DNA of 64,000 nt, taken from contig RFNO01000106.1 of NCBI GenBank assembly GCA_009927165.1, positions 3,409 through 67,408 on the forward strand, written 5' to 3'. Shown here one piece after another: positions 1 to 64,000 of this stretch. The first letter of the stretch is position 1. Each line of letters starts with the position of its first letter. This DNA comes from Pseudomonadota bacterium (GTDB lineage Bacteria; Bdellovibrionota; FAC87; UBA2466). Made by a program: the position numbers and the translations under genes. The notes beneath the pieces were generated by a model, which searched no databases, was not told where the DNA came from, and was given only the letters and a program-made list of their open reading frames with translations.

Positions 1-2442
1 TTTTATTGTGAATTTTTCCGAAAGCGCTGCCCCTCCAACCAACAGTGGCAATTGAATCCCAGCTCGGCTCAGGTCCCCGGCTGTCAACACCATCTGTTGT
101 GCGGATTTTACCAGAAGCCCAGAGAGCCCTAAAATATCCGGTTGATACTGCCGAACCGCACCAATTAGTTGCTCCGGTGGGATTTTTATACCCAGATTAA
201 TCACGCGAAACCCATTATTACTTAAAATAATATCAACTAGATTCTTCCCAATGTCGTGAACATCTCCCTTCACTGTGGCCAGCAGGACAGACCCTTTCTG
301 AGCACTTTCAGTCTTTTCCATGAAAGGTTCCAAGTGATTCACGGCTGCTTTCATGACTTCAGCAGACTGTAATACTTCGGCTACGATCAACTTGTTGGCA
401 TTGAACAAGCGACCTACTTCATCCATACCCTTCATCAAGGGCCCATTGATAATCTCAAGTGGTTTATCTTGCTTCAGGGCCAAATTGAGATCTTCAACGA
501 GTCCATCTTTTGACCCTTCAATGACGTAAAGAGCGAGTCGCTCTTGAAGACTTAATGAGGGCTTGCTGGGTTTTACTGAAGCCTTTTTCTTTCGGAAAAA
601 GTTGGCAAAATTGGTAATGGGCTCTGTTCCACGGTGAAACAGCAAATCTTCAGCGAGTTGTTTTTCATCATCAGGGATACTTGCATATCTTTTTAATTTT
701 TCAGAGTTAACAATGGCCAGATCAAGACCAGCTTGAACACAAAGGTAAAGAAAAACGGAATTTAATACTTCTCGACCAGAATCTGGAAGTCCAAAACTGA
801 TATTTGAAATACCCAAAATAGTTTTTGTTTTTGGAAAGTGTTTTTTGAGAAGCTTTATTCCTTCGATTGTTTCTATCGCAGATCCTAGATATTGTTGATC
901 GCCAGTTGCACAAGGAAACACCAAAGGGTCCCAAAAAATATCTTCCGGCTTTATGCCATGTTTATTAGTCAGTAAGTCAAAGGCTCGTACTGCTATTGCT
1001 AACTTTCGTTGTCTAGTGATTCCCATTCCTTGAATTGGGTCTTCATCGATGGTTCCTACTACAACAGCTGCGCCAAACTTTTTTGCGAGGGGTAGTACTT
1101 TTTCAAACCTTTCCTCTCCATCCTCAAGATTAATGGAGTTAATGATGGACTTTCCTTGGCAATAAGACAGTGCTGATTCAATTACTTGTTCATCAGTTGA
1201 ATCAATCATGAGGGGAGCTTTAATTTTTTTAATAAGAAACCCCAGAAAACTACTCATGTCAGATAATTCATCTCGATCTGGATTGGCTAAACACACATCG
1301 ATAATGTGGGCCCCTCCTTTGATTTGTTGGCGCGCGATATCCGAAGCTTCGTCAAAGCGATTCTCGAGAATAAGGTTTTTAAACTTTTTACTTCCAATCA
1401 CGTTGGTTCGTTCCCCAACGATTACAGGCCGTTCTTGTTCGTTGATTTCAAGAAAATCTAGCCCGGAAACCATTGAACGAGGATTTATTTTGGGTTTTCT
1501 GGGGGACTTGCCTGTGACTATTTTAGAAAGAGCAGCAATATGAGAAGCCTCGGTTCCACAACAACCACCGACTAAATTAATCCATCCATTTGAGATAAAA
1601 CCGGACAGAGTTCGGGATAACATTTCAGGAGTCTCAAGATAGTATCCATTTTCATCGGGTAATCCTGCATTAGGGACGCAAGCGACCGGAAAAGGAGACA
1701 TCATTGAAAGAGAACGGATTGAGTCTGTCATGAACTCAGGCCCAGTAGCGCAATTAAGGCCCAAATAAAGAAGATCTCGATGAGAAACAGAGACAGTGAG
1801 GGCTTCTATACTTTGACCAGCCAGCATCGTCCCCATGGCTTCGATAGTAATAGACAGTGCAATAGGGATTTGCTTGTTTGTTTCTTTTAAGACTCGGTCA
1901 ATTCCAAAAAGTGCTGCTTTGATATTTCGGGTATCCTGACAGGTCTCTAAAAGAAAATAGTCCACCCCTCCTTCAAGTAATCCCTTCGCTTGCCGATAAA
2001 AGTGACTAATTAGTTCGTGAAAAAGAATTCCCCCAGTAACTGAGATCGCTTTCGTTGTTGGTCCCATGGCGCCAGCAACAAATCGAGGTTTATTGGGTAG
2101 ACAATGTTTATCGGCACAACGTCTTGCGATTTGAGCTGCTTCGTAATTAATCAATTCTGTTTGATGACCTAATCCATATTCCTCTAAAACAAGGGGAGTT
2201 GCGCCAAAAGTATTGGTCTCTAAAATGTCAGCTCCGGCTTTCAGATAGTCTTCATAGATGGAAGAAATGATTGCGGGTTTTGAGATCACCAACTGTTCAT
2301 TGCAACCTTCGAATTGAGTTCCACCAAAGTCACGAGCTGATAAATGGAGCTTTTGGATGCTTGTTCCCATGGCTCCATCCAAAACCAAAATGCGTTCATG
2401 GAGTGAATGTTTGAGGATTTCGATGCGCTCGAGAGATATCAC
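1..2442 (-). CDS. metH: B12-dependent methionine synthase MetH, N-terminal ~814 aa (Hcy-binding, pterin-binding and B12-binding domains); C-terminus lies beyond the window start
   Basis: Reverse-strand translation starts VISLERIEILKHSLHERILVLDGAMGT from GTG at 2440-2442. It contains the DVHDIGKN B12-binding motif and a Hcy S-methyltransferase-like N-terminus. The ORF runs off the window edge, so it is absent from the ORF track. Confidence 0.88.
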   Translation of the reverse strand, partial: MISLERIEILKHSLHERILVLDGAMGTSIQKLHLSARDFGGTQFEGCNEQLVISKPAIISSIYEDYLKAGADILETNTFGATPLVLEEYGLGHQTELINYEAAQIARRCADKHCLPNKPRFVAGAMGPTTKAISVTGGILFHELISHFYRQAKGLLEGGVDYFLLETCQDTRNIKAALFGIDRVLKETNKQIPIALSITIEAMGTMLAGQSIEALTVSVSHRDLLYLGLNCATGPEFMTDSIRSLSMMSPFPVACVPNAGLPDENGYYLETPEMLSRTLSGFISNGWINLVGGCCGTEASHIAALSKIVTGKSPRKPKINPRSMVSGLDFLEINEQERPVIVGERTNVIGSKKFKNLILENRFDEASDIARQQIKGGAHIIDVCLANPDRDELSDMSSFLGFLIKKIKAPLMIDSTDEQVIESALSYCQGKSIINSINLEDGEERFEKVLPLAKKFGAAVVVGTIDEDPIQGMGITRQRKLAIAVRAFDLLTNKHGIKPEDIFWDPLVFPCATGDQQYLGSAIETIEGIKLLKKHFPKTKTILGISNISFGLPDSGREVLNSVFLYLCVQAGLDLAIVNSEKLKRYASIPDDEKQLAEDLLFHRGTEPITNFANFFRKKKASVKPSKPSLSLQERLALYVIEGSKDGLVEDLNLALKQDKPLEIINGPLMKGMDEVGRLFNANKLIVAEVLQSAEVMKAAVNHLEPFMEKTESAQKGSVLLATVKGDVHDIGKNLVDIILSNNGFRVINLGIKIPPEQLIGAVRQYQPDILGLSGLLVKSAQQMVLTAGDLSRAGIQLPLLVGGAALSEKFTIK

Positions 2443-2487
2443 TTTTATCTTTTATCATAGCAGAACTAGCATGTTAAATAATATCAG

Positions 2488-4167
2488 TTACTTAACTTTT
2501 GAGCGTACGGGGGGAGCAGAAGGAAGAAATTTCAGATGAGGATATTTTCCAGATGCCCAATTCATGCTCCAATCTGATTTAAAGAGAATGACTGGTATCC
2601 CATCTCGATCCTCAGCGACCAGACAGTCGGCATAAGCACGAAATTCCGAAATTTCTTTCGAGATATCTTTTCCATCTTCTGTGGGACAGACCCAGCGAGC
2701 TCGTGAAAAACCCATCCGGTCTATTTTCATATCAACGGAGTATTCAGTTTTAATTCGGTGTTGCAATACTTCAAATTGAAGTGCTCCAACTACCCCCAAA
2801 ATAGGATGCGCATCCCCTTGAGTGGACGATTTAAATATTTGAACCACTCCCTCTTCGGAGAGTTGTTCCAATCCTTTTTTGAGCTGTTTTCGTTTAAGCG
2901 GATCTGCGAGCGACACAGTTGCAAAGTTTTCAGGGGAAAATCGGGGGACTCCTTCATATTCAAAAGTGGAGCGCTCACAAAGGGTATCGCCGATTCGAAA
3001 ATCTCCAGAAGTATCCAAAAATCCAACAATATCTCCAGGCCAAGCTTCCTCAATCAAATGTCTTTCTTGGGCAAAAAAATGAAAAGCTTTGTTGAGTTTA
3101 AACGGTTTCTCAAGTCGAGCATGGGTGGCATCCATGCCTCGCTGAAACTTGCCGGAGCAAACCCTAAAAAATGCAACCCGATCTCGGTGTTGAGGATCGA
3201 TATTGGCTTGAATCTTAAAAAAAACGCCAGAGAAATCAGTGGTAAGTGGGTTAATGAGACCTTGATTAGAAATGCGGCCCGTAGGTGGGGGGGCCATCGA
3301 CAAAAAATTATCCAAAAAGTGTTGAACCCCAAAGTTGTTCATGGCGCTTCCGAAGAAGACAGGAGTGAGTTCTCCTCTCAAAACCCTTTCAGAATCATAG
3401 GGATCGCCCGCGATTTCCAACAATTCGAGTTGCGATCGCACTTCCTCTTGGAGTTCTTTTAAATCTTGTTCCTGGTCCGGAGTGGGCTCCAGCGCTTTAA
3501 CAAGATCTGCTTTCGCGATATTGCCAACTTTAAGGGTCGGAATTTGCTTCGAGGCATGAGCTTTGTCTTCAGCCTGGAATAAAAGTACTTCTTCCCGAAT
3601 GCGGTCATAAACGCCTTTAAATCGGTCGCCCATTCCAATGGGCCAACTAATGGGTGAGGAACGGATGCCTAACACTTTTTCTAACTCATCAATGAGTTCA
3701 AGAGGATCACGTGCGGGACGATCCATCTTGTTGATAAATGTAAATATCGGTAGGCCTCTCATGCGGCAGACTTCAAATAGTTTGAGTGTTTGGGGCTCAA
3801 CCCCTTTTGCGGCATCTATCAACATGACTGCAGCATCCGCTGCTACCAGGGTGCGATAAGTGTCTTCGGAGAAATCTTTATGACCCGGAGTATCGAGAAG
3901 ATTAATTTGATAGTCTGCATACTCAAAGCGAAGCACAGTTGTGCTGATGGAAATACCTCTCTGTTTCTCAATTTCCATCCAATCCGATGTGGTTTTTCTT
4001 TGATTTGATTTTGCTTTCACAGCACCGGCTAAATGAATAGCTCCCCCATAGAGAAGGAGTTTCTCGGTCAATGTTGTTTTTCCTGCGTCCGGATGGGAAA
4101 TAATTGCAAACGTCCGTCGCCGTTTTACTTCTTTTTCAATGGTTTTTTCAGTGAGACTAGAACTCAT
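2488..4167 (-). CDS. prfC: peptide chain release factor 3 (GTPase)
   Basis: 559 aa with FAIISHPDAGKTTLTEKLL G1 motif, DTPGH, NKMD; length and N-terminus are typical of RF3. Confidence 0.9.
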   Translation of the reverse strand: MSSSLTEKTIEKEVKRRRTFAIISHPDAGKTTLTEKLLLYGGAIHLAGAVKAKSNQRKTTSDWMEIEKQRGISISTTVLRFEYADYQINLLDTPGHKDFSEDTYRTLVAADAAVMLIDAAKGVEPQTLKLFEVCRMRGLPIFTFINKMDRPARDPLELIDELEKVLGIRSSPISWPIGMGDRFKGVYDRIREEVLLFQAEDKAHASKQIPTLKVGNIAKADLVKALEPTPDQEQDLKELQEEVRSQLELLEIAGDPYDSERVLRGELTPVFFGSAMNNFGVQHFLDNFLSMAPPPTGRISNQGLINPLTTDFSGVFFKIQANIDPQHRDRVAFFRVCSGKFQRGMDATHARLEKPFKLNKAFHFFAQERHLIEEAWPGDIVGFLDTSGDFRIGDTLCERSTFEYEGVPRFSPENFATVSLADPLKRKQLKKGLEQLSEEGVVQIFKSSTQGDAHPILGVVGALQFEVLQHRIKTEYSVDMKIDRMGFSRARWVCPTEDGKDISKEISEFRAYADCLVAEDRDGIPVILFKSDWSMNWASGKYPHLKFLPSAPPVRSKVK

Positions 4168-4170
4168 GGG

Positions 4171-4908
4171 TTAACGAATATAAGTCGATAAAAAATTTCT
4201 TACCGAAGGCTGTGAGAAATCAACAAATTGAGACATCTGTCGTGAGCCCTCATTGTAAGCACCGTGACTGACTCCAATGACCATAAAGAGTTCTCCCACT
4301 TTTTTAAGGAGTGGTCCACCAGAATCACCAAAACAAGCACCAGCTCGATTTTCCGGTCCAGCAATCTGCTTAATTTGGATACCGGGCGTGGCTACTTCCA
4401 AAAACTCAGAGCGCTCGGCAATGATGTTGCTCCCCAAGCGTTTTATTCCCCCGCTGGCGGGAATCTCTGAAGAACTACAACCAAAACCAACAAGAGTGAC
4501 CGCATCACCAACAGATGCTCCACTAGCTACTGGAATAATTTCTTGTGGTGAGGCCACAGGAGAAGGCAAGTAGAGAAGAGCGACATCAAAGGGATCGCCT
4601 TCGGCGCCTGAACCCAACGTTACTTTTTGCGTGGTTTGAATGGGACCTCTTGTTGTGTGAACCGTAAACGGACCTGCGTCCAAGAGACAGTGCGCAGCGG
4701 TTAGAATCGTAGAAGGACTTACAAAGGTTCCTGTGCATAATTTCTGTCCCGTAATCATGACAATGCCAGGAAAACTTTGAGTGGCCATCGCTGTTCTCGA
4801 AGAGGGACGAGGCAGCTCAGCTTCAGAGAGACTTTTTCCACAACCGGATAAAATAAAAAGACTCGTGATGAGACAAAGAGTAACCCTAAGAATTTGTTTC
4901 ATTCCCAC
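4171..4908 (-). CDS. secreted S1 (trypsin-like) serine protease, lipoprotein signal
   Basis: LSGCG lipobox, TAAHC His motif, GDSGGP Ser motif; paralog of the ORF at 61675-62460. Confidence 0.85.
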   Translation of the reverse strand: MGMKQILRVTLCLITSLFILSGCGKSLSEAELPRPSSRTAMATQSFPGIVMITGQKLCTGTFVSPSTILTAAHCLLDAGPFTVHTTRGPIQTTQKVTLGSGAEGDPFDVALLYLPSPVASPQEIIPVASGASVGDAVTLVGFGCSSSEIPASGGIKRLGSNIIAERSEFLEVATPGIQIKQIAGPENRAGACFGDSGGPLLKKVGELFMVIGVSHGAYNEGSRQMSQFVDFSQPSVRNFLSTYIR

Positions 4909-5094
4909 CCCTGGATACCCTGAACGTTTTGGAAAGCTGAGACCTTGTACAGGAAATCAAAATTATCAACAAGACGCAAAGTTCGTCACCGCCAGTAAGT
5001 TATTGAAAAAGCTAGTTAATTTTCTCTCTCATAATTCTGTCACAATCCTTTGCTAATCTGCAATTAAGTGGAACGTAACAGGAGGTAGGACATG

Positions 5095-5375
5095 TCATTT
5101 ACTCCCGAGTAGGGAACTACAAAAACAATTTGGGCTGACTTCGAGAGCCGGTGGGCGGCTACTCCCATTGGGAGGTGCCCCAGGGGCATAGGTAAGTCCC
5201 TTGCGGCTCGGAAGGCAGAGGCTTTAGGGGCCCCCAGCGGGGCTTGGTGAAAGCGTGAGTTGCCGCCGGTTGTAGGGCGCTGAGCTTGTTTGGTTCCCGC
5301 AGCCGAGCTGACAATTTTTAAGGCCGGGGTTCGCGAAGACTATCGTGGACCTCGGTTTTTCTTTTTAACAAGCCT
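5095..5375 (+). ncRNA. unclassified GC-rich structured noncoding region (candidate structured RNA or 5' leader)
   Basis: About 280 nt at roughly 60% GC in a ~45% GC context, with no ORF of 60 aa or more on either strand. Several local hairpins are visible (CTCCC-ATT-GGGAG, GCCCC-CAGC-GGGGC) plus a possible long-range helix (CCGGTGGGCGGC with GCCGCCGG). It ends in a + strand intrinsic terminator. Confidence 0.35.
5324..5366 (+). terminator. rho-independent terminator-like hairpin plus T-tract
   Basis: CCGGGG...CCTCGG stem (one G-U pair) around a loop containing the TTCGCGAA palindrome, followed by TTTTTCTTTTT. Confidence 0.5.
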
Positions 5376-5437
5376 TACCGACTTGCAGACCATGGATGAG
5401 TGTGTTTTTCTGAAACTTGCTAGGGAGGAATCTTTAT

Positions 5438-6016
5438 ATGGCTCGCACTCCATCAATCATGTTGGATTTAGGGACCGAGGCCCCAAATTTTTCTTTGCCG
5501 GACACTGAGGGTTCGCTTTTTCGTTTGGAAAGTGTCAAAGGTAAGCAACCTTTCTTGGTGCTTTTTATATGCAACCATTGCCCGTACGTGAAACATATTC
5601 GTAAGGAATTGGCTGCTCTTGGAAACGAATATCAAATGAAAGGAATTGCGATCATTGCGATTAATTCCAATGATTTTTTGAGTTACCCTGAGGACAGCCC
5701 TGAAAACATGGTTCAGGAAAAAAAAGAAATCGGTTATTTGTTCCCCTATCTCATAGACGAGAGTCAGGAAGTTGCCAAAAATTATCGAGCAGCTTGTACT
5801 CCCGATTTTTTTCTTTTCGATCGTCAAGGAAAACTCTTTTACCGCGGTCAATTCGATGACAGCCGTCCAGGCAACGGGATTTCGGTGACTGGAAGAGATA
5901 TTCGAAGTGCCATGGAACTGGTGTTGAAAAATGGAAAGTCACCCCTGGAACAAAAACCTAGTTTGGGGTGCAACATCAAGTGGAAAACAGGAAATGCCCC
6001 TTCCTATTTTGTGTGA
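5438..6016 (+). CDS. thioredoxin-fold protein (TlpA/AhpC-TSA-like, CxxC)
   Basis: FICNHCPYV redox motif and thioredoxin-like layout. ATG at 5438 has a GGGAGG RBS 9 nt upstream; the track start at 5417 is TTG with no RBS. Confidence 0.65.
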   Translation: MARTPSIMLDLGTEAPNFSLPDTEGSLFRLESVKGKQPFLVLFICNHCPYVKHIRKELAALGNEYQMKGIAIIAINSNDFLSYPEDSPENMVQEKKEIGYLFPYLIDESQEVAKNYRAACTPDFFLFDRQGKLFYRGQFDDSRPGNGISVTGRDIRSAMELVLKNGKSPLEQKPSLGCNIKWKTGNAPSYFV

Positions 6017-6029
6017 AAGGAATTAACGC

Positions 6030-6437
6030 TTGGAAGATTGGAAGAAAAAACCAGATTCATTTTGGAAAGAGAAGCTTTCCTCGGAGCAATATGCCGTTTG
6101 CCGAAATGCTGCGACCGAAAGGCCTTATACGGGAAAGTTTTACCACCACCAAGAGGAGGGCACTTACCACTGCGCTGGATGTGAATTGGCTTTGTTTCGC
6201 TCAGAAGAAAAGTACGAGTCGGGAAGTGGATGGCCAAGTTATTGGGCCCCCTACAATGAGTCCTGTTTGGAGTACAAAAACGATCTCTCACATTCTATGG
6301 TGCGAATAGAAATCGTGTGCAGTAGATGTTCCTCGCATTTGGGGCACGTCTTTGATGACGGCCCAGCTCCGACTCATAAAAGATTCTGCGTAAATTCCGC
6401 AGCTTTATCGTTTGTTCCCAAAGCTACCAATAAATGA
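6030..6437 (+). CDS. msrB: peptide-methionine (R)-S-oxide reductase MsrB
   Basis: 135 aa with CAGC and CSRC zinc-knuckle pairs and the GHVFDDGP catalytic region (SelR family). Confidence 0.9.
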   Translation: MEDWKKKPDSFWKEKLSSEQYAVCRNAATERPYTGKFYHHQEEGTYHCAGCELALFRSEEKYESGSGWPSYWAPYNESCLEYKNDLSHSMVRIEIVCSRCSSHLGHVFDDGPAPTHKRFCVNSAALSFVPKATNK

Positions 6438-8016
6438 CTTCGTAAGTTCTGCAGGTTGCAGTCCTTCCGGCTGAATCTCGAAGTCTTGCAGTAACTTGCC
6501 AATTTCCGGGATAGGTAAAGTAAACCCATCGATTGATGGGCGTAGAAGCTCCCGTTGAATAGGCGGACAGAGAATTGTCGTCAGCGAAACCGCTAGCATA
6601 GTCTGCCGTTAAACTCTCAAGCCAATAGGTTCCTTGCGCTCCCGATGGGGTGACAGTCGCCAAAATCCATCGATCAGTATAAGTCGGATTGGGGGTCAAA
6701 CTGAGTGTACATGAGAACTGGCTCGAGGAAGAAGCGATGTTGATTGTCGTTTCTAAGTAGGCACCGGAGTTACAGAGAGCTCCCGAGCTTGCTGACCGAG
6801 CTTTTGCCGTGACTGTCTTAGTACCCGATGAATAGAAACTAATGTATGGATACTGGGACAGTGTTCCTACTAAGTAGCCATCTAAAATATTGAGTTCGGT
6901 AACAATCAAGGCTTCGCCTGAAGTTGCTAAAATACTAAACGGTACATTGTCTCCCACTTTATAAGGGGTCACGCTGGCTGCATAACTGATTGAGCAGTTT
7001 AAAGTACTGGGATTAGCAGTAAAAGTGACCGGAAGTGAACTGGTGGCCGATTGAGTTCCATTGCTAGCGGTCACGGTAACAGTGCCGGTTCGAGTGACCG
7101 ACGCATCTATTGCTGTAACCGTTGCTGTTGAACCTGAAGAGACGAGGTTTAAGCCTGCGCCCGAGATGGAATAAACGTAACTTGGAGTAAAAGTGAAGTT
7201 ATTCGCTGTCGATGTAATGGTAATCGTGCTAGTTGCTGGAACTGTTGAAGAAGGACTTGCAGTTAAAGTAACGGATGGTCCGCTCTGAACATTAACTGTT
7301 TTTGCACAAGTGGCTGAGTTGCCTGAACTGTCAGAGATATAAAAAACTGCAGTGTTTAGGCCTGCAGTGGGATATTGGGCTGAAGCCGTAGCTTGAGTAG
7401 TTGAAATTTGGTTGAGAGAAGAGGTCACTGTACCGTTCCCGCCTTGTACAAATCCTGTGAAATAGTAAGGAGAAGACCCTCCTGAAGCGGTAGCGGTGTA
7501 AGTCACGCTTGCTCCAATTGCCGGATTTTCGTTCGAAGCTGCAACAGAGCAGCTGAGGGGATTGGTGGTAGCGACGGGACTTACGGTGACTGCCAATTGG
7601 CATGTCGTCGAACCTCCCGAAGCATCGCTCACTGTAAAGTTCGTTGTTGTAATTTGGCTACTAGATCCCGAAATCTGAAGCGTTTGAGGAACTGTGTAAG
7701 TAGTTAAAAAAGTGCCAGAGACTCCAGAAAGCGAGTAAGGTCCCACTCCGCCGACTACTTGAATAGTTACCGGGAAGCTTTGTCCAGATACTACCGAATT
7801 TAAAGAAGTGGATGCCGCACAGGTCAGTGAAGTTGAAGTCACGGTACCAGGTCCAACCGTCAATCGGATGGGATCGGTTGTAATGTTACATCCGGCTACT
7901 GAAAACAGAGTGAGCGCAGCCAAAACAACTTTAAAGCTCTTGAAAAATCTCATGGAACACAACCTCCAAAAAAAAACGGTAGCACCCAATGGGAGCGTTC
8001 CTCCGAGGAGCTGCAA
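6424..8016 (-). CDS. Ser/Thr-rich lipoprotein with tandem Ig-like (He_PIG-type) repeats
   Basis: FSVAGC lipobox; repeated about 90-aa units carrying GG.GPY/SPYYF motifs, each with a Cys. Start may be the internal Met at 7953. Confidence 0.55.
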   Translation of the reverse strand: MQLLGGTLPLGATVFFWRLCSMRFFKSFKVVLAALTLFSVAGCNITTDPIRLTVGPGTVTSTSLTCAASTSLNSVVSGQSFPVTIQVVGGVGPYSLSGVSGTFLTTYTVPQTLQISGSSSQITTTNFTVSDASGGSTTCQLAVTVSPVATTNPLSCSVAASNENPAIGASVTYTATASGGSSPYYFTGFVQGGNGTVTSSLNQISTTQATASAQYPTAGLNTAVFYISDSSGNSATCAKTVNVQSGPSVTLTASPSSTVPATSTITITSTANNFTFTPSYVYSISGAGLNLVSSGSTATVTAIDASVTRTGTVTVTASNGTQSATSSLPVTFTANPSTLNCSISYAASVTPYKVGDNVPFSILATSGEALIVTELNILDGYLVGTLSQYPYISFYSSGTKTVTAKARSASSGALCNSGAYLETTINIASSSSQFSCTLSLTPNPTYTDRWILATVTPSGAQGTYWLESLTADYASGFADDNSLSAYSTGASTPINRWVYFTYPGNWQVTARLRDSAGRTATCRTYEVIYW

Positions 8017-8142
8017 GTTAGAGGCCTAATTACGTTTTTGTTGAGGCAAACCGTAAATAGAAAAAAAAAGAAAAGTTAACTTGTATTCGATGAGTTACCG
8101 AATACTTGGAGAACACGTTTAAGTTCTTGTCATTTGAGTGCC

Positions 8143-9852
8143 CTAAACTGCTCTGACATCGATAATTTTAAACTGCTCCACATCAACTAAACCTTTGTCA
8201 GTTAATTTTAACTGAGGAATGACTGGCAAACATAAAAATGCCAATTGCAAAAAAGGTTCAGGTAAAGCACATCCAATGGCTTGACTCGCCTGCCTTAACA
8301 GAATCAAATCCTTCGCAACTTTGTTCGGGTCCTCTAAACTCATGAGACCTCCAAAGGGAAGAGGGAGATAAGCAATCACTTTTTGATTTTGAACTACAGC
8401 AAAGCCACCGCCACAATCGATAAGAGCAGCCAATGCTACTCGCATGTCCTCAGTTTTTTTTCCTACTACGCAGAGATTGTGACTATCGTGCCCCACACTT
8501 GAGGCAATAGCCCCCCTTAAATTTTCGCCGAAGCCCGAAACGTAGCCATTGGCCGGTTTTGATCCTTTCCCATATCTCTCTAGGACTGAAAGTTTGGCGA
8601 CAGTTGGGTCTTCAGAAGAGCGAACACTTCGGCCTGTAATGATTTTGCCTGCTTGAATATCAATGCAATGAATGGGTCCTATGGGTCCCTCTAAGTCTTG
8701 ATGCTCAGGAAGTTTTGCCTTGATAGAATTGCCAAACACGTGGCGTTCACTTTCAGAGGGAAAAGATAGTTCCGAGACGAGACAGCCAGATTTAATTACT
8801 TGTCCAATGGCACAGGTTCTTAAGTCGTTGAGCAGCACGACGTCTGCTGCATAACCGGGGGCCAAAGCTCCCACTCTTTTAGGTCCCTTATTCAACCCGT
8901 AGTGATTAGCTACACTCCAACTCGCACTTCGATAAGCTATTTCAGGCGCGATTCCTTGTTGAATGGCTGTTCTTATCAAATAATCAATGTGTCCTTCTTT
9001 GGAAATATCTAGCGGGTTCCGATCATCGGTACAAAATCCAATAAAGGGAGAGCTGTTCCAGTTAAGAAGGGGAATCAATTCGGTTAAATCCTTAGCTACA
9101 CTTCCTTCTCGAATCCAAAGGACAATGCCTTTAGAGAGTTTTTCCTTAGCTTCCTCTAATTCCGAAGATTCGTGGCAGCTTGAAATACCAACAGAAGCAT
9201 AGGCGGACAGTTCACGTCCCCTTAAAAGCGGGCAGTGACCATCCAGCGGTTTTCCTTCAAATGCTACAATCTTATCGAGTACGTCATTATTTTTAAAAAG
9301 TACTCCCGGTACATTCATCATTTCCGCTAAACCAAGAGCTTGGGGGTGATTTTTCAAAGTTAATAATTGAGAGGCACTGAGGCCCCCCCCCCCATTCGTT
9401 TCCATATTGGTCGCCGGAACACAGCTGCTCAACATAATTTGCAGTGTTTGATGCGTTTCCTCAGCTGCTTTTAGAAAATATTCAATGCCGCGTATCCCTT
9501 GAACGTTTGCAAGCTCATGGGGATCGCAAATAGCCGTGGTAGTTCCTTTGGGCAAAGTGACCGATTGAAAGCCCCTGGGAGTCAGTAAACTGCTTTCAAT
9601 GTGAACATGAGCATCTAAGAAGCCTGGAACCACCCATTTTCCTTGGGCATTGATCTCGCGTTTTCCTTTCAGCCCCTGGTCAACGGCCACAATAGTTCCA
9701 TCGTAAATACCCAGGTCACAGGCCAACCATTCACCGGTGAAGACATTCAGACACTTTGCATGCGTCAACACAAGATCGCAGGGAATTTTTCCCAAACTAG
9801 CGTCCAATCGTCGTTGCAGTGCTTCTTTTTGATTCATAGCGCTTACCCACAA
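8143..9852 (-). CDS. ade: adenine deaminase
   Basis: VPGFLDAHVHIESS metal-binding motif, length about 560 aa, amidohydrolase-superfamily layout. Confidence 0.85.
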   Translation of the reverse strand: MWVSAMNQKEALQRRLDASLGKIPCDLVLTHAKCLNVFTGEWLACDLGIYDGTIVAVDQGLKGKREINAQGKWVVPGFLDAHVHIESSLLTPRGFQSVTLPKGTTTAICDPHELANVQGIRGIEYFLKAAEETHQTLQIMLSSCVPATNMETNGGGGLSASQLLTLKNHPQALGLAEMMNVPGVLFKNNDVLDKIVAFEGKPLDGHCPLLRGRELSAYASVGISSCHESSELEEAKEKLSKGIVLWIREGSVAKDLTELIPLLNWNSSPFIGFCTDDRNPLDISKEGHIDYLIRTAIQQGIAPEIAYRSASWSVANHYGLNKGPKRVGALAPGYAADVVLLNDLRTCAIGQVIKSGCLVSELSFPSESERHVFGNSIKAKLPEHQDLEGPIGPIHCIDIQAGKIITGRSVRSSEDPTVAKLSVLERYGKGSKPANGYVSGFGENLRGAIASSVGHDSHNLCVVGKKTEDMRVALAALIDCGGGFAVVQNQKVIAYLPLPFGGLMSLEDPNKVAKDLILLRQASQAIGCALPEPFLQLAFLCLPVIPQLKLTDKGLVDVEQFKIIDVRAV

Positions 9853-10047
9853 AAGGAGAATTCGCTAAGTCTTCCAGGGGTGGGGGGGACAATCAACGAA
9901 GATTTAATTGCGCACAGCAAAAAGAAAACGAAAGTTAACACCAAGTAGATGAAGGGGAGATTTAAAAATGGAATTTGAATATAATAAGTGAACGATCCTT
10001 ACCGCTGTTTTTACTAAGAACTCCAAAAATCTGATGAAGAGGAAATC

Positions 10048-11538
10048 ATGACCAAAAGACTCTTGGTTTTATGTATGACTGCAACGACCGCACTCAGCTT
10101 TGGCGGAAATCTCTCACTAAAGGATTTGAAAGCTAAAATGGCTGAAAGAGAAGCATCTTGGATCCCAGCTGAAAGCCGGATTACTCAGCTTTCAGAAAAA
10201 GAAAAAAAGAATCTTTTTGGTCTGCAATTAGATGAAGGTTTTGGCGATTTCTTCAAGCCTGCAAAGCCCGTAGCAAAAGACCGTGCTGTTCCAGCCAAAT
10301 TTGATTGGAGAAATAAAGATGGGAAGAATTATGATTCTCCTATCTTGAATCAAGCAAACTGTGGAAGCTGTGTTGCTTTTTCAGCAGTTGCCGCTCTTGA
10401 AACTCAAGTAAATATTACTCAAAATACTCCACAATCTCCTTGGGCTTTTTCTCCCCAGCATCTTTTCGCTTGCGGGGGCGGTGGGTGTGAAACCGGTTGG
10501 CATCCGATGATGGCAGTTCAGTTTATGCAAAAAACCGGTGTCCCAGATGAATCTTGTTTCCCCTATACCAGCGGTGGAGACGGAAAAGACCTTGCTTGTA
10601 GTCAAACCTGTTCCGATGCTACCAAGCGTTCCATGAAAATTACTGGCTACACTCAACCCTCTTTCTTTTTTGCAAATCCAGAAGCTGTTAAAGCAGCTCT
10701 CTTAAAAGGCCCTCTCATGACGACTATGGTCGTTTATGAGGATTTCCTCTTCTATAAAAGCGGGGTTTACAAACATGTTTCCGGTGAGCAGTTGGGGGGA
10801 CATGCCATTACTCTCATCGGCTATGACGACAGCGCCAAAGCATGGATTGTTCGAAATAGTTGGGGAGAAGATTGGGGGGAAAAAGGCTATTTTCGAATTG
10901 CTTACGACGATGCCTCGGGAGTTGGAAATCAAACTTGGGGTCTCGAAGTGCCTTCGGCTAAAGGTTATGTCACTTTAGGAGGTCTCAGAGAGCGAGCAGT
11001 CCTATCCGGAACTGTCACTTTGAATCTAGAGTCTACAGTCAGTGATACCACCAGTGTGGAATATGCTGTAAAGAAAAACGACCGAGTCATCCACTGGGGT
11101 GGCGGCCGAAATGGAAGTCGTGTGAAAGTAGATACGACTCAATTCCCCGATGGTGCCTACACTATCGTGGCTCAAGCGAACACGAAGGGCGGACTTGTTC
11201 TTTCTCAGCCCCGGACAATCTACGTTCTCAATGGGAGCCATCAAGGGACTGTCGAGTTAACGAATCTATCGGAAGGAGAGGTTCTATCCGATAAAAAGGA
11301 ACTCCAAATTCGGACTTCTGGTACCCCAGTTCCTTTCACTTCGATTAAATTCAAAGCTGTAAATTTGGTCACCGGAGAAGAAAACGTGCGATCTACTTAC
11401 ACAGTACTACCCGAAATGGTAATGCTGTGGAGATCTCAATATCTCCCCAATGGTGATTATCAAGTGGTGCTTGAAGCCAAAGTGGGTGACAAAGCGGCGG
11501 TTCAAACCAAGCCCATCAAAGTTAAAATCAACCATTAG
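10048..11538 (+). CDS. secreted papain-like (C1A) cysteine protease with about 200-aa C-terminal beta-rich extension
   Basis: Signal peptide; QANCGSCVAFS (Cys), GGHAITLIGYD (His) and NSWGEDWGEKGYFRI (Asn) motifs. Confidence 0.85.
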   Translation: MTKRLLVLCMTATTALSFGGNLSLKDLKAKMAEREASWIPAESRITQLSEKEKKNLFGLQLDEGFGDFFKPAKPVAKDRAVPAKFDWRNKDGKNYDSPILNQANCGSCVAFSAVAALETQVNITQNTPQSPWAFSPQHLFACGGGGCETGWHPMMAVQFMQKTGVPDESCFPYTSGGDGKDLACSQTCSDATKRSMKITGYTQPSFFFANPEAVKAALLKGPLMTTMVVYEDFLFYKSGVYKHVSGEQLGGHAITLIGYDDSAKAWIVRNSWGEDWGEKGYFRIAYDDASGVGNQTWGLEVPSAKGYVTLGGLRERAVLSGTVTLNLESTVSDTTSVEYAVKKNDRVIHWGGGRNGSRVKVDTTQFPDGAYTIVAQANTKGGLVLSQPRTIYVLNGSHQGTVELTNLSEGEVLSDKKELQIRTSGTPVPFTSIKFKAVNLVTGEENVRSTYTVLPEMVMLWRSQYLPNGDYQVVLEAKVGDKAAVQTKPIKVKINH

Positions 11539-11561
11539 TGCTTAAAGCCATCTACCCCAGC

Positions 11562-11597
11562 GGCCCAGAGGAATTCCTCTGGGCCGTTTTTATTTGT
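11562..11597. terminator. bidirectional intrinsic terminator between convergent genes
   Basis: Perfect palindrome GGCCCAGAGG-AATT-CCTCTGGGCC followed by TTTTTATTTG; it lies between the C1 protease stop and the plsC stop. Confidence 0.75.
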
Positions 11598-12351
11598 CGT
11601 AAATAATTTGATTTTCTAACTGATGAAGCTTTTGCTCCATGAGCATGCGGACCTGTTGAATAAGCTTATCTACATCAGCTTCAGTGAGCCCCAGCGTGGA
11701 GACTGGAGCAAGAGTTTCAATAGGAATCGTAGCTTTACGAAGAGTTTTATTTTTCCAATTACCCACATTTCCGAGTGGTGCAATCACGATCGGAACAATA
11801 GGAACTTGGGCTTGAATAGCCAAATGAAAGGCCCCTTTTTTAAAGGGTAGAAGTCCTTTTCCTAATTTATTTCGAGTCCCCTCGGGAGTCATGCCGATTG
11901 CAAAATCTGAACGAAGAAGCTTTATTTGCTTATCCAACGTCTTTTTGGCTTCTTGAGGATGAGATCGGTTAATCAGTGTGGCTCCGCATCCTACAAACCA
12001 CCAACCAATAATAGGAACATTAGCAATTTCTTTTCGGCCAATGGGAACGACTTTTCTGGGCCAGATATTTCCCAGAAGTAAGGTATCGAGAGCACTTTGA
12101 TGGTTAACGACAAGCACAGCTGGTCGGGTATCGAGATAATCTTTCCCCTTGAGGCTGGTTTTGTAACCCAATATTTTAAGTCCTCCCCAAGCTAGGAAGT
12201 TAACAGAAGGAGAAAACAGATTTGGATCTCTCCAGCTGAATAACGAGCGTAAAAGCCAAAGAGTACATGAAAAGAAAGCCCACAGAGTAACTAGGAAAAT
12301 TCTCAGATAAAACATGGGAAAGAGTGTAAGCGCGAAGGGTGGATTCGGCAA
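11590..12351 (-). CDS. plsC: 1-acyl-sn-glycerol-3-phosphate acyltransferase-like (lysophospholipid acyltransferase)
   Basis: NHQSALD (HX4D-type) and PEGTR motifs, N-terminal TM segment. Confidence 0.75.
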   Translation of the reverse strand: MPNPPFALTLFPMFYLRIFLVTLWAFFSCTLWLLRSLFSWRDPNLFSPSVNFLAWGGLKILGYKTSLKGKDYLDTRPAVLVVNHQSALDTLLLGNIWPRKVVPIGRKEIANVPIIGWWFVGCGATLINRSHPQEAKKTLDKQIKLLRSDFAIGMTPEGTRNKLGKGLLPFKKGAFHLAIQAQVPIVPIVIAPLGNVGNWKNKTLRKATIPIETLAPVSTLGLTEADVDKLIQQVRMLMEQKLHQLENQIIYDK

Positions 12352-12359
12352 AACGTTCT

Positions 12360-12926
12360 TTAGTCGTTCACAAATTTGGAGTTGCTTTGAGACTTGAATT
12401 CCAATCTCAATCCAAACGAAGCGCCACTGAAATCGGGGGCATCAGCCATGTGAAGATAATGAGTCGAAAAAAGGGCCTTCCAACCTTGTCCGAGTTTAAA
12501 TCCGATCGCAAGTCCCGGTTGCACCACATAGTAAGAATTTTGTTTTAAATCAATTCCTTTGATTTCGCCTTGTCCATAACCTACCAAAATATCCCACTCG
12601 AGAGTTGCTCTCTTGGCGACGCTCATTTCCCAGCCAAACTGAAGACCACCAAAAGTGAGGTATTCATAGGTGAGCGCTCTTCCATTGGGCGTTCCAAAAA
12701 AAGCGGCTAGTCCCCAATAAGCCTGAGAGTCTCCCAAATATCTGGCCCATCTTAGTCCAGTTAACCACCCTACATTTTGGGACAGATTTGGTTTGAAGGC
12801 TTCGATATCAACTCCCAACTTGCTTCGTTGGTACCCCTCAGCCATCAGAAAAGGAGAGCAGGTAAGAGCCCAAAAAAGGATAATAGCCCTTAAGCATCGA
12901 ATAAAATGAGTTAATCGATATTCCAC
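12360..12926 (-). CDS. hypothetical outer-membrane beta-barrel-like protein
   Basis: Signal-like N-terminus, alternating aromatic/Gly beta-strand pattern, ends in F-x-x-D; directly upstream of plsC on the same strand. Confidence 0.4.
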   Translation of the reverse strand: MEYRLTHFIRCLRAIILFWALTCSPFLMAEGYQRSKLGVDIEAFKPNLSQNVGWLTGLRWARYLGDSQAYWGLAAFFGTPNGRALTYEYLTFGGLQFGWEMSVAKRATLEWDILVGYGQGEIKGIDLKQNSYYVVQPGLAIGFKLGQGWKALFSTHYLHMADAPDFSGASFGLRLEFKSQSNSKFVND

Positions 12927-13120
12927 AACTGGTTATCGGTTCATTGTTGGCAAAAAATGAAAAACAAAGGGAAGTGAAATATCTAAGGAGATAAGCATTT
13001 GAAATTAAATGATAAAATAGGATGTTTTTTGGGGTGGGAAAATTTTTTAATTTCACATTTCCTTCACAATTTTACTTTATGGTTATTGGATACCATCTCA
13101 GAGCACTACTTGAGGAACGT

Positions 13121-13630
13121 ATGCGAAAGCTAGTTTGGACTGCTGTATTTATAGTCTCGGTCTTGTTTCCCTTGCGACTCTACTCCAATCAAGATTGGTA
13201 CTCTTACTATGTCCAATGTGTGGCAGTTTCGAGTGACGAAGCAAGTTGCTATCAGCCCATTCGTGAATTTCTTCAAACGGAAGAGGGAAAAAGACAAGCG
13301 GAGGCTTTGGGCTTTAAGAGAAAACTTTCCATCAATAGTCGTGAAGTATCTTCGCAATTCGTCATTGTGCTTTCTCGAGTTGCTCAAATGGATCAGTATT
13401 TATCCAAGGCTCTGGATAGGGCCAAAGAACAAGGTAAAACTATTCAGGGATACTGTCTGGCTGAAAAGAAGGATTCGGTGGTCAAAATCAAGACTACCCT
13501 TGAACAAAGAAAATCTGAAAAGTCTTCTGTTTCTGAAAGCCGAGAGGATGACTATCAAGTGCTTCTCTCTCTCAACGCCCGAGCAAACGAAATTTATCAA
13601 CAAGCCCAGAAATGCTTGTTAACCGAGTAG
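13121..13630 (+). CDS. hypothetical secreted protein
   Basis: ORF with signal-peptide-like N-terminus from the ATG at 13121; no recognisable motif. Confidence 0.35.
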   Translation: MRKLVWTAVFIVSVLFPLRLYSNQDWYSYYVQCVAVSSDEASCYQPIREFLQTEEGKRQAEALGFKRKLSINSREVSSQFVIVLSRVAQMDQYLSKALDRAKEQGKTIQGYCLAEKKDSVVKIKTTLEQRKSEKSSVSESREDDYQVLLSLNARANEIYQQAQKCLLTE

Positions 13631-13682
13631 CCCATCTTTTTAACATCCTTCATGTTTTTAGGGAAAAAGACGATAAGGATAA

Positions 13683-14726
13683 GTGCCTCCTCAATTTACT
13701 GAAAACTGGGTTCCCTTGGAACGCATTGAGCAGTCTTTGCAATTTGAGCCAGCGCTCTTTGTGCTACTCACCGCTATTTCTTCGTTCTTTGTTTACCGTC
13801 TCGTGTTGAGTGATTTATCCACCGAACGGCACAGAAACCTCCGTGCTCTTTTCAAGAATCTTCTAGCTCACTGCTTGATTGCAGGGGTACTTCTGTGCAG
13901 TTTTTGGATTGTTCGCGCAGGGACTTTACCGTTGGCTCAACTGCTCCCAACGCTCGGTCTTGCCACAGTCTTTTGGGGAGCGATAGTTCTCGTAAAAAGT
14001 TTCAGAATATTTGCTTTTGAATACCTGTTTTTCATGAATATGCAGACCGGTGTCCCTTTACTCTTGGTCAACATGCTCACACTTTTGGTTTCAATCATCT
14101 TAGGTTCGTGGATTGCTACCAGTGTTTTCGGATTTCGCTTGGCTCCGGTTTTGGCAACTTCAGCTCTTTTCTCGATCGTTTTAGGGTTAGCCCTTCAGGA
14201 AACTCTTGGGAATTTATTTTCCGGAATCGCTCTCCAAGTAGACAAACCCTATGCCCTAGGAGATTGGATAGAAGTTCAGACGTCCAATCAAAAGCTTGTT
14301 GGACAGGTTTTTGAAATAACGTGGCGAGCAACCATTTTAGTGAGTTTTTCAGAAGAGTGGGTCACCATTCCCAATCGAGTGGTTGCCCAATCTCAAGTGC
14401 TTAACTACTCAAAAACCAAAAAGCCCATTTTAAAAAATCAAGTTTTCCGTTTTTCGTATGACGTTAATATTCAAGAAGTTAAAAATATGCTTGTTGGTGC
14501 CGTCAGAGATTTGAAGGGTTTAAGCCGATACTCGGAACCTATCGTTCTAGTATCAGAAGTTAATGAATCCTGGGTCAGTTTAAAGCTTGTCTACGCATTG
14601 AAAGATTTTGGAGATCAGTTTCGAATTGCCGACGAAGTACTGATGACTTGTTTGGAAGTTCTCAGAAAAGAGCAGGTGCCATTAGCCGGGCCTCGGATTT
14701 TTGTTAGCCGCGATAAAACAGCTTAA
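13683..14726 (+). CDS. small-conductance mechanosensitive channel (MscS family)
   Basis: Three TM segments followed by the LGNLFSGIALQVDKPYALGDWIEV pore/beta-domain signature. Confidence 0.85.
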   Translation: MPPQFTENWVPLERIEQSLQFEPALFVLLTAISSFFVYRLVLSDLSTERHRNLRALFKNLLAHCLIAGVLLCSFWIVRAGTLPLAQLLPTLGLATVFWGAIVLVKSFRIFAFEYLFFMNMQTGVPLLLVNMLTLLVSIILGSWIATSVFGFRLAPVLATSALFSIVLGLALQETLGNLFSGIALQVDKPYALGDWIEVQTSNQKLVGQVFEITWRATILVSFSEEWVTIPNRVVAQSQVLNYSKTKKPILKNQVFRFSYDVNIQEVKNMLVGAVRDLKGLSRYSEPIVLVSEVNESWVSLKLVYALKDFGDQFRIADEVLMTCLEVLRKEQVPLAGPRIFVSRDKTA

Positions 14727-15525
14727 GGCAAAAGACAGAACCCCCCGACTTCATGAACTCGCTCGTATCGACTGCCCAAGGTCGAAACCCTAAGCGTACT
14801 AATTGCTTTTCAAATGTTTCTGAACCTTTCTGAAGAATGACATTCTGACCATCAGGACAGAAACAGTTTCCACAAAAGAATTCGATGTTTTCTTGATAGG
14901 GAATCTCAATAATCTGGTTAAAAACATTCTGAAGTGTGAGTAGGCCCTCTTTAGTGAATGCTTCTGGCTGAACGGCCGCAACTTCTTTCGATAAAATCGA
15001 GAAACATGTATCTAAGTGATAAAAATCCTTTGAGCGTAGCTCTAGCCTTACTATCGGTAAGTGGAATCGATCAGAAAGTTCCTGATAGACTTCTTTGTCA
15101 GTTCGAGGGCCATAGCCCCCAAAGACTACCCCATGAGCTGGTGAAAAGATTGCGTCTCCATTGCCTTCGAAAGCCCCCGAATAGTTTAACTCATGGACGG
15201 TGATTCCCCTCTCTTCAAACCAGCGCTTGAAAAAAGAGACTTCGGGAGAACGTTCTTTTGAGCGCATATGAGAGAGCAGGATTTCATAGCGGTGACTATT
15301 TGCATTCCAAAAAGGAAATGTTTGATTAGCGGTAAAAACGATATCTGGAAGGTTCTCCACTCCAGGAATCGCCTCTACTTTGAGACCCAATTCGATAAAA
15401 GTTCGGCGAAGCCCTTCCCATTGTTCACGGGCCTTGGTGGAATCTACTTGTTTCAAGTTGCCGGATTCGTCCGTCATGTAGGGGTTGATGGCATACGCCA
15501 CTTTAAAAAAGTCAGGGCTAGCCAT
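14704..15525 (-). CDS. amidinotransferase-superfamily enzyme (DDAH/arginine deiminase-like)
   Basis: Fold-typical C-terminal GGSVFCLK (Cys nucleophile region) and layout. Start taken at the internal Met (MASPDFF); the first 41 residues of the longest ORF are probably not translated. Confidence 0.55.
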   Translation of the reverse strand: MASPDFFKVAYAINPYMTDESGNLKQVDSTKAREQWEGLRRTFIELGLKVEAIPGVENLPDIVFTANQTFPFWNANSHRYEILLSHMRSKERSPEVSFFKRWFEERGITVHELNYSGAFEGNGDAIFSPAHGVVFGGYGPRTDKEVYQELSDRFHLPIVRLELRSKDFYHLDTCFSILSKEVAAVQPEAFTKEGLLTLQNVFNQIIEIPYQENIEFFCGNCFCPDGQNVILQKGSETFEKQLVRLGFRPWAVDTSEFMKSGGSVFCLKLFYRG

Positions 15526-15625
15526 GAGAATAGAATCAAAAGACGGAAGACTGGGAACTGAACGTCTATCGCGCAGAAAACTAAGGGCGCTAAGAGAATT
15601 TTCGATAATCATGAAACTGCAGATA

Positions 15626-16213
15626 TCACAATTCGAAGGATGTTCCAATGACAGGAGAAAACATTAATGCGCCATTGAGTGCTCCGACACGAGGGGAAAT
15701 CATCACTAGGGTTCCTTCACCGACCATCAGATTGAAAGTGGGCTTCAGTAGAAGATTAAAATACACATCACTGTAGTCCTTACCCACAATGACCCCAGTC
15801 GTTTTGGATGTGTCATAGCTGACTAATCCAATTCCGGGAGAAAGTCCGAGCATTACGTAGGAGTTTTGACCCAAATCAAATCGAGCTGCAATACTCGCTA
15901 GAATCGGTAAGTAAGTTCCGAACTGGGGAGCTGTGTAGAAATAGCCTCCGGTTTCCCCGCCAACATAAAGGCCACTTTTTCCTAAGGGAACGTTGATGCC
16001 TACGTGAACTCCGGGTTGGGCACCCGTGATAGCAGTGGCAATTCCAGTTCCCACTTCTATTAGCGTGGGAACCTTTGTTGGGGTGGGCGAATTAACTGAT
16101 TCGTTAAGAACAGCGGTAGATTTCTCAGGGGTCGTGGACGCGGCGGGTGCTCCGATTAATGAACTGCTGGCTGTTGCCCATAATAAAATCCCCACTCCAA
16201 GAAACTGTCGCAT
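15626..16213 (-). CDS. hypothetical Gly-rich secreted protein
   Basis: Signal peptide at the internal Met (MRQFLGVGILLWATASS); no motif recognised. Confidence 0.35.
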   Translation of the reverse strand: MRQFLGVGILLWATASSSLIGAPAASTTPEKSTAVLNESVNSPTPTKVPTLIEVGTGIATAITGAQPGVHVGINVPLGKSGLYVGGETGGYFYTAPQFGTYLPILASIAARFDLGQNSYVMLGLSPGIGLVSYDTSKTTGVIVGKDYSDVYFNLLLKPTFNLMVGEGTLVMISPRVGALNGALMFSPVIGTSFEL

Positions 16214-16271
16214 GAAAAACCTCCGGTTGCGGAACAGATTAATCAACCGGTTAACGCATTGCAACATAAAA

Positions 16272-17225
16272 TTAGGGGAGCCAAGCACTGAATTCATTTT
16301 CTCTCAATAAATCAATTACTTGAGATGAATTTCGCTGCAGGAGCTTTTGTTGGGAAATTCCATTTTCAGAGCAAGTAAGGGCTAAGGAATAGCCTTTGTA
16401 GTTTCGCATTCTTCCCAAGACTCGTTTCTGGGGATGAGAAAGTTTTGTGTCCAAAAGTGCAGTTTTCGAAAGAACTAAAAAACTGGTCGGTAAACTTCTC
16501 AAATCAATCCCCAACTTTTGAGAAAATTGTTTCCAGAAACCATCTCGAAACACTTGATTAGGGGGAGAAGCAAAAAAGTGACACCAGTTATTCTTTTGAG
16601 AGTGATCTAAAAGACCACAAGAGAGTTGATGTGGGCAAGGGGCCACGACAGTGAAATGAGATCGTAGGGATTCTCGCAACTCAATCAGCTTTCTACTGTG
16701 TTCGGGGGTTCCGGGTTCTACCCAAAAAACCCATTGGGAAAGGTCTATAATTCTTTTTAATTCTTTTTCCGCTTCTGAAGACAATTCATTCAAAATATGG
16801 CTGCAAACTAAAACAAAGTCTTTCGGCACTTCTTGGCAGTCCCAGGCTCTCACTTTTAACAAGGGAAACTGATTTTGGATCACTTTCATGCTAAATCGAA
16901 TGGAAGCGGGAGAACGGTCCCACAGAACTATTTCTTCTAGGCCCCGACGGTAAAATTTTTCTGCCAATTTTAAAGCGGCAATTCCAGTCCCGCACCCCCA
17001 ATCCAACAGGGCTTTAGGTACGATTGAAGATTGACTGAGCTTTGTTTCAAAATCTCGGAGAACTGCATCCCATTTCCATCCGATTCTTTCAGCAAACGTT
17101 GAGTGATATTGCTCAAGAACTTCCTCAGTGCTCCAATAAGAAGTAGTTGGTGAAAACTCTTCAGAAAGAAATCGATTTCGCAAAGACTCTAAAAGAGTCC
17201 AATTGGGTTTAAATTGTGTCTCCAT
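16272..17225 (-). CDS. class I SAM-dependent methyltransferase (Rsm22-like layout)
   Basis: LDWGCGTGIAALK motif I, plus a C-terminal Cys/His cluster. Confidence 0.55.
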   Translation of the reverse strand: METQFKPNWTLLESLRNRFLSEEFSPTTSYWSTEEVLEQYHSTFAERIGWKWDAVLRDFETKLSQSSIVPKALLDWGCGTGIAALKLAEKFYRRGLEEIVLWDRSPASIRFSMKVIQNQFPLLKVRAWDCQEVPKDFVLVCSHILNELSSEAEKELKRIIDLSQWVFWVEPGTPEHSRKLIELRESLRSHFTVVAPCPHQLSCGLLDHSQKNNWCHFFASPPNQVFRDGFWKQFSQKLGIDLRSLPTSFLVLSKTALLDTKLSHPQKRVLGRMRNYKGYSLALTCSENGISQQKLLQRNSSQVIDLLRENEFSAWLP

Positions 17226-17257
17226 GCGCTAGAGGTACCACAAGGAGAATTATTTGT

Positions 17258-18361
17258 TTAGGGTTCGATACGGGCTTCTCGGAGTCGAAGGGGCAGGGGC
17301 CCCTTAGCTTTCCAGTTTTTGGGATCACGGCACTCGTATCGATTGTAGTCCCAGAAACTTGTCGAAGAATGAACTTTCATGCAAGTAAGCCCTTTGTCGC
17401 AAGGATGTTCAAACATTTTTCTAGAGCCTTTACCCGGGCAAGCCCCTCCTAGCGACGAACGCGCTCTGCATTCCGAAATATAACTCCCATGAGGATCACG
17501 GGCGAGTACGCATCTGCCAGAAGTCCAATCCGTGTTTTCTGCCCAACATTGACTGTCTTTAGAACAAAGGGGTGTATCTACTGAAAAGTGAAAGCTGGCC
17601 AACCGTGCTTCCACGTCCTGTTTTAGAGTTTGGGCAATTCTATTTAGACAATTTCGTCTGCATTTTTCATCAATTTCTTTCTTGGTAGTGAAGGCGTCCA
17701 CTTCACCCAGCGGGCAAAAATCCTCTTGCTCCACAAAGTTGGAAAGAGTTTTTTCCTGACTGATTTCACTGTAGACTGAGCCCCCCACGGAACCGACGTC
17801 AAAACCCACACGAAGTGTCAGGCCCGCCTGACTGAGATCGTCGAGAGATGCTCGATAAGCCATTTGACAAATAAGGTTACCTTTCACCAAAACCGCTCTT
17901 CCTTTGGAATCAAAAAGATTTTGATCGGGAGCGATATCTGTCGCCACGAAAAACCAGCGTGCTCGAGATTCTCTTCGAGTTGATAATTTTAAACTACCCA
18001 CCACCCCAACTCCTGCGGACACATTGAGGTTAATTGGAGCAATAGTGGTTGTTGTAAACTGAGAAATACCTTCTTGATGACTGCGAACACGAGGGTCCAC
18101 TTTGAGAGGCTCTTTGGGTTCTTTAACCGGTGCAGCTGCTGGTCTCAGGCCAGATAAAGCTTGAGGAAGAAGGTGTTGAAAACTTGAATGAGGCGAGAAA
18201 TTGCTTGAGTCTTGTGCGACCACTATGCTTGAAAAAGTGAGTAACAACCCAAAACTCAAAGCGAAATTGGTTTTTAATAAACGTCCGCTCAAACGTACCA
18301 CCTCTTGTTGACTTCTTGCTGAGCAAAAAGCCTTCGCTACTCCCATTGCAAAAGAGAACAC
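17258..18361 (-). CDS. hypothetical secreted protein with Cys-rich C-terminal domain
   Basis: Signal peptide; about 10 Cys in the last ~100 residues. Confidence 0.4.
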   Translation of the reverse strand: MFSFAMGVAKAFCSARSQQEVVRLSGRLLKTNFALSFGLLLTFSSIVVAQDSSNFSPHSSFQHLLPQALSGLRPAAAPVKEPKEPLKVDPRVRSHQEGISQFTTTTIAPINLNVSAGVGVVGSLKLSTRRESRARWFFVATDIAPDQNLFDSKGRAVLVKGNLICQMAYRASLDDLSQAGLTLRVGFDVGSVGGSVYSEISQEKTLSNFVEQEDFCPLGEVDAFTTKKEIDEKCRRNCLNRIAQTLKQDVEARLASFHFSVDTPLCSKDSQCWAENTDWTSGRCVLARDPHGSYISECRARSSLGGACPGKGSRKMFEHPCDKGLTCMKVHSSTSFWDYNRYECRDPKNWKAKGPLPLRLREARIEP

Positions 18362-18472
18362 TAGGGGAATCCATCCCTAAAACGTAAGAAATAAAAATAC
18401 TTAGAAAAGCGGAGTTCCCCCTTTTAACTGTCCTATTGTTATACACATGCAAATCAGGTAAACACTTCCGCC

Positions 18473-19507
18473 ATGTTGAACGTGAATTTTAAAAGTGCTT
18501 TAAGTTGTTTATTGTTCTTAAACACCGCTGCTTCCGCATGCACGGCTTTTCTCCTTCACCGTGAAAAAGAAAAATTGGTGGGCAAAAGCTATGATTGGAA
18601 TCACGAGAGTGCTCTTCTCATCACCAACAAAAAGGGTGTTTCCAAAAAAGGATTTTCCCCTGTCTTCTGGGAGTCAGGTCCTCAGTGGATTTCCAAATAC
18701 GGAAGTATCACCTTTAATCAGTATGGTCGGGAGTTTCCCAACGGGGGAATGAACGAAGAGGGGTTAGTCGTCGAAGTTCTTTGGTTGAGCTCGAGCGAGT
18801 ACGAGGCTTTTGATAGCCGTCCAGTGCTCAATCAGCTGACTTGGGTTCAATATCAGCTAGATAATTTTGCTTCTGTCTCGGAAGTAATTGAGGCTCTTCC
18901 CAAACATAGGTTGTCGCCTATCCAAGGGAAAATTCATTACTTTGTTTGTGATAAAAGCGCTCAATGTGCTGTGGTAGAGTGGCAAAAAGGAAAGCCAGTC
19001 GTCCATTTTGGTGAAAACCTTAATCCCCCTGTTATTACCAATCATACTTTTGAAGAATCGTTAGCGGCTCTTCAAAACTCAGATGCCCTATCAAACGATG
19101 CTTCAATAGAAGAGAGCTCACTTCACCGATTTGTCCGTGCGGCGAAACTTGTCAAAGAAACTGAGGTGTCCGTAAGTGGGGGATTTAGCATTTTGAATGC
19201 AGTAGCAATGAAAGGCTTGACCACTTGGAACATTGTTTACGACTTAGAAAATTTAACCATTAATTATCGCACTCGTAAAAATCCTACTATTCGTTCGGTT
19301 AATTTGCGCCAACATGATTTTTCCTGTTCCACTACTACGCTGATGTTGAATATTCATGAGGGACAAAAAAACGTTGATAATCTTTGGGTAGGTTACAGTG
19401 CTGAAGCAAATGAGCGAACGATCCAAGAAAGTTTGAATGATGTCACTTTTGGGTGGGTGTTGCTTCGAATGCTATCCCAGTATCCGGAAACCACTACTTG
19501 CCAGTAG
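18473..19507 (+). CDS. choloylglycine hydrolase-family (linear amide C-N hydrolase, Ntn) secreted enzyme
   Basis: Signal peptide ends ...ASA followed directly by CTAF (Ntn Cys nucleophile); GKSYDWNHESALL is typical of the CBAH/PVA family. Confidence 0.65.
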   Translation: MLNVNFKSALSCLLFLNTAASACTAFLLHREKEKLVGKSYDWNHESALLITNKKGVSKKGFSPVFWESGPQWISKYGSITFNQYGREFPNGGMNEEGLVVEVLWLSSSEYEAFDSRPVLNQLTWVQYQLDNFASVSEVIEALPKHRLSPIQGKIHYFVCDKSAQCAVVEWQKGKPVVHFGENLNPPVITNHTFEESLAALQNSDALSNDASIEESSLHRFVRAAKLVKETEVSVSGGFSILNAVAMKGLTTWNIVYDLENLTINYRTRKNPTIRSVNLRQHDFSCSTTTLMLNIHEGQKNVDNLWVGYSAEANERTIQESLNDVTFGWVLLRMLSQYPETTTCQ

Positions 19508-19512
19508 GAGCT

Positions 19513-20766
19513 TTAGCGGCTGGCTTCCCAATCCAAATCAAAAATACTTTGGTAGTGGGAATTGATATCGCGGCTGTCCACTGAAATCGCAGTCTCACGG
19601 TTATTCTCAACAGAATTTTGGTTCCAGTTAATAGAGCTCACGAGAGTTTTGTATCCGTCTGCTAAAGCCCCTTTATTGTGAACATACTTAACTCCCATTG
19701 CTTTCACGTCGGCAATAACTGCTTGCATCGGAAGATTATTGGTTTTCGCAATAGAGTTGATGGCTTCGATAGCATTGAGGTCACCTTCTTCTGAGCCTCC
19801 AAATGCGGTTGAATCATTAATCAGAATTCTAACTTTCACATTTCTTTTGGCTGCAGCGACAAGAGCTTGTAGCAAAGGAGATTGTTCCCCCGTTTTTCCC
19901 CACATTGGATTAAAACTCATTAATTCGAGATCGAGCGTTGTTTTTGCCGAGCGAATAAAAGCCAATAATCCATCTAAACTTGAATCTGGAGAAGTCAGAA
20001 TTTCCACATGGTCAGCTTCTAAAGTCTTGGGTTCATCTGAGAGCATCCACGCAAATCTCTCTACAATGTGATGGGCCGAAGTTTGCATGTCGCTAATCCA
20101 GTCAGAAACTCTTCCCAAAACCTGAGGAAGCCGATTTTTAGTCGGATCCACTAGCATGATCAAATCTCCATACTTAGTACTACAGTCCTTTTCAAAAAGT
20201 CTTAGAAAGGTTTTTGCAATTTGAGGATCGTAGACGAAGGTCTGCCATCCGCGGGTTCCTCGAGAAGATCCGGGATTGGGTTGGCCTGATGGCGAGTAGT
20301 TTTCAGAACCCACTAAGACGGAAGCTTCGTCAATAACGATATATTTGGCATGGTTATAACGAAATCTTCGTTTCCCTTTAATGGTTTTGGAAGTCATCAC
20401 GTAGTACCGGTGTAGTTGAGACTGCGCATTCGCTTCCATCGCTGTGGCTATTCTTTTTTGAACCAACTCTCCCTCAGGCTCGATTCCACCGACTGGCTGA
20501 CCTTCTTGAAGAATTTCAACTCTTACCCCCTGATTGATTTGGTGGATGAGGGCGTCCGCAACGTCGTTAGAGGTCAACTCATACGCGTTCATAGCAATGC
20601 TTTTCTGGGCGCTGAGAATGGCTCTGAGAGATAGAACGAGATTGCTTCGGGGAGACTCTGAGACATCGAGAGTCATTGCCTGCAGTGGCAAAGCAATCGT
20701 TGTTATGAAAATCGCTAATAAACTTCGGGATAGACTGACGCTCTTTACGTCGAGGTGATCCATCAA
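19513..20766 (-). CDS. secreted phospholipase D-family protein (two HKD motifs)
   Basis: Signal peptide; HAKYIVID and HNKGALAD HxK(x)4D motifs. Confidence 0.8.
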   Translation of the reverse strand: MMDHLDVKSVSLSRSLLAIFITTIALPLQAMTLDVSESPRSNLVLSLRAILSAQKSIAMNAYELTSNDVADALIHQINQGVRVEILQEGQPVGGIEPEGELVQKRIATAMEANAQSQLHRYYVMTSKTIKGKRRFRYNHAKYIVIDEASVLVGSENYSPSGQPNPGSSRGTRGWQTFVYDPQIAKTFLRLFEKDCSTKYGDLIMLVDPTKNRLPQVLGRVSDWISDMQTSAHHIVERFAWMLSDEPKTLEADHVEILTSPDSSLDGLLAFIRSAKTTLDLELMSFNPMWGKTGEQSPLLQALVAAAKRNVKVRILINDSTAFGGSEEGDLNAIEAINSIAKTNNLPMQAVIADVKAMGVKYVHNKGALADGYKTLVSSINWNQNSVENNRETAISVDSRDINSHYQSIFDLDWEASR

Positions 20767-20916
20767 GTTGTTTCCCCCGTTGGTTATTTACTCGAAAGTG
20801 AAACATAACCTGAGTTATCCTGCAACGCACATAGTGCTAATAAACGGTTAAGATTTGGTTAGCAGCTCCCCTTCATGAGACTAACGAATTTACTTAAGCT
20901 GTGGTATGTCAAATCC

Positions 20917-21828
20917 ATGCGTGCGTTAGTCTCAGGCGGAGCAGGGTTTATTGGTTCCCGGTTGGCCCTTGAATTAGAAAAAAATGGGGCTGAAGTGCAT
21001 GTCATTGATAGTTTTTTATCTCTTAATTTCAATAACTTATCATTGTTTAAGGGGCCGGTAATCCAACACGATTTATTGGATGACTGGACCTCCTCAGGAA
21101 AATGGGACGTTATTTTTCATCAAGCTGCGATTACTGATCCCAGACATGAAAGCGACGAAGAGGTCTACGAAAAAAATGTTCGGGGTTTTGAAAAACTCCT
21201 TAAACTGGCTTTGCAGTCCCAAGCCAAGCTCATTTATGCGTCTACCGCAGGTCTTTATGGCAATGGTGCGGTTCCCATGAAAGAGGCACAAGAGAAAGAA
21301 GTACTCACGGCTTATGGACGGTCCAAACTCAAAATGGATGAAATCGCAGAATCTCATTTTAATCAGCTTCACTTAGTGGGTTTGCGTTACTTCAATGTCT
21401 TTGGTCCCCACGAAGCCCATAAAGGACGGCCGGCTTCAATGATTTACCATCTTTGGAAGCAAATGGTGTCGGGACAAAGACCACGGCTTTTCAAGTGGGG
21501 AGAACAGAGCCGAGATTTTATTTATGTAAAAGATGTTGTTCGAGCCAATCTGTGCGCTATTCATGCTCCATCCGGCATTTATAATGTGGGCACAGGCGTT
21601 GCTTCTACTTTTAATACTGTCGTTCGAATACTCAATGAAGTACTGGGAACTTCTCTTGAACCCGACTACTTTGATATGCCTTACGAAAGCAAGACCTACC
21701 AGCATTGCACGCTTGCGGATACATCCTATGCGGAGACAGGATTAAATTTCAAAACGGAATGGGATTTAAAATCAGCCATTTTCGATTACGTGAAATGGTT
21801 AGAAAAAACGGAAGGAAGTCACTTATGA
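20917..21828 (+). CDS. hldD: ADP-L-glycero-D-manno-heptose-6-epimerase-like NAD-dependent epimerase
   Basis: SGGAGFIGS Rossmann motif, YASTAGLYG...YGRSKLKMDE (YxxxK), FNVFGPHEAHKGRPASM. Start taken at the second Met. Confidence 0.75.
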   Translation: MRALVSGGAGFIGSRLALELEKNGAEVHVIDSFLSLNFNNLSLFKGPVIQHDLLDDWTSSGKWDVIFHQAAITDPRHESDEEVYEKNVRGFEKLLKLALQSQAKLIYASTAGLYGNGAVPMKEAQEKEVLTAYGRSKLKMDEIAESHFNQLHLVGLRYFNVFGPHEAHKGRPASMIYHLWKQMVSGQRPRLFKWGEQSRDFIYVKDVVRANLCAIHAPSGIYNVGTGVASTFNTVVRILNEVLGTSLEPDYFDMPYESKTYQHCTLADTSYAETGLNFKTEWDLKSAIFDYVKWLEKTEGSHL

Positions 21829-23903
21829 TTCAAACGCGAACCGGTTTCGTCCAAGGTGCTGTAGTTTTCTTAGTTCTCCTCTGTGGAGTAGTTATCGCAG
21901 ATGAGGGAATGTGGACTTACAATAATTTGCCCACAGAAATTTTAAAAGAGAAATACGGTTTTGAACCAACCCAGGAATGGACTGAACACCTCATGAAATC
22001 ATCGGTTCGTTTTAATTCAGGAGGCTCAGGTTCTTTTATCTCTCCCCGAGGCTTGGTCCTGACTAACCACCACGTGGGTGCTGATGCGTTAGCCAAAATA
22101 TCGACTGCCGAGCACGATTATTATCGCGAAGGATTTCTGGCCAGGACTGAATCAGAGGAAATCAAGGCTCCAGACCTAGAATTAAATCAATTGTTATCAA
22201 TTGAAGATGTAACAGACAAAGTGAATGGTGCAGTAAAACCGGGTATGTCTGTTGCTGAAGCTGCTGCTGCTCGTCGTGCGGCGATTGCAACTATCGAAAA
22301 AGAGTCGCTTGAGAAAACTGGATTGCGGAGCGATGTGGTCACTTTATACCAAGGTGGCAAATACCAACTGTATCGCTACAAAAAATATACAGACATCCGT
22401 CTCGTCTTTTCCCCAGAGTTTGATATCGCATTCTTTGGTGGAGATCCTGATAACTTTGAGTATCCCCGTTTTAATTTAGATATGTGTCTTTTTCGGGTTT
22501 ACGAAAATGGTCAGCCCGTCCAAACAGAGCATTTCTTGAAATGGTCTGCGAAAGGCACCAATGAGAACGATTTAGTTTTTGTATCTGGTCATCCAGGCAG
22601 TACTCGAAGGATGTATACGCTTGCTGCTTTGGCTTTTCTGCGCGACATCCGAGTTCCCTATCAATTGGAGTATCTCAATCGTCAGGAAATCATGCTTCAG
22701 CAATTTGGCGGTAAGGGAATCGAAGAAGCCCGTCGAGCCAAAGAAGATCTTTTTTCAGTTCAGAACAGCCGCAAAGTTTATTACGGAAGAGTCAGGGGGC
22801 TTCAGGACCCAGAAGTCTTCAGAAAAAAACAAAAAGACGAAAATAGCCTGATCGCCGAAGTGAAATCTCGTCCCGACCTCAAAGATTTGGGAGGTGCTTG
22901 GGCCACTATCGAGCTAGCCCAAAAATCAGCCAAAAAGTTATTGGTAAAGCGTTCTTTGCTAGAAGGTGCCCAAGCGTTTAATTCCCAATTATTTTCTATT
23001 GCCCGGACTTTAGTGAGACTAGCAGAAGAAAGTAGTAAGCCTAACGAAGAAAGGTTACCCGAGTATCGCGATTCAAATCGTGCTTCGTTGGAACAACAAC
23101 TTTATTCAGAAGCTCCTATTTATGAGGATCTCGAAGTTGCTAAATTAACAGAAGCACTTACTTTCTTTGTTTCGAAAATGGGAGAATCCAATTCCCTAGT
23201 TAAGCAAGTATTGGCGGGAAAATCTCCATCAGAACGAGCTATTGAACTGGTAGAAAAAACTTCCCTGAAAAGTGTTTCGGTAAGAAAGTTGATGGCTGAA
23301 GAAGGAGCGAAGTCTATTTCTGGAAGTTACGATTCAATGATCCAGGTAGCTAAGTTGGTAGATTCGGCTTCTCGTTCCATTCGTAAGAAATACGAGGAAC
23401 AAGTCGAAGAGCCTGAAAGACAAGCCTATGCACAAATTGCAAAAGCCTTGTTTGCGATCAAAGGCACAAAAATTTATCCTGACGCTACCTTCACCCTGAG
23501 ACTTTCCTTTGGTCAAGTGAAAGGTTACGAGGAGGGTAGCCAAAAGGTACCGGCGTTCACTACTTTAGGAGGTGCTTTTGAGCACGAGGAGCGACATGGA
23601 AAGAACCCGCCGTTCCAACTACCGGGAAGCTGGCACCAGAAAAAACTGAATCTCGATTTACAAACTCCGTTTAATTTCGTGTCCACTGCAGACATTATCG
23701 GAGGAAACTCGGGAAGCCCAACTGTTAATCAGGCCGGGGAACTCATAGGACTTATTTTCGATGGCAATATTCATTCTCTCGTATCTGATTACTTTTACGA
23801 GGACAAACTAAATAGAGCTGTTTCCGTGGACACGCGAGGAATGCTCGAGGTCCTCAGAAAAATATATCTTGCTCATGAATTAGTGGCCGAATTGGGCTCT
23901 TAA
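21825..23903 (+). CDS. S46-family dipeptidyl-peptidase (DPP7/DPP11-like) serine peptidase
   Basis: Signal peptide then the DEGMW N-terminal hallmark, NHHVGAD His region, and IIGGNSGSP Ser motif near the C-terminus. ATG overlaps the hldD stop. Confidence 0.75.
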   Translation: MIQTRTGFVQGAVVFLVLLCGVVIADEGMWTYNNLPTEILKEKYGFEPTQEWTEHLMKSSVRFNSGGSGSFISPRGLVLTNHHVGADALAKISTAEHDYYREGFLARTESEEIKAPDLELNQLLSIEDVTDKVNGAVKPGMSVAEAAAARRAAIATIEKESLEKTGLRSDVVTLYQGGKYQLYRYKKYTDIRLVFSPEFDIAFFGGDPDNFEYPRFNLDMCLFRVYENGQPVQTEHFLKWSAKGTNENDLVFVSGHPGSTRRMYTLAALAFLRDIRVPYQLEYLNRQEIMLQQFGGKGIEEARRAKEDLFSVQNSRKVYYGRVRGLQDPEVFRKKQKDENSLIAEVKSRPDLKDLGGAWATIELAQKSAKKLLVKRSLLEGAQAFNSQLFSIARTLVRLAEESSKPNEERLPEYRDSNRASLEQQLYSEAPIYEDLEVAKLTEALTFFVSKMGESNSLVKQVLAGKSPSERAIELVEKTSLKSVSVRKLMAEEGAKSISGSYDSMIQVAKLVDSASRSIRKKYEEQVEEPERQAYAQIAKALFAIKGTKIYPDATFTLRLSFGQVKGYEEGSQKVPAFTTLGGAFEHEERHGKNPPFQLPGSWHQKKLNLDLQTPFNFVSTADIIGGNSGSPTVNQAGELIGLIFDGNIHSLVSDYFYEDKLNRAVSVDTRGMLEVLRKIYLAHELVAELGS

Positions 23904-23916
23904 ATAGGGAGAGGGA

Positions 23917-24354
23917 TTAGACCCCGATATCCTCATTCCAAAGCTCGGGATGATTTTTTATGAAATCTTCCATGAGTTGGATGCACTTTGGATTCTGAAC
24001 TATGACAAGTTCAGTCCCGTGCGACCTGACATAGTTTTCCGGGCCTTGGAAAGTTTTGTTTTCTCCGATGATAATTTTGGGAATTTTGTAGAGTAGGGCG
24101 GTTCCGCTGCACATATCACAGGGGGAAAGGGTCGAGTAGAGAGTTGCGCGCTGATACTCTTTTGCAGAGAGTCGACCCGCATTTTCAATGCAGTCCATTT
24201 CTGCGTGTAAGATAGCACTCCCTCTTTGAACTCTTCTATTATGTCCTCGTCCAATAATTCTGCCATCCAGAACTAGAACTGACCCAATAGGAATTCCACC
24301 TTCCTTCAAGCCAAGTTCTGCTTCTTCAATCGCGGCTTCTAAAAAAGGATCCAC
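23917..24354 (-). CDS. cytosine deaminase, Fcy1/CDA-fold zinc enzyme
   Basis: HAEMDCIENAG and SPCDMCSGTA zinc-binding motifs; about 145 aa. Confidence 0.8.
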   Translation of the reverse strand: MDPFLEAAIEEAELGLKEGGIPIGSVLVLDGRIIGRGHNRRVQRGSAILHAEMDCIENAGRLSAKEYQRATLYSTLSPCDMCSGTALLYKIPKIIIGENKTFQGPENYVRSHGTELVIVQNPKCIQLMEDFIKNHPELWNEDIGV

Positions 24355-24365
24355 AGCAGTTATTA

Positions 24366-25751
24366 CTAATATTTAGAAATTTCCTGGCTTGCTTTAAAAA
24401 CATTCAACCGTCCACCAGTAACAGTGATGTCTTTTAAACCAGAAATCGGATCAACTGATTTGAGCAAAATTTCCTTAATTTGTTTTGCAGCTTGCGCAGG
24501 ATTTTGCTGAGTCATTTCCGTAAATCGTTTGCTTCCGACACTGTGTAAGAGAGCAACCGCACCTGTCACGTGGGGAGTCGCCATCGAAGTTCCTGTCAGC
24601 TTTCGGGTTTTGTTGTCCGGAACAGTAGATAAAATATCAGTTCCAGGAGCGCCTAAATGGACGTGCTTAGCGCCATACCCAGCTCCCTCCGCGTATTTGT
24701 CATCATTCGAATCGGTGTTAGTCACTGAGATGATGTATGGGCTTTCGCATGCAGAAGGGACATCCCCAACTGAATCAACATCCACGTCTGAGTTAGAAGT
24801 GGCTACCACCGAAACAATCCCAACGTTACCCATCTCGGTATAAAGGTCATTCCATACGGAGTAATCTGGACTGGAACAGTCAGCATTATCGACTCCAAAA
24901 CTGGAGTTAGTAGCAACAATATTTGCTCCTTTTTTTCCGTGAGATTCTAACCACAGTTTCTTCTGAGCCAGGACGTATCCATAAGCCCGCGCAACGACTG
25001 AAGTCTCACCCGATGATCCTGCAACAGGCATAATTTTGGTGTTCCAGTTGATGCCAGAAACTTGCAAGTTATTATTTCCTTCTGCGCCGATAATTCCGGC
25101 AACATGAGTGCCATGCATATATCCGCTGTCATGCTTGTCGGTGGGGAGAGTTCCCTTATCGTCGATAGCATTCCAACCATTTATGTCATCTATGTAACCG
25201 TTCTTATCATCATCAATACCGTTATCGGGAATTTCTCCTTTATTTACCCAAATATTTTTCTGTAAGTCTTTGTGGGAAATATCAGTACCGCCGTCTACTA
25301 CAGCGACGACAATTTCGTTGCCAGCTGTATCTTTTCCACCCGTACCCAGTTCCCAAGCTTTAGTGGCTTCAATATCACCGCGGGAGCTAATCCCGTTAAT
25401 GCTCCATTGAGATTTCAGTTCCGGGTCATTAGGTGATTGACGAAGTTTTACCGGGTGGTCGGGCTGGGCATATTTCACGATTCCCGATTGCCCTGCGAAA
25501 GTTTTTAAAAAGGTTTTGCTCGAAGTCGGTCGTTTAAAAGTAACCAAATAGAGGTTTAAAGAAGGAACCAAAGCTTCATAAGTTTCAATGTTCTCGTCCC
25601 GTAGAAGGGCGGCAACTTGGTCCGTTTTTAAGGCAGCATCAAAACGGATAATTAATTTTTGAGCATTTGTCTGCTTGGTTTGTGCCTGTAAGGTGGAATT
25701 GACCCACAACAAGCTAAAAAAAGTGCTAACCAGAATAAGGTGCTTTGCCAT
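24366..25751 (-). CDS. secreted subtilisin-like (S8) serine protease
   Basis: Signal peptide, VVAVVDGGTD (Asp), HGTHVAGIIG (His), GTSMATPHVTGAVALL (Ser). Confidence 0.85.
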   Translation of the reverse strand: MAKHLILVSTFFSLLWVNSTLQAQTKQTNAQKLIIRFDAALKTDQVAALLRDENIETYEALVPSLNLYLVTFKRPTSSKTFLKTFAGQSGIVKYAQPDHPVKLRQSPNDPELKSQWSINGISSRGDIEATKAWELGTGGKDTAGNEIVVAVVDGGTDISHKDLQKNIWVNKGEIPDNGIDDDKNGYIDDINGWNAIDDKGTLPTDKHDSGYMHGTHVAGIIGAEGNNNLQVSGINWNTKIMPVAGSSGETSVVARAYGYVLAQKKLWLESHGKKGANIVATNSSFGVDNADCSSPDYSVWNDLYTEMGNVGIVSVVATSNSDVDVDSVGDVPSACESPYIISVTNTDSNDDKYAEGAGYGAKHVHLGAPGTDILSTVPDNKTRKLTGTSMATPHVTGAVALLHSVGSKRFTEMTQQNPAQAAKQIKEILLKSVDPISGLKDITVTGGRLNVFKASQEISKY

Positions 25752-25914
25752 TATTGATTTCCCCCAAAACCAAAAATTACAACCAAAACCGTACTGCTTT
25801 TAGACTGTTTGCCGACACTAGCTAGTCCGGGGGCAATTTAAAACCCTTAAAATAAAGAGGCGGATTTAAGTGTTAGCTTTTGTTTCGACAAGAAGTAACG
25901 CGTCACGTCGCGTT

Positions 25915-27288
25915 TTAAGAGGAGATTAAATCGTTCATTCCTAAATCTTGAAGCTTTCGGTAGAAAGTGGCTTTGCTTAAACCAAGAGCTTCGATCGTAG
26001 AGGTCTTTTTGCCATTATTTTTCTTTAACTCTTCAGCAATCACGCTTCGTTCAAACTCTCTCACTTTACTTTGAAAATCTTGGTTCGTTTGCTCCCTCTT
26101 ACCAAAAGAGGGAACCAAAGGATTGTTTTGACGAAGATCGTAGATCTCTACTTCCTCAAGATTCTCATTTTTTTGAAAAAGAAGCGCTCTTTTCAAAGTC
26201 GATTCGAGTTGTCGGATATTTCCAGGCCAATCATAAGCAATCAGTTGATTCATTAATTTTTCACTGACTTTCGGCATTCGGGAAGAACGCGCATGCTTTG
26301 AGATAAAATGTTCTGTGAGTAGGGGAATATCTGATTTTCTCTCGCGTAAAGGAGGTATCCACAATACCAAGTCACTTAGCCGATAGATAAGGTCTTCTCT
26401 AAATTTTCCTTGTTCCATAAGTTCAGCTAGAGGCTGATTAGTCGCTGCAATGGTTCGGAAGGATAGAGTTTGTGTTTTATTAGATCCCACTCGTTGAATT
26501 TGACGTTCCTGAAGAACCCTCAAAATTTTGCTTTGAAGCTCAAAAGGGAGGTCTCCAATTTCATCGAGGAAAATATCTCCGGAGTCTGCTAATTCAAACT
26601 TCCCGGGTCTGCTTACTTTAGCGTCTGTAAAAGCTCCTTTTTCAACACCGAATAATTCGGCTTCCATGAGATTAGCGGGAATGGCCGGCATGTTCGCCAC
26701 AATAAAAGGACGTTTGGGATTGCCTTCTTGTTGATGGAGAAAACGAGCCAATACTTCTTTTCCTGTTCCACTTTCTCCTAAAATGAGAACGTTCAAGTGT
26801 GAATGATTTTTGAGTGCTCGAGCTTTTTCAATGACTTCCAAAAACGGGTGGGCTGAGCCGACCAAAGAAACAGGGGAAGGATGAAGAAGAGTTTCAAGCT
26901 TCTCTAGGGACTGTTTCAAATTTCTTTTTTCTAAAACGCGCTCCAAAGCAAAAAGAACTGACTCTGGTTCGATTGGTTTAATGAGGTAATCGGCAGCTCC
27001 TAAACGCATGCAATCAATCGTTACTCTCATTTCGCGTTGTCCACTCAGGACAACAATTTCCATCAAGGGCAGGTCTTTTTTCCATTTTTTTATGAGTTCT
27101 TGTCCGTGGGTTTGACCCAAGTGCAGATCAAGAACAACCAAGTCGACCGTTCTATTGTTGAGAATAGTTGCCGCTTCAATGGCTGATGATGCAGCAACAA
27201 CATCGTACAAGGGCCTTAACAGATGAGTCAGAGATTGAAGCAAAAGAGGATCGTCATCGACAACTAGGACGCTTGGTGCTTGAGCCAT
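25915..27288 (-). CDS. sigma54-dependent response regulator (NtrC family: REC, AAA+, HTH)
   Basis: VLVVDDDPLL receiver domain, GESGTGKE Walker A, GAFTDA motif, ESTLKRALLF and a C-terminal HTH; no adjacent histidine kinase. Confidence 0.85.
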   Translation of the reverse strand: MAQAPSVLVVDDDPLLLQSLTHLLRPLYDVVAASSAIEAATILNNRTVDLVVLDLHLGQTHGQELIKKWKKDLPLMEIVVLSGQREMRVTIDCMRLGAADYLIKPIEPESVLFALERVLEKRNLKQSLEKLETLLHPSPVSLVGSAHPFLEVIEKARALKNHSHLNVLILGESGTGKEVLARFLHQQEGNPKRPFIVANMPAIPANLMEAELFGVEKGAFTDAKVSRPGKFELADSGDIFLDEIGDLPFELQSKILRVLQERQIQRVGSNKTQTLSFRTIAATNQPLAELMEQGKFREDLIYRLSDLVLWIPPLRERKSDIPLLTEHFISKHARSSRMPKVSEKLMNQLIAYDWPGNIRQLESTLKRALLFQKNENLEEVEIYDLRQNNPLVPSFGKREQTNQDFQSKVREFERSVIAEELKKNNGKKTSTIEALGLSKATFYRKLQDLGMNDLISS

Positions 27289-27442
27289 ACTCCCCCCTTA
27301 AACTTGTTTCTATTTACCATTGATTTGCGCTGTGCAGCAATGGACAACTGGTCGAGCGCTGTTTTTGTGGTTAAATAACCTAATAATAACAATATCTTAA
27401 GTCTTGTTTGAGGTCGGCTTAAGTTTCTCCTGAAAAAGGGCG

Positions 27443-28891
27443 ATGAACTTACTGATGGAACATTTTGTAAATTCTAGGTTCTGGGTGTTGGGATTCATTG
27501 TTTGGATGAGTTGGACCCCGGTGACTTGGGGATCGGCTCCTCTTATCCGACAGCTACTGAGCGAAAATCGAACTGAGGAAGCAATTCCTATTTGTCGGCA
27601 ATACGAAGTTCTGCCCTCTCGAGATAATGATGTTTTTTTGGCTTGTTCTTGGGTCTACTATCGAACAAACCGCGCTAGTGCAGCGGATGCTCTATTGGCC
27701 AAGCTAGCTCAATCCAAAAATCTTCCCGAATATCAGCTGCTAGAAATTTATGCATCGGTGGCAAGAGATTTTCTATCGCCGGAAGCCCTAAAAGCATTGG
27801 AGCCGACTGCACGACAGCAATATGACGAGAAGATAAAATTGCGTATATCTGAGGCTCAAAAAAAATTAGAGCCCCTGCTTATCGAGCAAAAAAATTCTAA
27901 TGTTGGAAAAATAGCTCAAGAAGTGAGCGCAGAGTTTTACGAGTTAAAAGGGCAATTAGAGCCAGCTGCTTTTATTTATCGCGGATTAATTAACGACAAT
28001 CCTAAGAACGCCAAAGCAGCGTGGGGACTCGGTCGTTACTACTTAGCTCGGGGCGATCTCCGAAGAGCGAAAACATACTTGGAAAAAACCACTGAATTGT
28101 GGCCTAAACATCAGGGCTCTCGCTACAACTTAGGACTCATTTACATGAATGAGGGTCCCGATAGCTATCGCCAAGCTGCAAAGTGGCTTTCCGAAGCTTT
28201 TAAACTAAACAATGCAGATTCCAGTGTTTTGGAGCAAATTGGCATTCTTTTTGAGAGCAAAGGAAAAGTAGAAGCTGCAATCAAATACTGGCAACGAGCA
28301 GTAGAGCTAAATCCGCGCGCTGTAATTGCCTCCAAAAAATTGGACGAACATGTAGATGTTGTTATCGGTGTCCTCATTAGCAAGAAAAACTGGAAAGCGG
28401 CTTTGGAGAAAATTGAACTTATTAAAAACACAAACGAACCAAAACGATTTGAACTGGCAGAAGGTATGATTTACCGAGGCATGGGCCAGTTCGATAAAGC
28501 GGCTGCCATCTTTAAACCGATGGTTCAAGCAGAGCCAGAAAACCCCGTGATTCTTCGAGAGTTTGGAATCGTTGAGTTCAACCTCGGCCATCATGAAGAA
28601 GCCACTAAACTCTTTGAGAAGTTGGTACAAGTGGAAAAAAATCAGCCAATGAATTTTGCCTGGTTAGGATTTGCCTTGGAAGAGAAAAAAGAATATGCAA
28701 AAGCCATCCAAGCGTGGAACCAAGCGGCCGGTCTTTTTAAGAATTCGAAGGAGATCAAAAAAGCTCTTGAAAAAGTAGTGCGCCTAGAACAGCTAGCTAA
28801 TGGAAGAGAAGTAGCTTCGGGTGATAACAAGCAGAATGATCATTCCGATAAAACTGTGGAAGTGACCGATCCCTTCCATCAAGGGGAATGA
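27443..28891 (+). CDS. TPR-repeat protein with signal/TM N-terminus
   Basis: Multiple W-LG-Y / A-Y-A-P repeat units. Confidence 0.65.
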   Translation: MNLLMEHFVNSRFWVLGFIVWMSWTPVTWGSAPLIRQLLSENRTEEAIPICRQYEVLPSRDNDVFLACSWVYYRTNRASAADALLAKLAQSKNLPEYQLLEIYASVARDFLSPEALKALEPTARQQYDEKIKLRISEAQKKLEPLLIEQKNSNVGKIAQEVSAEFYELKGQLEPAAFIYRGLINDNPKNAKAAWGLGRYYLARGDLRRAKTYLEKTTELWPKHQGSRYNLGLIYMNEGPDSYRQAAKWLSEAFKLNNADSSVLEQIGILFESKGKVEAAIKYWQRAVELNPRAVIASKKLDEHVDVVIGVLISKKNWKAALEKIELIKNTNEPKRFELAEGMIYRGMGQFDKAAAIFKPMVQAEPENPVILREFGIVEFNLGHHEEATKLFEKLVQVEKNQPMNFAWLGFALEEKKEYAKAIQAWNQAAGLFKNSKEIKKALEKVVRLEQLANGREVASGDNKQNDHSDKTVEVTDPFHQGE

Positions 28892-28902
28892 GGAATGCGT
28901 AA

Positions 28903-29796
28903 ATGGAATGGCTACAAGTTAAAGTCTTTAGCGATGACGAATCCATCAAAGAAGCAATCTCAAGCCTCTTTTTTGATCTTGGGGCAGAAGGTGTCAGCGA
29001 AACGGTCGACAAGGGCATCTCACAAGGAGTCTCTGCCTGTTTTTCCGTCGAAAACGAAAATAAAATCAAAAATGAGATCGACGTCTTTGTTAAGAGGATC
29101 CAAGAAATCTTCCCGAATGCTATCCATCTGAAATGTGAGTTTTCCTATCTGAAAAAAGACAAATGGGCCGAAAAATACAAGGAGTTTTATAAAGCACAAA
29201 AGCTGACTGATCGGTTTTTTTTAAGACCCAAGTGGGACAATCACACTCCTGTTCCGCAAGACATGTTTCCACTCATTCTGGATCCGGGACAGGCGTTTGG
29301 AACGGGCCTTCATCAAAGTACCCGACTGACCATGAAACTGATGGAAGATATTGCCGGTCTTTACCCTGCTTTAAATAGAGTAAATCTCATGGATGTTGGC
29401 ACTGGTTCAGGCATTCTAGCGATTGCCGCCTTCAAACTAGGCTTTGGTCAGATTACCGCCATAGATAATGATTTGGATGCCGTAAGAGTTGCTCGGGAAA
29501 ATATCGATTTTAATGAATGCCAGGACATCGATGTGTCGGGCCGAGACCTAGCGGAATTCAAAAGCTCTTTCGATGTTATTTTGTCGAATATTCTTTTGGA
29601 AACCCATTTTTTATTAGCTCCTCATTATCGCCGTTTGCTGGTTCCCGGCGGTCAACTCATCCTATCAGGTCTTCTCGGCGGACAATTTGAGACGTTGGAT
29701 CAAGTCCTAAGGCCTTTGGGGTTTGTTTTGCAGCAAAAATACTACTTACAAGAATGGGCTGCTTTCAGTTTTACTCTCCGTCCAAATACGACATAA
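28903..29796 (+). CDS. prmA: ribosomal protein L11 methyltransferase
   Basis: Typical PrmA layout with DVGTGSGILAIAA SAM-binding motif. Confidence 0.8.
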   Translation: MEWLQVKVFSDDESIKEAISSLFFDLGAEGVSETVDKGISQGVSACFSVENENKIKNEIDVFVKRIQEIFPNAIHLKCEFSYLKKDKWAEKYKEFYKAQKLTDRFFLRPKWDNHTPVPQDMFPLILDPGQAFGTGLHQSTRLTMKLMEDIAGLYPALNRVNLMDVGTGSGILAIAAFKLGFGQITAIDNDLDAVRVARENIDFNECQDIDVSGRDLAEFKSSFDVILSNILLETHFLLAPHYRRLLVPGGQLILSGLLGGQFETLDQVLRPLGFVLQQKYYLQEWAAFSFTLRPNTT

Positions 29797-29854
29797 TCTT
29801 TTCCAAAGAAGAGAATCTAGTCACCGAAGTCTCATTAAGGTATGGTGATCTACT

Positions 29855-30856
29855 ATGTGGAGAAAAATTTTTCTTTTAGTTTGTTGGAGTTCTGTTGTTT
29901 CTGCCAAGACGGAGCCGCTGAGAATCTATACTTATGAATCTTTGATTGGAAAAGATAGCTTTGGCGAACTGGTTCAGCGAGAATTTTCAAAAAGGGCCGG
30001 AGCTGAAATTCAGTTTGTTTCTTTTACCTCTGCTGGAGAGGCCCTCAATCAAGTGTTATTGGAACGCCCCCACATTAAAGCAGATATCGTTATGGGAATA
30101 GATCAAGTGTTGTTTCTGAGAGCAAGGGAATATGATTTGTTCGATTCCGTCGAAAATAAAATTCTTAAAAGAGTTGAGACTTCGTTGAAAGATCCGCAGT
30201 TGAATGGTTTTGTTCCATTTGACTTCGGCTATTTGGCCTTTGTGTACGATTCATTGAGAACAAGCCCGCCCCCAAAAGCAACTCTCGGAGAATTTCCGGG
30301 TATGTTAGGAAATCAGAAAGTTGTGATTCAAGACCCTCGTACTTCTACACTTGGAATTGAATTGTTGATTTGGACAGGAAGTAAATTAGAAGAGCAATTT
30401 GAAACCTTTTGGAAGGGATTGGCGCCCAGAATTCTCACTATTTCACCTGGTTGGTCTGGTGCTTATGAGTTGTTTTTGAAAAAGCAAGTTGATTATGTGC
30501 TCTCTTACACCACGAGCCCAGCCTATCACCGAATCCGGGAAAACAAAGAAAATATAAAGGCTCTACTTTTTGCCGATGGACACTTTCGACAGGTTGAGGG
30601 GCTAGCAGTTTTAAAAAGTTCTAACCAGAAAGTGTTGGCAAAAAAGTTTATTGAACTGGTTTTAGAGAAGGAGATTCAAGAAAGTATTCCCACCTTGCAG
30701 TGGATGTATCCCGCACGATCCGGAGCAAATCTTCCTAAAGAATTTCGAGATATCCCAGTTCCGACAAAAGTTTCTATGGATTGGAATAAAATAACCGCTC
30801 ACAGAGATGAGTGGACTAAGCTGTGGACACTGATTTTGAGCAGAGAAAAGAAATGA
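29855..30856 (+). CDS. thiB: thiamine ABC transporter periplasmic binding protein (TbpA/ThiB-like)
   Basis: FVPFDFGYLAFVYD, QDPRTS, LSYTTSPAYH, WMYP blocks as in TbpA. Confidence 0.7.
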   Translation: MWRKIFLLVCWSSVVSAKTEPLRIYTYESLIGKDSFGELVQREFSKRAGAEIQFVSFTSAGEALNQVLLERPHIKADIVMGIDQVLFLRAREYDLFDSVENKILKRVETSLKDPQLNGFVPFDFGYLAFVYDSLRTSPPPKATLGEFPGMLGNQKVVIQDPRTSTLGIELLIWTGSKLEEQFETFWKGLAPRILTISPGWSGAYELFLKKQVDYVLSYTTSPAYHRIRENKENIKALLFADGHFRQVEGLAVLKSSNQKVLAKKFIELVLEKEIQESIPTLQWMYPARSGANLPKEFRDIPVPTKVSMDWNKITAHRDEWTKLWTLILSREKK

Positions 30857-32397
30857 GTCTGATTTTTTATCTTCCCATCTGCCTGATCTTTTCGATGGGC
30901 TTCCTGTTTCCTGTGGTTTCTCTTTTTGTGTCCGGATTTAAAGGCTTCAATCTTGCTTTTTTTTCGGATCCCTTTTTTGAACATGTGGTTACTTTTACCT
31001 ATGGGCAGGCTCTTGTAAGTTCTCTTTTAAGTGTGTTTTTGGGTTTGGTGGTTGCGTTTCTTATTCAAGAATGGAAAGTCGTTGGCGGAAGATTTTTATG
31101 GCGATTTTGCCTGCTTTGCTCTTCTTTGCCTTCTATTATTGTTGCTTTAGGTATTCTCGGAGCCTGGGGTCCAGGAAGTATTCTGGGACGAATTGTTTTT
31201 GATCAACGAACAGTATTTGGTTGGCCAGGATTGTTGTTGGGACATGTTTTTCTTAATTTTTCAATACCGATGAGATTGATTGGAAATGCTCTTCGAGAGC
31301 GAAATCGGACTTCGGAGTTGACTGCTTTATCAATTGGAATGAATCGCTGGTCGGTTTTTTGGAAAATCACTCTCCCTGAAGTGCGAACCAGTGTTTTGTC
31401 TTCTTGGATTTTAACCTTCCTGTTTTGCTCCACCAGTTTATTTATTGTTTTGTTTTTGGGGGGAGGGCCTCGATTCACCACGCTAGAAGTATCACTTTAT
31501 GAAGCTGTTAAATTAAATTTCGATAATGGAAAAGCAGTTCAAATTGCTTCGCTGCAAGCTTTAGTTGGCATTGGACTTTACGTTGTTTATTTAAAGGCTC
31601 AAAGGCCGCCTCGAATTAAAAGTCCCAACTTAGTCCCTTCGATTTTTGTTCCACGATCTTTCTCGAGTAGCATGTTAGGTACGGTTTCACTTTGGGTTTT
31701 GATTGGAGCGCTGATTGGAGTTCCGCTAGTTTCTATTCTCCAAGATGGGGGATTTTTATTTTCTTTTTTGGATAGTAGTGAATTGTGGAGCGCGGCGGTT
31801 ATTTCTTTGGGAATAGCTGGGGCAGTAGGATTGATTGCCATTGTTATTCTTTACCCTCTTCTTCATGTTCTCCATCATTCCCAGCGCAGTGGACGGAAAC
31901 AGGCACTTTTGTGGTTAGTGGTTCTACCTCAGTTTTTTTCCAGCTTGGTGATTAGTCTTGCAATCTCAATTTTTTATCCTGGGGTAAGAGGAACTGAAAT
32001 GATGGCTTATTTAGGCATAGTGCTTGCTCAAACTTTATTTGTGATACCTCTCATTCAGTTTCCGCTGAGAGAAGGGTTCTATCATTATTCACTGGAACGG
32101 GAATGGACTGCTCAGAGTTTGGGGGCGAGTCGATGGCAGAGATTTCTCCATGTAGAATTGCCGATTATGCGCAGACCTCTTTTTTTAGCAGTGCTCATCA
32201 CTGTGGGATACTCTCTAGGAGAAGTATCGACCATTTTGCTGTTTTCACCCATGGGTATTCGTACTCTAGCGCTTGGAATTTTTCAGTCGATGAGTCGGTA
32301 TCGATTTCAAGAGGCACACGCCATTACGGTAATACTTTTGTTAGTGATGCTGATAGTGTTTGGAGTTGCTGGGTTTTTGGAGGATTCAGATGAGTGA
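30853..32397 (+). CDS. thiP: ABC transporter permease with duplicated transmembrane domain (ThiP-like)
   Basis: About 515 aa with two 6-TM halves; start taken at the Met that overlaps the thiB stop. Confidence 0.65.
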   Translation: MSLIFYLPICLIFSMGFLFPVVSLFVSGFKGFNLAFFSDPFFEHVVTFTYGQALVSSLLSVFLGLVVAFLIQEWKVVGGRFLWRFCLLCSSLPSIIVALGILGAWGPGSILGRIVFDQRTVFGWPGLLLGHVFLNFSIPMRLIGNALRERNRTSELTALSIGMNRWSVFWKITLPEVRTSVLSSWILTFLFCSTSLFIVLFLGGGPRFTTLEVSLYEAVKLNFDNGKAVQIASLQALVGIGLYVVYLKAQRPPRIKSPNLVPSIFVPRSFSSSMLGTVSLWVLIGALIGVPLVSILQDGGFLFSFLDSSELWSAAVISLGIAGAVGLIAIVILYPLLHVLHHSQRSGRKQALLWLVVLPQFFSSLVISLAISIFYPGVRGTEMMAYLGIVLAQTLFVIPLIQFPLREGFYHYSLEREWTAQSLGASRWQRFLHVELPIMRRPLFLAVLITVGYSLGEVSTILLFSPMGIRTLALGIFQSMSRYRFQEAHAITVILLLVMLIVFGVAGFLEDSDE

Positions 32398-33094
32398 AGT
32401 TGTCATATCCAAGTTGCAGGTTGAGCGAAAATCATTTGCTCTAGAAATCAGTTCTCTTAAGCTTGGAGCTGGTAAAATCCTGGGAGTAATGGGTAAAAGT
32501 GGTTCAGGAAAAACGACTCTTCTTCACGCTATTGCTGGTTTTGTATCGTTGAAGTACGGAGATGTTGATGTTTTTGGCATTCGTGTAAGCGAACTTCCTC
32601 CGGAGAAAAGAAAAATTGCACTTGTTTTTCAAAAGCCTTGGTTGTTCGAGCACCAAACGGTTTTGGAAAATGTTTGTTTCGGCTTGAAGCTGCAAAGTCT
32701 ATCAAGAAGCAAATGCGAGGAGCAAGCCAGGTTTTGGCTGAAGCGAATGGAAATCGAGTCACTCGAAAAACGAAAAATTTGGGAATTATCGGGAGGTCAG
32801 GCCCAGCGTGTATCACTGGCTAGAGCAATGGCAGTTAAATTTCCTTTGCTACTTCTGGATGAGCCTTTTTCGGCCCTGGATAGTCCTTTGAGAAAAGACC
32901 TGCGAAATCTTCTGAAACAGATTGTTCAGGAGTCAAAATCTTGTGCCATCCTGGTTACTCATGACTGGAGAGATATTGAAGGAACTTCAGACCAAGTCTT
33001 AATTTTAGATCAGGGAAAAGAACTGGCTTTTGGAAGTCCCGAAGAGATTAGAAAAAATCCGAATAGCCGAATAAAAGCTATTTGCGAAGATTGA
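32378..33094 (+). CDS. thiQ: ABC transporter ATP-binding protein (ThiQ-like)
   Basis: GKSGSGKTT Walker A, LSGGQAQRVSLARA signature, LLLDEP Walker B. Confidence 0.75.
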   Translation, partial: WRIQMSEVVISKLQVERKSFALEISSLKLGAGKILGVMGKSGSGKTTLLHAIAGFVSLKYGDVDVFGIRVSELPPEKRKIALVFQKPWLFEHQTVLENVCFGLKLQSLSRSKCEEQARFWLKRMEIESLEKRKIWELSGGQAQRVSLARAMAVKFPLLLLDEPFSALDSPLRKDLRNLLKQIVQESKSCAILVTHDWRDIEGTSDQVLILDQGKELAFGSPEEIRKNPNSRIKAICED

Positions 33095-34040
33095 TTACTT
33101 TGCCTACTGAAGAAGATTGCGACGGTTTAAAAGGACTGAGCGATTCAGCTTTCACCAAAGTCCAATGGCTTCTTTGGGCATTTAGCGCTTTTAAAAGGGC
33201 CAAATGAATGGCATGCCCTCCGCGAAAACTGACTAATTCTCCCTCAATCCATGACCCACAAAGAGCCAGGTCACCCAGGGCGTCGAGCCATTTGTGTCGA
33301 ACACACTCATCAGCAAATCTGAGTCCTTCTTCGTTGAGGATATCTGCTCGAGAAAATCCGAGAACATTATTTAGAGAAGCACCCAGAGCCAGATTTCTCG
33401 CTTTCAACTTTTCCAACTCAGATTCGAAACCAAAAGTTCTAGCGGCTCCCACTGAATTGGCAAAATCTCTGGGGGTGAGATCCATCGCAAAGGTTTGGGC
33501 TCCAATTTTCGGGTGAGCAAAGTCGATGGAAGTGGTCAACCTCAAGTGATCTCTGGGAAGTAACTCGCAAATGGCCCCGTGCTCATAAACTTTGATAGGT
33601 TTTAGCACTCGGAGAGTGCAACTAGAAAACTCCTGAAGCTCAACACCAGTTTCAAAGATGCCTTCTACGAAAGGGAGTGCACTTCCGTCTAAGATCGGAA
33701 TTTCCGAGCCAGTTACCTCAACAAATACATTCGTAATACCGATTGCATAAACCGCAGCAAGTAAATGTTCGACAGTAGAAATTCTCACTCGCGGATTGTC
33801 CGGCAGGCCTAGGGTGGTTGCTAGTGCTGTTGAAGTCACGAAACTATAGTGAGCAGGAATTTTAAAAAGTTTTTTTCCATCAGATTTGAGGAAAACAATC
33901 CCAGTATTGGGAGACGCCGGAACCAGCTCAATTTTGGAGCGATCTCCCGAATGAAGACCAATACCCTTAAAAACCAAACGAGCCTTCAGAGTCTTTTGAA
34001 CTCGATAACTGTCGGGCATTGAAAAAAAATGTTTGGTCAT
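33078..34040 (-). CDS. lpxC: UDP-3-O-acyl-N-acetylglucosamine deacetylase
   Basis: RISTVEHLLAA, ILDGSALPFVEGI, HKWLDALGDL blocks. Real start is probably the internal Met (MPDSYRV...). Confidence 0.88.
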   Translation of the reverse strand: MTKHFFSMPDSYRVQKTLKARLVFKGIGLHSGDRSKIELVPASPNTGIVFLKSDGKKLFKIPAHYSFVTSTALATTLGLPDNPRVRISTVEHLLAAVYAIGITNVFVEVTGSEIPILDGSALPFVEGIFETGVELQEFSSCTLRVLKPIKVYEHGAICELLPRDHLRLTTSIDFAHPKIGAQTFAMDLTPRDFANSVGAARTFGFESELEKLKARNLALGASLNNVLGFSRADILNEEGLRFADECVRHKWLDALGDLALCGSWIEGELVSFRGGHAIHLALLKALNAQRSHWTLVKAESLSPFKPSQSSSVGKVINLRK

Positions 34041-34293
34041 AAAAGCAAGCGTTGAAACTGCAAACTCAAAGCAAAAGATGTACCATGGTTAAAGGCCCCC
34101 AGAAAATCAGGGTTTTCACGGTAACGCAACGCATTTATTAGGGCTTGTAGTGGGTGAGTTTTGCAACAATAGTGCAGAGAGTGGGGGGGTTTCCCCACAG
34201 CCAGCTCTTATTTCCACGGTTTTTGACTTCTGGTACGGGAAATGAAAAAGTCTGCAAGATTAAGGAAATAACTAACCTCACTGAGGAAATAGT

Positions 34294-35181
34294 ATGGCAT
34301 CTCCAATACGAAAAGTAGTGATCCCCGCAGCTGGTTTAGGCACCCGGGGTCTTCCGTTTACCAAAGAAATACCCAAGGAAATGCTACCTATTATCGATAT
34401 TCCCACGATTCATTTTATTGTGGAAGAAGTGTTGGCTGCCGGGATTGAGCAGGTCATTTTTGTTACCAGCCGGGGAAAACATTCTTTACAAGACTATTTT
34501 GATTACTCACCAGCGTTGGACAGCTTCTTACGACAAAGAGGAAAGGGTGAGCTTGCAGATAAAATGCGTCGTATAGGAAGTATGTGTGAAGTGATGAGCG
34601 TCCGCCAAAAAGAGCCTTTGGGCTTGGGACATGCCGTTCTTTGTGCTCAGCACTTGGTCGGTGCTGAAAAGTTTGCCGTATGTTTGGGAGATGAGATTTT
34701 TCCTCCGTGGGGAGAAGCCAATAAAGCACAAGCACCCTTAAAAAAATTAGTGGAAGCCTCATCGAGTATTAATGCGAGCCTAGTCGGAACCGTTGAAGTA
34801 GCGACCCAAGAGACTAAATCCTATGGCATGTTGAAGCTCTCAGAGCCTATTGGGGACGAGCGGCCAGCGAGAATTCTTGGGACGGTAGAAAAACCGGCAC
34901 CTGAGAATTCGCCTAGTCGGTTTGCCATTATTGGCCGATACGTTTTTGAACCAGAAATATTCGATTGTCTAAGTCGAACCCCCAAAGGAGCGGGAGGAGA
35001 AATCCAGCTAACGGATGGAATGAATCAGTTGTGTGAAAAAGGGGGGCTGTTTGCACTGAAAATTAAAGCTGCCCGTTATGATGTGGGTAATCAGTTTTTT
35101 TATTTAAAAGCTCAAATTGATGAAGCTCTTCGTCGACCCGAATTAGCTTCCCCATTAAAAGAGTACTTGAAAACCTTATGA
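34294..35181 (+). CDS. galU: UTP--glucose-1-phosphate uridylyltransferase
   Basis: KVVIPAAGLGTRGLPFTKEIPKEMLPI N-terminus and LTD motif. Confidence 0.88.
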   Translation: MASPIRKVVIPAAGLGTRGLPFTKEIPKEMLPIIDIPTIHFIVEEVLAAGIEQVIFVTSRGKHSLQDYFDYSPALDSFLRQRGKGELADKMRRIGSMCEVMSVRQKEPLGLGHAVLCAQHLVGAEKFAVCLGDEIFPPWGEANKAQAPLKKLVEASSSINASLVGTVEVATQETKSYGMLKLSEPIGDERPARILGTVEKPAPENSPSRFAIIGRYVFEPEIFDCLSRTPKGAGGEIQLTDGMNQLCEKGGLFALKIKAARYDVGNQFFYLKAQIDEALRRPELASPLKEYLKTL

Positions 35182-35203
35182 TGCAATTTTTTGGGAGAGT
35201 CCA

Positions 35204-36055
35204 TTGAAGAAAGTTAGTCTTATTGTTGGATTAGTTTCAATTGTTTCAAGTTCTCTGGTCTGGGGGTTTGTTCCGCCATTGACTGCAGTGCTAAAAATCG
35301 GTTTCGAGGGGAGAAAAGCGGGTTCTACCGAAACTACTTTTCGTCATCAAATCACACTAAAATCGGGAGAGACCATCACAGTAGATGAACAGATTGCTGA
35401 AATCGATGGTCGCACCTACATCATTTTTAAGAGTGCCACTTTCGGAGATGTGGCAGGAACTTGGAATCGAGGTGCTTATTCCTTTTCTGGAGATAAAAAA
35501 ATATCCAGCCGTTCCAGTATCTGGAATAGGTATTGGTTAACTGCGAACGGAGAAGACTTTCGGGAGCAGCTTATCCAAGAAAAATTTTTGAAAAGAGATC
35601 AATTGCTTCAGTTGAAACCCGCTTTTACTCCCAAAGGTGATCCAGCGACTTGGGATCTCAAGGAGAACTATATTATTCAGCCACAAGTGTACTTTGCCCG
35701 CACTCCTTCTGGAGTGTCGATTGTAGCCGTTGGTCAAGAGGACGCTACTTCGCGAAAAGCTGTGTTTTTTGATAAAGCTAGTTTGGTCTTAAGTCGGTTG
35801 GAGTGGAAAGACGGTGAACAAACCACTGCTTGGAACTTTACTAACTTTAAAAAAATGCCTGGAGATGGCATGTTTCCTTCCGAATTTTCATTTTTATTTG
35901 AGAACAAAGAAGTTATTAAATCGATTCTTGTATCTAGGCGGCCTTTAAAAGATAAAACAAAATCCCAATGGATGAGTCTCTATAATGCCCAAGCAAAAAA
36001 TTCTTTGGCACCCACTTTAGAAGAAGGTCTGCGGTTACTGTTGGGTTATCGATGA
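35204..36055 (+). CDS. hypothetical secreted/lipoprotein-like protein
   Basis: Signal peptide; stop overlaps the priA start (ATGA). Confidence 0.4.
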   Translation: MKKVSLIVGLVSIVSSSLVWGFVPPLTAVLKIGFEGRKAGSTETTFRHQITLKSGETITVDEQIAEIDGRTYIIFKSATFGDVAGTWNRGAYSFSGDKKISSRSSIWNRYWLTANGEDFREQLIQEKFLKRDQLLQLKPAFTPKGDPATWDLKENYIIQPQVYFARTPSGVSIVAVGQEDATSRKAVFFDKASLVLSRLEWKDGEQTTAWNFTNFKKMPGDGMFPSEFSFLFENKEVIKSILVSRRPLKDKTKSQWMSLYNAQAKNSLAPTLEEGLRLLLGYR

Positions 36056-38067
36056 TTATTGATGTTGTTGTACCTTTTCGGGTTTCATCTTCTTTTCACT
36101 ACCGGATTGATCCTGAGCTGGGAAAGCAGTTGAAAGCCGGGAGCGTAGTGGAAGTTCCGCTTGGAAAAAGGAAAACTCATGCGTTTGTAGTGGGATTTGC
36201 TGAGACTTCGGATATTCCCCCTGAAAAACTTAAGGATGTGTTTCAGGTTCTCAAGTCGGAACCCGTTTTTGATGAAAATACAATTCGGTTTTTAAAGTGG
36301 ACATCGGATTATTATTGCCATCCTTTAGGGGAAGTTTTCGATGCAGCTATTCCCCGTCATAATTTAAAACCCAAAAAAGCAAAGAAAAATATCAAAAAAG
36401 CAAAGCTCAACTTCAATATTTTAAATCAGGGTTTCGACCAACGTCCGAAGCTGACCGATGAACAACAAAAAGCTGTTGATGAAATTTTGAATCCGTCTGA
36501 ACAGCGACCCTTCTTGCTTCATGGGGTAACGGGAAGTGGAAAAACTGAAATTTATTTAAGGGTTCTTGAGGCACTCTTGGCTGAGGGCCGCGGTGCGATT
36601 ATTCTAGTACCAGAAATTGCGCTTACTCCCCAGCTTATGGGAAGATTTGCGGCTAGATTTCCTGATAAAGTAGCAGTTTTGCATAGCGATCTTACTCCCA
36701 GGGAGCGTTCTGAACAGTGGGAACGTGTTTACTCTGGGGAAGCAACCGTCGTAATTGGTGCCCGTTCTGCGATCTTTGCGCCAGTCAAGAATCTGGGACT
36801 AATCGTCGTGGATGAAGAACAGGAGACTTCTTTCAAGCAAGAAGATTCGCTTCGCTACAATGCAAGAGACCTTGCAGTAGTTAGAGCAGGGTTTGAAAAA
36901 GCTAAAGTGATATTAGGTACCGCTACTCCATCTCTGGAGAGTTATTCCAACGCTCGTAGCGGTCGTTATTTCTATATTGAATTAAAAAAACGAGTCCACG
37001 ATCGGCCATTACCACAAACCACTTTCATCGATATTAAGGATCGCTCTCAGTGGTACAGCCCCAAAGTGCCTTGGTTGAGTCGATACTTAGTAGAAAAAAT
37101 TCAGAAGAGCCTGGAGGAAAAAAAACAAACCATTCTTTACTTGAATCGCTTGGGGTTTGCTCACTTTCTTTTTTGTAAAGATTGTGGACACACGTGGCGG
37201 TGTAAAGATTGTGATGTGTCTTTGACCTACTATAAACATCCTCCCAGTTTAAAGTGCCACTACTGTGGCATCATCCGAGCTGTTCCAAAACTTTGTGAGG
37301 AATGCCACGGAACAGAGTTGGACTTTTTGGGTTTGGGTACAGAACAAGTTGAAGGGCAGCTTCGTGCTCTATTTCCGGGCGCTAAGATTGCTCGAATGGA
37401 TCGTTCTCAAATCAAGAACCGGAGAGATCTGGAAAATATTCTCGAGCAGATTTCAAATCGTGAAGTTGACATTGTCATTGGAACTCAAATGGTCGCTAAA
37501 GGCCATGATTTTCCCGGTATTTCACTTGTTGGGATTTTGATGGCCGATGCAAGTCTCAATTTACCGGACTTCAGAGCAAACGAGCGAACTTTCCAGATCG
37601 TAACTCAGGTTGCTGGACGGGCGGGGCGAGCGGGTGAACCGGGAGAAGTAGTTATTCAATCGTTGAATCCCGCACAGCCTACGTTGCGTTGGTCAGCAGA
37701 AAATAAGAGTATGGAGTTTTACACGACGGAATTGAATGCGAGAAAAATGTTTGGTTTCCCTCCCTTTCAGAGGATGGCTTTGCTGAGATTTCAACACACT
37801 CAATCGATTTCCGTACAGGCTTATGCAGAGGAAATTGCTGCCTTTGTCAGATCTCGAATACACGAAAAAGGTTTGAAGTGTACTGTTTTGGGGCCCTCTG
37901 AAGCTCCTATTTCTCGTGTGAAAAAGCTATATCGATGGCAGTGTCTAATTAAAGCAGAATCGGTGAGGGACCTTCAAACTGCGTTGCGAGCTGTTTTTGC
38001 CTATAATTTATCTAAAAAGACCTCCGTGAAACTAGCTGTTGATGTGGATCCCCTGAATTCAATGTAA
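36052..38067 (+). CDS. priA: primosomal protein N' (replication restart helicase)
   Basis: [10 protein letters not shown] Walker A, DEEQE, Cys4 zinc-finger pair CKDCGHTWRCKDC...CHYCG. Confidence 0.9.
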   Translation: MIIDVVVPFRVSSSFHYRIDPELGKQLKAGSVVEVPLGKRKTHAFVVGFAETSDIPPEKLKDVFQVLKSEPVFDENTIRFLKWTSDYYCHPLGEVFDAAIPRHNLKPKKAKKNIKKAKLNFNILNQGFDQRPKLTDEQQKAVDEILNPSEQRPFLLHGVTGSGKTEIYLRVLEALLAEGRGAIILVPEIALTPQLMGRFAARFPDKVAVLHSDLTPRERSEQWERVYSGEATVVIGARSAIFAPVKNLGLIVVDEEQETSFKQEDSLRYNARDLAVVRAGFEKAKVILGTATPSLESYSNARSGRYFYIELKKRVHDRPLPQTTFIDIKDRSQWYSPKVPWLSRYLVEKIQKSLEEKKQTILYLNRLGFAHFLFCKDCGHTWRCKDCDVSLTYYKHPPSLKCHYCGIIRAVPKLCEECHGTELDFLGLGTEQVEGQLRALFPGAKIARMDRSQIKNRRDLENILEQISNREVDIVIGTQMVAKGHDFPGISLVGILMADASLNLPDFRANERTFQIVTQVAGRAGRAGEPGEVVIQSLNPAQPTLRWSAENKSMEFYTTELNARKMFGFPPFQRMALLRFQHTQSISVQAYAEEIAAFVRSRIHEKGLKCTVLGPSEAPISRVKKLYRWQCLIKAESVRDLQTALRAVFAYNLSKKTSVKLAVDVDPLNSM

Positions 38068-38120
38068 GTTTTTTGCCTTTAAGGCCCGGTTAACCTTCTT
38101 GTTGAGAAAAATCATCTCTC

Positions 38121-38849
38121 ATGATGAAATTAGCCATCGTGATAACTTCATTGAAATACTTCTTTTTTGGCGCAGCGCTCTCAACCCTTATTGCAGTGGG
38201 AGCTTCCGATCCATCACCGGAAACTCAGTCTGATTCTGAAGCCACCAGTAGTAGCGTGGTTCGAAATAAGATTTTCTATAAAGCCGGCAAGATTGAGTTT
38301 GCTGGAACTGCGGGGTTAATGCCGTACGATGATGTAAATAACCACTATTTGGTGGGAGCAAAAGTAAGCTGGCATCTCGGCGATCATTGGGGTTGGGAAA
38401 TTCTGGACGCCCAGAAAGGTTTTGCAAGCGTTACCGATTGGACCAATAATTTAGTGGCTACTAATTCAAACACCAGGCTCCAAACGGCTCAGCTCAATTT
38501 CATGGGCACTTCTAATATTGTCTTCTCTCCGCTCTACGGCAAAATTCGTATTTTTGGATCTTCCTTGGTTTATTTTGATACCTATTTAGTAGCTGGGGCA
38601 GGACTGGCATCGACGGAAACTCTACAAATCGCTAATTCTGCAGGCAAAGCAGTTACTTCAAGTATCAAAACCGGTATGGATCCTGTTTTTGATTTTGGTC
38701 TCGGGTTTAAATTATTCCTGACTCGCTCTGTAGGTTTGGTTTTGGATTTACGTGACTACGTAGTTTTTTCCGAAACCTACGGTCGCAGAACCGCTAAAAG
38801 TAACTACTCGGTTTTGGTAGGGGTCAATTTCTTTATTCCTAACTTTTAA
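38121..38849 (+). CDS. hypothetical outer-membrane beta-barrel protein
   Basis: Signal peptide, amphipathic beta-strand pattern, C-terminal ...FFIPNF. Confidence 0.4.
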   Translation: MMKLAIVITSLKYFFFGAALSTLIAVGASDPSPETQSDSEATSSSVVRNKIFYKAGKIEFAGTAGLMPYDDVNNHYLVGAKVSWHLGDHWGWEILDAQKGFASVTDWTNNLVATNSNTRLQTAQLNFMGTSNIVFSPLYGKIRIFGSSLVYFDTYLVAGAGLASTETLQIANSAGKAVTSSIKTGMDPVFDFGLGFKLFLTRSVGLVLDLRDYVVFSETYGRRTAKSNYSVLVGVNFFIPNF

Positions 38850-39691
38850 ATTTTCTTTTTAGGCCGAGATTTTTTCACCAACTTTGGATTGGTTTTATTG
38901 AAACTGGGTTGAAGGACCCAAAAGCCCACTGAAATGCTGATTACCAACATGGCGATGGATAAAAGTTGACCCATGCTCAGTCCCAAAGTGAGGTATCCCA
39001 GTTGACTGTCCGGCTCCCGAAAGAATTCAACACCAAATCGAATAAGACTGTATCCAACCAGAAAAACTAAAGAGAGTTGTCCATCACGTCGAAAACGATT
39101 CTTGAGAATCCATAAAACTGCAAAAAGTACGACACCTTCTAGGAAAAACTCGTAAAGCTGAGATGGGTGCCGAGGAAGAGGGCCCCCTTCTCGAAAAACA
39201 ACTCCCCACGGCACTTCGGTAGTTCTGCCATAGAGTTCCCCATTAATAAAATTGCCAATTCTACCCATGGCCAGTCCGGTAGGAGCAGCAAGGACTAGAG
39301 CATCCGCAAAATTCCAAAAGGGAATTCCCTTTTTCCTACAGAAAAGTATAGCTGCACAAATGCTACCAATAAGACCTCCGTGAAAGGATAGTCCCCCCAA
39401 GTAAACTTGAAAGAGATAAAGGGGATTAGCTAACAAGTTCTTAGGGTCATAAAACAGACAATAAAAAATCCTAGCTCCAGCTACGGTGCCGATCAGCAAC
39501 CAAACAATAAACTGTTCGACATCTTCCTGTGTGAATTTGAACCGGTCCTCTTTCGCCAAAGCTCGTAAAATCCATCGAGCAACAACAAAAGCCCCGACAT
39601 AAAGTAAGGAGTACCACCGTATCTGCAGTGGACCCCAAAGGTGAATTAGTACCGGATCGATATTAGGCTGATGAAAATAAGCTGGAGACAT
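38846..39691 (-). CDS. lgt: prolipoprotein diacylglyceryl transferase
   Basis: Polytopic membrane protein with the GRIGNFINGELYGR signature. Confidence 0.88.
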   Translation of the reverse strand: MSPAYFHQPNIDPVLIHLWGPLQIRWYSLLYVGAFVVARWILRALAKEDRFKFTQEDVEQFIVWLLIGTVAGARIFYCLFYDPKNLLANPLYLFQVYLGGLSFHGGLIGSICAAILFCRKKGIPFWNFADALVLAAPTGLAMGRIGNFINGELYGRTTEVPWGVVFREGGPLPRHPSQLYEFFLEGVVLFAVLWILKNRFRRDGQLSLVFLVGYSLIRFGVEFFREPDSQLGYLTLGLSMGQLLSIAMLVISISVGFWVLQPSFNKTNPKLVKKSRPKKKI

Positions 39692-39745
39692 AGACCCATT
39701 TTACCTTTTATTAGCCTTTTTAGTCAGCGACAAAACTGCTTTTTT

Positions 39746-40387
39746 TTAGTCTAGAAAGAAAATGAGTCCTGAACTGAAACTTACTTGGGTTCTCATTGAA
39801 TCTGTCGGGATTACCCCTGCCTCCAAATCACTTGTAAAATCCCATCCATCTCCAAGGCGAAGTCTTAATCCCGTGCTAGGGCCTACTCGATAACGAAACA
39901 ACCCTGGAGTCATGGCTGAGCTGTCATAAACCGAAATCCGGGAAAATAAGTAATCGAGATGTTGGGAAATACCCAAGTGCCACATCAGACTTCCTCTTAA
40001 GACCAGAGCATATTGCGCGCCCAATCCACTCTCAACGATATTTTGTGTAATGGAAACATCGCCTTCTGATTCAGGTCTCAGGAAAAAACCAATCGAGGGC
40101 TTCAAAAAAAATCTTTGGCTAATCGGAAAAATATAATTTGCTCGTAAACCGAAAACCAACTGAAGCTTCGCAATGTCTCCGGAGGAGTTATTTCCGATAC
40201 CTACCAAACCGGTCTCTAAACCAAAGGCTTGCCGCTCTGATCTGGCCAACTGTTTTTTTGCGGTTGGCATCGATGAAGAGATGACGCTGGCCCGTTCTCT
40301 CGGTGGCATGAGTGGGGCCAGAGGGCGTGCTAGTGCGATGGGTGTGTTGAGAAACAGCAATGTGATTAACAAAGAAAAACTTTTCAT
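39746..40387 (-). CDS. hypothetical outer-membrane protein
   Basis: Signal peptide at the internal Met (MKSFSLLITLLFL), beta-barrel-like pattern, terminal F. Confidence 0.4.
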   Translation of the reverse strand: MKSFSLLITLLFLNTPIALARPLAPLMPPRERASVISSSMPTAKKQLARSERQAFGLETGLVGIGNNSSGDIAKLQLVFGLRANYIFPISQRFFLKPSIGFFLRPESEGDVSITQNIVESGLGAQYALVLRGSLMWHLGISQHLDYLFSRISVYDSSAMTPGLFRYRVGPSTGLRLRLGDGWDFTSDLEAGVIPTDSMRTQVSFSSGLIFFLD

Positions 40388-41628
40388 TAGTTTGCTCCTA
40401 GAGCTCCGAATGCACTTTGATAAATTTGTTGCACTTGGGGTGTTGCTCGATTTCCCAGTGCTTGGATATGGCAATTTTTGAGAGTGTTAAAAGTAACTCG
40501 AGCACTTGATGAACTGAGACCGGTGCAAGTGGCTAAACGATTAAGAAAGGAAATTAAACTTTGACCATTTTGCTCGTGTCCAATCGCTTCGCCTATTTGA
40601 TATTGCACAGAAGCCCAAACTGCACCTCCATCATGAGAATCAAAATCCACTGAAGTGCGAATCGCTTGAAGTTGCTGATTAGTTAGCACTTTTGGATGGG
40701 ACAGGTCTCTATCGCCTGCATTTGGAAAACTACAGTGAAAAAAACCAGGATCCCGAGTGGCTAAAAAGGCAAAGTAATCAGAATTTCCCTCGTCAAAAGC
40801 ATTAAGAGTATTTTCTGATTCATCAGTGAGATTTTTTCCGGCCTCAGAACGTTTCATGTGAAAAGCATACTGGGTAAAGTAATGAGCAAACTCATGGACC
40901 ATGACTCCTGCGTTAAACCCAAGTGGAATGGTTTTAATTTCTTCGTTGGGAAAAGATAGAAAGTAGTTTCTCGGACCTTGTGGTCCATCCATTTGGAGGT
41001 AAGCTGCATTATCACTCAGCATTTTTCCTTCTTCGGGAATGGCTTTGATTTTTGCATTTTGAACGATGAACGTATCTCTTAAGTTAGGAACTATGCTGTT
41101 CAAATCACCCGCAGGATCTAGATTTTTAAAAAGAAAATATCCTTTCTCCAAAGAGTAGTAGAGACTGGCTGCTATCAAGCTAGTTTTGTCGAGAGGTCCA
41201 AATGTGTTTCCCGATCCGGCAAATCTCAGGTCCAATCGTTGAAACCCCATACCGGATTCTAAAATGCTGGAACTGCTTTCCAGATCGTCTTGATGGCTCA
41301 CCACTTGGCCCATGAGCCCTCGCATTTCGGAAACACTATCAAGAGTTTGAATGGTGGCTGGACCCACCTGGTATTTGCAGTAGGCCCCCGACGGTTGAAT
41401 CACGGTCATGGTGATGGGTCCACCCAAAAAAGACTGAGTGCAAGAGCTCAAGGCGAGGCTTACTAAAAGCCAAACGGATTTTGAAAGTGAATTCTGCAAG
41501 GATTCAAAAAGCTTCATGTCATGTCTCGACAAAAGAAAGAGCAGAAAACATGCCATGGAAGGAGCGTAGACAATCGGAATTTTAGGCAGAGTTTTATCAG
41601 GGATTGATAAAGGGCTGTAGATTGTCAC
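40387..41628 (-). CDS. secreted protein with HExxH zinc-metalloprotease motif
   Basis: Signal peptide; VMVHEFAHYF is the only recognisable motif. Confidence 0.45.
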   Translation of the reverse strand: MTIYSPLSIPDKTLPKIPIVYAPSMACFLLFLLSRHDMKLFESLQNSLSKSVWLLVSLALSSCTQSFLGGPITMTVIQPSGAYCKYQVGPATIQTLDSVSEMRGLMGQVVSHQDDLESSSSILESGMGFQRLDLRFAGSGNTFGPLDKTSLIAASLYYSLEKGYFLFKNLDPAGDLNSIVPNLRDTFIVQNAKIKAIPEEGKMLSDNAAYLQMDGPQGPRNYFLSFPNEEIKTIPLGFNAGVMVHEFAHYFTQYAFHMKRSEAGKNLTDESENTLNAFDEGNSDYFAFLATRDPGFFHCSFPNAGDRDLSHPKVLTNQQLQAIRTSVDFDSHDGGAVWASVQYQIGEAIGHEQNGQSLISFLNRLATCTGLSSSSARVTFNTLKNCHIQALGNRATPQVQQIYQSAFGALGAN

Positions 41629-41710
41629 TGGTAGTGCTATCGCTTTGATAGGCTAAAAAAAAGCCGCCTGGGTTCAGGCGGCTTTCTCAAAACAGAAAAG
41701 TTAGCTAGTG

Positions 41711-42106
41711 TCAGGTCATCTGATTAGCTGCACCACCAGTTTGAAGAATTGTTTCTTCTCTGCGTTCTTCTGCTTCCATCTCGGATTTGCAGTTGATGCA
41801 CAGGGTGGTTACTGGACGCGCCATCAGTCGTTTTACCGAAATGGCCTCTCCGCAGGATTCACAGATTCCGTAAGTCCCCTCATCAATCTTTTTTAGTGCT
41901 TCATAAACCTTGCTGATGAGCTTTCTCTCACGGTCTTTAATACGAAGTTCGAAACTGCGTTCGCTTTCTAAAGACGCTTGGTCGTTGATATCCGCCAAAG
42001 GCGAATTCGTGCCTAACGAAGGTACTTCCTTATTAAAGTCTGTTTGGAGTTCTTTGAGTTGCCCCATCAGAACCTTTTTTAGTTTTTCTCTATCGTTCTT
42101 ATTCAT
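41711..42106 (-). CDS. dksA: DksA/TraR-family C4 zinc-finger transcription factor
   Basis: Coiled-coil N-terminus then CESCGEAI...CINCK. Confidence 0.75.
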   Translation of the reverse strand: MNKNDREKLKKVLMGQLKELQTDFNKEVPSLGTNSPLADINDQASLESERSFELRIKDRERKLISKVYEALKKIDEGTYGICESCGEAISVKRLMARPVTTLCINCKSEMEAEERREETILQTGGAANQMT

Positions 42107-42398
42107 AGTTACTTTCCATCCCCCCCGGGATTTTCCCGAATCATCAGGATTAACAGAACCCAGGGAAAAGTCAAACCCTCCCTGTTTCGACTTAAATATA
42201 TGATTTTAATAACAAAACCCTTTTCTGTGCCCCAGGGCTTTTAAAGCACAAGGGGGGTCTTCTTTGAGCGAATATGTGTTTCGGGGCCACATATTAGGGG
42301 GAGGAGGCAAGCCCAAAGAAGACTCCCCAGGCACTTTCCCGACTCTCTCAAGTCGGGCTTTACGTACTGCTAACGTGCAACTCAAACCTAAATCGTTT

Positions 42399-43259
42399 TT
42401 AGCGGTGCGTCGCAAACCCCCTTGGTATTTGATAACGGTTCGGGGATACCCCATCCGACCCCGTTGAGGGAGCGTAAGAGGGGCTATAAGGCGAAACTCC
42501 AACTGTGCTACCCGGCGTGACGGGCGAAGGATTGGTATAAGTTTGAATACCGGGTTGAGGGCACATCACCGTGATATTGTCGCATCCTCCGTATGGGAGG
42601 GGATTAGAGGATGGGGGAACAATAGTATTGTCATACGGAACAGGTGACGTCGGACCAGTTCCCAATCCAATCGGCAAACTTGTGATGGGATTTCCCGGAT
42701 TGTAGGGATCCGTTGGGTAAACCGGTGGATAAACTGGCGGATAAAATGGGCTTGGGCCAACGGGCGAAATGGGAGAGTAAGGATTCGGATAAGTAGGCCC
42801 TGTCCCTAAACCTGGAATAACAGGATTACTCAGCTGATTCAAAATTCCATTTTGGTAAGTAATCAAATTGAGCAATTGGATATCGACAGGATTTACTCCT
42901 GAATAACTTCCGTAGCCTCCGAGTCCAACTGAGTCGTAACAAGAGCCACAAGACTGTGTAAAAGTTCCGCAACCACCACCCCAACCATAAGAAGGTGAAG
43001 AAGAGGTGAAAGTCGGAGACGAAAAACTAAAAAGATATTGAGTCGGATTGCTCAAGTACACCGGGACTTGAATGGGGACTGTCACAGGGGCACAGGCACT
43101 GGCTATTGAATTTAAGTTCTGGCCAAACGAATACAAGTTGTAACCACCTGTGTTATAAAGGCCACAGCTACTGCACATTTCCGCTTGAGCTTGTTCTGGG
43201 GCGATAAAAAATAAACTCGTCAGGATGGTTGCCCCGATAATCTTTTTAAACCAATTCAT
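42399..43259 (-). CDS. Pro/Tyr/Gly-rich low-complexity secreted protein
   Basis: Signal peptide, PVYPPVYP-type repeats, several Cys. Confidence 0.4.
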   Translation of the reverse strand: MNWFKKIIGATILTSLFFIAPEQAQAEMCSSCGLYNTGGYNLYSFGQNLNSIASACAPVTVPIQVPVYLSNPTQYLFSFSSPTFTSSSPSYGWGGGCGTFTQSCGSCYDSVGLGGYGSYSGVNPVDIQLLNLITYQNGILNQLSNPVIPGLGTGPTYPNPYSPISPVGPSPFYPPVYPPVYPTDPYNPGNPITSLPIGLGTGPTSPVPYDNTIVPPSSNPLPYGGCDNITVMCPQPGIQTYTNPSPVTPGSTVGVSPYSPSYAPSTGSDGVSPNRYQIPRGFATHR

Positions 43260-43538
43260 TTACTCCCTCATGCAACTTTTAAGAATTCAAACCATCAAAC
43301 AGTAAACGTGAACTTGGTTAGTGTCCCAAGAGGAGCAAGCGGTGTGCCATTTTATTTAGCCTGGAAGGATTCAAGTGCGAATGGGTCGTGCTCCATTTCA
43401 AAGGATATTTTAGAGCGACTAGAGCAGGGAGCCTTTATTTATAGGTACATAGCTTGTAAACTGTTTAGACAACCTGTTAGACAAAAAAGTGTTTCCTTCC
43501 GTATTCCTAAAGAGGTCTGACTTTAACTGGAGGTTTTT

Positions 43539-44354
43539 TTGAAAACGCCATTAATAGCTTTTCTTTTTTGGTGTGTTCTGACTTCATTTTCTTGGGGCTA
43601 TTCAGACTTTGTGCCTCTGCGTGAGAGAGCTCAAGGGCACTCACTGACTGGAGCTATTCAAACTAACGATAGTATTTACTCGAATCCTGCAGCTGGCATT
43701 TTTGCAACGACTTATTCGGTAGAGGGTACTTTTGCTTTTCCGAAATCCTTTTCTACTTCTATTTTGGATACCCGAACTTCTCAAGTGGGTGGAGGCATTG
43801 GCTACTTTAAGGATCAAAGCTCTGAACTTAACCTACAGGGACTTCGATTGACCGCTAGCTCAAGAGTTTCCGAAAACGTCGGATTAGCCATTGCTGGAAA
43901 AGCTGTTTGGGGAAATCGACTGAACAAAAATACAGAAAGTGCGAGCTTAAAAGATGTAGATGTAGGAGCCCTTTGGAATTTAGGATTTATGACAGCGGGT
44001 GCAGTGTTACGAAATTCTTTTGGGGGAGATGAGTCTGTCAATCAGGAAAGAGAACTCTCCATTGGAGCGAGAATGGGATACTCCGACGCAGTATTTTTTT
44101 CGGCATCAGCCCACTCCAAGCTCAGACAGATTACCCCTTATGAATTTGGCTTTGGTATGGAGTACGTCTCTCCGTGGTTTTTTTCTTTAATGGGGGGATA
44201 TCGATTCCAAACAGCTCAGGGAACTCCCAACTCTTGCTGGAGTACTGGCGTAAGTTTTCTTAGTCCCCGACTTTCAGTTCATTACGCTGTTGAATTCCCT
44301 CGGCAAACTCAAGATTCAGCGTCGCATCTTTTAGGTGCGACAATGAATTTTTAG
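43539..44354 (+). CDS. hypothetical outer-membrane protein
   Basis: Signal peptide; ends ...ATMNF. Confidence 0.4.
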   Translation: MKTPLIAFLFWCVLTSFSWGYSDFVPLRERAQGHSLTGAIQTNDSIYSNPAAGIFATTYSVEGTFAFPKSFSTSILDTRTSQVGGGIGYFKDQSSELNLQGLRLTASSRVSENVGLAIAGKAVWGNRLNKNTESASLKDVDVGALWNLGFMTAGAVLRNSFGGDESVNQERELSIGARMGYSDAVFFSASAHSKLRQITPYEFGFGMEYVSPWFFSLMGGYRFQTAQGTPNSCWSTGVSFLSPRLSVHYAVEFPRQTQDSASHLLGATMNF

Positions 44355-44369
44355 AAACAATCAAAAACT

Positions 44370-45173
44370 TTGAAAAAGCTTATTCTCATCTTAAATCTCT
44401 TTTTTCTTGTTCCCTATAATTGGGCCTTTGAACAATTAGGACTGGAACTACTTCCTTCCAAGCGGCCTTTCCGTTTAACTTTTGCTGATCCCAGAGAAAT
44501 ACGAATGGCTCTCAGTTTTCAGGGAAGTTCGGGTATTAACGCCTCGATAGGGAATTATTTTTCACTTTTAGGAATTAAACCTGTTTCAGAGGGGCTGCAG
44601 CCAGATTGGATTGCTCATGCAGGATTGGAGGGAGCTGGATATTTCACCATGAGGCAAGCGGACAGCCGCTTTCCTTTAGAAACTGCGGATGGTCTTATTG
44701 GTACTTATTTCGAAGGGGCCTCTGGACCTTTTCAGGGACAGCTCCGATTTACTCACATCTCTGCTCATTTGGCTGATGGTAGTTCGGGAGTGCCTATCGC
44801 ATACAGCCGAGAGTTTATTTCTTTGCGTGTGGGTTACGTGCCAGGCGAAGAGCTGCAGGTGTACTCTGGATTACAAGTATTGGTTAATACCGTTCCCAAA
44901 GTAGAGCCTTGGGCTCTCCAACTTGGTGGGAATTTTTTCTTACCAGGACAGAGCAACCTGACTCCTTTTGTCTCGGCTGATTTAAAATGGCGTCAGGAGA
45001 GTCCCGAAAATCCAGCTATTCACCTTCTGATGGGATTGGCTTTAAATAATCCTCCCCAGGCATTTCGATCATTTCGCTTTTATTATGCTTACTTTACGGG
45101 CGCGGATCCTCGTGGCCAATTTTACAACCAAGTGGTTACTACGCACTCTGTCGGAATTGATATGCAAATTTGA
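44370..45173 (+). CDS. hypothetical outer-membrane protein
   Basis: Signal peptide; beta-rich; ends ...DMQI. Confidence 0.4.
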   Translation: MKKLILILNLFFLVPYNWAFEQLGLELLPSKRPFRLTFADPREIRMALSFQGSSGINASIGNYFSLLGIKPVSEGLQPDWIAHAGLEGAGYFTMRQADSRFPLETADGLIGTYFEGASGPFQGQLRFTHISAHLADGSSGVPIAYSREFISLRVGYVPGEELQVYSGLQVLVNTVPKVEPWALQLGGNFFLPGQSNLTPFVSADLKWRQESPENPAIHLLMGLALNNPPQAFRSFRFYYAYFTGADPRGQFYNQVVTTHSVGIDMQI

Positions 45174-45282
45174 CCGCTCTTGGAAGCAGAGCTTCTGAGT
45201 TTTTTAAGGGCAGAACGGTTTCAGCACTGGTACAATAAAGATATCCATCTTCAGTCTTCGCTTTAATTCCAGAGGAAAAATT

Positions 45283-46161
45283 ATGAAATGCTTGATGCCA
45301 ATGCGTTCGGTGTCCCTTTTGGCCTTAGTTGTTTTGCTATCTAGTTGTGGAATTGTTCATTACCCCGGACAACCTGGTATGGTTCCAAGTACTTTTTCAA
45401 AGTTAGACTTGGAAGTCTTAGAGGAGCCCGGTCTATTTGTTTACGAATCCGTCTACGACAATACTTCTTCCGGTCAAGGTGTGACTGCAGTGATTACTAA
45501 GCTGTATCCGAAAGCTCAAACCTACACGACCAATGTGCGGACCAATGCAGACGGTACTCTTTTTCGTGTGAAAGCCCAATACAACGGTGCTGATATTCAA
45601 ATGATTTCTATGCCTCAGCAAAATCAGATTTATGTGAATCCCGGCCACCAATTGATGTTCTTAGTGGATTGTGAAAATTCAGTGGATGAAATTGACGAGA
45701 AAAATATTGCTGAAGAAAACTTATTCAAGCCGAGCAATTTTCTCCAACTTTCTCAAAAAGCCTTCGAAACAAAGCGACTAAAATGGGAAATTATCAAAGC
45801 GGCTCGGTTTTTACCTTCTGGAAACTTAGGCTACGAAATTACGTCGCTCCAAATGAATCAAGCGAAATTTGTACCTACCACTCCAGTCACCCTAGAAACC
45901 ACATTGAATCAGAATGCCATTAAAACGACGCTTTCAACCGAGACCAAAGGGGAGTTCGTGAGCTTTCTTGAGTCGAATTTTCCTAAGGGATATCGAGGAA
46001 AAGTTGATTTCTTCGTTAAGGATTCGGTTGTGCCGCTGACATTTAATTTGGGAGTAAATACTTTCAAGACTGCTGAGGCGAGTGGATTGAAAATCATTCG
46101 AGGAATACCGGAGGCTTTGATTAAAGATATTCTGGGAAAGTCCTCTTCAGACAAAAAATAA
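45283..46161 (+). CDS. hypothetical lipoprotein
   Basis: LLSSCG lipobox. Confidence 0.4.
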   Translation: MKCLMPMRSVSLLALVVLLSSCGIVHYPGQPGMVPSTFSKLDLEVLEEPGLFVYESVYDNTSSGQGVTAVITKLYPKAQTYTTNVRTNADGTLFRVKAQYNGADIQMISMPQQNQIYVNPGHQLMFLVDCENSVDEIDEKNIAEENLFKPSNFLQLSQKAFETKRLKWEIIKAARFLPSGNLGYEITSLQMNQAKFVPTTPVTLETTLNQNAIKTTLSTETKGEFVSFLESNFPKGYRGKVDFFVKDSVVPLTFNLGVNTFKTAEASGLKIIRGIPEALIKDILGKSSSDKK

Positions 46162-46171
46162 CGAGTTCTTT

Positions 46172-47458
46172 ATGATAAAAATTTCGGCAGCAGCTCTGCT
46201 ACTGATCGGCTTTTCAGCTTACTCCGATGATTACTTGGTTCTTTTCAAGCAGGCGGAAATTTCTGTTGGAAGTATGGATCACGAGGCCTATACAGAATCA
46301 CTTCAAAATGCCAACGAAAAGAGCATTACTCAATTAAAGGATTGGCTGGCGACACAAAGAATTACTCCTCACAAAGAATCAAAAAATCTGTGGTTGGTTA
46401 GAGGAGCTACTCTCGCAGTGGAAACTGAGGCCGCAAAAAAACTGAAGAAGGAACCCTGGATTCATGGAGTATATCGTGATCAGATGAGACAAATGGTACC
46501 TCCTCAGTCGACTACCGTTGTGGGAGACACATTGAACGAAGTCGGTGCTGAGGACCTCTGGGGTCTGGAGCGAATGGGATTAAATCAAATTCGCAGTGAG
46601 TTTCCCCATTTAGACGGGCGTGGAATTTCCATTGGCATTTTGGACACGGGTATTCAAGGTAAGCATCCCGAACTATCGGGGAGAGTTAAAAAGTTTCGAG
46701 ATTTTGTGAGCCACATCCAATACGAATACGATGATCATGGACATGGAACACACGTCGCCGGGACCATTGCAGGAAAGAAAACGGGGTTTGCCCCCCGGAG
46801 TGAATTGCTGATGGCAAAAATTTTTGGAGCAGTTGGTGGTGGACAAGATTCTGCTATCATCGAAGCAATGCAATGGCAGTTTGATCCAGATGGCGATCCT
46901 GCTACATCTGATTTTCCACGAATAATCAGCAATTCTTGGGGTGCTGAAATCGAAGATCGTGTACATGATATTGAGGAGTATCTTCCCTTTCATTTGGCCA
47001 TTCAAGCTTGGATCAATGGCGGGATTATCCCAATCTTTTCTGCAGGCAACTCGGGAAAAAGTCCCAATGGCATTCCCGGGGGACTGCCAGATGTTATTGC
47101 AGTAGGTGCTTTTGATAAAACCGATACCATTGCTGAGTTTTCAAGCCGTGGTCCTAATCTTTGGAAGATAGGGCCCAGCGTGTTGACTGTTCTCAAGCCC
47201 GATATTTCGGCACCTGGCGTAGCAATTGGATCTTCTTTTCCTGGAAATAAATATGCGGTCTGGGATGGAACATCCATGGCTGCACCACACGTCAGCGGAG
47301 CGATAGCTTTGCTGTTACAAGCAAACCCAAAACTTAATTTTTCAGACGTGAAAATGTTACTGATGAACACATCTGAAAAAAAGGGAGATGGTTTGTTTGG
47401 CTACGGCATTATGAATGCCTATGAACTTATCAAAGCCGGCCTTCAGTTGAGAAAGTAG
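46172..47458 (+). CDS. secreted subtilisin-like (S8) serine protease
   Basis: GILDTGI (Asp), HGTHVAGTIAG (His), GTSMAAPHVSGAIALL (Ser). Confidence 0.85.
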   Translation: MIKISAAALLLIGFSAYSDDYLVLFKQAEISVGSMDHEAYTESLQNANEKSITQLKDWLATQRITPHKESKNLWLVRGATLAVETEAAKKLKKEPWIHGVYRDQMRQMVPPQSTTVVGDTLNEVGAEDLWGLERMGLNQIRSEFPHLDGRGISIGILDTGIQGKHPELSGRVKKFRDFVSHIQYEYDDHGHGTHVAGTIAGKKTGFAPRSELLMAKIFGAVGGGQDSAIIEAMQWQFDPDGDPATSDFPRIISNSWGAEIEDRVHDIEEYLPFHLAIQAWINGGIIPIFSAGNSGKSPNGIPGGLPDVIAVGAFDKTDTIAEFSSRGPNLWKIGPSVLTVLKPDISAPGVAIGSSFPGNKYAVWDGTSMAAPHVSGAIALLLQANPKLNFSDVKMLLMNTSEKKGDGLFGYGIMNAYELIKAGLQLRK

Positions 47459-47480
47459 TCCTCAAAATAGGAGATAAACA

Positions 47481-47984
47481 ATGAAAGCTCTTTTAGTGCT
47501 TAGTGCACTCACTTTGTCTATGATGAGTTGGTCAGTGGTTGAAGTTGGGGAAAAATCTCCCGAACTTTGCTGGAAGAATGTCCAGTCAAAAGAGATTTGT
47601 CTTCGAAATGTGCACAATAAAGCAGTGGTACTAATCTACAACACGGGGTGGTGTCCCGGGTGCCAAGAAGAGATCTCAGAACTCTCCAAAAGATATGATG
47701 AGATAAAAAAAGATGATGCTTTGCTCATTTCGTTGTCTGCAGAAGGATTTCAGCATGGACAGCCAGCCAATGAGGAGTTTCTGAATCAGTTCCAAAAAAA
47801 ATATCAGATACCCTTTGAAGTAGCCTCTTCTCCAAACAATGCGGGGAAGGAATTTTTTAAGCCGCCCTACTACATCCCCGCTACGGTAATCCTCGATAGA
47901 AACGGGGTTTTACAATTCAAAAAAGTAGATGCCTCAGTTGATGAAATATTCTCTTGGGTAAAAAAGCTCTCTGCTGAACGGTAA
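47481..47984 (+). CDS. periplasmic thioredoxin-like (TlpA/redoxin) protein
   Basis: Signal peptide and WCPGC motif. Confidence 0.6.
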   Translation: MKALLVLSALTLSMMSWSVVEVGEKSPELCWKNVQSKEICLRNVHNKAVVLIYNTGWCPGCQEEISELSKRYDEIKKDDALLISLSAEGFQHGQPANEEFLNQFQKKYQIPFEVASSPNNAGKEFFKPPYYIPATVILDRNGVLQFKKVDASVDEIFSWVKKLSAER

Positions 47985-47989
47985 GCGGT

Positions 47990-49141
47990 TCAGCTCGGAT
48001 GGGTGTGGTTTTCAGTGGGTGATGTTGCATTTTCCAAGTGATGAGTCCAAGCTTGCTCTGTAAAACGTCTCAGCTGAATGATGAATTGCTCTCTTGAAAA
48101 AAGAGCAGCTCTTTTTAAACACTGTTCTTTTGAATTCATTTTGAGAGATTCAAATTCCAGGATTGCACTGACCAACCCATCTACGGTTTGATCGTTAAAG
48201 AAGATACCGGTTTCACCAGCGATAACAGTTTCCGTTACGCCTCCTTGATTGAAGGCAATTACTGGCGTCCCCGAAGCCATTGCTTCTAAGGGAGTAATTC
48301 CAAAGTCTTCTTGACCTGGAAAAATCAACGCTTTTGCACCGGCATACATTTCGGTGAGTACTTTAAGAGGAGCTTTTCCCAGGAATTCCGTAGTAGGACC
48401 TGCCAGACTCTTCAATTTAGCTTCGTCTTGACCTCCGCCAATGATCACTAACCTTCGCCCTAATCTTTGGCATGCTTGAATGGCCAAATCCACTCTTTTG
48501 TACGGAGCAAACGCTGAGACAATCAAGTAATAGTTTCCTTTTTCTCCCGCTGCTGGACGAAAGTGTTCCAAATTCACAAAAGGATAAATAACAAAAGCTT
48601 CTCTACGATAGTATTTCTTTATCCGTTGCTTAACCCAACGAGAGAGGGTTAAAAAATAATCCACGCGAGCACTGCTGGAGACATCCCACATTCTCAGGTA
48701 ATGCAAAAAAGGGTAAATGAAAGGTTGAAGAAAGCTTTTTGCAAAATAATCAGAGTATCGATCCCAAGCGTACCGCATTGGAGTGAATGAATAACAAATA
48801 TGTAGGGCATTAGGGCGTGGAATGATCCCTTTGGCGACACAGTGGCTAGTTGAAATAACTAAATCAAATTCCTGAACATCGATTTTTTCGATAGCCATTG
48901 GAAATAAAGGTAACAGAAAGCGATAAAATCTCTGGGCGCCGGGAATGGAGTTTAAAAAGGAAGTGTGAATAGGCCGATTTTCAATTCTGGAATTGAGAGT
49001 GCCCGGGGTATAGAAAAGAGTAAAAAGTTCAGCTTGTGGAAAAACTTCCAAAACTGCATCCAATACTTGCTCTCCGCCGCGAAAGCCATTGAGCCAGTCA
49101 TGAACTACTGCAACTCTAAGTTGATTAAGATTAGTAAGCAT
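47990..49141 (-). CDS. glycosyltransferase family 4 (GT-B)
   Basis: EDFGITPLEAMASGTPVIAF E-x7-E motif. Confidence 0.8.
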   Translation of the reverse strand: MLTNLNQLRVAVVHDWLNGFRGGEQVLDAVLEVFPQAELFTLFYTPGTLNSRIENRPIHTSFLNSIPGAQRFYRFLLPLFPMAIEKIDVQEFDLVISTSHCVAKGIIPRPNALHICYSFTPMRYAWDRYSDYFAKSFLQPFIYPFLHYLRMWDVSSSARVDYFLTLSRWVKQRIKKYYRREAFVIYPFVNLEHFRPAAGEKGNYYLIVSAFAPYKRVDLAIQACQRLGRRLVIIGGGQDEAKLKSLAGPTTEFLGKAPLKVLTEMYAGAKALIFPGQEDFGITPLEAMASGTPVIAFNQGGVTETVIAGETGIFFNDQTVDGLVSAILEFESLKMNSKEQCLKRAALFSREQFIIQLRRFTEQAWTHHLENATSPTENHTHPS

Positions 49142-50558
49142 TGCGATTCACGAATCCTTTAAAAAAAGTGAGGAGTAAAATTTTGATGTCTAAAAGCAGA
49201 GACCAGTTTCGAATGTAAAAAAGATCGTGATTGATTCGCTCTTCAATAGAGGTGTTGCCCCTCCAGCCATTAATTTGAGCCCACCCTGTAATGCCTGATC
49301 TCATCTGATGTCTCAGCATGTACTTAGGAACACTCTCTCGGAACTGTTCCACAAAAAATGGTCTTTCGGGTCGAGGCCCTACTAAGCTCATATCTCCCCG
49401 AAGGACGTTAAAGAACTGGGGAATTTCATCCAAACTGGTTCTTCTTAAAAAGCGTCCCAGATAAGTAACTCGCGTATCGTTCTCGACTGCCCATACAGCC
49501 CCCGTGGACTCTTCGGCATCAGTCTGCATGGTGCGAAATTTATACATTAAGAAAAGTTTGCCGTCGGCACCCATTCTCTCTTGAGAATAGAAAACTGGAC
49601 CTTTGGATGAAAGTTTCACCAAGACACCGATGAATAAATAAAGGGGGCTGCAGAGAACTAGAAAACCTAAAGAACCCAAGATATCCAAAAAACGCTTGAG
49701 AGCTTTATCGGTTCCCCCTAAAGGGGAAGTATTAAATTGAAGAAGGGGAATGCCAAAATCATGGCCGGCCTGATAAGTGAAAGTACTGTATTTTCCAAAA
49801 TCAGGAATGACTTTTACGCTCGCTAGTTCGTTAGATAACTGACGAAGAAGAGGTTCGTAATGTCCAGGGTCTTTTGAGGGATAAGAAAGCACTACTTGAT
49901 CAACCGGTTGACCGCGAATGACTGAAAGTAGTTCTGTTTCTTCTCCGAGGTATTTAACGCCCATGGAGTCATTTTCGGAACTGCGAGGGCCAAGCCGGCC
50001 CAACCAGTGAATGGGGTAGTCGCTCATTCTTTCCATTTCGCTTCGATAGACTTGTAGAGTGTCTCCATACCCGATGAGCAGAGTTTTAATTGGCGTCAAT
50101 AAGCGAGCCATTAAAAATTGCCAAATGAGTTCGAGAAAAAATCTCTCAACTAAAACGGCAGCTAAACTGAGAGCACAAAAAAGAGACAAGTACAGTCTAG
50201 AAAATCGATAGAGTTCTGTGAAATAAAGATAAGCAACCAGCACGAGTGTCCCTAAGACGACCCCCTGACACACTTTCTTAGAGGCTCTAAAACCAAAGCG
50301 AACTCTATCTCGCCGATAGGCTCCCACAGCATGAAACATGACGCAAAATATCACCGCGAGCGGATAAGAGATCAAAGCATAGGTTTCAAATTGAGGGATG
50401 CCATGAGTCATGGGGAAAATCTTACTGTAAAAACGTAAGTCCCAAGTCAGGCACCAAATCGCTACGACAGTGGCGATATCTGCCAACTTCACGGCTAAAG
50501 TGAATAAGAAAAGGGCTTGAGGGTATTGCATAGAAAACCGCGGCATCTTAACGTCCAA
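49131..50558 (-). CDS. undecaprenyl-phosphate sugar phosphotransferase (WbaP/exopolysaccharide priming transferase)
   Basis: N-terminal TM segments plus the C-terminal LDEIPQFFNVLRGDMSLVGPRPE signature. Confidence 0.8.
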   Translation of the reverse strand: MDVKMPRFSMQYPQALFLFTLAVKLADIATVVAIWCLTWDLRFYSKIFPMTHGIPQFETYALISYPLAVIFCVMFHAVGAYRRDRVRFGFRASKKVCQGVVLGTLVLVAYLYFTELYRFSRLYLSLFCALSLAAVLVERFFLELIWQFLMARLLTPIKTLLIGYGDTLQVYRSEMERMSDYPIHWLGRLGPRSSENDSMGVKYLGEETELLSVIRGQPVDQVVLSYPSKDPGHYEPLLRQLSNELASVKVIPDFGKYSTFTYQAGHDFGIPLLQFNTSPLGGTDKALKRFLDILGSLGFLVLCSPLYLFIGVLVKLSSKGPVFYSQERMGADGKLFLMYKFRTMQTDAEESTGAVWAVENDTRVTYLGRFLRRTSLDEIPQFFNVLRGDMSLVGPRPERPFFVEQFRESVPKYMLRHQMRSGITGWAQINGWRGNTSIEERINHDLFYIRNWSLLLDIKILLLTFFKGFVNRNAY

Positions 50559-50659
50559 GCGCCTTAGCGCACAACTCTTGTTTTTTATTTGATTGGCTAG
50601 GTAAAAACCTTATAATAATAAAGTACTTAGACAGTTGTTCTTTGCCCCAAGGAGGGACT

Positions 50660-50935
50660 GTGACCAAATCAGAGCTCATTGAAACTATTGCTCGAAAAGC
50701 TAATCTAACCAAGAAAAAAGCTGAGGAATTAGTAAATACCATTTTTGACGGGTTTTTTATGTCGATGGTGAAGGGGGACCGTATTGAAATCCGTGGCTTT
50801 GGAAGCTGGTTTGTAAAAAGTTACAAATCCTATGTGGGTCGAAACCCCAAAACAGGAGCAGATGTCTTTGTTCCTGAAAAGAAATTGCCCTTTTTTAAAG
50901 TAGGAAAAGAACTCAAGAAGCGAATCGATTCCTAA
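50660..50935 (+). CDS. HU/IHF-family DNA-binding protein
   Basis: GFGSW...RNPKTG beta-arm signature; GTG start with AAGGAGGG RBS. Confidence 0.75.
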   Translation: MTKSELIETIARKANLTKKKAEELVNTIFDGFFMSMVKGDRIEIRGFGSWFVKSYKSYVGRNPKTGADVFVPEKKLPFFKVGKELKKRIDS

Positions 50936-50956
50936 AGGTTTAAGAGCAAATAAAAA

Positions 50957-50993
50957 GGCCGTCGCTCGAAGCGACGGCCTTTCTTGTTTTTTC
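50957..50993. terminator. bidirectional intrinsic terminator
   Basis: GGCCGTCGCT-CGAA-GCGACGGCC hairpin flanked by T-tracts on both strands, between convergent genes. Confidence 0.8.
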
Positions 50994-50997
50994 AATC

Positions 50998-51639
50998 TTA
51001 AACAGTTTGTCCGACTTTGAATCCCATCCGAATCATTCCCCACATAATAAATACAGAGAATGCGGCAACGACTGCAAATATCGTCCAACTAAAGTAGCCC
51101 ATATTATTAGGACCAATCATACAGAACAACATGGGCCCGGATAAGTAAGCATTGGTTCTAGAAAAGAGAAGAGCTCGTTTAGCTAAAGCAGGCATTTCTG
51201 CAGGGCTTTGGCCTTCTTTAACCCAAGTAATAATCTGTCTTTGAGCAGGCCAAATCACAAACCAAACGTTGAACCACATGATCGTGCCCAGAGTAGACCC
51301 CATCATGATCCATTGAGCTCTCCCAGACATGCCGCCTTCGGTATCTCTCCACAGGTTCCCCTCGGAGCCAGGAAGTCCGTATTTGGAAAAGAGAAGAATG
51401 AGACCCACTACAAAAGTCACCATAGCTCCCCATCGAAACCACCAAAGAGCTCGAGGAAGAAGTTGTGGATTCACTTTGGGTTTTACTTCTTTATCAAGCA
51501 CTCCCTGAAGAGGCACATTCACAAAGTTAAAGAAGTACAAGTGACCAATCCAAATAATTCCGGCAAAAATATGAATCCAACGAAGTAAAAATAGCCAAGC
51601 GGTGAAGAGGTCTGTCTCTAAATTGATTCCCATATGATG
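50998..51639 (-). CDS. hypothetical polytopic membrane protein
   Basis: Four to five TM helices with Trp/His-rich loops (HIFAGIIWIGHLYFF); start taken at MHHMGINL. Confidence 0.4.
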   Translation of the reverse strand, partial: HHMGINLETDLFTAWLFLLRWIHIFAGIIWIGHLYFFNFVNVPLQGVLDKEVKPKVNPQLLPRALWWFRWGAMVTFVVGLILLFSKYGLPGSEGNLWRDTEGGMSGRAQWIMMGSTLGTIMWFNVWFVIWPAQRQIITWVKEGQSPAEMPALAKRALLFSRTNAYLSGPMLFCMIGPNNMGYFSWTIFAVVAAFSVFIMWGMIRMGFKVGQTV

Positions 51640-51984
51640 CATTCTCCTATTGTAAAAAAAACCTATTAAATTTGACCATCGATTGGTCGTTAAAGCAACT
51701 GGAAAGCCGCTTATCTTACAAGAATAATTCAAGAAAAAATTAAAATCGAATGCGAAAAGTAAGCGAAAGTTTTATTGGGAACTTCTGTCAAAACCGAAAC
51801 AGGAAAAAACGATCTGAAAATCAAACGCTTAGAAAAAACTCAAGTTTCCTGAGTGGAGGTTCTGCACTTGTATAAATTCAGTGCAGATTGAAAAATCAAT
51901 CACTTAGAGTGAATACAAGAAGAATTCACCGTTTGGCAAAGAGTATGCACTCTCGGAGTGTAAGGAAAAAGGTTTTCGGGGACT

Positions 51985-52812
51985 ATGACGGGGTTATCTT
52001 CCACAATTTATCGCTTTCTCAATCTGAGAATCATTGCGAGCGGAGTAGTTCTTCTGGGCTTGAGTCTTTCGACATCAGTCCGAGCAGAGAATGGGGAAGT
52101 GCTCTTTGGGGCAGCTGCTATTACAGCTTCAGTGAGCGCTATGGTGGCCCCCGGGATCATGTCCCAAGCTCAAACCCAAGTGAAACAAATTCAAGCTCAA
52201 ACAGCGACCCAAATTACGGGAATGAATGCTCAAGCAGCCCTTTATCAAGCAAAAATTCAGTCCGATTTAGCCTTGTCACAAGCATTTTTGGCTCGAGACC
52301 AAGCTTTTTATGTACAACAGAGTCAAACGAGAGACTTAGTCAGTCAGCTTCAGTTTTTAGCCTATAACCGAGCTCTGGATAACCAATTGGAAAGAGAAAG
52401 CATGGCCCGAGACATGGCAGTTCAACAAGCTTATCTCGGTTTAGAGTCCAAGCGGATGTATCTGAATCAAATTCTTGCAGAAACCAGTATGCTCACTGGA
52501 GGTAGCCCAGCTCTTTTACCTGCGCAGGCTACTGCCAATATCAACGCTTCAACTCCCCCAGCTACGACCGCTAACCTGTCAGCTTTGAGTGCGAATTCAA
52601 CCTCAACCCCAAGTTATGGGTTAAGGGGGATCGTGGGAAGCGGTCTTTCCAGTGGTTCCACTCGAGGTCGCAGGTTTGTCAGTGATTTGAGTTCGTTTAG
52701 CGCTTCTATTTTTCCCAATGCGAGCTACCAGGAGCCTGAAGGTATTCCTCACGCCCAGCGCGGACGAGGCATTCGCAGCTTAGCTTCTGAGCCTAGCCAC
52801 CACCGTCGTTAA
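51985..52812 (+). CDS. Ala/Gln-rich secreted protein (paralog A of the tandem pair)
   Basis: Signal peptide then GEVLFGAAAI...AMVAPG followed by a Q/A-rich coiled region. Confidence 0.45.
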   Translation: MTGLSSTIYRFLNLRIIASGVVLLGLSLSTSVRAENGEVLFGAAAITASVSAMVAPGIMSQAQTQVKQIQAQTATQITGMNAQAALYQAKIQSDLALSQAFLARDQAFYVQQSQTRDLVSQLQFLAYNRALDNQLERESMARDMAVQQAYLGLESKRMYLNQILAETSMLTGGSPALLPAQATANINASTPPATTANLSALSANSTSTPSYGLRGIVGSGLSSGSTRGRRFVSDLSSFSASIFPNASYQEPEGIPHAQRGRGIRSLASEPSHHRR

Positions 52813-52946
52813 GTCTGAAGACAAATCAAAAAACCCAATCCAGTAACATATTGAATTTAAATGACATATCCCGTGTTCCAATGGGGTGTCAAAACCCACT
52901 ACAAAAAAGATATAATAATTATAATCACTTAGATGATGTGAGGACT

Positions 52947-52980
52947 TGTATTCTAAAACTTTTCCACCTGTATTCTAAAA
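52947..52980 (+). promoter_or_regulatory. two copies of TGTATTCTAAAA, direct repeat with 22-bp periodicity
   Basis: Exact 12-mer at 52947-52958 and 52969-52980, about 105 nt upstream of the 53085 start. Confidence 0.3.
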
Positions 52981-53084
52981 ATACGGAGGTTTAGGTGAGT
53001 TAAATCAAATAGTTAGGCTTGATTTACCAACATAATCTTTGGCAAGGCCTATGCACTCTGTACGAGTAGGCAGGTCATAAAAGA

Positions 53085-55028
53085 ATGCAACTTGAGAAAC
53101 ACAATCTGAAGTTTCATTGGGTGAAAAATCCCAAAGCCTTTCATAAAGGCCTTACTGCAGTGCTTATGTTTTCTCTAATTTCTCCGTCTCCGGTTTGGGC
53201 GGACAGTGATTCTCAAACCCGAGCTATTGCTGCCAATTCCTCGGTTTCAGGACTGATGGGGGCAATTGAAAATTTGAACCAAGCGATGCGAACCGCAGCT
53301 GTGAATCCCATGGATGACTGGCGTCGTGAAGAAGTCAGAAAGGCGATGAGCGCCATTCCCAGTGCTTATACCACTCTTGCTGGTACTTTTTCCGCAAGTG
53401 TTTTAGGTAATTCTTCCCTTCCAGTTGTGCAAGCCATGGCAGCTGCTGCAGTGGATCAAGAAGCTCCTCATTCATTTGAAAAGTTTTTAAAAGAGTCTCC
53501 CAAAGCATTAACTCCCAGCCAGGAAGTGGATTTTTCTTTAGCTCATCCAGTGAGCGCCCAAGAAAATAACGTCTCCATGAAAGCAGTATTGAGCAATCCA
53601 TTAAAAGCAGCTGAAGCAGCTTCCGACAGAGCTGATCTTGCCAATTTGAGCAGGCCTCGGTCAGAAGCTTTGCCAGAGCGTTTATCCAGTTTTTCAAAGG
53701 AACCTGTTTCAGAACGTCCCTCAGAAACAGCTGCTTCTGAAAGTGCAGTAGCTCAGTTGGGAAGCGACTTAGCAACCGTAGAAGCCAATTTGAAAACAAG
53801 AACCCCTGCCTCTTCTGAAAATGAAGCAGCAGCTGCTACCAGTGCAGAAAGCTTTGCTAAAGACGAAGCCAAAGAAGAAAGTGTTGAGAAAAATTCCAAG
53901 AGCCGAAAAGCTGCTTCTAAACGTAAAGTTTCCAGTCGAGTCAGAAAGCCGACTTCCTGGCTTTTAGCACCGATGTTTTACTTAGCAGATTGGACTGTGT
54001 CTAATCACGAAGCCTTAGCTGAAACCCCAATTGCTCCTGGAGCTCCTGGGCAAGGTCCGCAAAGTGCCGCTAATCCTTCTGGGGAAGGTGGAGGCGGTGC
54101 CGGTGAACTTCTGTTTGGAGTGGCGGCTATTATGGGCGCAGTTGCTCCTATGGTAGTAGCTAGCCAGCAAGCCAATGCGCAAAAGCAGCAAGCTCAGATT
54201 GAAGCCAATGCGCAAATTCAGCAAACTCAAATTCAGACGCAAACTTCCAAAGATTTGGCTCAATTAAGTGCTCAAACTGCCATGGCTCAAGCCGATGCTT
54301 CTCGCCAAGTGGCACAAATGAACAACGATGCTCAAACTCAACGATTACAACTGAATTTAGCAGCAGCCCAAGCTCAACGAGATGAAGAGAGACAAGCTAA
54401 AGTTGAACAACAGAATTATCAAAGGCAGCTAGAGGCTCAAAGACTTGCAATTGCCGATCGTCAAGCCAACGAGAGTATTCGACTTGCTCAAGAGAATTTA
54501 GAAGCACAAAAATTAAGAATGGCTTTAGGTCTCTCAGATCAAACCAATCAGACTGGAGGACGCACTCTGCAGTCGATGACTGCAAACTCTCAATCAGTCA
54601 GTCCTCTAGTAGCAGCTTTAGGATTGCAAAGCACCGATAATACCCAATCTGATTCCTTAGCTGCAGCTGGAAGTGCTTCAGCAAGAAGGTTATTAGCAGC
54701 AGTGGATTCTTCTGTAGATGATTTGGAAAAGAGCGTAGGAGCCAACCAAAATCAATCGAGTTTGTTTTCAGCAAAAAACGTTCAAAACTCAAGAGCACGA
54801 GCTTTAACGACCTCAAGAGGGTTATACCGAAGTGGACTTTCTCCAGTTGCTGGTGGTTCTTTTGCAGCAGAAAAAAATCTGACCAGTCTTACTTCAATGA
54901 GCGATTTATCTCAGTTTGCATCCGAAGTCCCGGCGCAACCGATTTCAGATAACAGTTTTGCCCAGGACAGAAATTCAAGAATCCAATCATTAGGCACTAC
55001 TGCCCATGGATTTTCCGGAAGCAGATAA
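53085..55028 (+). CDS. Ala/Gln-rich secreted protein (paralog B; about 340-aa N-terminal extension plus paralogous C-terminal region)
   Basis: Signal peptide; GELLFGVAAIMGAVAPMVVA then a Q/A-rich region aligning with paralog A. Confidence 0.5.
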   Translation: MQLEKHNLKFHWVKNPKAFHKGLTAVLMFSLISPSPVWADSDSQTRAIAANSSVSGLMGAIENLNQAMRTAAVNPMDDWRREEVRKAMSAIPSAYTTLAGTFSASVLGNSSLPVVQAMAAAAVDQEAPHSFEKFLKESPKALTPSQEVDFSLAHPVSAQENNVSMKAVLSNPLKAAEAASDRADLANLSRPRSEALPERLSSFSKEPVSERPSETAASESAVAQLGSDLATVEANLKTRTPASSENEAAAATSAESFAKDEAKEESVEKNSKSRKAASKRKVSSRVRKPTSWLLAPMFYLADWTVSNHEALAETPIAPGAPGQGPQSAANPSGEGGGGAGELLFGVAAIMGAVAPMVVASQQANAQKQQAQIEANAQIQQTQIQTQTSKDLAQLSAQTAMAQADASRQVAQMNNDAQTQRLQLNLAAAQAQRDEERQAKVEQQNYQRQLEAQRLAIADRQANESIRLAQENLEAQKLRMALGLSDQTNQTGGRTLQSMTANSQSVSPLVAALGLQSTDNTQSDSLAAAGSASARRLLAAVDSSVDDLEKSVGANQNQSSLFSAKNVQNSRARALTTSRGLYRSGLSPVAGGSFAAEKNLTSLTSMSDLSQFASEVPAQPISDNSFAQDRNSRIQSLGTTAHGFSGSR

Positions 55029-55094
55029 AGATTTTAGTAGGGTCCGAGTTACTGGGGTAATAAGGCGCACATCTCCTCAAGAGAATGCGCCTTT

Positions 55095-56150
55095 TTAATT
55101 GCAATTTGAAGGCATAATTTGCCGATAAAGTTCTCGATAAGTAGCAGCAGTAGCAAGAGGCTCATATAAGCCTTTGTTCTTTAATTGCTCCACCACTCTT
55201 TCTGTTTCCTGCTTCAATGAACCCATATCACTTTGATTAATTAAGAATCGAGCGAGGCTTAAGGATGTTTGCGGCAAGAGCTCATTCAAGCTCTGGTTTT
55301 CCTCTGGGAAAACAGTCGGAATTCTGTAAAAAAGACTTTCCAGCGCCAAAGTCCCCCACTCAAAAGGCTTCGAACAAAGATAAAAACACAGTTTAGCATT
55401 CGACAGAAGGGCTATCCAAGTTTGAGGACTCAGTTCTTCCTGGGGCCGGACAGAAACGATTTTTGGCTGAAGCTTGGGAAAACGGGTTTTAACGACTCCC
55501 GCTAATTTTTTTAGATTTAAAGTATTTTCTTTGTCGCCAACTAGAAAAAGAACCGTTTCTTTGTCCGCTGCTTTTAATTCCTGGAAATGCACGAATCTTC
55601 TTACGGAAGGTTGAGCGATAAAAATTCGTTCTTTAGCAATTTGATACCGGTTGTGAAGCAATTCCAAATCTTTGTGTGAAGGAACTGCAAAATACTGGTT
55701 AGGCCTTCGAGTGATAAAAAAAGGAAGCTTTTTTTCCGGGGGTAACACAGTTGTGAGGGTAGAAACTGAGCAAGCGACGTTAATTTGATCAATGGCACGA
55801 AATCGATGAAAAAAACTAATTCCAGCGGTTTTTACGAACTCTTTTTCCCACATCCAATAGAGTGGAGAATTCCCAATTTTTCGCTTGGTTTCGTATCTTC
55901 TCAGTTGACCACTAAACACTTGGCCCGGATGACTAAGAAGAACAGTTCGGTGTTTTTGAATCCACTCGCTTGCTTCCTCTTCCCCATTGGCCGCAACCAA
56001 TTGGTCGATTAATTCTTGGGCAATAACTCCCGTTTGCGGAAGTTCAAGGGCCGTTCGTCCGTCGATACAAAGTCTTGGAGTGTGTTGCATGTCCCTATTA
56101 AAGCATTGGAAAACGAGGAATTCAACGCCTCTTGGCAAAACCTGTAACAA
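55095..56150 (-). CDS. hypothetical protein with GT4-like C-terminal E-x7-E region
   Basis: EWGTLALESLFYRIPTV resembles the GT-B donor-binding motif; otherwise unassigned. Confidence 0.35.
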   Translation of the reverse strand: MLQVLPRGVEFLVFQCFNRDMQHTPRLCIDGRTALELPQTGVIAQELIDQLVAANGEEEASEWIQKHRTVLLSHPGQVFSGQLRRYETKRKIGNSPLYWMWEKEFVKTAGISFFHRFRAIDQINVACSVSTLTTVLPPEKKLPFFITRRPNQYFAVPSHKDLELLHNRYQIAKERIFIAQPSVRRFVHFQELKAADKETVLFLVGDKENTLNLKKLAGVVKTRFPKLQPKIVSVRPQEELSPQTWIALLSNAKLCFYLCSKPFEWGTLALESLFYRIPTVFPEENQSLNELLPQTSLSLARFLINQSDMGSLKQETERVVEQLKNKGLYEPLATAATYRELYRQIMPSNCN

Positions 56151-56178
56151 GACGTTTTCACCGGCTTTTTTTTGCGTG

Positions 56179-57066
56179 ATGGTCCTTTCATTAGCGCTCT
56201 TAGCCGTTGTTGGTCATCGTTGTCATCAGAGGTATTTTTCCCAGCAAGCCAGCATCCTATTTTGGGATGTCGGGCAAGGAGATTCACAGCTCATAAGCTT
56301 ACCGTTTGGTAAAAACTACCTATTAGATACTGGAGGAGGAAGAGCTAATCGTCGAATCGGAAACGAGCTCTTTTTGGAGTTGAGTCGAAAAGGCATTTTA
56401 CGGTTGCAAGCTCTCCTGGTGAGTCATCCCGATGAGGATCACGCTTCAGGGGCCCTAGAGCTCTTTCGTCACTTAGTAGTTGATGAATTGTGGCTGCATT
56501 CTGGCTTCAAAGAAGAGGATAGAAAAAGTAGGCTGTTAACACAGCTTCGCGCTGATACGAAGAGCCGAGCTATACCTATTCGTGAGTTTTCGTCAACCGA
56601 AGTAATTTCTGGAAAAAATTTTCATTTAAAAGTAGTGCCTCTTTTTTCAAAAAAAGGAGTTCACTCAAACAATACCGTACTGGTTACCGAGCTCGAAGTG
56701 TATGGGTGTCGCTTTTTGTTTTTGGGGGATCTTGAGAAGGAAGGAGAAATGGATTTGACTCGGTTAATTCGTCCGGACGTTACCGTATTGAAAGTAGGCC
56801 ACCACGGAAGCCTTACGTCGAGTTCGCTTCCCTTTGTCCGATACTTAAATCCTCGCTATGCGATTATTTCGGTGGGGCAGGGAAATCCTTATGGCCACCC
56901 TCGCAAAGAAGTGATTGCGCGCTTTCAGGACCAAGGAGCCCAAGTCCTACGTACGGATTTTCATGGTTATGTTGAATTTAAAATTAGCCCAGAAGGTAAA
57001 CTTGCTTGTTACAACGCTTTGGGTTCTTGTGGAACCTATTTTTGTCGGCAGCCCGAAACAAACTAA
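56179..57066 (+). CDS. membrane-anchored MBL-fold hydrolase (ComEC C-terminal-domain-like)
   Basis: [10 protein letters not shown] and KVGHHGS metallo-beta-lactamase motifs; start moved to the internal Met to avoid a 164-nt overlap with the upstream gene. Confidence 0.55.
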
Positions 57067-59054
57067 AGTTCAAGCTGCTTCTTTTTAAGCTGAGTGAGAC
57101 GATCCCGAAGTTCGGCGGCTTTCTCAAACTCAAGTGCTTTTGCTGCTTTTTTCATTAGTTTCTCGATTTTTTCAATTTCTTTCGGAAGATCCTTTTCGCT
57201 AATTTTGAAATCACCTTTTTTCTGGTTTGTCTTCACTTCAAAGTAATCAAAATTTTCATTCGCATAAAGCGGGCTTTGGATGTTTTTCTTTACGGACTCC
57301 GGGGTGATCCCATGCGTTTGGTTATATTCAGCTTGGATCTTTTTCCTTCGCTCAGTTTCTTTTACTGCAAAATCAATGGAATCAGTGCGATGATCTGCGT
57401 AGAGGATCACTGTTCCATCCAGATTTCGAGCCGCTCTTCCAATCGTTTGAATGAGCGAAGTTTGGCTTCGCAAGAATCCTTCTTTATCCGCATCTAAAAT
57501 CCCTACTAAAGAGCATTCCGGAATATCCAAACCTTCTCTTAAAAGATTAATACCGATAAGGACATCAAAGGTTCCCATGCGAAGTTGTCTGATGATCTCA
57601 ACCCGCTCAATCGCGTCAATGTCAGAATGAAGGTAAACCGCTTTGAGCCCCATTTTTTGATAGTACTCGGTGAGGTCTTCAGACATTTTTTTGGTTAAAG
57701 TGGTAACGAGAACTCGTTGACCTTTCTCAACTCTTTTTCTGATCTCACCGTAAAGGTCATCTACTGCCCCTCTGGCAGGGCGAATCAAAATTTTAGGATC
57801 CATGAGTCCTGTTGGTCTAATAATTTGTTCTACAACATGATCTCTACCCTTATCTCGCTCATATTTTCCGGGAGTGGCCGATACGTAAACTACTTGATTG
57901 ATTAATCCCTCAAATTCCGAAAAATTAAGCGGGCGATTATCTAATGCCGAAGGCAATCTAAAACCATGCTCGACCAGTGTCATTTTTCGAGCTCGATCCC
58001 CACGGTACATACCTCCAATTTGAGGCACGGTGACATGGCTTTCATCGATAAATAGCAAAAAGTCAGAAGGAAAATACTCTAAAAGCGTGGGAGGAGGATC
58101 ACCTGGCTTTCGTCCGGTTAAGTGGCGACTATAATTTTCAATCCCGTTGCAGTAGCCCATTTCCTCGAGCATTTCGATATCGTAGTAGGTCCGCGATTCC
58201 AGACGTTGCGCTTCTATTGGTTTGTTGAGTTTTTTAAGCTCTTGGAGTCGGTTCCGGAGTTCTTCTTGGATAGAGAAAACTGCCTGTTTCAACATATCCT
58301 TGGGAGTCACATAGTGGCTTCCGGGATAAATATCGAGTCTATCCAGTTCTTCAACCGCAGTACCTGTAATAGGGTCGATTTTCGAGATCTTATCAATCGT
58401 ATCTCCCCAGAACTGAATTCGATAGGCTTTGCTCTCTTCGAACGCCGGAAAAATTTCAATAATATCTCCCCGCACTCTAAAAGTTCCTCGGTGGAAATCG
58501 TAGTCATTGCGTTCATATTGTGTCTCTACTAAGTAGAGAAGAAATTCATCTCTTCGTTGCTCAGCCCCTTTTTCCAAATGAATAGCCATTTGACGATAAA
58601 GCTCGGGCGAGCCCAAACCATAGATACAAGATACGCTTGCTACAATAATCACATCTCGACGAGAAAGCAGACTACGGGTCGCAGAGTGACGAAGTTGATC
58701 AATCTGATCATTAATGGAAGAGTCTTTTTCGATATAAGTGTCCGAAGAGGGAATATAGGCTTCGGGCTGATAGTAGTCATAATAGCTGACAAAATATTCT
58801 ACTGCGTTTTCTGGAAACAGTTCCTTGAATTCGGAGTAAAGCTGGGCGGCTAGCGTTTTATTAGGGGCTAGGATTAAAGAGGGGCGCTGCAATTTGGCGA
58901 TGACATTAGCGATGGTAAAAGTTTTCCCACTGCCTGTTACCCCCAAAAGGACAGTATCTCTGCGTTTTGATTCAATTTCCCGGCAGAGCTTATCTATGGC
59001 TTGGGGTTGGTCCCCTCGAGGGGCAAATTCACTGACAATTTTAAACTGGGCCAT
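57063..59054 (-). CDS. uvrB: excinuclease ABC subunit B
   Basis: GVTGSGKT Walker A, helicase motifs, C-terminal UVR coiled coil. Confidence 0.93.
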
Positions 59055-59131
59055 TGGTAAACAGTATAGGCAGGAGAATCTTTTCTGCCCAGTAGTTTAA
59101 ATTTGAATTTAAAAAGGGTATAGCCGTTAGC

Positions 59132-60082
59132 ATGAATGCTCTTCAGGGAAAAAAAATCGCTCTTTTGGGCTACGGGAATCAGGGACGAGCTCAGGCCATG
59201 AATCTTCGAGATTCCGGAGTGCAAGTAGAAATCGGAGCTCGGCCTGGAAAGGGGTGGGATGCTGCCAGACAAGATGGCTTTTCCGTATCGACTTTTCGTG
59301 AAGCAGCGGAACGGGGGCAAGTTCTTATGTTTTTGCTTCCCGATCAAGTCATCCCCCTTGTTTATCAGGATCTTTCAGACCTCTTTCAAAATGGCCAGAG
59401 AGAAGTAGGGTTCTCTCATGGCTATGCTTATCACTTTGGGGGAATCACAAAATTTCCACAAGCAGGTTACTTTTTAGTGGGCCCTAAAGGTGCGGGCGCT
59501 ATTCTTAGGGAACACTATGAGAGCGGTTCAGGATTGCCTGGTGTCTTTGCTGTCGAATCTCCTAGAGAAGAAACCCGTTTAATTGGATTGGCTTATGCAA
59601 AGGCTGTTGGGGTAGGTACTCCCACTTTGCTAGAAACTACTTTTCAAGAAGAAACGGAATGTGATCTTTTCGGCGAGCAAGTGGTCTTGTGTGGAGGTAT
59701 TTTAGAGTTGATGGAAGCCGCTTTTGAAACTTTGGTCAAGAATGGTAACAGTAGGGAAATGGCTTTTTTTGAATGCTGTTTTGAAGCCAAAATGATTTTA
59801 GATTTGTGGATGAAAGTTGGGCCTGCGGAACTTTCCAAAAAAATCAGTCCCACTGCTTTTTATGGGGGGACAACAAGAGGCAAGCGATTGATTGACGCCA
59901 AGGTTCGAGAAAAAATGGATGAGGTTTTTCAGGAAATACGTCGAGGTGACTTTAGTCGAGAGTGGAAGTCGGAGGCAGACAACAACTTTCCAAAATTGAA
60001 ACAACGCTCTCAAGAACTCCAAGGAGCTGGGTTAGAACAAACTTTTCAGATTTTGAAAAACCAGCTACAAAAAAGCCACTAG
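59132..60082 (+). CDS. ilvC: ketol-acid reductoisomerase (class I)
   Basis: GKKIALLGYGNQGRAQAMNLRDSG Rossmann N-terminus; about 316 aa. Confidence 0.8.
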   Translation: MNALQGKKIALLGYGNQGRAQAMNLRDSGVQVEIGARPGKGWDAARQDGFSVSTFREAAERGQVLMFLLPDQVIPLVYQDLSDLFQNGQREVGFSHGYAYHFGGITKFPQAGYFLVGPKGAGAILREHYESGSGLPGVFAVESPREETRLIGLAYAKAVGVGTPTLLETTFQEETECDLFGEQVVLCGGILELMEAAFETLVKNGNSREMAFFECCFEAKMILDLWMKVGPAELSKKISPTAFYGGTTRGKRLIDAKVREKMDEVFQEIRRGDFSREWKSEADNNFPKLKQRSQELQGAGLEQTFQILKNQLQKSH

Positions 60083-60137
60083 GACTTGAGGGAAGACTCT
60101 TGCCGGTCGTTGGACCGACCGCTAAATTGGCTGCTGT

Positions 60138-60209
60138 GTCCCTGTAGTTAAATGGATATAACGGAGGATTCCTAATCCTCAATTACAGGTTCGATTCCTG
60201 TCGGGGGCA
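60138..60209 (+). tRNA. tRNA-Arg (anticodon CCT)
   Basis: Hand-folded cloverleaf: acceptor GTCCCTG/CGGGGGC, D-stem GTTA/TAAC, anticodon stem GAGGA/TCCTC with loop TTCCTAA, T-stem ACAGG/CCTGT with loop TTCGATT. Discriminator A; CCA not encoded. Confidence 0.75.
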
Positions 60210-60286
60210 TTTCTTTCCCATGACTCACATGAAAAAACCCTTGTGAAGTTCAGGAACAGCCTTTTTAATTAAGCCCGAGGTGATCT

Positions 60287-60949
60287 ATGAAAAAAGTAGC
60301 CGTTATTCTGTGCGGGAGTGGCTTTCGCGATGGAAGTGAAATCCGCGAAGCTGTTGGCGTTCTTTGGGCCCTCAGTCAAGAAAGAGCTCACGTTCAGTGC
60401 TTTGCTCCGGATGCTCTCCAAGCAGACGTGGTGAATTGTCTCACCGGAGAGACAATGTCTCATGAAAAAAGAAATATGTTGGTGGAATCCGCTCGAATTG
60501 CTCGCGGTGATGTAAAGCCCCTTCAAGATTTGGACGTTCAATCCTTTGACGCTTTAATGATTCCAGGGGGGTTTGGAGCCGCCAAAAATCTATGCAATTT
60601 TGCTTTTAAAGGCTCGCAGGGGAAAGTGGTACCAGATTTAGAAAAAGTTATTCACGGCTTTTACAAATCACAAAAGCCGATAGGAGCGGTTTGTATAGCT
60701 CCAGCAATTCTTGCCCTCGCGTTAAAAGGTTACTCAGTTTCTTTGACTGTTGGACAACCAGGAGAGACGTCTCAAGAAATTGAAAAACTAGGGCACAAAC
60801 ATCAAGCAACAAAAGTTACTGAGTGCTATGTGGATAGCCAAAACCGTCTGGTTACTACGGCTGCTTACATGGATAGTGTGGCTGCATTGAGTGATGTCTT
60901 TACGGGCATTCAGAAGTGTGTTCAGGAAGTCCTTAGGCTAACGAAATGA
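60287..60949 (+). CDS. elbB: DJ-1/PfpI-family protein (ElbB-type glyoxalase/amidotransferase-like)
   Basis: KVAVILCGSGFRDGSEIRE N-terminus typical of ElbB. Confidence 0.7.
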   Translation: MKKVAVILCGSGFRDGSEIREAVGVLWALSQERAHVQCFAPDALQADVVNCLTGETMSHEKRNMLVESARIARGDVKPLQDLDVQSFDALMIPGGFGAAKNLCNFAFKGSQGKVVPDLEKVIHGFYKSQKPIGAVCIAPAILALALKGYSVSLTVGQPGETSQEIEKLGHKHQATKVTECYVDSQNRLVTTAAYMDSVAALSDVFTGIQKCVQEVLRLTK

Positions 60950-61299
60950 ATATTGAATTGCTCCAGAAAAAAATCAGGGAATTCGTTCAAGAGCGTGATT
61001 GGGAAAAATACCACAATCCCAAAAACCTATCCATGGCGCTTGCCGGTGAAGCAGGAGAACTCCTAGAGATTTTCCAATGGCTGACTCCAGCTGAATCATC
61101 TGAAATAAAAAACAATCCCCAAGCGTATCAAAGGACCAAACACGAGATTGCTGATATCCTGGTTTACTTGCTGAGATTGTCAGACAAGTTGGAAATTGAC
61201 TTAGAACAAGCGGTTCTGGAAAAAATCAAATTAAATCAAGAGAAATACCCAACTCATCTCGCAAAAGGCAGTGCCAAGAAATACACCGATTTGAAATGA
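60946..61299 (+). CDS. MazG-like nucleotide pyrophosphohydrolase (small all-alpha NTP-PPase)
   Basis: EVGELLE-type ALAGEAGELLEIFQW motif; start overlaps the elbB stop. Confidence 0.65.
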   Translation: MNIELLQKKIREFVQERDWEKYHNPKNLSMALAGEAGELLEIFQWLTPAESSEIKNNPQAYQRTKHEIADILVYLLRLSDKLEIDLEQAVLEKIKLNQEKYPTHLAKGSAKKYTDLK

Positions 61300-61567
61300 T
61301 CCCCAGTGAAGTTCTTTTGTACATCACAATTTTCACAATCTGAGAAAATCATCTTTCATCAAGGGTTTGGCAGGCTAAAACTTCAAAAAAGTCCCTGTCA
61401 GAAATTTCATCAAAGCTAAAGCCTTAGGATAATACTTGAATTCAATGTGCTGGGTGGAACTGTAAAAAACTTCGTCACCTGTGTAGCCCGGAAACAGTCG
61501 TCAGATTTGTGGACACTTCTCTGAAAAAGTAACAGCTTTTCAATAGCTTAAAATTTTCTCACAAAAC

Positions 61568-61583
61568 TGGTCTTTTGCTTGCA
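61568..61583 (+). promoter_or_regulatory. candidate sigma54 (-24/-12) promoter TGGTCTTTTGCTTGCA
   Basis: TGG...TTGCA with the exact consensus spacing of TGGCACG-N4-TTGCA (perfect -12 TTGCA, GG at -24); about 90 nt upstream of the S1 protease ATG. Confidence 0.35.
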
Positions 61584-61674
61584 ATTCATTGCTTCAGATT
61601 CCATTCGCGAGTGGTAACGAACACGGGGAGCAGAGCCTCGCGAACCAGGGGTATAAGATAAACCGGGGGACGTT

Positions 61675-62460
61675 ATGAAGTACGTATTGTCGTGGGTGCG
61701 CTTGGCCGCATTCGCATTGGTGAGTTTGTCACTTATTTCCTGTCAACAATCAACTAGCCGATTAAGAAATATCGCTTTACCCGAATCTTCCGCTTACGGC
61801 GTTGATACTACCAGTGACTATCCAGGTGTAGTGCAAGTGCTTTCCCCTTCGGGAGCCCTGTGCACGGGTACTATCGTAAGCACGAGAGCAGTACTCACTG
61901 CAGCTCATTGCACGTTATCCTCGGGACGGTACTCTATTCGAGGAAGCGTGAATGCGAGCACAACCGTAAAGTACAATTACGGCCCAGGGATCGCTGATGA
62001 TCCAAACGATATTGCGATTCTAGTTTTCCCAAGCAATACTTTTCCAGCTGCTTATGTAATCGATATTGCAAGCTCAGTAGCTGCTGGCGAAGTTGCGCGA
62101 TTGGTAGGTTACGGATGCAATGACCTCGATACTCGAATGGGCGCTGGGGTTAAGCGAACAGGCACCAACGTAGTCGCAGACGTTAATGATTATGTAGAGT
62201 TCTATACTCCAGTTTCCAGCAGTGGAGTTCGCGGAATTTTAGGACCCCAAAACCGTGCGGCTTCTTGCTACGGAGATAGTGGTGGACCTGCTTTAAAAGA
62301 AGTAGACGGAAAATTGAAACTTGCAGCAGTCACTCATGCTGGAGGGGTTTATGAAGACACGATTGTTTCTCAGTACGTGGATATTTCAAATCGTTCGGAC
62401 AATAGAAACTTTATTTACCAGGTAAACAGAAACAACAACTTAGGAATCGCAGGGTTCTAA
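61675..62460 (+). CDS. secreted S1 (trypsin-like) serine protease, lipoprotein signal
   Basis: LISCQ lipobox, TAAHC, GDSGGP; paralog of the ORF at 4171-4908. Confidence 0.85.
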   Translation: MKYVLSWVRLAAFALVSLSLISCQQSTSRLRNIALPESSAYGVDTTSDYPGVVQVLSPSGALCTGTIVSTRAVLTAAHCTLSSGRYSIRGSVNASTTVKYNYGPGIADDPNDIAILVFPSNTFPAAYVIDIASSVAAGEVARLVGYGCNDLDTRMGAGVKRTGTNVVADVNDYVEFYTPVSSSGVRGILGPQNRAASCYGDSGGPALKEVDGKLKLAAVTHAGGVYEDTIVSQYVDISNRSDNRNFIYQVNRNNNLGIAGF

Positions 62461-62575
62461 TTTTCATAACGTGCCCTAGTTCAGGTCGCAGAGACCGTAA
62501 ACAACCCCGGAAACCTGAGCGGCTAGCTTCTCCCCAGCTGGCCGCTTTGGCTTTGAGATTGCTATCCCTTCTGGA

Positions 62576-63616
62576 GTGCTATTTCTTCGTTTTTTAGTTT
62601 TCCTGGTTTCTTGCTTTTTGGACGCGGGAGTCGCGGCTACCTTCCAAAATATTGCTCTGGGGAAGAACTTTTCCGAAACCCTTACTATTCCAGGGGTGAT
62701 AAGGATTGCTGTAGGAAACTCAAAAGTCCTCAGAGTCAAAGTTGTTTCTTCCTCCACATTGCTTTTGACGGGGATTTCCGTAGGAAAAACTTCTCTTCGG
62801 GTTTGGACCAGCGAAAATCAAGAGCAAGTATTCTTCGTCACTGTGACCTCCCCGGAATCTATTGTTCGAACGGATCTTAAGTCGCGGGGACAAGTAGCTC
62901 ATGTTTCTTTGGAGTTTTTGGAGCTAGACGAATCTGTGGGTAGAAACTCTGGCATTCAATGGCCAGAAACGTTGAGTTTCTCTGGTACAGGGCTACTCCA
63001 AGTACCCTCTAATTTCTCTGGGTTAAATTACTCAGCTTCCTTTTCAACGGCTCAAGGTTTTCTGCACTTTCTTGTCAAAGAGGGGTGGGCAAAATTGCTG
63101 ACGAGTCCTGACTTATATGTTCGCTTGGGAGAGCAAGCTGTGTTTCATTCGGGGGGTGAATTCCCAGTAGCTACCGGTGCTGATGCTTTTGGCCGATATC
63201 AACGAAAAATAGATTGGAAAAAATTTGGTTTGACGGCAAAGGTCAAGCCCGACAGTCCAGACGAAGAGCATTTTCAAACTGATATTCAGTTGGAAATATC
63301 GGAACTCGACCACTCTTATCAAATAGAAGGCATTCCTTCTCTAACCGTTCGAAACTTTTCAACCAAAATGGATTCAGTTGAAGGTGAAACAGTTATTTTG
63401 TCTGGATTAATCCGACAGACGTCGCAGTCCGAAGTGCAAAAAATTCCCTTACTGGGGGAAATTCCGATTCTCGGAAGCCTTCTGTTTAGCAAAAAAAGCG
63501 AGGGGCGAAAAGCTACTGAATTATTGATGGCAGTGACCATTGAAATGACCTCTCGGACTTTAGAGAAAGAATACTTTGAGGGATTTAAGGAAAGGTTTCA
63601 AAAAAAATATGATTGA
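62576..63616 (+). CDS. cpaC: Flp/Tad pilus secretin-like protein (CpaC/RcpA family)
   Basis: N-terminal pilus-formation domain and the C-terminal secretin signature IPLLGEIPILGSLF. Confidence 0.6.
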   Translation: MLFLRFLVFLVSCFLDAGVAATFQNIALGKNFSETLTIPGVIRIAVGNSKVLRVKVVSSSTLLLTGISVGKTSLRVWTSENQEQVFFVTVTSPESIVRTDLKSRGQVAHVSLEFLELDESVGRNSGIQWPETLSFSGTGLLQVPSNFSGLNYSASFSTAQGFLHFLVKEGWAKLLTSPDLYVRLGEQAVFHSGGEFPVATGADAFGRYQRKIDWKKFGLTAKVKPDSPDEEHFQTDIQLEISELDHSYQIEGIPSLTVRNFSTKMDSVEGETVILSGLIRQTSQSEVQKIPLLGEIPILGSLLFSKKSEGRKATELLMAVTIEMTSRTLEKEYFEGFKERFQKKYD

Positions 63617-64000
63617 AAATATTGAACAACAACTGATGGGTCCTGCTCAAAAGCTTTTAACCCTGCTTCGGGACGATGACATAACAGATATTTTAATCAA
63701 CGGCGTTCATGGATGTTTTATTGAAAAAAAGGGATTTCTCATGGGACATCCCAATCCTTTTGATACCCCTCAAGCCTTATTTCACTTTATTGAACGAGTG
63801 GTGATTCCGACTGGAAAACGCATCGATGCCGCTGCTCCCTTTTTGGACGGACGTCTTCTTGATGGAAGCCGATTCAATATCGTGATGCCGCCTTTAGCAC
63901 TTGAAGGACCTCTAGTGAGTATTCGGAAAAAGCGGCTAGGGAAGTCCGTAGGTCCCGAGGTTTTCGGATCTCCCGAGCAAGTCGAATGGCTTCGTGGCCA
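63609..64000 (+). CDS. cpaF: Tad/type II-IV secretion ATPase (CpaF/TadA), N-terminal part; continues past the window end
   Basis: DILINGV...FIEKKG block typical of the N-terminal domain of CpaF/VirB11-like ATPases; ATG overlaps the cpaC stop. Confidence 0.7.
   Translation, partial: MIENIEQQLMGPAQKLLTLLRDDDITDILINGVHGCFIEKKGFLMGHPNPFDTPQALFHFIERVVIPTGKRIDAAAPFLDGRLLDGSRFNIVMPPLALEGPLVSIRKKRLGKSVGPEVFGSPEQVEWLRG

Follow-up and report, generated by a model that had tools for sequence, protein, structure and literature searches.

A Conserved, Structured RNA with a Six-Codon Reading Frame in an Uncultured Clade Related to the Bdellovibrionota

Introduction

What is encoded in the GC-rich interval between an S1 peptidase gene and a thioredoxin-like/msrB gene pair in a bacterium whose nearest named relatives are the Bdellovibrionota? 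The interval lies in a stretch of 64,000 nucleotides (contig RFNO01000106.1 of assembly GCA_009927165.1), which we refer to as the window and to which all positions refer. The initial annotation, made from the letters of the window, had proposed either a riboswitch or attenuator leader for the thioredoxin-like/msrB pair or a stand-alone structured RNA gene. We address this question by comparing the locus with related loci (given by L numbers), by searching for known RNA and protein families, and by following the neighboring genes.

Results

A Conserved, Folded RNA on the Forward Strand

The increase in GC content that drew attention to the region is real, with 0.61–0.65 in 150-nt windows over positions 5100–5349 and 0.37–0.47 on either side, and as claimed no ORF of at least 60 aa lies wholly inside 5095–5375; a mechanical 72-aa TTG ORF (5290–5508, forward strand) overlaps the final 85 nt of this interval. 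Gene callers annotated a spurious 77-aa ORF across the RNA in at least two assemblies. The proposed extent of the feature holds for the GC-rich part and not for its start: The most conserved part (5030–5115), which comprises a −10 box, a 5' hairpin, a Shine–Dalgarno sequence and a very short reading frame (the mini-ORF), is AT-rich and precedes the rise in GC.

The forward strand folds better than its shuffled versions (z = −3.3; none of 200 shuffles equally good), and the reverse strand does not (z = −0.6). We found the RNA in nine lineages of species rank, all of them from one uncultured clade and forming a single synteny group, and our covariance model R1 recovers exactly one copy per locus with scores of 122–200 bits. 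Across these species the 5' module is near-invariant and is followed by an A-rich linker, a three-way junction, a variable 3' domain and a terminator (table 1). A comparison of four sequences with RNAalifold contained 16 compensatory pairs. In a MAFFT alignment of ten sequences, built without fitting to the structure, paired cells make up 91.7%, against 38–58% with slid partners, and both sides have changed in 13 of the 34 pairs, seven of them in helix P2, which has 11 pairs; on four of five measures, 0 or 1 of 500 shuffles match the observed values. The expectation of a conserved structure with covariation in related genomes is thus borne out in nine species, and by this comparison of sequences the segment 5042–5366 is a real, conserved and folded RNA of the forward strand.

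Table 1. Features of the RNA Locus and Its Neighbors (Positions in the Window; Start of the RNA and Helices as Predicted)
Feature	Position	Strand	Remarks
S1 (trypsin-like) peptidase	4171–4902	−	Pfam Trypsin; first gene of the divergent protease–prfC–metH cluster
−10-like hexamer CATAAT, putative own promoter	5030–5035	+	Same place in all nine species
Whole RNA	5042–5366	+	~325 nt; inferred start to end of terminator T tract
5' hairpin H0	5050–5081	+	UUGCUA (5050–5055) with UAACAG (5076–5081), C/A mismatch
Shine–Dalgarno sequence AGGAGGU	5080–5086	+	Followed by 5-nt spacer 5087–5091
Six-codon mini-ORF	5092–5112	+	ATG TCA TTT ACT CCC GAG TAG (M-S-F-T-P-E-stop)
Hairpin HP1	5103–5115	+	UCCC (5103–5106) with GGGA (5112–5115), loop GAGUA
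A-rich single-stranded linker	5116–5134	+	3' end AAUUUGGG; AAUUUAG in most species
Three-way junction P2/P3/P4	5135–5218	+	84 nt; covariation
P2	5135–5145 with 5207–5218	+	Bulged G5210
P3	5162–5166 with 5170–5174	+	Hairpin CTCCC-ATT-GGGAG
P4	5176–5178 with 5203–5205; 5182–5187 with 5196–5201	+	8-nt loop
P4 loop AUAGGUAA	5188–5195	+	8 nt
Clade-specific 3' domain	5219–5313	+	Compensatory changes among three species of the window's clade
3'-domain helix	5221–5225 with 5250–5254	+	Encloses hairpin 5228–5245
Long hairpin of 3' domain	5265–5308	+	
Short long-range helix	GACA 5310–5313 with UGUC 5093–5096	+	
Intrinsic terminator	5320–5366	+	17-bp stem 5320–5359, then UUUUUCUUUUU; T tract ends at 5366
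Thioredoxin-fold AhpC/TSA protein	5438–6016	+	Pfam AhpC-TSA/Redoxin
MsrB	6030–6437	+	Pfam SelR

A Near-Invariant 5' Module with a Mini-ORF

The −10-like hexamer takes the form CATAAT, CATATT, CATTAT, CACATT or CATCTT in the nine species, and the sequence further upstream diverges. A simple sigma-70 scan of the window did not call this site, and the −35 element is poor or stands at an unusual spacing of 19–21 nt, a candidate being TTGAAA (5003–5008) at a distance of 21 nt; from the position of the hexamer, we infer that transcription starts near 5042. Two other ideas on this part of the RNA were dropped: The GG of a possible sigma-54 promoter at GGCAT is not conserved, and a likeness of the 5' block to the 3' end of 16S rRNA, seen by eye, is unsupported.

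Hairpin H0, which ends directly before the Shine–Dalgarno sequence, is paired in 98% of the cells (ten sequences) and is so nearly invariant that its covariation is little informative; in L024 the mismatch is replaced by a U-A pair and the helix is lengthened to 8 bp. All nine species then carry the predicted initiation site of a short ORF, with GGAGGT, exactly 5 nt and ATG, the spacer being fixed in length and variable in sequence (AGGAC, CGAAC, TTCAC, ATCAC, TGTGC, TTCTT or TGAAC). The reading frame that follows has the form ATG TCN (TTY/TAY/GAT) ACT CCC GAR TAG throughout, without indels and with start and stop kept in each species. Its Ser (TCA, TCT or TCC) and Glu (GAG or GAA) codons change solely synonymously, the third codon specifies F, Y or D with synonymous TTT/TTC and TAT/TAC pairs present, and the Thr and Pro codons do not vary.

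This pattern suggests that the mini-ORF is translated. It should be noted that its variable positions coincide with unpaired positions of the RNA fold, so that constraint at the RNA level alone could give a similar pattern; such constraint would not explain the invariant GA/UA loop bases or the AUGUC of the mini-ORF. HP1, a hairpin predicted in single-sequence and consensus folds alike, has in its loop the Glu codon together with the U and A of the UAG stop; it is invariant in all sequences, hence provides no evidence from covariation, and is not connected with the terminator. Beyond the UAG, the frame stays open for ~45 codons in the window and is broken early in L014, L024, L026 and L028; read-through of the stop into a longer protein is ruled out because this part of the frame is not conserved.

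The Three-Way Junction, the 3' Domain and the Terminator

The linker is A-rich in all species and variable in length, with a block AAUUU(A/G)G kept ahead of P2. The strands of P2 can be wholly different between species and yet pair (CUGACUUCGAG/CUCGGAAGGCAG in the window, CCGGCUCGGAG/CUCGCGGGCUGG in L030); this helix holds in all nine species and supersedes a shorter UGGGC/GCUCG pairing that RNAalifold had given for four sequences. The P4 loop retains NNNGGUAA in eight species (GGUAC in L024), and the junction J2/3 is conserved in the form ..UGG..AUA. A scan for further runs of covarying columns, helices or pseudoknots gave nothing convincing, and no conserved alternative (antiterminator) pairing was seen.

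The pairings that had been picked out by eye fared differently. The hairpin that forms P3 is real and covaries, with C-G replaced by A-U in relatives, and in two sister species CG-to-UA double changes preserve the hairpin GCCCC-CAGC-GGGGC (5230–5243). The suggested enclosing helix CCGGTGGGCGGC/GCCGCCGG did not survive the comparison: Its 75% pairing comes with no compensatory change and rises to 78% when the partners are slid by three columns, a strain variant (GCCGCC to GCGGCC) breaks it, and its 3' partner falls within a domain that two relatives lack. L030 and L024 are without this 3' domain, and L020, L022 and L028 have a much shorter version of it; the segment that separates the junction from the terminator measures between 0 and ~100 nt across the species and is not conserved.

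A terminator scanner called the stem and T tract on the forward strand where a hairpin with a T tract had been described, and also called a terminator in L011. None was called in L020, L030 and L024; in the species other than those of the window and L011, a hairpin with a U-rich tail was read by eye, and in L024 the U tract stands directly behind P2. The terminator stem covaries in the relatives. The stop of the mini-ORF is 130–210 nt away from the terminator; in the window (stop at 5110–5112) the distance to the stem is 208 nt, and it exceeds 100 nt in the shortest relatives. Two further candidates were rejected: Pairing of the Shine–Dalgarno sequence with an anti-SD-like CCACCUC in the 3' strand of the terminator reaches at most 5 bp and is not conserved, and a CsrA-type site at ACAGGAGG is just a single such site. 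The terminator, called or read by eye, and the conserved −10 box point to a putative independent transcription unit, for which we predict a discrete transcript spanning 5042–5366.

No Match to Known RNA or Protein Families

A search of the whole window with Rfam at gathering thresholds gave no match for the region, nor did such searches of 11 related loci. With cmscan and 4227 Rfam families at E ≤ 10 on the 601-nt slice 4900–5500, we obtained four junk matches (E 5–8; two snoRNAs, one lncRNA and the bacterial sRNA sX11), none of which comes near its gathering score. The models of SRP, RNase P, 6S and tmRNA gave no match even at E ≤ 10 on this slice, and no Rfam covariance model of the riboswitch classes for c-di-GMP (I and II), cobalamin or TPP matched the region. 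ARAGORN found no tmRNA in the window, where it reported only a tRNA-Arg at 60137–60210. No Rfam family matches the RNA. The loose resemblance to SRP domain IV that had been noted in the initial annotation is accidental: The "GGAA" is part of the 3' strand of the long, covarying P2 and not of a tetraloop, and the relatives have CGCAC, CGCAA, CGCAG or CGCGG. Pfam gave no match at E ≤ 1 for any frame fragment of the region.

We also scanned larger collections with sequence patterns. In genome contigs, the pattern GGTGGGC..GGTAAGTCC..GTGAAAGC had two matches, one in a Chloroflexota MAG and one in a Gracilibacteria MAG, which we attribute to chance because the covariance model rejects both; in metagenome contigs, the pattern TGGAACGTAACAGGAGG-N4-7-ATG recovered only the species of the window and L015. 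Both patterns predate the divergent members, fit only the window's clade and would miss divergent members, so that these scans are uninformative on the wider distribution.

Neighboring Genes and Synteny

The RNA is divergent from the protease–prfC–metH cluster in all nine species, and the gene downstream of it is co-oriented with it in each case, with spacers of ~20 to 80 nt. In six species this gene encodes a GAF/HD_5 (GAF/HD-GYP) protein; only the window's clade (the window, L011 and L014) has trx–msrB 3' of the RNA. There are thus just two independent downstream contexts and no functionally coherent set of downstream genes. In L013, a block of trx, msrB and a gene for a 509-aa protein stands directly behind, and overlaps, another gene, and the RNA is absent. 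A remnant of the upstream spacer of GAF/HD_5 between terminator and trx in L014 points to a recent rearrangement. Sister lineages found through RF3 (72% and 69% identity; L032–L034) have neither the protease–prfC synteny nor the RNA within ±8 kb.

For promoters, we used the FliA promoter of Bdellovibrio bacteriovorus, TTAAG-N16-CCGATA (Karunker et al. 2013, PMC3627812), as a query, which has a background rate of 1 per 2,700 nt. Five of the six GAF/HD_5 species have a match with at most two mismatches between terminator and start codon. No promoter-like site was found between terminator and trx in the window and L011. In the window, trx begins with an ATG at 5438 that is preceded by GGGAGG, the good ribosome-binding site described earlier, and lies 71 nt past the terminator; in L011 the gap is only ~20 nt. 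Judging from this arrangement, read-through of the terminator into trx–msrB probably occurs in the window's clade. Elsewhere in the window, a sigma-54 activator (25915–27288) is a 36%-identical paralogue, not an orthologue, of the activator beside the GAF/HD_5 genes.

Discussion

A Separate Small RNA or a Leader?

The reading that we prefer, with a probability of about one half, is that the locus encodes a stand-alone small RNA whose mini-ORF is loaded with ribosomes, and not a leader of trx–msrB. Of the two original proposals, the stand-alone structured RNA gene is the one favored by the lack of an Rfam match, the covariation across nine species and the conserved −10 box and terminator; independence is further indicated by the RNA staying beside protease–prfC–metH while the downstream gene switches. 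Transcription would start near 5042 from the RNA's own promoter and stop at 5320–5366, giving an RNA of ~325 nt. A complete and exposed 5' initiation site, made up of the hairpin, AGGAGGU, 5 nt and AUG, would load ribosomes onto the M-S-F-T-P-E frame, whose UAG would be presented in a small hairpin loop, and the three-way junction, with its GGUAA loop and UGG...AUA junction, may dock a protein or a small ligand, or else act as a stabilizing domain. The RNA would work in part through ribosome binding and through translation of its mini-ORF: Ribosomes could stabilize the transcript or set its fold, in the manner of the mccA mini-gene, and the hexapeptide could be a second product. The RNA itself may also act in trans. 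A rearrangement in the window's clade would have set trx–msrB behind the terminator, and read-through probably accounts for part of the present transcription of these genes. It is also conceivable, although we consider it unlikely, that the RNA represents a new class of regulatory RNA in which the six-codon ORF and a ligand- or protein-binding junction jointly set its own stability or termination, and hence downstream read-through; such an RNA might sense the status of translation or termination, or a second messenger, for example a cyclic dinucleotide, the latter being suggested because of the ancestral GAF/HD-GYP neighbor.

Among the alternatives, a cis-acting leader is possible but doubtful. 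Here the junction would sense a ligand or protein, with or without translation of the mini-ORF, and would set passage through the terminator into the downstream operon, which would be GAF/HD-GYP ancestrally and trx–msrB in the window's clade. A short ORF, a structured domain and an intrinsic terminator upstream of a co-oriented gene in all nine species would suit such a leader, as would the short spacers, the lack of a promoter-like site before trx, the weak U tails of several terminators (including the three that the scanner did not call), and the aptamer-like conservation of junction and loop nucleotides within a covarying structure that has 13 pairs changed on both sides, a feature expected of riboswitches in general. 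In L024, moreover, the U tract directly after P2 would make the junction itself the stem of the terminator. However, the downstream genes of the two arrangements are functionally unrelated, the GAF/HD_5 genes have a FliA-type promoter of their own past the terminator, the segment between junction and terminator is variable in length and not conserved, no convincing extra covarying runs or conserved antiterminator pairing turned up, and the stop of the mini-ORF is too distant from the terminator for classic ribosome-mediated attenuation. The narrower proposal of a riboswitch or attenuator dedicated to the thioredoxin-like/MsrB pair has its basis in the RNA and terminator standing directly upstream of, and co-oriented with, these genes in the window, L011 and L014; the GAF/HD_5 gene that takes this place in six of nine species, the trx–msrB–509-aa block without RNA in L013 and the sign of recent rearrangement in L014 largely refute it, and we regard it as very improbable.

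Quite unlikely, in our judgment, is a tiny protein gene in which the hexapeptide fMet-Ser-(Phe/Tyr/Asp)-Thr-Pro-Glu would be the functional product, for example as a signal, a precursor or a peptide that acts on the ribosome, and the rest a stabilizing 3' UTR. The strong, invariant Shine–Dalgarno sequence with its ideal, fixed spacing, the synonymous changes at Ser and Glu between conserved start and stop, and the precedent of the seven-codon mccA of microcin C with its intrinsic terminator (PMC4231749) all speak for such a gene; but the conserved neighbors (protease, prfC, metH, and GAF/HD_5 or trx–msrB) include no modifying or export enzyme, residue 3 is not conserved, the invariant Thr and Pro codons are better explained by RNA pairing than by coding, and a plain stabilizer needs no covarying three-way junction with conserved loop and junction bases. 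A strongly diverged SRP, RNase P, 6S or tmRNA that escaped the Rfam models would share the size and GC enrichment of the region and the loose GGAA/AGCA-like likeness to SRP domain IV; it is extremely improbable given the absence of model matches, at E ≤ 10 on the 601-nt slice and at gathering scores in relatives, the negative ARAGORN result, a 5' mini-ORF module and three-way junction unlike any of these RNAs, and the unconserved position of "GGAA" in P2. Hardly any weight, finally, falls on a nonfunctional origin of the region as a decayed protein gene or as a GC-rich spacer that folds by chance. The frame that stays open past the UAG in the window could be read as the trace of a gene, but it is broken early in four relatives; the decayed gene is rejected because no frame fragment matches Pfam, and compensatory changes together with strand asymmetry, unexpected for a pseudogene, contradict either version.

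A GC-rich bump spotted by eye has become a well-supported, unclassified family of structured RNA in an uncultured and probably predatory bacterial clade, and a tempting misannotation as a thioredoxin/MsrB riboswitch is corrected. If translated, the six-codon frame would rank with the shortest conserved reading frames known, joined here to a covarying three-way junction, and the RNA would offer a compact system for studying the interplay of ribosome binding and RNA structure within a small RNA. The narrow known distribution, with nine species of one clade, limits its present importance.

Comparison with Known Systems

In the trp, his and pheA leaders and in the mgtA leader with mgtL, a short ORF precedes a structured region and an intrinsic terminator upstream of co-oriented genes. 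The RNA described here resembles such leader-peptide attenuators and ORF-bearing riboswitch leaders in having a short ORF, structure and a terminator before co-oriented genes. Unlike in the attenuators, the ORF lacks a run of regulatory codons, the genes downstream differ between species, and no conserved alternative between terminator and antiterminator was found; the end of the ORF does not overlap or abut alternative hairpins, its stop lying far from the terminator stem (208 nt in the window).

SgrT-, hld- and Pos19-type products have tens of residues and act as proteins. The corresponding dual-function sRNAs, SgrS/SgrT, RNAIII/hld and Pos19, are treated in two reviews (PMC12310071, PMC12612679), one of which describes the peptides of such sRNAs as small proteins, usually of <50 aa (PMC12310071). 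The putative likeness consists in a small, independently transcribed RNA that combines conserved structure with a short, presumably translated ORF, whereas a six-residue product would be far shorter. B. bacteriovorus has merRNA and the attack-phase sRNAs, a group of discrete and structured RNAs of 100–650 nt that are bounded by terminators and do not serve as classical leaders; merRNA has a riboswitch-type fold, the c-di-GMP-I aptamer, as a free-standing RNA (Karunker et al. 2013, PMC3627812). Our RNA is likewise a structured, terminator-bounded RNA in a related phylum, and on the reading that we favor it would not be a classical leader either; it differs from merRNA in that it matches neither c-di-GMP models nor others in Rfam, and in that its putative promoter is not of the FliA type.

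In the microcin C operon of Escherichia coli, the seven-codon mccA has a strong ribosome-binding site and is followed by an intrinsic terminator; an abundant short transcript is accompanied by a minor read-through transcript for the downstream genes, ribosome binding promotes termination and stabilizes the short RNA, and the heptapeptide MccA is adenylated by MccB (Zukher et al. 2014, PMC4231749). We found no sequence similarity to mccA, and there is no mccB (ThiF-like) gene among the neighbors, which encode S1 peptidase, RF3, MetH, GAF/HD_5 and AhpC-TSA/SelR proteins. The peptide here would have six residues and end in Glu, and no Pfam-recognizable modifying enzyme is a conserved neighbor. 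The likeness would be architectural only, lying in the very short ORF (six codons against seven), the strong ribosome-binding site and the intrinsic terminator; in contrast to mccA, an 84-nt three-way junction, often with a further domain, is set between ORF and terminator.

Conservation and Synteny of the RNA

Comparison of related loci establishes the conservation, strand, structure, ORF pattern and synteny of an RNA at 5042–5366 (+ strand), which matches no described family. The Rfam check called for in the initial annotation was run on the whole window: cmscan against 4227 families returned only a tRNA, at 60138, and nothing at the RNA; at E ≤ 10 the interval 4900–5500 gave junk matches only, eleven related loci had no match at the gathering score, ARAGORN found no tmRNA, and six-frame fragments of the region had no match in Pfam. 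The sole Rfam or ARAGORN match within the 64-kb window is a tRNA-Arg (CCT) at 60137–60210 (+ strand).

The region had been described as GC-rich, ORF-less and ending in a terminator, and these descriptions hold: GC content is 0.61–0.65 across 5100–5349 versus 0.37–0.47 on the flanks, the stretch contains no ORF reaching 60 aa (a mechanically called 72-aa TTG ORF, 5290–5508, clips its 3′ end), and a 17-bp hairpin followed by a T tract occupies 5320–5366 on the + strand. The + strand of 5090–5370 folds at -121.3 kcal/mol (z = -3.3 vs. dinucleotide shuffles), and the - strand of this interval has z = -0.6 by the same shuffling.

An identical thioredoxin-like protein is encoded on 17 same-species metagenome contigs, with the intergenic region 99% identical. 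In the strains on L001, L004, L005 and L007 the RNA differs from the window at two positions: G5186A turns a G-U pair of helix P4 into A-U and is structure-neutral, and C5264G (a site also listed as 5277) falls in the 3′ domain, at a base that is unpaired; a 3-nt insertion 5′ of the terminator and a T tract of different length were also seen. Two further species (contigs L011/L012 and L014/L015) keep the arrangement, with thioredoxins 71–72% and RNAs ~80% identical.

The neighboring S1 protease, a lineage-specific protein, has 18 orthologues at 51–66% identity, and for six of these the order protease–prfC–metH is conserved on contigs (L020–L031). On the other side of the protease, these contigs have a 400–460-nt gap, then a GAF + HD_5 (HD-GYP-type) gene followed by a sigma-54 response regulator; the RNA lies inside the gap, in the orientation of the GAF/HD_5 gene and divergent from the protease. 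The versions of the RNA thus number nine at species level, each adjoining the protease cluster. Two sister lineages found via RF3 have neither this synteny nor, within ±8 kb, the RNA. So far the RNA is known from nine species, all in a single uncultured clade, both scans of large collections having used too-narrow patterns; two pattern matches from the genome scan were chance, and R1, the covariance model of the RNA, finds no RNA in either.

The near-palindrome CCTTGTACAGG (core TGTACA; 4943–4953), conserved in 9/9 species, lies in the protease upstream region, with the protease start codon on one side and the promoter of the divergent RNA on the other, and could be an operator or a 5′-UTR hairpin. 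The window is also peptidase-rich (4171–4902, 10048–11538, 21705–23903 and 24366–25751; the types are S1 trypsin-like with a lipoprotein-type signal, papain-like C1, S46 and subtilase S8). The nearest named relatives of RF3 are Bdellovibrionales and Bdellovibrionota MAGs (66% identity), and these affinities, with the peptidase richness, fit a predatory Bdellovibrionota-like organism.

Structure and Mini-ORF

Structure was tested on A5, for which ten sequences were aligned with plain MAFFT, without any fitting to the structure. The covariation sought among homologues is present: 91.7% of alignment cells fall in standard pairs versus 38–58% with partners slid by 1–3 columns, and both sides change in 13 of 34 pairs versus 1–6 in the slid controls. 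On four of five measures, 0 or 1 of 500 shuffles reached the observed values. The main carrier of this signal is P2 (11 bp with a bulged G), the strands of which are wholly different between species and still complementary; hairpins H0 and HP1 are invariant, so that covariation speaks neither for nor against them. P3 has 5 bp; P4, of 3 + 6 bp, is interrupted by a CCC/U internal loop and capped by the 8-nt loop NNNGGUAA; the P2–P3 junction has the form ..UGG..AUA. The three-way junction, in which loop and junction bases are invariant, would most simply be a putative binding platform.

Two of the hairpins proposed initially are real (5162–5174 and 5230–5243), but the proposed enclosing helix has to be abandoned: it shows no compensatory changes, a slid control is equally good, and a strain polymorphism breaks it. 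L020, L022 and L028 have a shorter 3′ domain, and L030 and L024 lack it; in L024 a U7 tract comes directly after P2. R1 detects a single copy per locus at 122–200 bits, with no further copies elsewhere in the 64-kb window. A called 77-aa ORF without a Pfam match covers the 3′ half of the RNA and the spacer in L026 (2518–2751, -) and L027 (14–247, -); it is probably a false protein call brought about by the GC-rich RNA.

The mini-ORF peptide is M-S-[F/Y/D]-T-P-E. Across nine species the frame has no indels, always stops at UAG, and uses three Ser codons, two Glu codons, and synonymous pairs at Phe and Tyr. Three observations argue for selection on initiation and decoding: the spacer is fixed in length but free in sequence, start and stop never change, and Ser and Glu codons change only synonymously. 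A caveat is that the fold also leaves these varying positions unpaired. A longer protein through the UAG was rejected, since the frame beyond, open in some species, is broken early in four.

Features of the RNA and of related loci
Feature	Position	Strand	Remarks
-10-like CATAAT	5030–5035	+	position conserved in all species; no distinct -35
Hairpin H0	5050–5055 with 5076–5081	+	ends just 5′ of Shine-Dalgarno
Shine-Dalgarno AGGAGGU	5080–5086	+	then exactly 5-nt spacer, variable sequence, then ATG 5092
Mini-ORF	5092–5112	+	ATG TCN (TTY/TAY/GAT) ACT CCC GAR TAG, 9/9 species
Hairpin HP1	5103–5106 with 5112–5115	+	loop shows Glu codon and stop codon
A-rich linker	5116–5134	+	
Three-way junction	5135–5218	+	P2, P3, P4
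3′ domain	5219–5313	+	well supported within the window's clade
FliA (sigma-28) attack-phase promoter match	L020 4556–4600, L024 4596–4665	-	
FliA (sigma-28) attack-phase promoter match	L026 2547–2595, L028 2567–2605, L030 2578–2625	-	

Leader or Separate Gene

The terminator precedes the thioredoxin-fold gene trx (ATG at 5438) and msrB, and a riboswitch or attenuator leader dedicated to this pair had been suggested. The downstream gene varies between clades, which argues against it, as does L013, a fourth contig (thioredoxin 70% identical), where trx-msrB and its unannotated 509-aa neighbor occur and the RNA is absent. There (3261–4579), trx-msrB stands behind a BPL_N-domain gene, which trx overlaps by 10 nt, after carB-greA-recG, and is part of a longer operon without any leader. 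L014 also argues against it: part of the spacer that lies upstream of GAF/HD_5 survives there between terminator and trx, indicating a recent rearrangement. A search for conserved alternative pairings that could render the terminator conditional found none, and the segment between junction and terminator is not conserved. In the window's clade some cis effect is plausible: neither the window nor L011 has a promoter-like site between terminator and trx, and with a gap of only ~20 nt in L011 trx-msrB can hardly be transcribed there other than by read-through. The neighbor of the pair in the window (6424–8016, -), a Ser/Thr/Ala-rich protein (509–530 aa) with no Pfam domain, converges on msrB and overlaps its end; as it accompanies trx-msrB in all relatives including L013, it appears to be a lineage-specific partner.

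A separate transcription unit is favored by the sequence before the GAF/HD_5 gene. The FliA promoter consensus mapped in B. bacteriovorus is TTAAG-N16-CCGATA (PMC3627812), and in five of the six GAF/HD_5 species the 40–80-nt spacer that follows the terminator contains a match to it with ≤2 mismatches; the sixth has 3 mismatches in the same place. Across these loci, the background of such matches (≤2 mismatches) is one per 2,700 nt. The match ends ~10 nt before the start codon in L020 and L028, suggesting that their GAF + HD_5 mRNAs may be nearly leaderless.

Comparison with Known Systems

The reading with the best support is a small RNA that stands alone, the 5′ end of which would recruit ribosomes to a six-codon frame; the predicted start site, translation of the mini-ORF, read-through and any action in trans would be its steps. 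The nearest worked example is mccA, where ribosomes on a 7-codon ORF promote termination downstream and make the short RNA very stable, and a minor read-through transcript expresses the downstream genes (PMC4231749). The RNA still belongs to the broad kind of bacterial structured small RNAs or leaders, but its architecture differs from those known for attenuators, riboswitch leaders and dual-function sRNAs in combining three elements: a hexapeptide frame that is conserved, a hairpin with the stop codon in its loop, and a three-way junction that covaries.
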